This document shows positions 1 to 64,000 of a DNA stretch of 64,000 bases, in pieces. Made by a program: the position numbers and the translations under genes. Below the pieces are notes generated by a model that saw only the letters and a list, made by a program, of their open reading frames with translations, was not told where the DNA came from and ran no database searches. How positions within the stretch are numbered: position 1 is the first letter of the stretch; each line of letters opens with the position of its first letter. Source of the DNA: Octopus vulgaris (Eukaryota); the NCBI GenBank assembly GCA_951406725.2, contig OX597820.1, positions 57,846,001-57,910,000 on the forward strand, given 5' to 3'.

Positions 1-101
<101 letters not shown>

Positions 102-199
102 TTGATAAAAATGGTAAGACAACAAAAGAATGTAAGAGACCTCGATATTATGTAAATAGAGGAATTTATCTGTAAATGTAATATGTGACAATTATTCGG

Positions 200-273
200 T
201 AGCCATGATAAAACTCCGAGTTTCGGATGCCGAGGTGTAAATCCACGCCGTCATCTCTTCAGTTATCCGGCTA
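200..273 (-). ncRNA. Type I hammerhead ribozyme motif (PLE/retrozyme-type)
   Basis: Minus strand reads TAGCC-G-GATAA-CTGAAGA-GATG..CATC-C-GAAA-CTCGGAG-T-T-TTATC-AT-GGCTA. The CUGANGA and GAAA cores are intact, stem I is GATAA/TTATC plus TAGCC/GGCTA, stem II is a long hairpin, and stem III is near-palindromic. Confidence 0.7.
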
Positions 274-541
274 TCGGAAAAATGCTATGAAAAATGATCG
301 TTATACAAAGGGAAATTACTGTGTGATTGACCGTTATTAAGACAAAAGAGCTATTTGAATGACCGCTAAGTGAGGGGAGGGAGTGAAAGTAAGGGGGTAA
401 AAAAGTTCATAGTATTCGCATGAGTGCGCATGTTCATACCTACACATACGCACCCGTACACCCACGTGCATGCGCCTAAAAGTATACACTCATCCACCCT
501 CACTTGAAACATAAACATCCTCACCCGCACCATTCGCCAAA

Positions 542-617
<76 letters not shown>

Positions 618-963
618 CTACACACACACAGACACGCTCCATAATGGTTCATACACACGTCTATATACACACAAGCACAACATAAAAACAGGGCTGGACG
701 TGGTTTTCTCATAGTTTTTTTTTACATATTTTCTTGTAATTTTGCTTTTAGCCCTGTTTTTTCTTGTGTGTAGACGTGTGTATAACTATCAACACTTAAC
801 TTAACCATAGTCGACAGTTTATCAAGTCTACTTCGAAATCTTCAACGTTCTTTATCTGGAGGCACTCTTTTCCCGGAATATAAACAAAGATATATCGAGA
901 AATGCGGCATATTCTTCAGAATATAATACAAACCAATTTATGAATAATATTAAATCGTTTGAA

Positions 964-1406
964 GGCGGCGAGTTGGCAGAAATATTAGCACGCCGGGCGA
1001 AATGCTTGGCGATAATTCGACTGTCCTTATGTTCTGAGTTCAAATTACGCTGAGGTCGACTTTTCCTTTCAGCCTTTCGGGGTCGATAAATTAAGTACCA
1101 GTTGCATACTAGGATCGATTTAATCGACTGGCCCCCTTCCCCAAAATTTCGGGCCTTGTGCCAAGAGTAGAAAATAATATCAAATCGTTTGAAGGCGGCG
1201 CGCTGGTAGAAACGTTAGCTCACCGGGCGAAGTGCTTAGCAGTATTTCGTCTGCCTTTACGTTCTGAATTCAAATTCCGCCGAGGTCGACTTTTCCTTTC
1301 AGCCTTTTGGGGTCGATAAATTAAGTACCAGTTGCGTACTAGGGTCGATCAAATCGACTGGCCCCCTTCCCCCAAATTTCGGGCCTTGTGCCTAGAGTAG
1401 AAAAGA
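964..1406 (+). mobile_element. Two tandem copies of tRNA-derived SINE family A (tail type 1)
   Basis: Head GGCGGCGAG(T/C)TGGCAGAA with A box, B box GTTCAAATT, body CCTTTCGGGGTCGATAAATTAAGTACCAG, tail GGCCTTGTGCCTAGAGTAGAAAA. The ~230-bp unit is repeated together with its upstream flank. Confidence 0.88.
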
Positions 1407-1475
1407 AAATGTACCCCAGGAATTATTTTGCTTGTATTCTATTTCATATACAGCAGAATATAATCTATCTATCTA

Positions 1476-1567
<92 letters not shown>

Positions 1568-1671
1568 CCTATCCACACATACAATATATATTTATATTTA
1601 TATACACGCATAAATATATTCATATATGCACACATGCATGTGTACTTGAGTGTGTCCTTGTGTAATCTGAT

Positions 1672-1715
<44 letters not shown>

Positions 1716-2102
1716 GCAGAACAAATATGAAAATATAAACATCATTAATATTGATATAAATATCAATTTTCATAAATATTAATTTAAGAATACTGTGAGA
1801 GCCATATTATCGTTATCAAAATCAGTGCATCGTAAACACTTTATTTAAAACGAATTAAAAAATCATCCGTTTATTATAATCAAATCTCTAGATGTTCTTC
1901 TGAACATTTTTAATTAAACTACCACATTGCTACTAATGTAATGCTTACAGAAATCGAAATCAAAGATCAAAGAAAAAAAAAACGCGCTAACTAAGAAGAT
2001 GTGGAAGGTAAATGGTGATGGCGTTGGTCGAATCGTATGTTGGTACAGGAAATAGAGAAACTGGTGTGTTAAATTGGTCAGTGTGATGGGAGTATATAGT
2101 GC

Positions 2103-2104
<2 letters not shown>

Positions 2105-2133
<29 letters not shown>

Positions 2134-2545
2134 TGTATGTATGTATGTATGTATGTATGTATGTATGTATGTACGTACGTACGTACGTATGTATGTATGT
2201 ATGTATATATGTATGTATGTATGTACGTACGTACGTATGTATGTATGTATGTATGTATGTACGTACGTACGTATGTATGTATGTATGTATGCATGTATGT
2301 ATGTGTGTACATAATGTATGTCCATATGTATGTATGTTTACATAGGCATATGTTTAGTTGTATACACACACATACACCCAGAGAGAGAGAGAGAGGGGGG
2401 AGAGAGAGGGGGGAGAGAGAGAGGGGGAGAGAGAGGGGAGAGAGAGGGGGGGAGAGGGGGAGAGGGAGGGAGAAAGTGTGTGAGAGACACAGACAGACAG
2501 ACAGACAAATCGGCAGACAGGCAAACAGGCAGGCAGGCACACATA
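2105..2545. repeat. (TATG)n/(TACG)n, (GA)n and (GACA)n compound microsatellite
   Basis: Direct reading. It accounts for the ORFs between 1914 and 2610. Confidence 0.95.
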
Positions 2546-3640
2546 CAGAGACAGAGAGATGATATTATCAAACGGTTATTGTTATCAAACTTTAATCTAA
2601 AATGAACCAAATAACTATTTATTTGAATTAGAGGTCAAGATATTGTTCATCGTTTCAAAGTAATCGCAGACGGCTTCCACTGTGTCTGTATTACCATATG
2701 AATTGTGAGGCATGTATCATGTATATTTTTTACATAGATATTAAATTACAGTTTGTGTTCTACGAAACATGTATCGGTCACTGTCTCTACAACAAAACTA
2801 AATATGAATATGCATGTGTGTGTGAATGCATGCATGCATACATACATATGTACGTACATACATAATACATACATCTACAGCTATTGCCTAATGCGAGCAT
2901 TTTCTCCATGACAACCTGCAGTGAAAATGGCCTTTTTACAAGTGAAATATTTGAACTGATTAAAAACTTTGTATACGTACGCTCGTACGTATGTATGTAT
3001 ATGTGTGTGAGAAGTACGAGTGTGTGTGTGTGCGTATGTTATATTCTTTCTTAGTGAATTCTGAGGAACAGAATTGAATAAATCATCTCTAACATGTCCT
3101 ACATGTTAAGATATCCTACGTAGCACATGGAAATTAATCAACAATTGCCGGAATGATTTCAGCATTACACAAGACTGCTTATACAGGATAATGATGAAAC
3201 GATTGTAGATGAAGCATTAAAATTATTTACTAACTCCATTCCTTGATTTTTGTGATCTACTACATAAGTGGAAAATCGTGTATGTTTGTTTATGGCGTTG
3301 TTAGCTAACTCCTCCTACATCGTTTTATAGATCTTGATGAAACTTGACACGTGAGTAGAACTCATGTCTGGAAACCTCGTGACAGATTGTTGAAAAAAAA
3401 TTGATAATACGGCCCCTGGAAGGGATCTTAATATTTACGTCATATAACTATTTTTTTAAAAAACACCCAAGGGAAATAACCCATAGCACTTGTACAATAT
3501 TTTTTAAACACTCAAGGGAAATAACCCATAGGACCTGCACTTACAGTTGTTAGTTTATAGCGAACCGATCAATATTTGATTCTCACGATCAGCGGACCTA
3601 ATTTTGCATTTCACCACTCACAGTTTTCAACTGCTAAAAA

Positions 3641-4649
3641 ATGAAAGCGACAATGAGTCTTAAGGGGGCTTTTGAGGCTCTTGACAGATTACTTCAAGAT
3701 CTGAGGCACAACTCAATGCTAATGGGCGGCATAACAGTACTCCTGGCAGGCGACTTTTGACAAACACTCACAGTCGTTCCAAAGAGAACGAGAGCAGATG
3801 AGGTAAATGCGAGCATCAAATCTTCATACCTTTGGAGCAAGGTTAGAAAGTTGAAACTCACAACAAACATGAGAGTTCAGTTAGGTGGTGATGCGCACAT
3901 GGAGAACTTCTGTAGGCAATTAATGGATATTGGAAATGGTGCTGTAATTTTTTAGCAAGATGAGAAGATTAGTTTACCCTTTTGCAATTTGGTGTCAAAT
4001 ATACACGGACTATTGGCGAGAGTTTTCTCCAATCTGGACGCACAATTCACACACCATTGTTGGCTGAGAAAACGTGCAATTTTGGCGCCAAAAAATGTCG
4101 CAGTCGATGGCGTAAACAATCACCTTCTGGAACAACTGCCTGGCGATCGTCGCACATACAAGTCAATTGATGCTGTGCTCCACACCAATGATGCTGTTCA
4201 TTACCCCGTTGAATTCTTCAATAGCCTTGCACCTTCAGGTCTACCACTGCATGAATTGCATCTAAAGGTTGGAGCCCTAGTTATGCTTTTAGGAAACCTC
4301 GATCTCCCAAACTTATGCAATGGCATGAGTCTTATTACAAAAATTGATGTAGACAGTGTTGGAGGCATCAATACTGACTGGGAAAACAAGTGGTGAATAT
4401 GTTTCCATTCCCAAAATTCTTCTGATTCCTTCCGACACACAAATTGATTTCAAAAGGCTACAATTCCCACTGAGATTAAGCTTTGCAATGAGCATCAACA
4501 AAGCACGGAGTCAGACATTGGAAGTGACAGGCCTTATTCTTGCAGAACCTGCTTTTTCTCACGGGCAGCTCTATATCGGATGCTCTAGAGTTGGAGATCC
4601 GGAAAATTTATTTATCTATGCACCCAACGGCAAAACCAAAAATCATTGA
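3641..4649 (+). pseudogene. Helitron RepHel C-terminal PIF1-like helicase, disrupted
   Basis: Motifs AFEALDRLLQDLR, GGITVLLAGDF*Q, LTTNMR, RAILAPKN, YPVEFFNSLAPSGLP, LCNG, RLQFPLRLSFAMSINKA and FSHGQLYIGCSRV. Contains stops and frameshifts. Confidence 0.92.
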
Positions 4650-4692
4650 GTATCACGAAGTCCTGCAAGACTGAAATTTTGGAACAAAGATG

Positions 4693-5010
4693 CCTCTCCC
4701 TCCGACAATCTCTCTTGCCAACCTACGACAACCTCTCTCGCCAATCTCCGACAACCTCCAACAATCTCTCTCGCCAATCTCCGACAACCTCTAACAATCT
4801 CTCTCGCCAACCTCCGACAACCTCTCTCGCAAACTTCCGAAAACCTCTCTCGACAGTCTCCGACAGCCTTTCTCGACAACTTCCGACAACCTCTCTTGCC
4901 AACCTCCGACAGCCTCTCTCGCCAACCTCTGACGAACTCTCTCACCAACCTCCGACAATCTTTTTGCCAAGCTCCGAAAAGCTCTCCTGCCAACCTCCAA
5001 CAATCTCTCC
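4693..5010. repeat. ~11/22-bp C-rich minisatellite (CTCTCTCGCCAACCTCCGACAA) inside the Helitron
   Basis: Recurring CTCTCGCCAA and CTCCGACAA units. They explain the ORFs at 4643-5159. Confidence 0.85.
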
Positions 5011-5217
5011 CTCCTCCAGCTGACAGTTTTTTGTACTTTTTCGCAATGGAAAATACACCTTTTGTGGCAGTTATAAAGAAATTGCTTTCTTATATCAGAG
5101 TAATAAGGCGTTTCAATAAAACATCTTTCCCCCCGGGAATTACTGGGTACACCAGCTAGTTATATATATAAGGGAATTTCACACAAGATTACCGTTACGT
5201 TCTGCTTATATATACAC

Positions 5218-5273
<56 letters not shown>

Positions 5274-5285
5274 TATATATATATG

Positions 5286-5347
<62 letters not shown>

Positions 5348-5580
5348 CATATACTACTAACAGGCGCCATCGTGTCTTCGGAATTTTTTGACCTAACTGA
5401 GCCCATCCCCATACAGATCTGACCAGATAAATCTCTTTCGAAGCCCAGGAATCAGACACACAGAAATATAAAGAAAAGGAGAGAAGTACTGGTATTTTAT
5501 TTATCGATCTTTCGAAGAAGGAACTGGAAATTTGATCTCGGTGAAATTTGAACGCAGAAAGCAGAAAGCAATATGTCCAA

Positions 5581-5754
<174 letters not shown>

Positions 5755-5763
5755 GGTATTTAT

Positions 5764-5997
5764 GCGGCGAGCTGGCAGAAACGTTAGCACGCCGGGCGAA
5801 ATGCTTAGCGGTATTTCGTCTGCCGTTACGTTGTGAGTTCAAATTCCGCCGAGGTTGACTTTGCGTTTCACCCTTTCGGGGTCGATAAATTAAGTACCAG
5901 TTCCGCACTGGGGTCGATGTAATCGACTTAATACCTATGTCTGTCCTTGTTTGTCCCCTCTAAATTTAGCCCCTTGTGGGTAATAAAGAAATAGGTA
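5764..5997 (+). mobile_element. SINE family A, tail type 2 (GCCCCTTGTGGGTAATAAAGAAA)
   Basis: Same head and body as 964-1406 but a different 3' tail. Near-identical to 30851-31085. Confidence 0.9.
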
Positions 5998-6699
5998 TTT
6001 ATGCATATGTATTTATATACATATATGTGTGTGTGTGTGTGTGTGTGCGTGTGTATGTATATACATGCACATACAGACATTCTTAATAACTCGCTGACAT
6101 TTCTGATACGTTTCAATACCAACAGTCATCGGTTGCTTACATACATACTTATATACATACATCGTTATGCTTATACATATATGCGCATATACAATATACA
6201 TAACATACACATACACCATTTATAATTGATTATCTTTTCTATATCCTTCGTTGTCAGCGATTACCCTGGCAAAGAAGAGTAGGTGAAGAAGTAAGGGAAT
6301 ATAATTTCGTTTTGTCATAGCTATAATGTATTATCAAGTCTCTACGTTTAGAAAAAAAAACTAAATAAATAAATAAAATATCAAAATTGCGAAAAGCTGG
6401 AGAATTGATATGAAATCTTGGTAACGGAAGAGGTGAGATTAAATTGATTATCATTACCTCCGATAGAGAGTTCTTTTACTGACATTAATAAATAATTATT
6501 TATAACATTGACACAGCGCTATAGCGTGTACAGTTGTGTAAATCGATTTACAGAACTATAAATGGCACTTATTGCATCGGTCACAACGGGTGTGGAGAAA
6601 AAATGTGATTAAAGCCCGGCTTGTTGTGAGATTTTTCAATCATTGCTTCTATTAGCAGTATGCTTATACTATTTTTTTCCGGGCATGGCTGTACATTTA

Positions 6700-6830
6700 A
6701 GAACCTTGTGCAATCAAATGCACGGAGTTTCAGGATCAGTCCTACTATTAGGCAAGTGTCTTCTACCATATCCCTGGTCTGACCAGTGGCTTTGAGAGTG
6801 AACTGGCAAACGGAAGCTTTATAGAAGCCT
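6700..6830 (+). mobile_element. Degenerate SINE family B, interrupted by a family C SINE
   Basis: GGCAAGTGTCTTCTAC...GGAAGC..AGAAGCCT. The sequence resumes at about 7098. Confidence 0.65.
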
Positions 6831-7097
6831 GAAAAAAAATACTAATAAATGCGCCCTTTTAAAGCCTAGCCAGGCTCATGGGCCCGGTTTCCCGGTTTCT
6901 ATGGCGTGTGTGTTCCCCAGCTGGACGGGACGCCAGTCCATTGTAGCGTTACTCATTTTTGCCGGCTGAGTGAACTGGAGCAACGTGAAATGAAGTGTTT
7001 TGTTCAAGAACACAACGCGTCACCCGGTCCAGGAATCGAAACCACAATCTTACAATCATGATGCTGACACCCTAACCACTAAGCCACGCACCTCCAC
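6831..7097 (-). mobile_element. tRNA-derived SINE family C with 10-bp TSD
   Basis: Minus-strand head GTGGAGGTGCGTGGCTTAGTGGTTAGG...GGTTTCGATTCC. Flanked by ATAGAAGCCT at 6821-6830 and 7098-7107. A second copy lies at 29005-29261. Confidence 0.88.
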
Positions 7098-7248
7098 ATA
7101 GAAGCCTATCGTGTGTATATATGTATATATATGTATATATATATATAACTAGCATGTGTGATGACAATCCTTTTGAATGATAGGATGCAGTAAAACCGTT
7201 TTACAGGGCGTACTGTAAATGCACCAGGGGTGAAGGACCCTTAGCAGT

Positions 7249-7655
7249 AGTGGCTGTGTGGTAAGAAGCTACTACTTCTCTGTAATGCCTTGATGGCAGA
7301 TTGAATGAAATAAAGAAGCTTGCTTCCCAACCACATGGTCGTGGGTTCAGTCCTACTGCGTGGCACCTTGGGCAAGTGTCTTCTAGTATATCCCCTGGCT
7401 ACCAAAGCCTTGTGAGTGTATTTGGTAGACTGAAACTGAAAGAAGCCTGTCACACACACAAACACACGCATACACACACATATATATATTAATGTGACAA
7501 CCGGTGTTGATGTGTTTACGTCCCTGTAACTTAGCGGTTCGGTAAAAGTAACCGATATAATAAGTTGCAGGTTTAAAAAATAGGTACTGGCTAAAATTTC
7601 AAGGAGGTACCCCAGCATGGCTGCAGTCTAGTGAGTGAAACAATTAAAAGATAAA

Positions 7656-7656
<1 letters not shown>
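7249..7656 (+). mobile_element. SINE family B (CORE-like GGCACCTTGGGCAAGTG)
   Basis: AGTGGCTGTGTGGTAAGAAGCT head, GGTTCAGTCC B box, internal CA tract, tail CCAGCATGGCTGCAGTC..GAAACAA..AAAAGA. Confidence 0.85.
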
Positions 7657-7713
<57 letters not shown>

Positions 7714-9088
7714 GTATACATATGTTTACACACATACACACATCCATATGAGTGTGTGGACAAATGAAATAAAGTGGCACATTTGGTGCATGTGCGTGCC
7801 TTTCTGTTTGTTCCCTTCTTTCATCGCTTGACAACCGGTGTAGGTTTTGTTGTATCCCTGTAACCTATTTTGCAGCAAAACAAAGCGAGAAAATAAGTAC
7901 CGGGCTTTAAAAAAAAACTTAACAATTGGGAGCGATTTGTTAGACTAAAACCTTTATGTCGGTGCTCCAGCTTTACCGCCGTCTAATGCCTGAAACGGGT
8001 TAAAGGCTAAAACATAGATAATAAACTAACAACCCATCAGAAGTTAAATCATTTCATGACCGTCATATCTTTTTCTTCAATCCCTTCTGCATATGACAGA
8101 AGCGAAGCTCAAAATAAAATCAAAAAATTGATGATGAAAAAGAAAATTAACGAAATTTTTTTTTTTAAATGATGTTCAAATTAATTTTCTTTTGAGTAAA
8201 TCAAAAACATATGTTTCGTTAAAAACGTGTTTTTCCCTTCTTTTTTTTTCCATTGTATTGAAATTTATTCTAATTATATTTAATTATCAGCGAGAGGGGA
8301 AATCTAGAAAGTAAATTACATATGTTTTATTGACAGAAAGTTTTTTTTTTCAGAAGTAAGTAACCATCATCAAGTCGATCCAATTCGTAAAATAAGATCA
8401 GATAAATCTGTGTGCCATGGAGTGATTGATATCTAATATTTTGGACATAATTTTTTCTTCTCGGAAAGCTGTGAATGAAAACGAGGCTGCCAACAAACAC
8501 ACTTTTCATTTCTTTGAAAAACTATCACCAAGACATCAGATCTCACCCTACGTTTTTATGACTTAGAAACTTATTTAAATTCACGAAATTTTCGACATAG
8601 AAACTTATTTAAATTTACGAAATTTTTAAAGTATTTTTGCAGGCTCTAGCGTTTCTTTTTTAAACTTTATTTCATTAACTTAAAGAAGAAGCCCTCCTCA
8701 GAAAAAGCAGTAAACAAAACAAAGCAAATTATTTTATTAATATAGATAAAGATGGTATATACCACCGAAGAAGGAAAACTAAAGGGTGCAGTGTTTATAT
8801 AAGCAAGAAAATTACTTACTTAATGACTTTAATTGTGTGCATTATGTTTTGTTAACGACAATAGTTTTGCTGTCTATTTTAGCTTCATGATGATAGTTAA
8901 TACCTCTTTCTGTAAACAAAGGTTTAATCGTTATACAAGCTTTTCTATTATTTATGTAATTTTTTAACCGTCAGATAATACCTTACACGTGTTTACCAGT
9001 AAGTGCTTGCCTGAATTTGGCTTGCCTGTTCTTATTCATCCAAACACTTGTGCGTAAATATGCACCTCGTACCTTTACACATGCACAC

Positions 9089-9121
<33 letters not shown>

Positions 9122-10247
9122 TCCACACACTTATAGTTACAGATAATCTCTATTTCTTTATCTATGTGACCATCTCTCTTTATTTTACACGTCTAACACT
9201 CACTTATTGACTTTTTATCTCTTCCTTACCTTCTCGTTCATTGTTCTTCTATTCACCTTATCTTTTCCTTATGTTGTTCTTTCTCCAATTCTCTCTACAT
9301 CAATATCAAGCAATCACTCCTTTTTCTTTTACCCATAACTTTCCCATTCTTATAAAAAAAAAAAATGCTCCTCTCCTTCTCTGCTGTTTCTCCTCTTGTA
9401 AGTAACCATCTTATTTATACATAAAAATGAATTTTAGCTATGTAAAAGTTAACAACCTATCCAGCCTTTTAATGAAATTCACCAACCTTTTACCAGCAAT
9501 TTTCTTCTCAACAACATGCAAGAAACAGCGCCTGATGTTCAGTAATTGACAGTCTCTTTAAATAGTAAGTCTTACTCCACACCATCAACTATATGATGTA
9601 GTGTGCTTTCGGAGAGATTACAATTCGATTATGTGCTTTCATTGAAAGGCACAGCACATCCAGCAGGAATCTTTTCCATATATGCAAATGTTTAAAAACT
9701 GTTAATCATCAACTAATATAATAATGTTTTTTCATGTATATATGAATATAATTTGCTTACTTAAAATTTGATAAATAAATATGGTCTCTCCTAAATAACT
9801 GATTAATGTGCAAATAGTGTGCCAGAGAATATATTTTGTCAATATTTCAACTTGTGTAACTTCGTTAATGTTCACTAAACTATAGTCTGTTGAAATATTT
9901 CATTTTATGTCGGTCAGTGCGCTTGCGTAGCTCAGTGGAGAGGGTATCAGAGTTTTAGAGTGCTTTTTTCTCTCTCGAAAGTGACCTGTTAGTAGCTGGT
10001 TCAAATAATTGCTGGAAGCTTGTTTTATTTTTAGGATTCTCTATGTTGTCAGTTCAAATCCCACCAAAGTCGATTTTGCATTTTTTTTTCTGGGGTAATT
10101 GAAATAAATACTAGTTTTATTTGTAATCTTCTGTGAATTGTAGGTTTTGTGTGTTGCGGAAGGAAATCCGTGACTTATGAAAAGCTTAAACATCGCCACA
10201 AAAAGTTACAAGTTTTTTTAAAAGACAATATAAATAGAACAAGCTTA

Positions 10248-10462
10248 AAGCGGTAATCCGGGAGAATCTTTAACACGCCGGACGAAATGCTCAGCGTCAT
10301 TTCGTTCATCTCTACGTTCTAAGTCCAAATTAAGCCGAGCTTGACATTGTCTTTTATCCTTTCGAGGGTTGATAGAATAAGTACCGGTTGAGAACTGGGG
10401 TCGATGTAATCGACTTTCCCGCTGCCCCAAAACTGCTGTCTTTGTGCCAAAATTTATAACCA
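10248..10462 (+). mobile_element. Diverged SINE family A
   Basis: ACGCCGGACGAAATGCT...CCTTTCGAGGGTTGATAGAATAAGTACC...GGGGTCGATGTAATCGACT. Confidence 0.75.
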
Positions 10463-13400
10463 ATTTGTAAAGCAAACAGAAAGGTCCCCGCTTTTATGTC
10501 GAGAAAGAATGCAACACAGTTTCAGTTTCTGGTTTAATATATTGCACTTCACTCAAACTCTTGAATGTTCCAGGAAAAGAAATTTAAGTCACAACAGCTC
10601 CGTTCTCTAACGTAAAAAAAGATTTAGATTCCGATTGGCAAGTGAGTTTCATTGACCGATATATAAGCTTCTGGCAAATAAACTCTGACCACTGAGTTCA
10701 ATTTTCCGTTGCAATAATGCATTTTCACTTATGTCGGTAATACTACTGAAAAACGTTTGAATATAACAGCTTTCCATTTTCCGACTTCGATTGGCAGGCC
10801 TTGTAGAGCAAAATTTAGAATTCAAAGAAGCTATTAATGACCTGTGTTGGCAACAATTACAACATATAAGACTTTGTAGAATTGTTCAATAAGTCAAACT
10901 GTTGTGAGAACTTGTCTTTAGTGTAAAAGCGAGATAAACAGAAAACGTGTTGCTGTTTACTTTTCGTCGGGAAGTGACAACAATTAAACCTATAGAACTC
11001 TTCTAGTGGATATTGTACCTTATCAAAGATATCAAATAAGAAATCTCTTTGTATTAGAAATCAATAATTTACATATGTTAGAAATCAATATTTCATCTCG
11101 CTCACGCTAGCAAGATAAGTATAACCTTAATTTCTTTTTATATACGGAAACAGAAAGAAAGAGAGTGGCTATTTGTTTTATATTAAAGGAAAAATGAAAT
11201 AATGGGATGTTTCTGTCTTTCCAAAAGGCTTTCGAAGCAAAAGTAAAATAAAAGAATTGAAACAGTCTCGATCTTAGTTTATAGGTTCCTATATACGTAT
11301 CTTAGTGAAGCTCGCCATTACAGTTTTGATGTGCGTAATTAAATTTCATGTCCTTTCTCGAAACGATATTAATTACCTAACCACCAACAGAATTGGTATT
11401 TTTTGTTTCTACAGTACTCTTTGCAGTATCTCCTGTAGGTATGGTTCTCGTATCCATCACTAAAAGTATCTGATCCTTCCTCTGTAAAGAGATATCTGAT
11501 GACTAATGGGGAAAAAATTAAATCTGAAAAATTGCTCTTTGCAAAATGCCTCACAGAGGGTGTCTTCGCTTCTCACAGCGTTAAGAAAGCCGTCGAGTAA
11601 AACCGCTTTTCGCAGTTAACGATAAAATTTTCAGCGGATAGATTCGTTTTCCGCGTTGAAAGAGCTAATAAAAATCGTCGGCATTTTTTATTTATGGGTA
11701 TCCATAGATTAGTTTTGCTATTAAATTCTGTGATGAGAAGGATGCAAGTTGTGAAATTTATATTTTCGGAAAAACTGCATCATAACAAGTACGATATAAT
11801 ATAAATAACCAGAAATAGAAAACCTTGTAACGGATTCCTTTTGCCAGGAATCTACTTCGACAGAACTGGAACATATCATTAAAAAAAAGTTCAGAAAACA
11901 CAGAACAATATTTTTGTAAACGATAGATGTAATATATTGTGTTGCTTCATTTTCACAAAAGACTTTAGGACAACTCAAATATAGCTTCAAATTAGAATTG
12001 ACTCTACTGCACAATCAATTGGCTGTGGCATCCAACATCTAAAAATACATTGACTTCTAATACTAATTTCTGCACAGTATCACATATTTATAGAGAAAGG
12101 GTGTATAGTCTAATTTGAATTGATCCACAACATGACGTCTATATATTTTATCGATTCTCTGAGGGATCAAAGATGCGGTCAATTCCGGCGTGTTTTGAAG
12201 ATGGACGAAAATAAATACTGTAACCCGTTTAGGCCTCACAAAACTATTTCTTCCACTTCACCACCTCCATAACTTAAATCAATTCTTTTACTCTTTCACT
12301 AGTTTCAGCCACTAAACTATAGTCATGCCAGGGTATACCTTTAAGACAGTGTTTCTCAAACGTTTTGAACTATCACCCCTTTCCTTCTACATTTTTACCA
12401 TGTTCACTTCCCAAGAGTCAACGCCTCCACTCTTCTTTTAATGTGTGTGTGTTTCTGAGTATATAATATACGTAGAAATAGGCCAGAGTAATTTAAATCT
12501 GAATCCTGGTTTGACGTAACTATTTGATGCATATTCTTTGTACTTCATATATACTCCACGCATGAAGTACCTGTTGGACTTTAGCTTTATACTCTGATTT
12601 CTGGCTGCATTTTCTCCATGTTCGTACATGCTTATTGATTTGTCTGCAAACATGCGAATTTATGTACGTCTCATGTCTATTTACATATATATAGATTATG
12701 AGATGAACAAATGACACTCATAGCTAGAGTCAAAAACGTCGAAGCATATATGCAGTCACCACCATTACATAACTCTACAAATGCCGTGACCGTCTTTATT
12801 GCGTACATGCAAAACCCCAAATATTTTGATAGTGCATTTTAAATCATATTTAATACCAGCTCGGACGCCTTGCCGTAATTGTTCTGGTTCCTTGCTCTCT
12901 GAATTACAGGTCAACAATGTCCTGAAGATTGACTAAATCACCTGGTTTAACAGCCTAATCTGGTGACTGGGTGCCTTAACAAAGTCTACTGTGTTGCAAA
13001 CATATAGCCCAGGTCTCCGGTTTGAGGATATCTTCCTCCAGTCCTCTCACCAATGTCACAAATCTTGTTATGGGTCATGGGGATACCGTCTTCCCTCATG
13101 GTTAAACTAAAAGGCACTCGAACGCACACACATACTCACATGCACACACATATACGCATGCACATACATACACACACACTCATAATATATAATTGTTAAC
13201 TAATGTTACAGAAAAACTTCAAACCTGATGCAGAAATTGCTATTTTGAACTAATACTACCTGTGCCACTCATAACGAATGCAAATTCAGTCTGCCGGCTA
13301 ATTATGATGTTACTAACTTTTCAATATCTTTTCTGTGTCAATAGCGACTGATTTCTTTTTTTACTAAGTGGTTGCTAATGGGTACTTGTTACTGACGAAG

Positions 13401-14147
13401 CTCAAGGAAGCAGAAATACGTCTTTAATAATGCCACCACTGTTGCTGGAAGATTTTCATCTGTTATATATATATATATATATTTTTTTTTAACACTATAG
13501 TCTATAAGAGATGTTATCTCGAGGCGAATATCACAGTTTATTAGGCTTTAAAGGCATGTATACTGTATGTATGATACTCAAAATACCATTTTAAACTAAT
13601 ATTGCTTCTGTCACCACGAACAAACATCTGTCATCTCAGAGTTGCACAGTCTGAAGCAACACCCTATGATCTTAAGAAACTCTCAGAGATCACTGATGAT
13701 GCATCCCAGAGCATCCATGAGATGTATCTTGGAACGTGTGATTACACAATTGTTCAAGATTCGCCGAGGTGAAATCAGATACTGAGTCACTGTGTTACAA
13801 AGCAAATATTTTATGAACATAAGCCAAGACTCTACCATGCAATATATACGAACATTTTTACAATTAATAATAATACTGTGACTATTTATGCATACATTGA
13901 TATATGTAAATGTAAACGCAAATTCATGAAAATCTACACAATTCATATTTAGATAAGGAAAAATATTTATCGCTATTGGCAAGTATGACAAAAATAGCTA
14001 CACAAACAAGATCAGACTATGGCAACAATGAGGAAAAAGAAGGATAAAATTAGTCCAGACAGATTTTCTGTAATGATCAGAAAGTTTCTGTAAATTTACC
14101 AAAGATAGAATTGAAATGATAAGAAATATATTCATAAGTAGACTGAT

Positions 14148-14231
14148 TTGATCTATCTCTCTATCTATCAATCTATCAATCTATATATCGTTTTATACAC
14201 ATACATATACATAGACACACACACACACAAG

Positions 14232-14313
<82 letters not shown>

Positions 14314-14690
14314 GAGAGAGAGAGATGTTTCTGTATACATGTATGTATATAACTTTTTGCATGTATGTGTGTGTGCATGTGCGTGAGTGTGTGTGCATGC
14401 GCGCATATGCGTGTGTACATATAGGTATATGAACATCTCTCTATATGTATATGCATATAGATATGTATATGCATATAGATATGTATACACGCATATGTAA
14501 ATATATGTGTATGTGTACATGCTTGTATGTATGTGTATGTGCATATCTATGCGTATATATATATGTATATATACATATGTACATTCATATATATGTGCAT
14601 ATATATGCATATGTAAATATGTTTCTCCCTCTCTCTCTTTATCTATCTATCCATATATATCTATATCTATCTATCTATATACATATACAT

Positions 14691-14754
<64 letters not shown>

Positions 14755-14810
14755 ATGTATGTGTACGTATATAATTAAGTATGAAGTATGTCATATGTAA
14801 GTATGCGTGT
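14148..14810. repeat. Compound TA/CA/TG low-complexity block
   Basis: Direct reading. It accounts for the ORFs at 14148-14800. Confidence 0.93.
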
Positions 14811-15319
14811 GCATATCGGTACACATATATAGATGAAACGGGTATGTATATCTACGCAATCCTATGGCGCATGAAAGGTTACACCTTTCTGTAAGTTTTT
14901 ATGCAAATATATTGATTATTACATATAACCCCAAAGTCAAGCGAGTGTTCTTTTCTCTGTAATTTATTTTCTCTGAAATTTTTTTCTATCATTCATCTTT
15001 TATTTGCGTTTTATGATATTCAATACTAGTAAATCAGGCAGACGTTTACATAACTAGAGATACCCACCGCTCGTATGTTCATCAAGTTAAAGCAAACGGA
15101 TAAATACACACACACATATACACACATACATGCTTGAGGGAAGTTTGTTTAGATTAATACAAAACACACACATACACTCACGTGTATAATGTTATGTAAC
15201 TATAGCTCATATGAATAGAAACTTGAAAATAACCGTATGTGTGTGTTAGTCGGAAACTTATCGTGACTGGTATATGTATTCAAAACAAGAAATGTTCTTT
15301 GACTATATATACTTGCAAA

Positions 15320-15970
15320 CAAAAACCAAGAATTTATGTATCACCTTGTAAATATCTGATAAATATAACGCAAAAAATATCTTAAACAAAAAAAACTAGC
15401 CACATCTCATTAAATACCATAACCACAGAAAACCAGGCCTCCAATCTAAAAACAGATCGGATTGAGGACAGCCTTTATCACCCTTAAGTATCATAAAACC
15501 AACTTGCTCCGGAACTCTGAAAACAACTTAATCAAACTGTCCACAAACTATTTGCAAGTGCAGTCGCAATGAAGTTCACCTTATAAGTAGTGCGAGACTA
15601 GGTTATGAAATTTGCAGTGCTACCTTTGTTCAATGGTTACTTTGTATTAAGACAAATTCTCTCGCTTCTCACGAAAACCCTGCAATTCGGAAGATACTCC
15701 CTACCACCACTGATTTTAATACCAGAATATTAAGGATCACTTGGCGTCTCAACAGAAGGATGTGGCAGACGGGAAGTAGCAGATCTTGTAGGACTGTTCA
15801 GCCGAGACCATTTGAAATCGTATCAACCTTTCCTAGGTTCCGAAATGTACAGAAATGACGGCTTCGCAATCTCATACATGAACTGCTACGTAACGGATAG
15901 CGTTAGAAGGGACCTAATAAAAATGTTTAAAGCTTTCAACAACCAAATAATAACTGAATTCTTGAACATA
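15320..15970 (+). pseudogene. Penelope-like retroelement reverse transcriptase relic
   Basis: Manual translation gives AFITLKYHK (cf. PLE AFITLKDHK), EVADLVGL (cf. GAEVCELVGL) and MYRNDGFAI..RRDLIKMFK (cf. YRDDGL..KKLIKIFK). Heavily deleted and frameshifted. Confidence 0.7.
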
Positions 15971-16095
15971 AGAGTAAATGAGCGGAACAGCAACTAGGTT
16001 CTTAATAAATATACGTACAGTCTAATATATCGATTACTTAATTCTATCGCTTTCTAACAAACGTGTTTGCGTGTGTATACATACATGTATACATA

Positions 16096-16138
<43 letters not shown>

Positions 16139-16179
16139 GTATGAGTGCATACATATATATGTATGCGTATATATATATA

Positions 16180-16555
16180 TCTCTCTATATATAAACGGCA
16201 GTTTGTCTGTGTGTGTTTCTGTGTGTCTGTTAGCTTGTACCCTCACCCTGACCACGGCTTTCAACCGATTCTGATGAAACTTGACACACACATAGCCCAA
16301 TGTCATAATTCAAAACTAACGCAGAGAAAATTTTGAAAAGTTCCCCCAGTTCTGAAAAAAATCGATAAATTCGACATGGGGTCGAGAATCAGAAACACAA
16401 ACCACAGACTGTCTAGGGGACGCAACTCGACCGTTTTAACTCTCAAAAAAAAATTTACCATAATTTTTTTTCCATTTTTTTTGGCTATAACTCTCTAAAA
16501 ATGCTTTATAGTTATTTCCCTTACAAACCCGAGCAACGCCGGGCGATACTGCTAG
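16180..16555 (+). mobile_element. Non-autonomous Helitron (~375 bp)
   Basis: 5' TCTCTCTATATATAAA..GTCTGTGTG, 3' hairpin CCCG-AGCAACGC-CGGG followed by CTAG|T. Inserted in (TA)n. Confidence 0.85.
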
Positions 16556-17438
16556 TATATATATATATATATACATATATATACATATATATACATATAT
16601 ATACATACATATATATAAATATATATATATATATATATGTACATATGTATACACACGCACACACACGCACACACGCATCCCCTCACACATCCCCATTAGT
16701 ATATATCTTATCAAACGAAATATTAAGTGATATCTAATCTGTCAATATAAGTGATGCTTTCAAACGGAAATGTTAAAATGTAAAACTTTAATATTGCTTG
16801 GTCACGCGTTGTTATTATTGTTGTTTTTGGTTCTTTCGTAATATTTTCTATTTTTCTAGAATGCGTATATGCAAATACATACACACACACACATATATAC
16901 ATACATGTATATATATATATATATCTTTATATATATAAAACTGAGAATGTGTGTCTGTCTGTCTGTGTGTTTCCCTAAAACTTGAGAACTACACAACCAA
17001 TTTCATTCAAATTTCACACATGCCTTACTTATGGTCCGGGGAGTGTCATCGGTAAAAAAATGTTCAACTTCTTGCCTAGAGCGAGCCCATAGCAATATCA
17101 TATCTTCTCCACTATTTCAGTATTACGTGTTAAAAGTGAAACAAAAACATTTCTCTATTTTATGTCAGATACTTTCACTTTAACAATAAAAATAATAATA
17201 ACAATTGAATTATATGTAGTAAGTAATAATTAAAATCAAACTAAAGTATAATATAATCGTAACATAAAAAAAGTAAAAATAGCAATTGGTATAAAATTGC
17301 ATCAATGACTTGAACTTGAATAAGTGGTTTCACATGAATGGTAATAAATTAAAAATAAAATTAGCGTGCAGAAATGGAATAGTCCAGATGGATAATAAAA
17401 AATTAAATTAAAGAAAAGACTATTGTCAATAAAGTATA

Positions 17439-19132
17439 CAATGTAGAGAAAACAGGGTGTTTTTTTTTTCGGCTCCTGAAATTCGGTAAAAAAGAACAAA
17501 AAGCGTTGTTGTTGTTGTGGAAATTCTGAACGGCGTTGACGCGGTTTCGCGTCTCACTGGTTCTGCGCGTTACACTTTTTCGGTTCGGGAGGCCGTTTTT
17601 CGGCCGGAGGCGACTATGAGCCGCCTCCAGCAAGCGGAGGAGATGGAAGGGAGAATTTACTCTGAAATTTCGACGGAAGTATCGACATCTGAGGAGGAGT
17701 TGGCGGTGAAAAAGATGGAAGGCACCTACGCAGGTGTAACGAAGAAGTCAACGGAAAGAGAGATAGACTTGGCTAAGTTGGCGGGCCTCCAGGAGTTTGT
17801 GAAGGAGGACGAGAACGGTGAAGTCGAGCTGCTGAATCCAGTAGGGCGCGGAGACTGGTTCCATCGTAGAACCATTAAATATAAAGTATTTATGAATGGA
17901 GGTAGAAAGATGGAAGTAATTAACATGGAAGCAATTGAAGAGGCTCTCAAGCAGACAGGAGAGGAAATTGTGTACATGACAAAAGGATTACAATACGGAA
18001 CCATAACGGTGCAATTTAAAAGTGAAAAAGCAGCCAGGAATGTAGCAGCCAAGGTGGTGAGTACAGAAAAGATTTACTTGTTACCCTCGTATCTGAATAG
18101 GCGGACAACCAGAATTAGGGTGGAGGAATACCTCCACACCTAGAGGGCGAATTAATAACGGCTGCGGTTATAAAAGGAAATGAAGATAAAGTGGACATCC
18201 TCCACGCCATTATGAAGTATGAAGGCGTGAGAGGTGCCACACTAGTTATGAACATTCAAACGGAGGCGGATGTTATAGAGAGGATTACGGACAGCATAAA
18301 AACTGGAAATATTATTATGAGAGTGTGGGTGGAGGGTAGGGCGCCCAGGTGCTACAAGTGTGGCCAGAGGGGTCACATAAGAGCCTACTGCCCTCCCCCA
18401 CCAAAGGAAAAAGAAAAGGAAAGCGTTGAGGAAGCCTCAAGAGAGGAAGAAAATAAACAGAAACAAACAGAGAAGGAAACGACAGAAGAAGAGGAGATGC
18501 AACAAGAGTGGAAAGAAGGGGGAACAAAGAGAAAAAGAAAGGAAAAAGAAAAACTGTGCGAAGCCCCAACCCACCCCAACACCACCCATACCCTTGGAGT
18601 CCCATCCTTCCCCTGCAAACAGTGATTCCACCCACTCCCCTCCAACAAGAAAACAAAAAAAAAAAAAATTAACACAGACAGACAAGAGACTGAAAGCGAA
18701 CCCAGGCCGAACATTTGTATTATGACAGAACAGGAAGAGGTTAAAAGGGTAATGGAAGGGTATACATGGTGCGATTCAGGTGTGACCAGGTGTGCAGTGA
18801 TTGAAAAGGAGCGAATAGATGAGTTTATGAGAAGGTGCGAAAGGGAGAATTGGGAGGTGGAAGAGATGAGTCTGAGTGATGAATCCGTGAAAAATATGGA
18901 GAATCGTTTTGAAGTGAGAATGGAGAATATCGGTTTTATTATTGGAAATTGGAGTGACGGCGAAAACCAAAGGACAGGTAAGTGATGCTAACGGATGGGG
19001 CCTTTAGCATCGCTTTCATATTATCATTTTTTCATGTAACAATTCATCCTTCATAAATTTAATTATAATGTTCTATGTCCCCATGTCTTGTAATGTCCCC
19101 CTCTTCGTTGGCCCCTTGTGGGTAATAAAGAA
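17439..19132 (+). mobile_element. ORF1(gag)-only non-LTR retroelement, copy 1
   Basis: 5' UTR shared with copy 2, a disrupted ORF1, and a ~150-bp 3' UTR ending GCCCCTTGTGGGTAATAAAGAA. No endonuclease or RT. Confidence 0.75.
17616..18985 (+). pseudogene. LINE ORF1-like protein (TYA motif, RRM-like region, CCHC zinc knuckle, C-terminal domain), frameshifted
   Basis: TYAGVTKK; YGTITVQFKSEKAA..RIRVE; CYKCGQRGHIRAYC; acidic/basic linker; C-terminal MTEQEEVK..ERENWEV. Split across ORFs starting at 17517, 18191, 18426 and 18722. Confidence 0.82.
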
Positions 19133-19133
19133 T

Positions 19134-20859
19134 CAATGTAGAGAAAAAAGGTCGTGTTTTTTTCGGCTCCTGAAATTCGGTAAAAAAGAACAAAAAGCGT
19201 TGTTGTTGTTGTGGAAATTCTGAACGGCGTTGACGCGGTTTCGCGTTCGCTCGTTCAGCGCGTTACACTTTTTCTGTTTTGGCGGCCGTTCTCGGTCTGT
19301 CAGACAGAAGGAAATGGACTATGAGTCTCTAACAGACTTGTCCACGACAGATGAGGAACTGGAACAGGCAATTGCAATGAAGCTGATGGAAGAAAAGGCT
19401 GGAATTTTCGAGTCTTTATCAGACCTGCCTACGTCTGAGAAAGAGCTAGAAATGGCAGCAAGGAATTTGGAAGAGAAACTGGGTTATACCTATGCCGGTG
19501 TAACCAAGAAGGCGGAAGAGAAAGGGGTAGACATGGCCAAGTTGCCAAGTTACCAGAAATACATGAAAAAGGAAAGCGGTGAGGTGGAACTATCACCGAC
19601 ACCCAGGAGAAAGAATGGTATGATAAGAGGACCATTAGTTACAGGGTGTTCGCAAACGAAAGGAAGAGGGCAGAAGTTGTAACCATGGAATGGATAGAGG
19701 AGGCCCTGCGAAGAACTGAGGAGGAAATAAATTTTCTGACTCGAGGATCCAAGTACGGTACCGTAGTTGTGCATTTCAAAACTGAGTCTGCAGCGAGGAA
19801 GATGGCGGCGAAGCCGGTGAAGTCAGAAAAGGTAACCCTATTACCTACGTATTTAAACAGGAGGATTACACGAATAAGGGTGGAGGGAGTGCCACCAAAC
19901 GTGGAGGCAGAATGGATTGTGGCGGCTGTGATCAGCGGCCACGAGGACGAAGTGGATATTCTCCATGCCTCGGTTAAGTCCGAGGGCTGGAGAGGCGTAA
20001 CAGTGGAGCTGAACGTACAGGCAGAGACCGAGGTACTGGTGGACCTGACGGAAAGCATCAGACTGGGAGACGTGATCATGAGAGTGTGGGTGGAGGGCAG
20101 GGCTCCACGTTGTTACAAGTGTGGCCTGAGGGGTCACATAAGAGCCTTCTGCCCTCCCCCAGGGAAAGAAATGGATTCCGAACCAGAGGAGAAGGAAACA
20201 GAGGAAGAGAATACACAGAAATGGAAGGAAGTTGGAAGTAAGAGGAAGAGAAGAATACGTGGAAAAAAAGAAAATAATATGGAACTCCAATCTACCCCAA
20301 AACCACCCACACCCTCTGAGTCCCACCCTATCCATGCAGACATTGAGCCCACCCGCTCCCCCCAACAAGAAAACAAAAGAAAAAAAGAATACACACACAC
20401 AAGAGATTGAAAGCGAACCCAGGCCGTACATTTGTACTATGACTGAACAGAAAGAAGTTAAAAGTCTAATGGAAGAGTATAAATGGTATGATGTTGGAGA
20501 GACTAGGTATGCTGTGATTGAAAAGAAGAACATAGGTGAGTTTATGGGGAGGTGGGAAAGGGAGAATTGGGAGGTGAAAGATATAAGAATGAGCGATGAA
20601 TTCGTGGAAAATATGGATGAGTATTTCGGAGTAAGAATGGATATGGAATTTATTCGTGTTGGCAAAGAACATTCAAGTGACTATGAAAAACAAAGGACAA
20701 GTAAGTGATGCTGACGGACGGGGCCGTTGGTATCGCTTTCATTTTATCATTTTTTTCGTTTAACAATTCATGTTCATAAAGTTTAATTATAATGTTCTAT
20801 GTCCCCATGTTTTGTTATGTCCGCCATTCTTCGTAGCCCCTTAGTGGGTAATAAAGAAA
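19134..20859 (+). mobile_element. ORF1(gag)-only non-LTR retroelement, copy 2
   Basis: Same architecture as copy 1 and directly abutting its tail. Ends GCCCCTTAGTGGGTAATAAAGAAA. Confidence 0.75.
19314..20708 (+). pseudogene. LINE ORF1-like protein, paralog of 17616-18985, frameshifted
   Basis: TYAGVTKK; YGTVVVHFKTESAA..RIRVEGVPP; CYKCGLRGHIRAFC; C-terminal MTEQKEVK..ERENWEV. Confidence 0.82.
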
Positions 20860-20863
20860 TCAC

Positions 20864-21160
20864 ATGGAGGAAAGCACCTTCGAAAAGTGTCTTGGTGGCG
20901 ACTATGAAAGATATCTAATCAGAGGCGGTAAATTCGCCACAATAGAAGCAAGGTTCGAGTCAACGGAGCGTGCAAGGGAGTACTCGACTCGAATTTGCAA
21001 AGTGGAAATATTTTATTTTTTACCTTTATATCTGGGACGTAGGACGTCCCGGAAAAAAATTTTAAATGCCCCTCCCCCCCAGAAGTAGAGGTAGGCTGGA
21101 TTGTAGCCACACTTCTATACAAGAGGGAGGACAAGATACAATTGATCGAAATTACAAGAG
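20864..21160 (+). pseudogene. Third, more divergent ORF1 fragment
   Basis: YLIRGGKFATIEARFES..FLPLYLGRRTSR, then frameshifted PPEVEVGWIVA, aligns with FLTRGSKYGTVVVHF..LLPTYLNRRITR..PPNVEAEWIVA of copy 2. Confidence 0.72.
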
Positions 21161-21356
21161 ACGGGCTAACAATTCCAGTCTGTTATATATTTTGAGTATT
21201 GTTATCACTAGCGATATCACGATATAACTTTGTATTTTGTATTTTATGTGTAGATGTATATATATAAATGTACATGTAATATGTAAACACATATATATAT
21301 ATACATATATACATGCACTAGCACTATGACCCGGCAACGACGGGTCTTTAATGCTA

Positions 21357-21397
<41 letters not shown>

Positions 21398-22139
21398 ATC
21401 CAAACTTGAAAACACCAAGAGAAAACACAACAACGCGAGGACGTGGAACAAATATAGTATTATTGGACGCTATATATATATTTATAAATTTCATTGCATG
21501 TATGTATGTATATATGAGTGAGTGTGTATATTACTTAGTTTTCGACATTATGGGCATATTCACTTATATTGAACTATTTTTATGTCACAATCAAATCAGA
21601 CTAGTCAGCACATATGCCCACAGAAACAACACACACATACAGAGAGGGAGAGAGGGGGAGAGAGGGGGAGAGAGGGGGAGAGAGAGGGAGGGAGAGAGAG
21701 AAGAAGAGAAACAGTACAGACACATACACACACAGATGAGTCCGCATGCACTCATGCTTATATGAGCATGTGTACATACACAAACTCAAATACATAATAT
21801 AGTGAGTTATTTTCACAAGTAATTAGTTGACAAAATCTCCGTCCAATACTTTTTGAAATTTTAAATCAATCAACAAATGAGGAATTCATTAGAATGGTTC
21901 TGGTCTTGACAGTTAAATTACAGTTTGTTGTTTATTAAACCTTGTCAGCAGAAATTATTCTACTCTTTCGGTATCATCAAGATTGATGAAGACATTCATA
22001 TATACATACATCCATACGTACATGAGTGTTTGTGTGTGTGTGTATGTGTGTATGTGTGTGTGTATGTGTGTATGTGTGGATCCCTCTTAACGTTGTTATC
22101 TGATAAAATAAGTATCTGTTGACCTGGTTCCTGACCGTA

Positions 22140-23674
22140 GACTGCTCTTCAAAACTATAAAGTCAGAGCACTCTGTTTTTTTTCTGACGAACTATGCTAC
22201 CCAAATTCCTGAAACTCACCTCTAGATAGGAAATAGAACAGAAGAAGGCGTTGTAATGTTCAAATTTATTGAAATCCAGACATAAATTGGAAAAATAATT
22301 CAAAAAAATACAGAGTTAGACTCTCCCTGTTTAAAACTATCGTGCAAGGTTCAATAATGTTGCAAAACAGGGAAATTATGATATGTTTCAATGATCTTCT
22401 TATGCAAAACATGAACAATAGTGTGTTTGACCACCACCTTTCTGAATTACTTCAAGGACACGCGATTTCATGCTCCCTATCAACTTCAGCAGCAGATTAA
22501 GTGGAAACTCTTTCCAGGCCTTCTTTTTTGCCGTTTCAAGTTCAGCAGATGAATACTGCTCACCTCCCCTGTACACAACATTCGTGAGACATTCCCAGGT
22601 ATTTTCTATAGGATTAAGGTCGGGATTTCTTGCTGGCCATGACATGACTTCATTCACAATTGCATAGAGGAAATCCAAAGTTGCTTTTGCTTTATGAATA
22701 GGATCATTGTCCTGATGAAATATGAAGTTCTCACTAAAGAGCCTTCTTCCTTCTTCGTTAATGTGAGCCCCGTCCAGCATATCGATATATCGAGCAGCAT
22801 TGAAACAGCCATCCATGATGACAAGCGGCAGCTTCTCATTGGCCGATATTGTTCCCCACTCCATAACACCTTCTCCGCTGTTCTGCCACTTGGAATAAGT
22901 AGAATTTTGCATACATTTATCTGTCCAGCAATACTTATAACCGTCGGTGCCATCCAAGTTCCATTTTTCCTCTTCAGAGGATATATCTCTGGTCCAGTAA
23001 CCATCCCACGTCTGATGTTACGGAGCAAACTCCAATCTAACGGATTTGTGGGAAGGAGACGATAACGGACGTCCTAGCCGCTTCTTCAGATGAAAACCAT
23101 AGTTCAAAATCACTCTTCTTACTGTGGATGTCGAGGCTCCTACTTCTGAAGCCTAGATTTTGGAGACAGAAGTGCAGCATGACTTCTTCTCCACTCTAAC
23201 AATGGCCTTTTCATTCACTGGAACGTCCACCAGCCTGAACCCTATTGTAGTCGTCAGTATCTTTCAAAAAACTATTCACTGGCGTTCTGCTTCGCCGAAT
23301 CTTCTCGGCAATCTCCCGGTTACTCATTCCTTCCACTTTCAGTCCAAGAATCCTCCCTTGCTCAATTTCAGAAAACTTTGTATCTTTAGGCATACTGGAA
23401 ATGTAATCTGGATCACGGAGAATACGATTGAGTCGAATATTTTCTGAAACAATCTGGTAAGGAATGAAAATACATTAGTGGCTTTATAGTTTTGAAGTGT
23501 TGATGTGCTAGAGAAAATTGGGAAATCAGGTGTCGTAATGTGATAATAAAGGTACAAGTTATTCACAAAGTATCCATTTACAATATATTATGGCAGTTCG
23601 TTCACTTAAACACCGAGCTAAATTTCTAAATAACTTTTAAAAAACATGTGGCTTTATAGTTTTGAATAGTAGTT
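22140..23674 (-). mobile_element. Tc1/Tc3-like DNA transposon, decayed
   Basis: TIRs ACT(G/A)CT(C/A)TTCAAAACTATAAAG with TA flanks (22138-22139 and 23675-23676). An inner repeat of the TIR core lies at ~23480. Confidence 0.85.
22400..23393 (-). pseudogene. Tc3-like DD34E transposase, disrupted
   Basis: N-terminal HTH MPKDTKFSEIEQGRILGL..MSNREIA; SSEEEKWNLDGTDGY (cf. FSDEKKFNLDGPDG); FHQDNDPIH; WPARNPDLNPIENTW. Contains stops and a frameshift. Confidence 0.9.
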
Positions 23675-24137
23675 TATTTCATAGGATCAACAAGTTCACA
23701 TAATTGCTATTTTTGAAATCATCTCCTTTACGTATTGATTTTACATTTTAAAGCACACCCAAAGAGATTTTCGTCTATTAATTACATGTATGATGTCAAT
23801 TAAAGCTTTTTTTCAATACTGTTATATACTTGAGATTCTATAATGTGTATGTGTGTATGTATGTGTGTATAGATGTATGTGTGTCTATGTGTATGCGTGT
23901 GTATGTGTGTGCGCGCGTACACGTGTGATTATTCAGATGTTGACATTTATTAAGCTAAACAACTTTATATCTCAGGTTCCAAAATTTTCAGAGTGTGTTC
24001 GGGGAATTTCGAAACTCGAAAGAAACAAGACTAGTCTTGTACTTGTACTTTCAGTGGAATAAGCACATATCTAACACGCTATGCATGTTATTGCATACTT
24101 TACATTATACTGTGGATCTCCCAAGTTTTCAAATGGG

Positions 24138-24617
<480 letters not shown>

Positions 24618-24643
24618 CTTATCTATCTATATATCTATCTATC

Positions 24644-25132
24644 ATTCTATTTTCTTCAAGTATCACTTGAAAAAGGAAAGTGAGGGTAGAGAGGCAAGTT
24701 TTGTCTATCGAATGTTTCAAAAAAAGATGAATGAATGTAGCAAGGATGGCAAGTATGAATGACGAAGCCACCTTGAGCATAATCCTATGAACACGGAAAA
24801 ATTTAAAACAGAGGGTTACCTACTTGCAAACAAATGTGGTAACATGTAACATTATTGAGCGAGGTTACCGTGGTCTTTTCCGTAGGCTTTTCTTTCCACG
24901 GATAAACCTTATCTGCTTCCCCCTTTACACTTTACATCATGACATTTCTGTGATACACGATCCCTAGTGATCGTTTTTTTCTTTTTCTATTTTCTTTCCC
25001 TTTTACGATCCCTTTTGATCGAAAAACCTACCCCGTTTGTTTTTTTTGTTTTTGTTTTTTTCTCCCAAAAAGAAAAGCTCTACTTTGTAATCTGTCCCGT
25101 CTGTATGCACCCCTGTGTGGCTAATAAAGAAA
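24644..25132 (+). mobile_element. 5'-truncated LINE (Tx1/L1-like ORF2 C-terminus plus 3' UTR) in (TCTA)n
   Basis: Manual translation with one frameshift gives FFKYHL-KRKVRVERQVLSIECFKKR*MNVARM, resembling the F..RW C-terminus of Tx1-type ORF2. Tail CCCTGTGTGGCTAATAAAGAAA. Confidence 0.62.
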
Positions 25133-25134
25133 CA

Positions 25135-25253
<119 letters not shown>

Positions 25254-25388
25254 TTGTCTATCTATCTATTTGTCTATCTATCTATTTGTCTATCTATCTA
25301 TTTGTCTATCTATCTATTTGTCTATCTATCTATCTATTTGTCTATCTGTCTGTCTGTCTGTCTTTCCATCTATCTACATAAATTCTTT

Positions 25389-25540
25389 CGCAGTTCCACT
25401 GAGTAAACACTTAGATACATGTGAAGAAGGAAAATTTAAGAACTTTCCCTTCTATAAATGCCCAAGGAATGACACCTTCTTCAGAGAAAAGAATGGAAAA
25501 ATACTTCATAACAAAGTTCTCCCCCAAACTGAATCGCTGA
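25389..25540 (+). pseudogene. Penelope-like GIY-YIG endonuclease C-terminal fragment
   Basis: [22 protein letters not shown], then frameshifted [15 protein letters not shown], matching the PLE endonuclease ending R..E..FI..F.P.LN. Confidence 0.7.
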
Positions 25541-26329
25541 AAATATTTCTGTAATGATTTGTACTGGATGAAGGATCAATTTTGTAAAGTAAATTGTATT
25601 AAACACACACACACACACACACACAAAGTACTATACATATGTACATATATACATACATAGAAACAGTCTTACATCCAGATTCTCCAACCCATACCAGCAC
25701 AGGAATCAAACATTGGATTGAAAAACTGAACAACGGTATAGATGTCAACAAAATGTTTTCTTCTTCCTTCTTTCTTTCTGTCTCTTTTCCATTAATACTC
25801 CTTTCAGATACACAGGCACCCCACCCCCGACCACACACACACAGACGCACACATATGCACACAAACTCACTAAAGAACACATACACACTCTCTCTCTCAC
25901 TGGACAATGATGAAAAGAAATCCAGATAATTTTTTTGAAAAATAACATTTACCCTCCTTGGAGTAGCCACCTGGTTTTGCCATTTCTAAAGGCCAAGAAT
26001 CACTTTTTTCTTGTTTCTCTCTTCTTCCTTTCCTTCTCTTTTCCATTGATATAAAGGCGCACGCACACACACACACACGCACTCTCTCACTTTCTTCCCA
26101 TTCCTCACCCTCTTTTAGTATCCTATATCTCTCTCCATCCCTACACACTCAATAATACTATAAAGAGAGACAAATCTCCTGAAATACTTCAATCTGAAGA
26201 ATCCACTAGAGTAGATGCAAGCGCTAATTTATGATTTATAAAAACATGTGAGATATTAATAAAAATCTGTAAATATAAAACCATCTAGATTTCTGAGTAC
26301 CATGGCCCTTTGAAATACAGGTACAATAG

Positions 26330-26474
26330 AAACAGGGAGAAAGAATGAGAGAAAGCTGTGGTTAAAGAGTACAGCAGGGTTGCCCCCCCCCATTTCGCTC
26401 AATAAACACTCACAACGCCCGGTCTGGGATCGAAACCGCGAGTCTGCTGCCCTAAACACTGAGCCATTGCATCT

Positions 26475-26478
<4 letters not shown>
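26330..26478 (-). mobile_element. tRNA(Arg)-like SINE family D, internally deleted
   Basis: Minus strand TGGAGATGCAATGGCTCAGTGTTTAGGGCAGCAGACTCGCGG..TTCGATCCCAGACCGGGCG. Related to 30085-30302. Confidence 0.7.
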
Positions 26479-26563
<85 letters not shown>

Positions 26564-27215
26564 CAAGCATACTTTTCTCTCTCACGCTCGCACACACACA
26601 CGCTTACACGCATATATATACATACATGCATGCATACGCATATATGCAAGTGAAGTGGATGTAAACATATCTAGGAAATCTATTAATATTTGACCGGTTA
26701 TTCTTTATTTTGGTGGTGGTGGTGGTGGGGATATATAATAGACGTATTAAATGCATTGCTATTATCTACTGCCCGACATAAATAATACATCTTTCTTTTA
26801 TCTTTTTTTAATGCATTATTATATGCAGTTAACAATACTATTTTCTTTGGTGTTTTCTGTTATTTGCTTGCTAATGTGTTGTTGTTGTTTTTTTATTTAT
26901 TTCTATATTTTTTTGTATAGCAATACATTGATGTATGCAGTATTTAAAGTCCGAATGTGAGATCTTCAAAAATACTGTTTGATGATTCTGATTGTAAATT
27001 TTATTTTAGGAATAATACTTTGTAGTAATAATACGTACCATAGTAATATTTCATAATATAAAGAAATATAAAACGTAAGAGGATTAGTTGTCAAACGCCA
27101 TTATTAATGTGGTCAATAAATTTTTTAAAAAGCAATAAATGAAAAACAGTAAAAATTATTTTATAAATTCCACTTTTAAAGTATCAAAACATTTTCCGCA
27201 GCCAGCCTGAAACAA

Positions 27216-27599
27216 CCGTAGTAGTAGTAGTATTATGATGGTGGCAGTAGTATTAGTAGTGGTAGTAGCAGCAGTATTAGTAGTAGCAGCAGCAGCAGTA
27301 TTAGTATTAGTATTAGTAGTAGTAGTAGTAGTAGTAGCACCAGCAGTAGTAGTAGTAGTAGTAGTAGTAGCAGTAACAGTAGCACCAACAGCAGCAGTAG
27401 TAGTAGTAGTAGCAGTAACAGTAGCACCAGCAGCAGCAGTAGTAGTAGTAGCAGCAGCATTAATATTTGTAGTAGTAGTAGTATTAGTAGTAGTAGCAGC
27501 ATCAGCAGTATTAGTATTAGTAGTAGTAGTAGCACTAGCAGCAGCAGTATTAGTAGTTGTGGCAGTAGTAGTAGTAGTTGTAGTAGTGGCAGCAGCAGC

Positions 27600-27631
<32 letters not shown>

Positions 27632-27959
27632 CAGCAGCAGAAGCAGTAGTAGCAGCAGCAGCAGTATTAGTAGTAGTAGTAGTAGTAGTAGCACCAGCAG
27701 CAGTAGTAGTAGTATTAGTAGTAGTAGTAGCAGTAACAGTAGCGCCAACAGCAGCAGCAGTAGTAGTAGTAGCAGTAACAGTAGCACCACCAGCAGCAGC
27801 AATAGTAGTAGCAGCAGTATTAATATTTGTAGTAGTAGTATTAGTAGTAGTAGCAGCAGTATTAGTAGTAGCAGCAGTATTAGTATGAGTATTAGTAGTA
27901 GTAGTAGCACTAGCAGCAGCAGTATTAGTAGTTGTGGCAGTAGTAGTAGTAGTAGTGGC

Positions 27960-28027
<68 letters not shown>

Positions 28028-28086
28028 CAGCAGCAGCAGCAGTAGTAGTAGTGGCAGCAGCAGCATCAGTAGTAGTGGCAGCAGCT

Positions 28087-28125
<39 letters not shown>
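27216..28125. repeat. (AGT/AGC)n trinucleotide array with an internal ~360-bp duplication
   Basis: Direct reading. Landmark TAATATTTGT occurs at 27461 and 27821. Confidence 0.95.
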
Positions 28126-28582
28126 ATGGCAAAATTCTTGCCAGCTTGAGATAGTCGAAGTTTTATAGGTATATCAGTGGTAAATTTAGCGTAGAAATGC
28201 TTCAGATAATCAATTGCTAAGTTTGATCACTTGCAAAAAGACAACATCTATCGATTCCTAAACGGTTACGCACAACGTATATACTTTGCAAAACAGGGTC
28301 CTGCTTGGTTTGAGAATGAAGGTGCTGCTGGCTAGGAATAAGGTGAAGGGGTTGGAGGAGGTAGTTCTTGAACCCAGGCGGTGAATTTTGTTTTAAATCA
28401 TCTTTTTCCGTTTTATCTTTGCATATTTCCCAATAAAAACGTATTGCTTTCCGAATATTGTATCAACTTTGACAAATCTTTTGGTATTCTGAATGACGAT
28501 TTTTAAACTGGGGATTAAAAATCCTTGTATAAAAGCGAGAAAATACATCAGTCAAACCCTTTAGGGTGAAAACTTCCTTGGT

Positions 28583-28668
28583 TCTTCTTCTTCTTCTTCT
28601 TCTTCTTCTTCTTCTTCTTCTTCTTCTTCTTCTTCTTCTTCTTCTTCTTCTTCTTCTTCTTCTTCTTC

Positions 28669-28707
<39 letters not shown>

Positions 28708-28897
28708 TTCTTCTTCTTCTTCTTCTTCTTCTTCATCATCATCATCATCATCATCATCTTCTTCTTCTTCTTCTTCTTCTTCTTCTTCTTCATGATCATC
28801 ATGATCATCATCATCATCATCATCATCATCATCTTCTTCTTCTTCTTCTTCTTCTTCTTCTTCTTCTTCTTCTTCTTCTTCTTCTTCTTCTTCTTCT
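28583..28897. repeat. Alternating (TTC)n/(ATC)n microsatellite
   Basis: Direct reading. It produces the spurious poly-E/D, poly-L/H and poly-K/M ORFs. Confidence 0.97.
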
Positions 28898-29004
28898 AAC
28901 GCTTCTTTGCTTTTCCTTACCTCTACAATTCTCGATGTGCAGTTCGCTTGATTCGTTGTCCAATAGCCGTTCCAATTCACACTGAATACTCATATATATA
29001 TAAA

Positions 29005-29261
29005 ATAAATAAATGCACCCTTTTAAAGCCTAGCCAGGCACATGGGCCCGGTTTCCCGGTTTCAATGGCGTATGTGTTCCCCAGCTGAAGGGGACGCTAG
29101 TTCAATGCAGCGTTACTCATTTTTGCCAGCTGAGTGGACTGGAGCAATGTGAAATGAAGATTTTTACTCAAGAACGCAACGCGTCGCCTTGTCCAGGAAT
29201 CGAAACCACAATCTTACGATCATGATGCTGACACCGTAACCACTAAGCCACGCGCCTCCAC
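29005..29261 (-). mobile_element. SINE family C
   Basis: Closely matches 6845-7097. Confidence 0.88.
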
Positions 29262-29496
29262 TATACATTCGTATATGCAGATGTAAAATGTTGAGTGCAT
29301 TGGAGAATGTAACACTTTCAAAACATTTGCAGCACTACTGCTTCGTCATCGGATGATGTTGAAGCTTGGTCAAACGTTGATCAAAAATAATAACCTTTAA
29401 ATGATGCTGTAGCTCTTTGTGGTTAGGTGACTTGGGAATTGCGCACATACACACAACCACACACACATGCATACCGATCTGTGGGAGAGAGAGCTG

Positions 29497-29861
29497 GGAT
29501 CTTTTCTAAAAGAAGGCCAGATTTTTCTACACACACACGCACACACATACACAACAAAAAAAACACACACACAGGTAATCGGTCCGTAAGTCAGGGATGA
29601 CATTGAAATAAACAAGCCTTTGAAGACAGAAAACAGAAGACTGATAAGGGTGAATAACACGGCAGTAAATGAATTGAGGTCAAAACAGAGAATACGATTG
29701 GTTAAAATTCGAAGAATTAAACTATATAAAAGTTAGAAAATACATTTTTCTCCAAAAAACTAATTGAAATTAATGTTTTCTTTTGACACATTCTACCAGT
29801 ATACGAAGTTTCAAATTATTTAGTTAACTAGAAAAATCTGGCCTTCTTTTAGAAAAGATCC
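29497..29861. mobile_element. MITE with perfect 33-bp TIRs and probable 8-bp TSD
   Basis: GGATCTTTTCTAAAAGAAGGCCAGATTTTTCTA at 29497-29529 and its exact reverse complement at 29829-29861. Flanks GAGAGCTG and AAGAGCTG. Confidence 0.82.
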
Positions 29862-30084
29862 AAGAGCTGTTGTGTAAGGAGTTTGACTTTCAACAGCATT
29901 TCATCTCCCTAAACTGTAAAAGTCTATAGAGAAAGCATAAACATCACATATCCAATTCATCAAACCCTGAAATCTGACAATGTTATCATCCGTTGACTTA
30001 TACAACCAGTCACGCGAGAGTTCATAATTATTAGCCTTATTCGTTAGCTTAATTGTTTTGGAGAAATAACATATTTCCTTTTCT

Positions 30085-30302
30085 TTGTACATAGCTTGCC
30101 GGTCCGTCGCAGGTGAGCTGCAAGATGCGGGAGGAAAGTTGTGACGAAAGAGTCAGCAGAAGTTCGCCATTCCATTCTGCCGGAACCGCTTGGAGCTTAG
30201 GTGTTTCGCTCATAAACACACGTATCGCCCAGTCTGAGATTCGAACCCACGATCCCTCGACCGCGAGTCTTCTGCTCTAACCACTAGGCCATGTGCCTCC
30301 AC
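30085..30302 (-). mobile_element. tRNA(Arg)-like SINE family D
   Basis: Minus-strand head GTGGAGGCACATGGCCTAGTGGTTAGAGCAG..GACTCGCGGTC..GGGTTCGAATC. Confidence 0.82.
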
Positions 30303-30850
30303 ATTTCTGATGATTACAACCCCCACTCTCACTTTCGCACACTCACTCCTTTTCTTTCTTCCTTTCTTTCTTTCTTCCTCCCTTCCTTTCTTTCTTTCTT
30401 ACTTTCTTTTCTGTCTGTCCGCCCGTCTGTCTGTCTGTATGTGAGTATACTTGTGAGCAAGTGCATTTGCGTCTAAGCATACATGGTGGTGTTTATATGT
30501 ATGTATGTATATACATAGATGACACCGTGTTTATTCTATTCTTTTATCTCTTCAGATTCATTCCAAAGTAGAATAGTCTGATAATTCTAATTCAGAAACA
30601 GAAATACATCGCTCGAATTTAGACATTTACAACTGTATAAAGCCATAAGCAAAGATGTCTTACACATTTTTAGTAATTCATTTACACATTGAATTTACAC
30701 AATACGTGTTAGATGTTATTAGTTGCTTTAAAAAAATATCCGAACTTTTCAAGATATTGTTTAGGCACTTAGCAACGTAACCAAGCAAGTGAATGATTAC
30801 AAGTACGAATGTGAGTTTATGAACGGAGTAGAAGCGATATATGTTTCTAA

Positions 30851-31085
30851 AGGCGGCGAGCTGGCAGAAACGTTAGCACGCCGGGCGAAATGCTTAGCGG
30901 TATTTCGTCTGCGTTACGTTGTGAGTTCAAATTCCGCCGAGGTCGACTTGGCCTTTCATCCTTTCGGTGTCGATAAATTAAGTACCAGTTACGCACTAGG
31001 GTCGATGTAATCGACTTAATACCTATGTCTGTCCTTGTTTGTCCCCTCTGTGTTTAGCCCCTTGTGGGTAATAAAGAAATAGGTA
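30851..31085 (+). mobile_element. SINE family A, tail type 2
   Basis: Near-identical to 5764-5997. Confidence 0.9.
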
Positions 31086-31261
31086 TATGTTTCTAATTGA
31101 TAGCCCATAGAGGTTCTGTTTCTCATCACATCTGTTGGACATATGGTTATGATTGCGCTACGTTTGTTTAAAGGACAATTTGATAGGAGCTTTCCACCAA
31201 AATTCCTTCTATTGAAATCCCCAAATTCCTTTTATTGAATGTGTAGCTGTGTGAAACGTTA

Positions 31262-31319
<58 letters not shown>

Positions 31320-31324
31320 CATAT

Positions 31325-31515
31325 TTCAATATGTGACCGCGTATGTATCGTTGGCGATTTTCTTTCTCCGTCTTCCCTTCCTTGGACTTTTCCTTTCTAA
31401 CGAAGAGCTCCGCTCGAAACGTTAAAATCCTCCTTCTTTCTTTCCTTTCCTGAGCGTCCAATAACACTATACTTGTCCCACATCCTCGCGTTGTTATGTT
31501 TTCTCTTTGTTCATG
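31325..31515 (+). mobile_element. Short (TA)n-associated PLE-end-like repeat with minimal HHR motif (family H2)
   Basis: CTAACGA-A-GAGC-TCC-GCTC-GAAA-CG-TT. Homologs at 41108-41315 (-), 51005-51202 (+) and, partially, 21394-21470 (-). Confidence 0.68.
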
Positions 31516-32937
31516 TTCTAAGTATCATTGTCCGCATGTTTCTTCCTGTATATAGTTTTAGTAAGAATGACATAAGACACGGCGAGGTAACAAGTTGATG
31601 ACATTTTGGGGAGGTTGCTGAGTGAATATGTGTAATGCCTTCCCTCTTCCGTAGCTAGTTTGCAACTGTCTTTTAATAATACGATTTTGAAATGTCAGAA
31701 TGCGAATTGGGAAATAACGTAAATGTTGTTTATCCAAGAGTGAGACTTGCTGGTTATATAAATCTGCACGCGTGAGTATTTACTTACTTGTACCCATGGA
31801 AGAAGTAGACACAAAGTCATGTGTACATTTAAGTACCCCAAATATATCCAAATAGAAATTCTTCATCACACCTCGAGACAAGTAAATATTTCATTTATTT
31901 CTTAACGTATTTACCGCTGATGACGAGAAAATTCTTCATGAATTAACTCAGAAATCGGACTGATTCGGTAATAACGGATTTTTTAGAAATTTCTGTCAGC
32001 TTGCTTCGGGACGCGTGCTTATAGTGATAAATTATATGTGATTATTGAGGATTTAAAGTCTATTTTCGGCATATTTGGCATTGGAATTTTTTTCTTTTGC
32101 CCTTGTTTATAAATTTCACCTTAAAAGGTATTTTTTAATATGCTGGCCACTGATAAAAATTTTTTGAACATTTTATCCTTTATTTTATATATATATATAT
32201 ATATATATACAATGCATCTTTTCATTATTAAATAATGGAACGCAACACACACCGAATTTCTATTAACAGGTAAGTCTTTTATATACTCGAATGACAATCT
32301 TTCTAGACTTCATTCTTTCCTCCTTTTCTTTCTATCACCCTCTCACTTCTATTCTAGCCTTTTGACTTTCTCCTTTTCTCTCTTTCCCTTTTGTATTCTT
32401 TGCCTTTCTCCTTTCTTTTTTTTTGTTCCCTTCATCCCTTTCACTTTTTTCTTTCTGTCCCGTTCTCTCCCTCTCTCTTGCTGTCTTTCTCCTCTGCCTG
32501 CGGCTGTCACATGAGCTGCGCCCAGCTTTCTCCTCTCTTCATACTGGTTCCGTAGCTGACCAATCGCAAATTCTCTGACACTCCGTTCTCTATCCTTTAG
32601 GATATCTTCTAAGCATTACCTACATTTCTTGTCTTCTTGGTCTTAAGATCCTATTTTCCTCGTCTGATCGTCCTTGTCAACCGTCCTAAATCACACTCTC
32701 TGTTGTTTTGTTTTGTTTTGTTTCGTTTACTCTCGGCCCTGAATTCTCTGCAAAAAGATTTTTGTGGGCACCGCCAATATGGGGAGCCCTGACACTTATC
32801 ATTAATGGTGCGAAACCGAGTATTACCAATTGGTTGATAACTGATGAAGAATTAGGGACCTTGTGTGTTTGTCTCTTGTCCGGTTGTACACTCAACATAC
32901 GTTATGTCGTTTGTTGATTTACCATACATTTTTCCTG

Positions 32938-32987
<50 letters not shown>

Positions 32988-33050
32988 ATATATATATACA
33001 CACACGCACACACACACATGCATACATACATACATATATATATATATATA

Positions 33051-33086
<36 letters not shown>

Positions 33087-33239
33087 CATGCTTTCCGTGC
33101 GAATGGTTTTTTTTTTATTACGGTGCCGTGATTTACAATCCTGTAAATAATAATAATGGTATTTTTATATAAGCTTAAAGCTTATGGCGATCACCGTGCA
33201 ATGATTAAACAAAATAGTCTAATAAAGGGGCATATAAGC

Positions 33240-33435
33240 CCTCGACAGAAAAAATGAAGGCTCAATAGCCACTACACATTCTTATATTCTTTCCCTGTTT
33301 CTTTCTGTGTTCCTTTCTGTGGAAGAGCGTAGGCTCGAAACGTTAAAGACTTTTTCACTTCCCGTGTATTATACTAATACATTTGTTTGTTGTCTACACC
33401 ACCTGTCTTCGTCTTTTGTTTTTGTTGTGAATTCT

Positions 33436-33438
<3 letters not shown>
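33240..33438 (+). mobile_element. Short (TA)n-associated PLE-end-like repeat with minimal HHR motif (family H3)
   Basis: CTTT-CTGTGGA-A-GAGC-GTAG-GCTC-GAAA-CG-TT-AAAG at 33313-33348. Homologs at 51492-51637 (-) and 60690-60880 (-). Confidence 0.68.
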
Positions 33439-33532
<94 letters not shown>

Positions 33533-33669
33533 CATATATATATATAGTAAATAGGGTAATAAAAAATAAATTATTATTACCAGTGACCTAGCACAAAAGA
33601 CGAATTAGTCATTAGACTATATATTATTCATATAGAAATACATTAAAAGGCGTCCAAATAAAGAAGCGC

Positions 33670-34041
<372 letters not shown>

Positions 34042-34396
34042 CTCCCAACCACATCGTTCAGCCCTATTGCACGGCACCCTTGGGCAAGTGTCTTCTACTA
34101 TAGCCGCGGGCCAATCAAGGCCTTTTGAGTGAATTTGGTTGACGGAAACTACAAGAATTCTATCATATGCGTATGTGCGTGTATGTATATGTTGTGTGTG
34201 TGCATGTCTTGTGTGCAGTGTGTGCGTGTGTGTATGCATTTGTGTGCATGTATGTATATATTGTATGTACGATCTTCATTTTAAGCTATCGAAAAAACCG
34301 TGGTTTATCTATGGAGAAACAAAGTTCGTTGACTAAACATTTGTATATGATTGCATATACATATTTACTGTTAACCTGCGCTGTACTACTGCTTTA

Positions 34397-34518
<122 letters not shown>

Positions 34519-34618
34519 CACGCTTATTAATATACATGCATAAGGCGGTGAGCTGGCAGAATCGTTAGTGGAACATGGATATTAAATAATGATGATTTCA
34601 CACACACAAAACATGCAC

Positions 34619-34714
<96 letters not shown>

Positions 34715-35138
34715 TATACGTGTATGCGCGCGTGAATGTATTATGAACAAGCTACATACAGCGAAACTCCGATGTCACAGTCAATGAAATTACAGTAATA
34801 CTCACGTATCAAGTCCTTTATCGGCTTGTCCTTTATTAGTCGTTATTATACTTTTAAATATCATTTAACGATGTAGTGTACATGTAAACATATACGTATG
34901 CGTACAAACTTGCATACATACGTAAATACGTAGGTACGTATATGCACGCGTGAATGAAAATGCGTGTGTATGTGTTTATGAGAGAATATGATAATTATAT
35001 ATGCTTATATATTACAATGGAAATAGATTAATTAAATAGAATTATTTATATACTTCTATTAACAGCGAAGAATATACATAGAGAAATACAGCCCACCACT
35101 CCGCATTCTCTCTCTTTCTTTCTCTCTCTCTCCTTATA

Positions 35139-35338
<200 letters not shown>

Positions 35339-35889
35339 CGCGCACACTCACAAGCACATGTATAATTTTAATGTATATTAATGCTGTTGCAAATGTATAT
35401 ATAATTATAGATTTCCATGTTCAGTATTCACAATATAGACTTGTATACACACAAACGCATACATGGCTCAAACAAACACAGAAATCGCATAACTCGTATA
35501 ACAATAGGCACTTGTAATTCAAGCTTCGGTTTGAATGGATGTTCTGTGCATGCGGATGCATACTTCAAGTACAATTTCTGAATTGATATGCTTTTGTTAT
35601 CAACAATATCATTACAAGATATACATGTAATATTTCTATATATTAGTACCAAGTCACCGTATACATTTCGTACTAAAGCGAATTCTTCGCTAATGAGATT
35701 TTCAGTGGCACTTTTCTGAAGTTACAAACGTTCCTATTTCATTATACTTACTTCTTTCATTCATCTGTTTCATTCTACTCTTTCTATCATTCTGCCTCTT
35801 CCTCATTCTTTCTTTCTTTCATCTCCCCCACTCCCTTCATATAAAAGTGTTTGTATGAGTCTGTGTAGCTTCTACGTATATATATATGA

Positions 35890-36285
35890 ATTCTATAACG
35901 GAAAGAATCCCTTGCATTGTCTCAAACTTAGAAAGACCCCTATGCAAGATTTTCTAGCTCTACTCTCAGATCTTAAATATTTCTAACTTTCTGCGAACAT
36001 GCTCGGATGAAATCATCCAAAGAGTCCATTAACTGGAACTTGAGACCCCTAAATACAACATGTGAGCATTTAACCTCAATATTGCCTCTTTCTACGCCTC
36101 AGCACACTCTCTCCCATCTGTTGACTTGCTAAGTCGTCTGAATCACTTCCATTAATCCCTACTGTTCTGGTCTTACTACTGACATTCGTCAACTCCTGTC
36201 TATCATCGCAGTCGACACTTTCCTCAACCATACTTGCAAACAAATCTCAAACGTACACTTGGATCTCGTTTGTTGGGCCTATTGC
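35890..36285 (+). pseudogene. Highly decayed Penelope-like RT fragment
   Basis: IVSNLERPLCKI..SQIL (cf. RPIVS...P.YKL...L), FNLNIASFY (cf. SFDV.SLF) and KQISNVHLGS (cf. YKQ..G..MGS), in the expected order. Confidence 0.5.
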
Positions 36286-36289
36286 CTAT

Positions 36290-36545
36290 TGCCGACCCCC
36301 AGGACATTTATTTTTAAGCCTAGTGCTTATTCTATCGGTCTCTTTTTCCGAACCGCTAGGCTACGGAGACGTAAACACACCAACACCGGTTGTCATGTGG
36401 TGATAGGAGGACAAGCACAGACACAAGGACACACACACATACATACACACACACGCGCACACACTCACATACACACACATGTACGCGCGCGCACACACAC
36501 ACACACACACATATATACGACAGGCTTCTTTCAGTTTCTGTCTAT
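36290..36545 (-). mobile_element. SINE family B, partial
   Basis: Matches the reverse complement of the body of 44169-44587. Confidence 0.82.
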
Positions 36546-37121
36546 TGACAGTAGAGATGGAAATCCACTCCATCACTATTGAGGATTGGTACATGAAAAA
36601 ATGAACGCACCCATATACAGCTTAGCTGCAGCTACGACAGGAGATCAAGCTTTCCATATATAGCGATATAGCGCCAAAAATTTGTGAAGATCAAGGTGTA
36701 CCTAATATCCATTACAATTCGCCTTCAGAAATGGAAGAACTCTTGCAGCAACTATCTACTAAAGTTGCTATACTGCAGCAATAGTACAACTGATGCTATC
36801 TGCAGGGCCACTCCTAGTGTAAGACATATAACCGGCTCGCTCAGAACTTACCCGCTAAAATGCTTATCAAACAATCGACATCCCGACGATAAAATCTGAT
36901 GGATGCGGGCGGATGGCCCCATCCACAACACAGACATATCCCCACGTAATTACGTTGTTCATGAAATACAGTACAACAAATAACACGATTCGACTTTTAT
37001 ACACCAGAATCAAAGAATATCTCCAAACATAAACATCATCTTCCAAATGATACTTTAAAAGGTACCAGGACATGAACAAAGAAATCGTAGCCACAGTTAA
37101 ATCAATGGAAGTAATATCTGT

Positions 37122-37329
37122 TACGGAGATGTACTTGCATAGTAAGTGATTTGATCTGAGATCGTGTGCTGAAACGAAAACAATTGCAGCGTGTAGGTGT
37201 TTGTAAGCCATTTAAGAAACACACAAAAGCTGTTCGATTCACTTCAACATTTAAGTTTAATTTGTCAAAATATTTTCGTCGCTTTAAGACCGCGACCTGT
37301 TCACTGACAAAAATCCGTGCTGCATCATC
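37122..37329 (-). mobile_element. ~208-bp non-coding mobile unit carrying a G3:C8 HHR-shaped motif (family H1)
   Basis: Flanked by the 12-bp direct repeat AGTAATATCTGT (37110-37121 and 37330-37341). Motif at 37261-37311. Homologous to 38881-39072 and 39405-39596. Confidence 0.72.
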
Positions 37330-38352
37330 AGTAATATCTGTAGCCTGCAGTTAAAAGAAGCCAAGCCGTTATGATCGGCAAGACTAGAATTAGCATCAAG
37401 TGCTACTATAAAGTACAAAGTGATAATTTATTTCAGTTATACATTCATTGTAGAGTGGTTGTATCATGACCACCTTAACAGTGTATTTAGGAAACACCTT
37501 AAAAATTTTCTTATTTATTAAAGTATATCATCATTAGGTTTTAAGTTTAATTTCTATCCTTTTTCTAAATGTTGAATTAAATTTTCTCAATTTTATATAA
37601 TAATATGAATTACTACCTCTCGTATCCCTCAATTCTAATTTCCACCCTTAAAGCTTATATTACTTATCTCTTTTGTTTTACATTACATTCTCCTTTATTT
37701 AACAATCTAATTAGGTATTGGCCACCCCTAACTTCCCTTGTTCTAGTTACCACCTCTTCCCTACCAGTCATTCTCTTAATAGCAGCTCTGCGATATATTT
37801 TTAAGTAGATAAAGTAAGATATATGGTCCCAGTACAATGAGTGTCTGGAAGATAGTCTGACATTAATTGATTTATCACTATCACTTGATAACTCCCAATG
37901 GATTTAATTCTAAGTGGTTGAAGACTATATACTGTATAAAATTTTCTAAACATAAATAACTATGTCACCACTCATTTATATTTAACCCCCACTATTTTCC
38001 CTGTTACTCTCTAAATTATAGTAGGCTTAATAATATATGCAATATTTTCTAAATTCATTCTGCCACAGATATAACATAAGAAACAATGTGATTATTTTGC
38101 TTTCTGATATTGATATAAATTTGTTTAAAATGGTTTATCCTTTATGTTTGAAATCTATATGGTCATCTGCATCCTAAGAGAGCAGTTTCTTTCAAATTGA
38201 TGTAAAGTTTTCATTTATCAATTATATGGAGCCGCTTGAAACAGCCGTAATTATGTATTGACACTTTACATACTTGTTACTTATTTACATTATATATATA
38301 TAATGCAGCATGAAGTTTTGTCAGTGAACAGGTCGCTGCAATTGTTATACAT

Positions 38353-38407
<55 letters not shown>

Positions 38408-38410
<3 letters not shown>

Positions 38411-38830
38411 TTTTATTCTTTTACTTGTTTCAGTCATTTGACTACAGCCATGTTGGAGCACCGCCTTCAACGGTCTTAGTCGAACAAATCGACCCCAGGA
38501 CATTTCTTTTTAAGCCTAGTGCTTATTCTATCGGTCTCTTTTTCCGAACCGCTAGGCTACGGAAACGTAAGCACACCAACGCCGGTTGTCATGCGGTGAT
38601 AGGAGGACAAGCACAGACGCAAAGAGACACACACACACACACATACACACATACATGCATACACACACGCACATACATACACACACATATACGACAGGCT
38701 TCTTTCAGTTTCTGTCTACCATATCGACTCGACAAGGCTTTGGTCGGCTCGAGGTTATAGTAGTTGACACTTGCCCAAGGAACCATATGGTTGGGAAGCA
38801 AGCTTCTTAGCACACAGCCACGCCTGCGCC
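38408..38830 (-). mobile_element. SINE family B (left arm of palindrome)
   Basis: Near full-length B sequence on the minus strand. Confidence 0.87.
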
Positions 38831-39092
38831 TACACACATAAACACAATCATATATACATATATATATATATATATATACATTACAGAGATGTACTTGCAT
38901 AGCAAGTGACTTGATCTGAGATCGTGTGCTGGAACTAAAACAATTGCAGCGTAGAAGGTGTTTATAAGCAATTTAAGAAACACACAAAAACCGTTAGATT
39001 CACTTCAACATTTAAATTTAATTTGTCAAAATATTTTCGTCGCTTTGAGACCGCGACCTGTTCACTGACAAAACTTCAATGCCGCACGAAGT

Positions 39093-39143
39093 TTTGTCAG
39101 TGAACAGGTCGCGGTCTCAAAGCGACGAAAATATTTTGACAAA
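39093..39143 (+). ncRNA. Type I hammerhead-shaped motif with G3:C8 core (also 39022-39072 -, 39334-39384 -, 39405-39455 +, 37261-37311 -)
   Basis: TTTGTCA-GTGAACA-G-GTCGC-GGTCTCAAA-GCGAC-GAAA-ATAT-T-T-TGACAAA: 7-bp stem I, 5-bp stem II, palindromic stem III. Confidence 0.65.
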
Positions 39144-39175
39144 TAAAATTTAAATGTTGAAGTGAATCTAACGTG

Positions 39176-39301
<126 letters not shown>

Positions 39302-39640
39302 CACGTTAGATTCACTTCAACATTTAAATTTAATTTGTCAAAATATTTTCGTTGCTTTGAGACCGCAACCTGTTCACTGACAAAACTTCGTGCTGCATTG
39401 AAGTTTTGTCAGTGAACAGGTCGCGGTCTCAAAGCGACGAAAATATTTTGACAAATTAAATTTAAATGTTGAAGTGAATCTAACGGTTTTTGTGTGTTTC
39501 TTAAATTGCTTATAAACACCTTCTACGCTGCAATTGTTTTAGTTCCAGCACACGATCTCAGATCAAGTCACTTGCTATGCAAGTACATCTCTGTAATGTA
39601 TATATATATATATGTATATATGATTGTGTTTGTGTGTGTA

Positions 39641-40060
39641 GGCGCAGGCGTGGCTGTGTGCTAAGAAGCTTGCTTCCCAACCATATGGTTCCTTGGGCAA
39701 GTGTCAACTACTATAACCTCGAGCCGACCAAAGCCTTGTCGAGTCGATATGGTAGACAGAAACTGAAAGAAGCCTGTCGTATATGTGTGTGTATGTATGT
39801 GCGTGTGTGTATGCATGTATGTGTGTATGTGTGTGTGTGTGTGTCTCTTTGCGTCTGTGCTTGTCCTCCTATCACCGCATGACAACCGGCGTTGGTGTGC
39901 TTACGTTTCCGTAGCCTAGCGGTTCGGAAAAAGAGACCGATAGAATAATCACTAGGCTTAAAAAGAAATGTCCTGGGGTCGATTTGTTCGACTAAGACCG
40001 TTGAAGGCGGTGCTCCAACATGGCTGTAGTCAAATGACTGAAACAAGTAAAAGAATAAAA

Positions 40061-40063
<3 letters not shown>
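39641..40063 (+). mobile_element. SINE family B (right arm of palindrome)
   Basis: GGCGCAGGCGTGGCTGTGTG head through to the GAAACAAGTAAAAGA tail. Confidence 0.87.
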
Positions 40064-40111
<48 letters not shown>

Positions 40112-54705: not shown

Positions 54706-55379
54706 CTTTGATTATAATTAATATATAAATAGCATGTTTATCTTTCCAGTATGCCATAAGTAAATATCCTGAGCAGTCTTTATAGAAACCACCTAATAAG
54801 TAATTAATTATGTACATGAATGAATATTAAACTGATTCTATGTAATATTTCCTTTTTAGTGTTGAACATTGATATATACACGCATTTTTACCTATTTTGG
54901 TTATGATATCACATTTGATAATCTTAAATTTTAGTTTTATACAACATAACAATATTGTTTATAAACAATCACTCATAGTACCCCATGATAAAATTTCCTC
55001 TGTATTAACATCATAGGTTTTAAATGGTAATTAACATCATGATTTAAGGTCTTCCTCTACCCAGCCTCCTTTTATAGACAGTTACTCTATAACCAATTTA
55101 CTATTCGTAATGTCTTGACAATATGTATGACCATACCTAGCCATGAGGTGTCAACTCAATATTACTCTTCTTTCCAAACAGACACAGTCCCATAGTCTTA
55201 GATTTAGTTGTTAATAAAAAGACAAATAAATTAAAAATGAACCACAATACTTTACAAGCTATGGTCCCAGAGGGCTTCATGCATTTCTTGGAAGTGTAGT
55301 CTTCCATCTTCTTGCTCTGTTAAAGTATTTGACAAAAATTTTATCACTGAGACCATCTGATTAAAATTCTATTTATTTG

Positions 55380-55465
55380 TGCAACTGATGATAGCTCTGC
55401 ATTTAAATTCATGTAATGATTGCATTGTTCAATTAAATGGAGGCGCTTGAAACGGTCGTACTGCA
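55380..55465 (+). ncRNA. Type I hammerhead motif (family H4)
   Basis: TGCAA-CTGATGA-TAGC..long hairpin..GCTT-GAAA-CGGTCG-T-A-CTGCA. Relatives at 43673-43720 (-), 43886-43903 (+) and, decayed, at ~38173-38250. Confidence 0.6.
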
Positions 55466-55969
55466 TCACTTGTTGATATCCTTTTGCTAGTTTTGATTAT
55501 ATATATAGATATATATACCTCTTTCTGTGTTCCTCAGTTCAGCATCAGAATCATCACCATCATCATCGTCATCGCCATGATGAGGATGATAATGATGATG
55601 ATGATGATCATCATCATCATCATCGTCATCATCATCACTATCATCATTGACATCAACATTTTTGCGTACTTCCTCGTCTTATCAACAGTTATTATGATTT
55701 TGATGAATGTAACATCAGTTATATCTCAAACAATTTTTTTTTATTTCGTGACCTTCCTCTTTACCTCTTCTATCTCCTCCTTTCCTCCTCTCTCTGTCCT
55801 CTTTTTGTTTAAGGTCTTTGACTCTAGTTTTCTTGTTTCAGAATGGTTCCATCTAATGTTAAATGGCTCTACCACTCATCACCTGTTAAACAACTGCGCT
55901 TTTCCTTTAACTTCGTCACTCCCACCGCATTCACTATTCCTCTTCAGCACCCAACATCACTGCCACCTC

Positions 55970-56140
55970 CACCACTGCCGCTGCCGCCGCTGGCACTAGC
56001 GCCGCCGCTGGCACTAGCGCCGCCGCTGCCACTAGCGCCGCCGCTGGCACTAGCGCCGCCGCTGGCACTAGCGCCGCCGCTGGCACTAGCGCCGCCGCTG
56101 GCACTAGCGCCGCCGCTGGCACTAGCGCCGCCGCTGCCAC
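55970..56140. repeat. 18-bp GC-rich minisatellite (GCGCCGCCGCTGGCACTA)n within CCA/CAA low-complexity sequence
   Basis: About 8 tandem units read directly. Confidence 0.93.
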
Positions 56141-57602
56141 CACCGCCACCGCTGTCATTGCCACCGCAGCTGCCACTGCCGCCGCCACCTCCACTACCAC
56201 CATTTCCAGTTCCATCCCCTGCACTTCCACCGTTAAAGCCACCACTACCCCCCACGACCACCACGATCACCACCAACACCAATACCAACAACAACAACAA
56301 CACTACCACCACCACTAGCACCACCATCAGCAACATAACCATCTACATGTCCCACACTTCTAACCTATCATCCACTATCTTTCATGCACCCCAACGCTAC
56401 ATAACGCTTATTACCGCGAGACCGCTTCCCCCACACCACTCCGAACCGTTTCTTCCGCCAACAACAACAGCACTGAAGTTACTCATCTTCATCGACACCC
56501 TTCCACTGTATTTCCCCTTCACTTTCCTTACCCACATAATTTTTTGTTTTGTTTGGTCTTCTTATTTTCTTCTATTTCCTAGTTAGTTTACTTCAATATA
56601 CTTCCTCTTATATTCCTTGTTCATTTGAGTTACCCCTTAGCTTTCTCTTCTCCCTGACTTCCTCTAAACTGAATCCAAATTTATGAAGTAGCGCTGGAGG
56701 AAAGGGTGATAGTGAGAGAGGATGAGGAAGAGAGAGAGAGAGAAAGAGTAAGAGAAATGATAACAATATTGGAAACCAGCTGAAGGGTAGGTATAGGTTC
56801 ATTTCTGTGATTCCTTCTGTCTTTCTCCCGTTTTCTCTCTCTATTTCCCCTTTTCTCTGTGTATATGTATGTATGTAGGTATGTTCTAAAATCTCACGAA
56901 GAGATATATGAATATGTGCATATGTATATGCGTATGTATGAATACATGTATATATATGTGAATGTAAGTGTACCTGTCTACGTATGTATACATATATATA
57001 TATATATGTGTATGTGTATGTATAAATATACGCACATATATATTTATGTATGTATGTATATGTATATGTATTAAGAGAGAGGGAGAGATTTATTTATAGA
57101 TAGATAAATAGATACATACATAATACATACATACACACTTGTAAATATATAATAAAAAGATTGATGGACAGTTATATAAAGATATTACATACATACAAGT
57201 ATAACTGAGAAGTAAAAGGATAACGCATAATAATTCTTTACAGCTGTTTCATAAATTATGTGACTGCATGATGCAATAATGTACATTATGTAAACGGTTG
57301 TATATACCAATGCAACAAAACATAGCTAAAAAGTAAAATTTGATATTAACACATAAGTATGATACGTAAAAGAATTCAAGCAATAAGCGTCATATCGCTG
57401 AAGCTTTTCAGTAGAAGGAAAGTATGTGCGGAAAAGTTTGGTAGCTGTACACTCATGCCCACTCACACACACGCACACATACATATGTGTGTGTGCGTGT
57501 GTGTGTGCGTGTGTGTGTGTGTGCGTTCGTGTGTGTATGTGTGTGTGTGTGTGTGTGTAGAAAAGTGAAAGGGTGCAGTGAACTTGCCGTGAGGAGTGGA
57601 AT

Positions 57603-57640
57603 ATCTAACGTTTCGGATTAAATCCTTCGTCAGGGGGGGG
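57603..57640 (-). ncRNA. Minimal hammerhead core at the 3' end of a Penelope-like element
   Basis: Minus strand CTGACGA-A-GGAT-TTA-ATCC-GAAA-CG-TT. Stem I is not evident. Confidence 0.55.
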
Positions 57641-57873
57641 CAAGGAAAAAGAGAAGATACAGAGAAAAAGACAGAGTTTACATCCTCTCAGCTTGAAAAA
57701 CTGACTGCACCTGATAATGGACGCATAATAACACGGGCTGCTAACGTGAAGCAGAAGTTATAGAGGGCGTGCAGAAAGGAGAAGGAAAAGGATGATGGTG
57801 AGAGTAGAGGTAAGTAAATACGGGAATGTTACCGAGATAGGGTGAAAGGAGGATTAAAAAGGATAAAACAGAA

Positions 57874-58131
57874 TTAAGAGGAGGTGAAAGAACGAAAGGA
57901 AAAACGTTTATTCATACCTGTTGGGGACATAGTGCCAAGATCAAATATTAGATGTTGCTCCTTTCGTTTCCTAGAGAAGCGGGATCCGTGGTGCAAGGCC
58001 ATACCACACACTGATAAATCTGCAATAGAATGATTCACAGTGTTAAAGTGGGTGGCGCCATGTTGGCCTGGTATGCGTAGTATTGTGCTTCTGATGTGTT
58101 CGTGAAAGCGATCCCCAAGACGTCGCCCTGT
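57874..58131 (-). pseudogene. Penelope-like GIY-YIG endonuclease C-terminal part (5'-truncated)
   Basis: Manual translation gives TGRRLGDRFHEHIRS...ATHFNTVNHSIADLSVCG...RKRKEQHLIFDLGTMSPTGMNKRFSF..*, 86 codons, open. It has no start codon and so is absent from the ORF track. Confidence 0.88.
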
Positions 58132-58369
58132 ATATATATATATATATATAAAGGAAGAAAGAGAGAGTTTGACTAATCTACTACTGGAGAAACTTTAAAA
58201 TGACTGCGAACATGATTATAATTAATACATACGTAGTAGAATTCAACCCGTGTCCAACTCTGACCACTTCTTAAACTTAGAACGTTGGGTTTTGGTATTA
58301 TTCTTTAATTACTAAGCATTTTTTTGCCGATTATGTAAATATTCCAACTACGTATTAAATAATCCTGTC

Positions 58370-58575
58370 TGCTATAGGCACAAGGCCTGCGATTTGGAGG
58401 AGAGGACTAGTCGATTAGATCAACCCCAGTACTCAACTAGTAATTAATTTATCGACCCCGAAAGGATGAAAGCAAAGTCGAGCTCGGTGGCATTTGAACT
58501 CAGAACGTAGCGACGGGTGAAATACTACTGAGCGTTTTGTTCAGCATGCTAATGATTCTGCCAGCGCGCCGCCTT
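58370..58575 (-). mobile_element. SINE family A, tail type 1 (plus a partial copy at 58595-58690)
   Basis: Reverse complement of the family A head and body, ending CCTTGTGCCTATAG. Confidence 0.8.
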
Positions 58576-58785
58576 ACTATGTATTTAATAATACTTTCTA
58601 CTAAAGGCAGAAGGCCTGAAATTTTGAGGGAGGGGACTAATCGATTACATCGACCCCAGTGCATAATTGGTACTTATTTTATCAACCCCCAAACTATGTA
58701 TATAATAATGACATTAATATACCAACAAACTAGCACTCATTTAAACACATGGTGGTTCTTCAGTGAACAAATTGCTTTACAGTAT

Positions 58786-58918
58786 TTGCCTTTCATCCTT
58801 TCGGGGTCGATAAAATAAGTACCAGTTACGCACTGGGGTCGATGTAATCGACTTAATACCTATGTATGTCCATGTTTGTCCCCTCTATGTTTAGCCCCTT
58901 GTGGGTAATAAAGAAATA
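58786..58918 (+). mobile_element. SINE family A 3' half, tail type 2
   Basis: TTTGCCTTTCATCCTTTCGGGGTCGATAAA...GCCCCTTGTGGGTAATAAAGAAA. Confidence 0.85.
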
Positions 58919-60006
58919 AGTATATTTTAACTGTGCCGTAAAAGCAAAACAGAAATGTAAAAAAGAAAAAAAAGAACGAAAGAAATGAATGAAAGAAAGA
59001 AAAAGAAAGCTACTTACATAAATTGAAAATATGAAATTGTATATCTGTTCAATTCAAAAAGCTGGAGAATTATGTTTACTTTAAAATTAGAAGTGAAAGA
59101 TATTTCAGAAATTCAAATATTGGAAAAGAATCCTTACACAAAAATTCGATTTCATTCTTCTTGTGTATGTGCATGTAGGATACCCTTAGCTCCATGCTCA
59201 GTTTTATATAACTATCTTAAAGATTTACTTATCACTATTTTTAAAGCGTATAAGAACTTTATTGAGATTGTGCTAGAAAATGTTTTTGCTTTTTGTTTTT
59301 TCTTCTTATGCGTATACGTGTCTTCGTTCATTCAATTAAGCATGAAAGAGAAAAAGGTGAGGATAATTTTTTGTCAAACTTTACAGACGAAACATAAGAC
59401 AATTTTCTTCCTGTGTATTTAATAATAGCATCACTATATCCGTAGGGACATGTGATTTTGACATAATGTGTCTCATCAGTGCAGACAATGATATTGTTTT
59501 ATATTGTACTTGTATAATTCTGGAATAAAATTGAATTAATAAACCAAAGAAGTAAAACATTTCTGGTTGTGATATTTTTTTAGTTTAAAACGTCAAATAC
59601 ATATGTACAATTTCAAAATGGAAATTAAATTATATCCTTGTTCTTTGTTAGTTAAGCAGAGTGCAGGGACAAATACAAGGACTCATACATTCACACATAT
59701 ACATACATATATGTGAGTGTGTCACTGTGGGCATGCATATGGCTAACGCATATCACACACTCATGTATACGTACACATTTATGAGAGGCTTCCACACAGT
59801 TTCCGTTCACAAGATACATTCCAAAGGCATTGGTCAACCCATAACTATAGAAAACGATACTTGCTTACTAAACAAGTTGATCACGATGTGACCTTCATCA
59901 TTACACAACCATGCCACAGCCATACATATATACATGCACACAAACATATAAATAAACTAGATATCAAATATATTAAATATATTAAATACATCAAGTACAA
60001 AGTATG

Positions 60007-60056
<50 letters not shown>

Positions 60057-60417
60057 AAGTGAGAGAAAGCAAAAGGTGGAAACTTTCAGATGAGGAATTT
60101 ATATGTATAAATACATAGATATCTATATTAATAGGTCCAACTTACACAGAGTACAAAAGGCAGAGAAAATTAAATGGGTAGAAGAAAGGTATTATAAGTC
60201 CAACAGCTGTTTCTGGGAGGGTCGGCGATCCATAATAACGTTGGTAGATTTAGTTCATCACAATATGCGGCCGTATGGCTGCATTTACCATAGAGGAGAC
60301 GAGCCTCCGTCATGAGGGTAGGGAATGATCCCGTGTAAAAACATCGGAGTCTAAGTTTGACTCTTTTGAACACTACCAAGTGACTACTTTTATACGAATA
60401 GATGAGTCTCATCTGTG

Positions 60418-60460
<43 letters not shown>

Positions 60461-60689
60461 CGAAACACAGAGTAGACGAAACAGAGACAACTGAAGACGG
60501 GGAATATTCTTTGTGTTGTATGTCTTGTACTCTGTTCTTTCGTTGTTTGAAAAACAGTTCGTTTTCATGTTTTTGTTTTTATGTTTTCGTTTCTCATTGT
60601 GTTCAACGTTTTTCATGTCCTGTACCCATATATGCATGTATATGTTTTGCTTTTTGCTGTTTTGCTTTTACGGCATAGTTAAAATATAG

Positions 60690-60880
60690 CGAGAATTTAC
60701 AAAAAAACGAGGACGGATGTGTAAGCAACAAACAGATGTATCAGTTTAACGCTCGGGAAATGAGAAAGTCTTTTACGTTTCGAGCGTACGCTCTTTGATA
60801 GAAAGGAACACAAAAATAAACAGGGTGAGAAAATAGAAAAAGGTTTAGTGGCTAACAATCCGTCGTGGCGAATGCCGGAC
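60690..60880 (-). mobile_element. Family H3 repeat, HHR core decayed
   Basis: CTTT-CTATCAA-A-GAGC-GTAC-GCTC-GAAA-CG-TA-AAAG. Confidence 0.7.
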
Positions 60881-60905
60881 AATATATATATATATATATA
60901 TTTAT

Positions 60906-60942
<37 letters not shown>

Positions 60943-60988
60943 TGTATGTATGTATGTATGTATGTATGTATGTATGTATGTATGTATA

Positions 60989-61545
60989 CGAGCAAAACAC
61001 CCCACATCCAATGGACGGTGATGAATCATATCTGCTAAATAAAAAGCAATCAGTGTTTTCTTTTCATTAAAAAATAATTAAGCATGCCTTTATTTCAATA
61101 AAATTTTGGGTTTTTTTAAACGAAGTTAAGGCAAAAAAAAAAAAACTTGTTGAGAAACAAAATAGTCTTTCCTTCCTTCATGCCAAGTTTGAAGAAAATA
61201 TCTCTTTTGCATCTTACATTTTTGGTCTTTTAAATATACTGCTTTTTGTGGCATTATTTCAAGTCTGCCGGCTTTTTTTGCGCAAACTGCACGTGCATTT
61301 TTCTCGCCTACGCGTAGTATCGATCACAACATCTGATGAACTTGCGCGTACAAATACACGTTCACACGGCTTTATCGATCGTATTCTCACCTGGAATCGA
61401 TTTTTGCAATTTTTTCAAGACTTATACACGCCCTGATACCGTCGGTATCTAAATATCAAATTTGAGCGCAGTCGGATGGAGGATGCCCGAGATCCTAGAA
61501 GACACACACACAGACAGACAGACAGAACGGATTTTATATAATATA
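60989..61545 (-). mobile_element. Non-autonomous Helitron-like element
   Basis: Minus-strand 5' TTATATAAAATCCGTTCTGTCTGTCTG, 3' hairpin C(G/A)TCCA-T-TGGA(C/T)G, ending CTCG|T. Confidence 0.6.
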
Positions 61546-62141
61546 TATATATATATATAAGGGATTTGTCCTCACTCTGTTATTTATACAAATAACATAT
61601 TAACTATGCCCTTATGTTGTTCCTTTCTTCCTTTATTCACTTATTATATTATGAATTGTACACATGAGCATTTTATCCCTTAAATCGTAATATGACTATA
61701 ATTTATTTTTCTTTGATGACCGATATTTTCCTTGCTTCTTTTAATAGATATAGCATTTTAATTCTGTAGTCTATATTATTACTCTTTTCTCTCTCTTTCT
61801 TCCTTTCTTTCCTTACTACATATTAAATTACCGTTAATGAAACTAGTAAAATTGAACGCTACTTATCTTAAAATATGACCAATAGGCTCTCTCTTTTATT
61901 TATTTGATAACACAAAATAGATATAGGGATGCCAGTCTCTTTACTATTGTAAATACGTACGTATATTAAATACATTTTTATCTATTTATCTATTCACTAT
62001 CGTATTTGTAATTGCATTTTTATTTTTATTGAACCCCATTTGAGCATAAGCAAACTTTTGAATTTGAATCTAAGTAGTAATATATTTTTGCACAAATATA
62101 TATACATATAAGTTCTTATATATATGTTTAGGTTCTTGTGC

Positions 62142-62192
<51 letters not shown>

Positions 62193-62866
62193 ATTATTTG
62201 CTTGCGATTTCTTCATAGATACTTACATCTATTTATTATGTATGCGTATAAATATATGTGGGCATATGCGCAACATGTGATTATTGCTATGCACATTTAT
62301 TTTCCATTCTTTATTCTATATTTTATATATATTTTGTGTATTTCTCTATGTAGAAATATTTGAACGTATATATATTTATATATGCATTCAATATATATAT
62401 ATATTCTTACCTATTATTTTACCCATTTTATTTTTTATTTTTACTTACATATCTTTACACTCTTATTACTTAGATTTTTATAAATTATTATAAATATATT
62501 TACCTTTATAATAGTATTATAATTAATTAAAAGTTCAATTAATGTATATTGTCTATATTTATACTTTTTAATGACTACCCAGAATATATCATATTACTTA
62601 AATTTGTATAAATATATCTACCCTTATATTAATTTGATACTTAAATATATAGTGTATTACTATATATTTCTTCTAGTTATACTTTTAATGTTTACCCAAT
62701 GCATCTTATATTATTTTTGTACTTACTTCTCTAAACATACTAACTTTACCCCCTTTGTAAGGTTTATACCAAGTTTTTCTATAAAACAATGCTCAGTTAG
62801 CCGATATGCTCCTCACACTTAACACATAAAAAAACATAAAAATGTAATGGTATATCTTTTTTTCTA

Positions 62867-62945
62867 CCTCCGACGAGATTCAACTTTATAATGATTCGAT
62901 TATTTTAATTAATTTTTAAAGTTTGAATCGAAACAGCTGTCAGAG
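62867..62945 (+). ncRNA. Type I hammerhead motif with GUC cleavage triplet
   Basis: CT-CCGACGA-GATTCAACTTTA..TAAAGTTTGAATC-GAAA-CAGCTG-T-C-AG. It carries a U4C change and a short stem I. Confidence 0.6.
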
Positions 62946-63167
62946 ATTATGTCTATTTTTGTAATTAATAGATATAATTATTACTTGATTTATGTCTATT
63001 TTCTTAATTTTCTTATATATATATACATACATATATATATATATATGTATATATATAAAATTGAATAAGGGTAGAAATTGATATTAATCACTTAAAACCA
63101 GTGGCCTAGCATATTAAAAAAATCCGAAGATTAAAATATTTTTTACATACAAAATTAAAAGGAGTGA

Positions 63168-63239
<72 letters not shown>

Positions 63240-63674
63240 AGAGAGAGAGAGAGAGTACGTACATACGTACACACATATACATAGACGGAGAATTTAAGTG
63301 AGAAAACAAAAATGAAATTAGGAAAGGAATATGAAGGGCGGAAAGAGGAAGGAAGAAAAAACAGAAAGTGTTAACTCAGACAGCCATTCAGACAGATATA
63401 AACTCGAATATATAGGCACAGTGTGAGAGATAGAGTCAGGGAGAAACGTAAGTCAGAGTCTGACAAAATTAGACAGACATACAAAGAAACTTCGTATTTC
63501 TTGGATTCTCTGCTGTAATCTCGTGTGTGGTCGACTTGTCTTTGAATGATGACCTACAGTAGCAATAGAAGACAAACGTCTGTTTTAGATTGGTACATCA
63601 CACGTGAGCTGATACAAAGCTTGCTGGCAAGAGAAAGACGACTCTTCAGACATATTGGTTAGAAACTTTAAAAA

Positions 63675-63798
63675 AAACAACAATGACAAAAACAACAACA
63701 ACAACAGCAACAACAACAGGAACAGCAGGAACAACAGCAACGATTACAACAGCAGTAACAGCAACGACAGCAACCGCAGTAACAATAATAGCAACAAT

Positions 63799-63841
<43 letters not shown>

Positions 63842-63842
63842 G

Positions 63843-63877
<35 letters not shown>

Positions 63878-63890
63878 ACTACTACTGCAA
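63675..63890. repeat. (CAA/CAG)n-(CTA)n-(CTG)n trinucleotide block
   Basis: Direct reading. Confidence 0.95.
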
Positions 63891-64000
63891 ATGTAAGAGT
63901 AAGTGAAACAGCAGAAGCCAAAACAAAAATAACATCAACAACAATAGCGTATATAAGAGCGTGAGGAACAGTAACAAGAACAGACATAGACGCAAGAGCA

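Follow-up and report, generated by a model that had tools for sequence, protein, structure and literature searches.

A probable non-autonomous LINE family of octopus that encodes only a type I ORF1 and reuses one insertion site within a Helitron-like repeat

Introduction

Three LINE clades, L1, Jockey and CR1, are reported to have given rise to derivatives that encode only ORF1. In mammals, HAL1 is described as a non-autonomous element that encodes ORF1p only and retains its 5' and 3' ends (PMC5753468, PMC5786205). In insects, HeT-A (Drosophila, Jockey clade) and Ag-Sponge (Anopheles, CR1 clade) are presented as bipartite non-autonomous LINEs in which ORF1 is present, its protein being thought to multimerize with that of the partner. 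HeT-A builds head-to-tail arrays and has a long UTR. Tx1-clade elements are described as targeting DNA transposons, with tandem insertions "sandwiching a TSD" and occasional truncation of the target; examples are Tx1L in Tx1D (Xenopus), and Tx1-Mar and SINEU-3 in Mariner-N4_AMi (crocodilians) (PMC4494074). Helitrons are characterized by a 5' TC, a 3' hairpin, a CTRR end and insertion between A and T (PMC3288121). Finally, a host gene, ZCCHC3, is described as restricting L1.

The RT-less, ORF1-only lifestyle is on record in mammals and insects, apparently not yet in molluscs. Here we analyze an array of two such units in a window of 64,000 nucleotides of the Octopus vulgaris genome (contig OX597820.1, positions 57,846,001 to 57,910,000). 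Coordinates are those of the window (Table 1).

Results

Two diverged units share their ends and leave no room for ORF2

As first described, the array is made up of two units in head-to-tail order, about 1.68 and 1.71 kb long, each with a common leader, one type I LINE ORF1, a UTR of about 140 nt and a tail. The leaders are 91% identical over 170 nt and 95% identical across the first 117 columns, while the bodies reach only 72.7% over 1154 nt; diverged proteins do lie behind near-identical leaders, except that the first 14 nt initially assigned to the leader (17439-17452) are host sequence. The leader folds no better than its shuffles (z -0.22) and has no Rfam match at the gathering score, sub-threshold matches falling nearly all in the flanking microsatellites. 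Self-comparison of unit start and end shows that a unit's two ends differ in sequence.

In the two diverged units AATAAA lies 138 and 141 nt past the stop, a spacing that agrees with the short 3' stretch and the tail quoted in the initial annotation and leaves no room for ORF2. The whole stop-to-tail segment can be aligned between the units, at 85-91% identity. Neither a reverse transcriptase nor an endonuclease was found inside either unit (frame list, Pfam scan), confirming the units as RT-less, and none appeared elsewhere in the window in the 125 of 269 candidate frames scanned.

Table 1. Features of the array and of the repeat that hosts it
Feature	Position	Strand	Evidence
Helitron-like host repeat, 5' part: opens with TC behind an A, continues in a GTCT microsatellite and runs up to the target site	16924..17452	+	sequence; multicopy in 4/4 runs
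Target-site duplication, copy 1 (14 nt of host)	17439..17452	+	identical to 19134-19147; single in empty-site contigs
Unit 1, ORF1-only retroelement copy	17453..19133	+	14-nt duplication on both sides
Unit 1 leader, putative internal promoter	17453..17615	+	95% identity to unit 2 leader, 117 columns
Unit 1 ORF1, broken: acidic N-terminus, TYA motif, RRM1, RRM2, CCHC, linker, C-terminal unit	17616..18985	+	frames, zf-CCHC
Consensus 5' splice site over last codons and stop	18974..18983 (unit 2: 20697-20706)	+	sequence
Unit 1 3' UTR and tail common to a SINE	18986..19133	+	sequence comparison
Target-site duplication, copy 2, and two more A of the host run	19134..19149	+	sequence, read contigs
Unit 2, ORF1-only retroelement copy, sister subfamily	19150..20860	+	no duplication, ~10 host letters missing
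Unit 2 ORF1, broken in homopolymer runs	19314..20708	+	frames; one-base differences in many contigs
Tandem RRM1-RRM2 and CCHC knuckle	19613..20161	+	predicted structure, PDB matches
C-terminal unit, ~90 aa	20415..20708 (unit 1: 18698-18985)	+	open in 1/3 frames, both units
Decayed RRM fragment from a third ORF1 subfamily, host-borne, without leader or tail	20861..21165	+	tree; host variants
Helitron-like host, 3' part: hairpin 21328-21346, CTAG end then T	21166..21357	+	sequence

The encoded protein is a type I ORF1 with a constrained core

Neither ORF1 is intact, which the initial annotation overlooked. Unit 1 is broken near 18124 and again within the A-rich linker (pieces 17616-18143, 18119-18625 and 18626-18985), and unit 2 in homopolymer runs near 19609 and at 20357-20379 (pieces 19314-19682, 19583-20410 and 20142-20708), where many read contigs carry one-base differences. 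The TYA motif, the single CCHC knuckle (Pfam zf-CCHC, E 4.4e-4) and the ERENWEV unit noted at the outset are all present, and the RRM-like region is indeed predicted to have an RRM fold, but it comprises two RRMs rather than one. The RRM1-RRM2-CCHC model has a pLDDT of 94 and 66 PDB matches at E<=0.001, those listed being tandem-RRM proteins; the La RRM is matched with Z 8.4 and rmsd 2.5 (76 aligned). As modeled, tandem RRMs directly before a CCHC knuckle define a type I LINE ORF1, and the HAL1/L1 label initially proposed is not supported, mammalian L1 having a type II ORF1 (coiled-coil/RRM/CTD). Transposase_22 is absent among the 25 of 27 Pfam families listed for 74 alignment members, and, in a comparison with LTR gag, nucleocapsid-protein similarity is confined to the knuckle, the core folding as RRMs.

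The core is under purifying selection with synonymous sites saturated: pN/pS is 0.32 and 0.34 and pS 0.80 and 0.60. The linker shows no frame-specific constraint. HMMER identifies 525 clusters of ORF1 homologues at E<=0.001; a word index queried with the core of unit 2 and with RRM1 of unit 1 gave no matches, negatives that count for nothing beside the HMMER result. Among the homologues, those with a name belong to O. sinensis, O. vulgaris, O. bimaculoides and Argonauta hians.

The C-terminal unit may be a separate protein

The C-terminal unit has no Pfam, Atlas or fold assignment, its structure model being of low confidence (pLDDT 49.7; best structural Z 4.7). An alignment that forced it onto the full-length proteins P0008 and P0015 was misaligned and was discarded. 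Its first ATG overlaps the TGA of the upstream frame (20439-20442; 18722-18725 in unit 1), and a bicistronic plan is conceivable, if doubtful, in which ORF1 would end at this TGA and stop-start reinitiation would yield a separate 89-aa protein in the usual place of ORF2. The frame that corresponds to the closest named relative (P0002) terminates at this TGA in unit 1 as well as in unit 2. The 14 codons before it hold three differences between the units, all of them synonymous there but non-synonymous when read in the C-terminal frame, although three sites make a small sample. The overlapping ATG is also the start of most O. vulgaris models, a pattern that repeat masking alone may explain. Against this plan, an extra base in the A-run at 20379, seen in about 37-62% of contig depth, would fuse the unit to ORF1, and in full-length relatives the same position is taken by a fused C-terminal domain, to which similarity is weak (hhalign 16.5, versus 16.0 for the best of 60 shuffles). 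This plan concerns coding only and is compatible with an ORF1-only element mobilized in trans. O. vulgaris gene models exit the unit at the splice-site codon. In run X4, taken for RNA by guess only, summed contig depth is higher over 20238-20699, contig depth being unable to rank gene parts.

The family is abundant and dispersed

In four runs sampled out of 24 listed (three organism labels), family sequence is present on 20,550, 1,087, 10,672 and 4,879 contigs, in many variants. The C-terminal unit was found in 46 of the 51 proteins examined. The corresponding O. vulgaris gene models are spread over 18 chromosome-size contigs; 31 end at the stop of unit 1, and 26 hold two to three tandem units, to be read as same-strand clustering and not strict adjacency because gene models may join exons across long introns. 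Bridging from the stop to the 3' UTR, with at least 31 letters on each side, occurs in 2 of 32 pieces listed (~37,500 in total), and none of 24 listed loose ends (1,550 in total) lies at a stop; a minority of copies may still bear ORF2. Dispersal, together with purifying selection on the core, bears out the idea of a propagating ORF1-only octopus family. Distant relatives with a similar C-terminal domain lie on contigs that barely exceed the ORF (701 aa on 2.2-2.9 kb, four assemblies); metagenomes, scanned twice for such relatives together with their surrounding DNA, gave no confirmed locus.

Both units use one site in a Helitron-like repeat

The surrounding repeat carries a Helitron signature, with TC after A at 16924, the hairpin, and CTAG at 21354-21357 followed by T; its final 40 nt are known from the window sequence alone, the last bin (21316-21450) having no read contigs. 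In empty-site contigs, which occur in all four runs, the 5' part of this host, with the 14 nt at its end, joins straight to 20861 or to 21165/21166, the 17452-to-20861 joint occurring in three of the four runs and the corresponding loose end in all four. Unit 1 is bounded by the 14-nt host duplication; unit 2 lacks one, and about 10 host bases are lost. In run X8, tail-to-host junctions fall at the same site in two host variants. The array had initially been attributed to insertion behind related tails; instead, the units share a Helitron-like target site with the duplication between them. One direct tail-to-leader junction without intervening host occurs elsewhere, in run X1, and tail-adjacent insertion may thus take place too. 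Of the AATAAAG reported upstream of each unit, the one at unit 1 belongs to the host and lacks the CCCCTTGTGGG tail.

By tblastx (35-42% identity, E 1.6e-11), the third, more distant fragment is truly homologous to ORF1; it is placed on another branch of the ORF1 tree (quick tree version). It is cargo of the multicopy host repeat and not a third unit, host variants occurring both with and without it.

The tail is common to a SINE

The unit tails align to a local SINE with scores of 58 and 49, whereas at 4,905 random positions of the window the score never exceeds 23. Two SINE copies have duplications of 9-13 nt, and the same tail is found on a microsatellite-inserted repeat. A tail pattern has 7 matches versus 0.01 expected, the pattern having been drawn post hoc from those matches; the tail hairpin has four pairs and no compensatory change. 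A tail common to the SINE and the units makes a common RT donor likely, in support of the borrowed RT first suggested. This partner is probably of Tx1 type, by indirect assignment. An RRM/CCHC ORF1 is consistent with Tx1, while not unique to it, since type I ORF1s occur across many clades; the same host site is used by both units and at the two X8 junctions, which may reflect a preference for a repeated target.

Discussion

On balance, the array is best explained by an ORF1-only non-autonomous LINE family, dispersed in octopus and moved in trans by a target-preferring, probably Tx1-type LINE that recognizes the common 3' tail; we hold this reading to be likely. Transcription by Pol II would start in the conserved leader. 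ORF1p would then coat its own RNA, as its fold and the selection on it suggest, and may co-assemble with the partner's proteins. As the tail common to a SINE suggests, the partner RT would bind the tail and copy it at a nick. Insertion of unit 1 left the 14-nt target duplication, and unit 2 would have entered the same A-run with the loss of about 10 host bases. Repeated use of the Helitron-like site would finally generate head-to-tail arrays of unlike subfamilies, a step that the junctions partly document.

The main rival supposes that a non-autonomous Helitron took up one or a few ORF1-only insertions and that its rolling-circle transposition, in place of retrotransposition, made most copies and the arrays. 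The units do sit between Helitron-like ends, the third ORF1 piece is already carried by the host, a tail-to-20857 junction recurs under a second organism label (X8), and Helitrons are described as capturing fragments (PMC3288121). Nevertheless, empty-site contigs in all four runs, the host-free junction in X1, the target duplication of unit 1, and a leader and tail that form complete retroelement ends all speak against it, and selection across saturated synonymous sites is unlike passive cargo; we hold this rival to be unlikely. A further scenario, which we judge distinctly unlikely, is an old RT-less lineage that radiated in octopods into numerous subfamilies: it would swap ORF1 cores between common leaders and tails, its ORF2 would be replaced by a small new stop-start protein, and a splice donor where that protein ends would join array copies to each other and to exons of the host in chimeric transcripts. 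The short contigs of the distant relatives hint that the RT-less plan would then predate octopods.

Chance internal deletions of a two-ORF LINE, with most members carrying ORF2 and an ORF1-only form that does not propagate, are very improbable. L1-Tx1 families were recently active in O. vulgaris (PMC13282606) and the 525 homologue clusters are known from protein alone; yet the same short, alignable stop-to-tail segment follows both diverged ORFs, and, among the pieces listed, other copies run from the stop into the UTR and no loose end marks an ORF2. Purifying selection and an Atlas feature match to the RNA-binding domains of ZCCHC3 (0.90) would also suit the tandem duplication, at one locus, of a domesticated host gene resembling ZCCHC3, but dispersal over many chromosome-size contigs, a retroelement tail, a target duplication and two broken copies render this extremely improbable, and empty-site contigs contradict it.

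A trans-mobilized family under selection and at high copy number would extend the ORF1-only derivatives to a mollusc and, probably, to a fourth clade of parent elements. It would also allow testing why an RT parasite keeps ORF1 while a SINE with the same tail manages without. For annotation, it matters that at least 46 O. vulgaris "hypothetical proteins" carry pieces of the element, one model being fused to a CFAP65-like protein. We did not find the family in print, nor in one supplement of the O. vulgaris repeat paper; Repbase, Dfam, subscription journals or that paper's library may already hold it.

Compared with known systems, the octopus units resemble HeT-A and Ag-Sponge as non-autonomous LINEs in which ORF1 is present. 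Jockey-lineage ORF1, however, has three knuckles where the octopus protein has one, the octopus UTR is short (~140 nt) compared with that of HeT-A, and HeT-A arrays are telomeric whereas this array is interstitial, in a Helitron-like repeat flanked by other interspersed repeats. With Tx1L, Tx1-Mar and SINEU-3 the units share insertion in a non-autonomous DNA transposon, in tandem with the target duplication between and with occasional truncation of the target, but those are autonomous LINEs or non-coding SINEs, while the octopus unit codes for ORF1 only and its target is Helitron-like. Two RNA-binding domains ahead of a CCHC knuckle recall ZCCHC3, as in the octopod "CCHC-type domain-containing" entries, gene models that lack annotation and carry no description as mobile elements. 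HAL1 is likewise non-autonomous and ORF1-only with its ends kept; it is an L1 derivative whose ORF1 is of type II, whereas the octopus units have a type I ORF1 (two RRMs and CCHC), an octopus host, site reuse and array formation. The octopus element works like HAL1 but is not HAL1.

The ORF1-only units and their core protein

The two units share leaders of 170 nt at 91% identity and bodies of 1154 nt at 72.7% (pairwise alignments), as expected from the initial annotation, which described head-to-tail copies with alike leaders and diverged proteins. The ORF core is only 55-68% identical, whereas the 3' third reaches 80-91%. A stretch of only 138 or 141 nt leads from the stop to an AATAAA within the tail, also as annotated; that both ORFs are broken into three open stretches had gone unreported. 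The breaks of unit 2 lie in homopolymer runs at which a one-base difference is seen in many contigs from other copies (in read-contig set X1, 95% and 94% of depth at the first two runs and 51% at the third); they are therefore copy-specific decay or assembly error.

The core of unit 2, closed by a single CCHC knuckle, was modelled on 74 sequences (pLDDT 94) and resembles proteins with tandem RRMs (a structure search gave 66 PDB matches at E<=0.001; against the La RRM, Z 8.4, rmsd 2.5, 76 aligned). A LINE ORF1 is classed as type I when its RRMs are followed at once by a CCHC knuckle, mammalian L1 ORF1 being type II (PMC4120745, PMC5203782; excerpts). A profile search found 525 homologous clusters at E<=0.001 and, at the stricter 1e-10, 121; seven of the first ten examined named Octopus sinensis, O. 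vulgaris, O. bimaculoides or Argonauta hians, and ten further clusters were unnamed. A quick tree (68 rows) makes units 1 and 2 sisters and places the third piece, a degraded ORF1 fragment at 20861-21165, on another branch. Between the units, pN/pS is 0.32 in RRM1 (pS 0.80) and 0.34 in RRM2 plus knuckle (pS 0.60), so the core is under purifying selection.

The C-terminal unit, ending each ORF1, has a pS of 0.28 and a pN/pS of 0.59 (95% interval 0.34-1.13); with such a pS against those of the core, the units look mosaic, with recently shared ends around old cores. Divergence across 17453-20860 (leader 95%, 3' third 80-91%, core synonymous sites near saturation) suggests that ORF1 cores were exchanged between subfamilies. 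Pfam, Atlas and fold comparison gave the C-terminal unit no assignment; full-length relatives carry a fused, weakly similar domain at its position. Of its three reading frames a single one stays open. That it forms a separate ORF would fit its first ATG, which overlaps the upstream-frame TGA in both units, and the nearby differences, synonymous in the upstream frame in three of three cases; however, 37-62% of contig depth has one base more, which would join the two frames, and we regard a separate ORF as doubtful. A consensus splice donor overlaps the stop, from which predicted O. vulgaris gene models splice onward, either into the following copy or into unrelated exons; one predicted CFAP65-like protein ends in the C-terminal unit.

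Coordinates of features in the window
Feature	Coordinates	Description	Basis
Unit 1	17453-19133	head-to-tail with unit 2	sequence
Unit 2	19150-20860	head-to-tail with unit 1	sequence
Splice donors	18974-18983 (unit 1), 20697-20706 (unit 2)	overlap ORF stop	
Host repeat	16924-21357	TC start, hairpin + CTAG end; between A and T	sequence
Short Helitron-like repeat	16180-16555	second; immediately upstream of host	
Pif1 helicase fragment	3956-5160	Pfam E 6e-13; then hairpin-CTAG end	
SINE-like copies	5760-5992, 30852-31080, 58784-58917	one 5'-truncated; two with 9-13 nt target duplications	
T-rich repeats	24302-24618, 24955-25133	related tail; adjoin (TATC)n microsatellite	
Mariner-type transposase	47692-48765 (-)	open 358-codon frame	
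Tc1/Tc3-type transposase	22403-23474 (-)	broken	
Palindrome	38341-40130	long, near-perfect; arms 96-98% complementary; spacerless at 39238/39239; either foldback element or assembly artefact	

Dispersal, insertion site and shared tail

Read contigs from four of 24 runs, under three organism labels, were compared at a fit of 80% or better; 20,550, 1,087, 10,672 and 4,879 contigs matched, in many variants, figures that give no copy count since contig depth is not copy number. A search with the C-terminal unit gave 15 O. vulgaris proteins (82-96% identity), and the unit was present in 46 of the 51 proteins examined after cluster look-up; 26 of these 46 carry two or three tandem copies, 31 end at unit 1's stop, and they are spread over 18 different chromosome-size contigs. 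Because the splice donor at the stop is what joins the tandem copies, these predicted models string neighbouring same-strand copies together. Two (P0165, P0168) are predicted to join the C-terminal unit to an apparently different ORF1 subfamily, as in the window. Distant full-length ORF1 relatives with a C-terminal domain (P0150, P0206-P0208, P0025, P0136) lie on contigs barely exceeding the ORF (e.g. 701 aa on 2.2-2.9 kb; other cluster members on 5.4-6.2 kb), which hints weakly at an ORF1-only lineage of greater age.

In contigs of three of the four runs 17452 is joined to 20861, an empty site whose matching loose end occurs in all four; hence unit 1 is flanked by a 14-nt target duplication (17439-17452 and 19134-19147). 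Unit 2 lies in the same A-run, where about 10 letters of the host are missing. Host variants lacking the third piece join 17451/17452 to 21165/21166 (three of four runs). The insertion site is reused, since in run X8 the tail is joined to the host there in both host variants and X1 holds one tail-to-leader junction with no host sequence between.

The units' tail also ends the three SINE-like copies (5970, 31058, 58895). Local alignment to the SINE tail scores 58 and 49, while 4,905 random positions gave at most 23; elements with a common tail usually have an RT donor in common (PMC5804259; excerpt). The T-rich repeats may represent the 3' ends of a LINE that targets microsatellites. All seven tail copies within 5970-58915 are on the + strand, a bias that may reflect location inside a transcribed gene.

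Discussion

The ORF1-only anatomy, selected core, dispersal, empty site, duplication and shared tail are probably best read as those of a dispersed LINE-type family using a partner's endonuclease and RT. The leader would drive Pol II transcription, ORF1p would coat the RNA, and the partner's enzymes would act in trans. We favour a Tx1-type partner because of the ORF1 type, the targeting precedents (Tx1 elements target DNA transposons and microsatellites, and tandem insertions sandwich a duplication; PMC4494074, excerpt) and the active L1-Tx1 families of O. vulgaris (PMC13282606, excerpt).

Two other origins must be weighed. The units might have spread as Helitron cargo: their host has the TC start, 3' hairpin with CTAG-type end and A/T insertion that are Helitron hallmarks (PMC3288121; excerpt), but its empty site and the duplication around unit 1 speak against this, and we judge such spread unlikely. 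Chance deletion from a two-ORF LINE is more improbable still. The stop continues into UTR, with at least 31 letters on each side, in two of the 32 pieces listed (of about 37,500), one of them a diverged copy; no loose end fell at a stop among the 24 listed (1,526 more exist), and the 125 of 269 candidate frames scanned elsewhere in the window held no RT or endonuclease. Because those listed are a small share, a minority of copies with ORF2 is possible, and would be expected as partner.

We found no earlier description of this family in the literature, including excerpts of PMC9115989, PMC8967140, PMC4758252 and PMC11203168; Repbase, Dfam or supplements may list it. The octopus ORF1-only family preferred here is a real feature and a known kind of element: it works like HeT-A, HAL1 and Ag-Sponge, the known ORF1-present non-autonomous LINEs (PMC5786205, PMC5753468; excerpts). 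The HAL1-like lineage first proposed thus holds for the ORF1-only, non-autonomous plan and not for membership, the family being distinct from both HAL1 and HeT-A.

What the first reader, a model, noticed from the sequence alone, without database searches (positions are those of the whole stretch)
37110..37341. Mobile ~208-bp unit with a G3:C8-swapped hammerhead core (H1)
Seen: full hammerhead topology (7-bp stem I UUUGUCA/UGACAAA, 5-bp stem II, GAAA, palindromic AAUAUU stem III), but the core reads GUGAACA instead of CUGANGA. Exactly positions 3 and 8 are exchanged while U4, G5, A6 and A9 are kept. There are five complete copies plus a deleted one at ~38310-38345, and this copy has a 12-bp direct repeat on both sides. 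Established: C3:G8 is a tertiary Watson-Crick pair, and compensatory double substitution restores cleavage in vitro. Inference: a retrozyme-like family that CUGANGA-based searches would miss. Caveats: the UUU triplet is weak, stem III is minimal (dimerisation probably needed), and some 3:8 variants are already known in PLE HHRs.
Basis: partly seen in the sequence, partly recalled or inferred. Interest (0 to 1): 0.85.

Follow-up and report, generated by a model that had tools for sequence, protein, structure and literature searches.

The report
Swapped-core hammerhead in octopus retrotransposon repeat
The 208-base unit is the end repeat of an octopus Penelope-like jumping gene, present in thousands of copies, and it carries a hammerhead ribozyme fold in which two paired core letters are swapped (G-C, where related elements have C-G or U-A), so it is likely a natural variant of a self-cutting RNA that standard searches would miss, although cutting is untested.

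Summary
The hammerhead anatomy, the 3/8 swap and the 12-bp target duplication are real. The window holds three insertions, not five: four motifs are mirror images in a 1.75-kb palindrome. The unit is not a retrozyme circle. It is the pseudo-LTR of an autonomous Penelope-like element (RT plus C-terminal GIY-YIG). Full elements carry it at both ends, and its last 90 nt are the ORF start. The genome has 5,932 exact G3:C8 cores, 91.5% of 6,482 matches in that context. Copies show the PLE signature: two 3' ends, inverted arms and TA-rich targets. Only 1 of 91 arms starts near the cleavage site. In nine families linked by ORF homology, positions 3:8 are Watson-Crick in all nine (5 C:G, 3 U:A, 1 G:C); one weak non-pairing match was set aside. 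This natural covariation supports a real, selected pair. Cleavage is untested. I found no natural G3:C8 hammerhead in seven literature searches, but a key survey (Lunse 2017) was not held. This scan noted G3-C8 candidates before, in two other genomes (unchecked notes). Verdict: new variant of a known kind.

The parts
37122..37329 (-). Solo pseudo-LTR (208 nt) of a Penelope-like element, long-end form
   Evidence: the same sequence flanks the RT/GIY-YIG ORF in L183 and L184
37110..37121 (+). Target-site duplication, left copy (12 bp)
37330..37341 (+). Target-site duplication, right copy (12 bp)
37261..37311 (-). Minimal type I hammerhead motif
37298..37304 (-). Core positions 3-9; G3 at 37304, C8 at 37299
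   Evidence: sequence; covariation
37297..37297 (-). Extra G between position 9 and G10.1, present in all 9 homologous families
   Evidence: extra nucleotide described in PMC4209133
37278..37296 (-). Stem II (5 bp) and loop II; the loop varies between subfamilies while the stem does not
37268..37277 (-). GAA, palindromic 6-nt stem III and U17; predicted cut between 37268 and 37267
37122..37211 (-). First 30 codons of the PLE ORF (ATG at 37209-37211); frameshifted in this copy after codon 6
   Evidence: translation compared with L184
37122..37180 (-). 'Tail' between the two preferred 3' ends (unit ~150 and ~208); the inner boundary is approximate
   Evidence: 44 and 46 of 95 arms
38300..38346 (+). 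Internally deleted short-end copy (unit 2-38 joined to 139-151)
38882..39073 (-). Long arm (unit 18-208) of an inverted-pair insertion
39079..39172 (+). Inverted arm (unit 5-98) with a full hammerhead; U17 at 39136
39305..39398 (-). Mirror image of 39079-39172 in the palindrome
39404..39595 (+). Mirror image of 38882-39073 in the palindrome
38361..40110 (.). 1.75-kb fold-back palindrome (arms 98.4% identical) that doubles the inverted pair

Best explanation
The unit is the pseudo-LTR of an octopus Penelope-like retrotransposon, and it carries a minimal type I hammerhead fold whose 3:8 core pair is G:C where relatives have C:G or U:A, so it is likely a working but weak self-cleaving RNA (cleavage untested). 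Shown: the pLTR-ORF-pLTR layout, the copy counts, the two 3' ends, the inverted arms and the covariation. Inferred, by analogy with the anole PAc element: a transcript starts at the pLTR 5' end; the element's protein nicks AT-rich DNA and primes reverse transcription at two internal sites, about 30 and 90 nt into the ORF, on uncleaved RNA. Priming on the first pLTR would give the thousands of solo copies, priming on the last would give ORF-bearing copies, and priming on both target strands would give inverted pairs with one long and one short end. Inferred: the hammerhead needs a partner (a second pLTR pairing through the palindromic stem III) or the element's protein, and it would act at another step, such as trimming tandem or read-through transcripts or controlling translation of the ORF that begins 56 nt after the cut.
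For: The unit lies on the ORF strand at the 5' end and runs into the ORF in L154, L159, L162 and L176. It lies at both ends in L183 and L184, and 3' of the element's 3' UTR in 28 of 30 loci picked by that UTR. The ORF has weak RT and GIY-YIG matches: RVT_1 in 6 and GIY-YIG in 2 of 29 aligned relatives, and GIY-YIG at E 2.6e-4 for this family. There are 5,932 G3:C8 cores against 182 non-G3 and 368 G3/non-C8. In 56 loci picked by core pattern, 46 of 95 arms end at 200-208 and 44 at 140-155; 37 of 56 loci have an inverted arm, 34 of these 37 pair a long with a short end; and 50 of 95 arms abut TA repeats. This matches the PLE tail and inversion signature (PMC8557442; PMC11167929). In 9 ORF-linked families, 3:8 is Watson-Crick in 9 of 9 (permutation p 0.002), and stems I, II and III covary too. 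Other octopus pLTR-like motifs have C3:G8 in the same flanking context (L262, L270). The engineered C3G/G8C double mutant partly restores cleavage in a PLE hammerhead.
Against: No cleavage, RNA ends or expression were shown. Copies come from uncut RNA, so I see no genomic trace of cleavage. The monomer stem III costs about 5 kcal/mol to close and the UUU triplet is weak (triplet ranking recalled). Published PLE hammerheads cleave slowly even as dimers, and in PAc cleavage was not needed for insertion in vitro. About 2% of cores read G3:G8, and some share subfamily markers, so a mismatched core may have transposed. The permutation p treats related families as independent; the tree leaves the base unresolved. 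One weak non-pairing match (L244 = L246, A3:C8) was left out of the nine. Pfam found nothing for the 677-aa query itself.
Confidence: 0.72

Rival explanations
1. It is the same pLTR, but the hammerhead-derived fold no longer cuts; it is kept as a protein-binding or translation structure, or it simply hitchhikes.
For: Insertions derive from uncut RNA. G3:G8 cores are 2-3.6 times more frequent than background C>G decay predicts and are enriched in an old subfamily (5 of 53). PAc catalytic mutants still insert in vitro.
Against: U4, G5, A6, GAA and a non-G at position 17 are kept in 9 of 9 families, while position 7 and the loops vary. The 3:8 pair was re-formed after what needs two transversions, and it belongs to the active core geometry (established knowledge). 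Subfamily differences fall in loop II, and one stem I change keeps a G-U pair.
Confidence: 0.2
2. It is a non-LTR retrozyme: a non-coding unit cut to monomers by the hammerhead, circularised and reinserted.
For: The size fits 170-400 nt retrozymes. One locus has a 5-unit tandem (L005/L021). A 2026 preprint derives animal retrozymes from pLTRs.
Against: The unit is contiguous with an RT ORF and contains its ATG. Tandem units are separated by variable TA repeats, not a constant junction. The ends map to a fixed 5' start and two tail sites, not to the cut site.
Confidence: 0.05
3. The fixed 5' end of solo copies marks a splice acceptor rather than a transcription start (a rival on one step only).
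For: In full elements the unit is preceded by a CTAAC branch-point-like motif, a pyrimidine tract and AG. In D. virilis Penelope an intron ends at helix I.
Against: 24 of 52 arms keep the AG, 18 of them with G in place of the parental C just before it, which fits a capped start at that A; no shared upstream exon is seen. Part of these G's also belong to the target duplication or the inversion junction, so the cap argument is only suggestive.
Confidence: 0.25

Closest known systems
Minimal type I hammerheads in pLTRs of Penelope-like elements (Cervera and de la Pena 2014, PMC4209133)
   Same: Type I topology, extra nucleotide between 9 and 10.1, G10.1:C11.1, short palindromic stem III, located in both pLTRs, mostly dispersed single copies, natural U3:A8 covariation known.
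   Different: The pair is G3:C8; none of the rows of their Fig. S3 (56 motifs) has G3. The extra nucleotide is G (their consensus is H), and stem I is longer (7 bp).
PAc (Poseidon of Anolis carolinensis; Frangieh et al. 2024, PMC11167929)
   Same: Hammerhead at the pLTR-ORF junction, two internal RT start sites early in the ORF that define a tail, AT-rich targets, uncut RNA as template; the engineered C3G/G8C mutant is partly active.
   Different: Here the swap is the natural family state, the ATG is 56 nt after the cut rather than in stem II, the tail is about 58 nt rather than 30-40, and there is a cysteine linker before the endonuclease.
Non-LTR retrozymes (Cervera and de la Pena 2020, PMC7229834; Li et al. 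2026, 10.64898/2026.07.22.740005)
   Same: About 200-nt dispersed unit with a type I hammerhead, related to a PLE pLTR.
   Different: Not a head-to-tail non-coding repeat. It contains the ORF start, has PLE tail ends and inverted arms, and shows no constant circular junction.
Natural U3:A8 hammerheads (Perreault et al. 2011, PMC3088659)
   Same: Natural covariation of the tertiary 3:8 pair.
   Different: U3:A8 needs two transitions; G3:C8 needs two transversions and reverses the purine and pyrimidine.

Membership tests
Penelope-like element (C-terminal EN+) | Single ORF with RT followed by GIY-YIG endonuclease | tested here: met
   L184 ORF with one stop and one frameshift; GIY-YIG E 2.6e-4, just under the curated cut-off; RVT_1 in 6 of 29 and GIY-YIG in 2 of 29 relatives; RT match in the PDB at E 4.6e-4. 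The matches are weak but consistent.
Penelope-like element (C-terminal EN+) | Direct pLTRs flanking the ORF | tested here: met
   L183 and L184
Penelope-like element (C-terminal EN+) | Inverted 5'-truncated arms, optional tail, AT or microsatellite targets | tested here: met
   37 of 56 loci inverted; two 3' ends; 50 of 95 arms next to TA repeats
Penelope-like element (C-terminal EN+) | Clade (Neptune, Nematis, Poseidon, Hydra) by RT phylogeny | not tested
   No reference sequences could be put in the tree. The CX3CxxC linker resembles the Neptune/Nematis linker described in PMC8557442, but the RT motif differs from the GxAMG-type rows seen there.
PLE minimal type I hammerhead | Three-stem junction with U4 G5 A6, GAAA and a U16.1-H17 site | tested here: met
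PLE minimal type I hammerhead | Watson-Crick 3:8 pair | tested here: met
   G3:C8; covariation in 9 of 9 families
PLE minimal type I hammerhead | Literal CUGANGA (or UUGANAA) consensus | tested here: not met
   5,932 G3:C8 cores; the 12 C3:G8 matches in this context belong to other repeat families. This is what makes it a variant.
PLE minimal type I hammerhead | Extra nucleotide at 9/10.1, G10.1:C11.1, palindromic stem III | tested here: met
   9 of 9, 9 of 9 and 8 of 9 families
PLE minimal type I hammerhead | Self-cleavage after position 17 | not testable with these tools
   No assay; only assembled contigs were available
Non-LTR retrozyme | Non-coding head-to-tail tandem units with a constant junction | tested here: not met
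   ORF start inside the unit; TA spacers between tandem copies
Non-LTR retrozyme | Abundant circular RNA monomers | not testable with these tools
   No raw RNA reads were offered

The most novel reading that the evidence does not exclude
This is a natural, catalytically active hammerhead with an inverted G3:C8 core pair, not reported before and fixed in a retrotransposon family with over 10,000 arms in one animal genome. Together with C:G and U:A relatives in the same clade, it would show that the 3:8 pair is freely exchangeable in nature and that consensus-based ribozyme counts miss whole families. In the boldest form (about 0.2), a minority of G3:G8 copies records a mismatched intermediate that still transposed on the way from C:G to G:C.
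Probability: 0.5. Interest if true: 0.65.

Novelty: new variant of a known kind. Interest (0 to 1): 0.5.

Why it matters
The 3:8 swap has been made in the laboratory, and U3:A8 is known in nature. Here is a high-copy natural G3:C8 with a phylogenetic series (C:G, U:A, G:C) at homologous positions. It argues that selection acts on the catalytic geometry of PLE hammerheads, whose role is still open because cleavage was dispensable for insertion in vitro. It gives a natural set of alleles for testing that role, and a concrete reason to rerun genome ribozyme surveys (including PLE clades said to lack hammerheads) with any Watson-Crick pair at 3:8. The element itself is an ordinary kind of PLE, so the gain is specialist rather than broad.

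Tried and rejected
(1) The first ORF found upstream of a copy (L088/L091) belongs to a different, Neptune-like family: 28 of its 29 other copies have no unit within 1.5 kb, and the one that does (L150) has only an inverted fragment at the locus edge. It was joined secondarily and is rejected as the parent. (2) P0047 proved to be the same family as P0001 and added nothing. (3) Rfam gave only microsatellite and hairpin noise in the 150 rows shown. (4) Expression: no RNA holder listed. Four runs were laid as contigs only; they cannot show starts, ends, strand or level. No splice joint and no pile-up of ends appeared, which is no evidence either way. Loose-end consensus strings in runs of organisms B, C and D include the G3:C8 core, a hint only. 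(5) G3:G8 as an evolutionary intermediate is not established. It makes up 37 of the first 100 G3/non-C8 matches (my count), about 2% of cores, against 25 of 4,210 background and 8 of 696 in the same trinucleotide context. It carries an old loop marker in 9 of 20 copies against 0 of 26. However, the marked subfamilies are mostly G3:C8 (85 of the first 100 of 243; 47 of 53). (6) The 1.85-fold excess of a downstream motif (10,962) over the core motif is explained by decay and scattered 5' truncation, not by copies starting at the cut site. (7) Antisense matches inside the ORFs of L241 and L249 and the A3:C8 match in L244/L246 (32-nt stem II region, no palindromic stem III, 1.4 kb after the ORF) were treated as chance. 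(8) Three papers were not held: Lunse 2017, Przybilski and Hammann 2007, Arkhipova 2017. Supplement file 1 of PMC4209133 was not searchable, and bioRxiv supplements are closed; any of these could list a natural G3:C8.

Full report
OBSERVATION. The unit 37122-37329 is flanked by an exact 12-bp duplication. The core 14-mer occurs 6 times exactly in the window. The copy count needs correcting. Only one full unit is present. The other four full motifs are one inverted-pair insertion (unit 18-208 against unit 5-98) doubled by a 1.75-kb palindrome at 38361-40110, with 8 mismatches and one 6-nt gap in 875 bases. I cannot tell whether that palindrome is biological or an assembly fold-back.

COPIES IN THE GENOME. 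The genome is 2.8 Gb, and a 96%-identical protein is labelled Octopus vulgaris. Exact 20-mer patterns give 5,932 G3:C8 cores, 182 with another base at 3, and 368 with G3 but another base at 8; the reversed-pattern controls gave 0. G3:C8 is therefore the family state (5,932 of 6,482). I examined 56 loci picked by core pattern (60 fetched, 4 dropped as the second arm of the same insertion; 30 of them were picked for a non-G3 base). Of 95 arms, 46 end at unit 200-208, 44 at 140-155 and 5 elsewhere. 37 of 56 loci have an inverted arm, and 34 of these 37 combine a long and a short end. 50 of 95 arms abut TA repeats and 34 more abut AT-rich DNA. Among 27 single full-length copies, 21 have a 7-23-nt direct repeat (many inside TA runs), one a 5-nt repeat, and 5 none. 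A second sample of 37 loci picked by a downstream motif, pooled with 26 of the first, gave 91 arms: 50 start at unit 12 or earlier, 32 at 13-59, 1 at 60-66 and 8 later. The predicted cut is at 62/63, so the templates were uncut.

THE PARENT ELEMENT. Four loci shared sequence upstream of the unit. That flank is a 3' UTR: 28 of 30 loci picked by it carry the unit just downstream, and further upstream lies an RT-GIY-YIG ORF. Searching with the RT gave loci where the unit sits 5' on the same strand and continues into the ORF (L154, L159, L162, L176). L183 and L184 have the layout pLTR-ORF-3'UTR-pLTR, with G3:C8 in each intact pLTR. The ORF starts inside the unit, at position 119. Domain matches are weak: nothing in Pfam for the 677-aa query, RVT_1 in 6 and GIY-YIG in 2 of 29 relatives, and one RT structure at E 4.6e-4. 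Layout, tail, inversions and target choice match the PLE descriptions in PMC8557442 (passages) and PMC11167929 (parts 1-2 of 4). The clade was not determined.

IS THE 3:8 PAIR REAL? Copies of one family cannot answer this, because they decay neutrally; relatives can. A sister octopus family (P0001, 56% identical, intact 1,312-aa frames, copies about 99% alike) has the homologous motif in both pLTRs with C3:G8 and C9. A metagenome scan gave 31 relatives. I searched the 18 that extend past the ORF with a pattern free at 3, 7, 8 and 9: 7 had a clear motif, 2 (one sequence) had a poor A3:C8 match that I set aside, and 9 had none. In the nine families, 3:8 is C:G in 5, U:A in 3 and G:C in 1, all Watson-Crick (permutation p 0.002). 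Pairs 10.2:11.2, 10.3:11.3, 15.2:16.2 and 2.1:1.1 also covary in 9 of 9, and the dimer-only pair 15.3:16.3 in 7 of 8. U4-G5-A6, the extra G and G10.1:C11.1 are invariant, and position 7 takes all four bases. The p values ignore kinship. The RT tree puts this family in one clade (96/100), scatters U:A in three places, and leaves the base open (18 rows, with a partial outgroup). Twelve genomic matches with C3:G8 in the same flanking context belong to other repeat families, among them L262 and L270, which share the stem II sequence and the inner 5' bases of stem I. These were selected on C3:G8, so they are not counted as covariation, but they make C:G the likely ancestral state. Within the family, subfamily differences fall in the 5' leader, loop II and the downstream part, plus one stem I change that keeps a G-U pair (part of the core was fixed by the selecting pattern).

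AGAINST, AND OPEN. Nothing here shows cleavage. Closing stem III in the monomer costs about 5 kcal/mol. PLE hammerheads were slow even as dimers (PMC4209133), and the PAc hammerhead cut only with protein and was not needed for insertion. G3:G8 cores are about 2% of copies, 2-3.6 times background, and linked to an old subfamily that is nevertheless mostly G3:C8. This could be a mobilised mismatch, either an intermediate or a tolerated loss, or context-dependent mutation; I do not claim it. The fixed 5' end may be a capped start (24 of 52 arms keep the AG, 18 with a preceding G) or a splice acceptor, since a branch-point-like motif and pyrimidine tract precede it. Read data were contigs only and decide nothing.

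MECHANISM. Shown: identity as a pLTR, ends, arms, targets and covariation. Inferred from PAc: internal priming at two sites on uncut RNA, on the first pLTR of a transcript for solo copies, and on both nicked strands for long-plus-short inverted pairs. Inferred from PMC4209133 and PMC6765202 (passages): cleavage as a dimer through the palindromic stem III, or with protein help, to process tandem or read-through transcripts. A role in translation is a lead only: type I hammerheads in viral 5' UTRs promote cap-independent initiation (PMC13725137, passages), and here the ATG is 56 nt after the cut.

LITERATURE. Natural U3:A8 is reported in PMC3088659 (passages) and PMC4209133 (parts 1-2 of 4; supplement file 2, parts 1-2 of 3); no row of its 56-motif alignment has G3. 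G3:C8 appears only as an engineered mutant in PMC11167929, PMC8495972 (one passage) and PMC3884650 (passages). Searches found no natural case and no description of this octopus family. I also saw passages of PMC7229834, PMC6155905, PMC6962438 and PMC10085705, and part 1 of 5 plus passages of 10.64898/2026.07.22.740005. Lunse 2017 (about 150,000 PLE variants, figure recalled), Przybilski and Hammann 2007 and Arkhipova 2017 were not held, and Repbase and Dfam could not be checked, so 'unreported' is provisional. The scan's own notes hold two earlier G3-C8 candidates behind PLE-like RTs in other genomes (unchecked), and none for this sequence or genome.

VERDICT. It works like, and by every feature testable here except the literal consensus belongs with, the minimal hammerheads of Penelope-like pLTRs. 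It is not a retrozyme. It is a new natural core variant with unusually good comparative support and no activity data. Interest 0.5.

Noticed in passing
L204:58 and L204:4646 (G000:C17:6331579-6336951): The sister PLE family is very young (about 99% identical copies, many intact 1,312-aa frames with an Asn-rich insert), and its hammerhead has C in place of A9; L231 also has C9, together with U3:A8.
   Followed up: partly
L124-L152: A separate young Neptune-like PLE family (over 2,000 candidates, about 98% identity) with a long 3' region; no hammerhead scan of its terminal repeat was done.
   Followed up: no
L260-L271: Several further octopus pLTR-like motifs with canonical C3:G8 cores and mostly non-palindromic 6-nt stem III regions; their ORFs were not traced.
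   Followed up: partly
window 38361-40110: A near-perfect 1.75-kb palindrome centred on a CT/AT/AG microsatellite, which also duplicates a neighbouring common repeat; biological fold-back or assembly artefact.
   Followed up: partly
window 36490-37110: The DNA into which the main copy inserted looks like a decayed coding stretch (open runs broken by stops), possibly an older retroelement; not identified.
   Followed up: no
L005/L021 (G000:C27:31279955-31283637): Five near-full units in direct tandem separated by TA repeats, the only multi-unit array seen; a natural context for dimer cleavage.
   Followed up: no
L183:2700-2722 and L092 upstream of the unit: A branch-point-like motif, pyrimidine tract and AG directly before the pLTR, reminiscent of the Penelope 5' intron.
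   Followed up: partly
L193:2131 and L195:624: Unrelated canonical-core hammerheads with long stem II loops near PLE copies, probably from other PLE families.
   Followed up: no
L184:5680-7320: The element's 3' UTR contains an expandable TACA-type repeat region that varies in length between copies.
   Followed up: no
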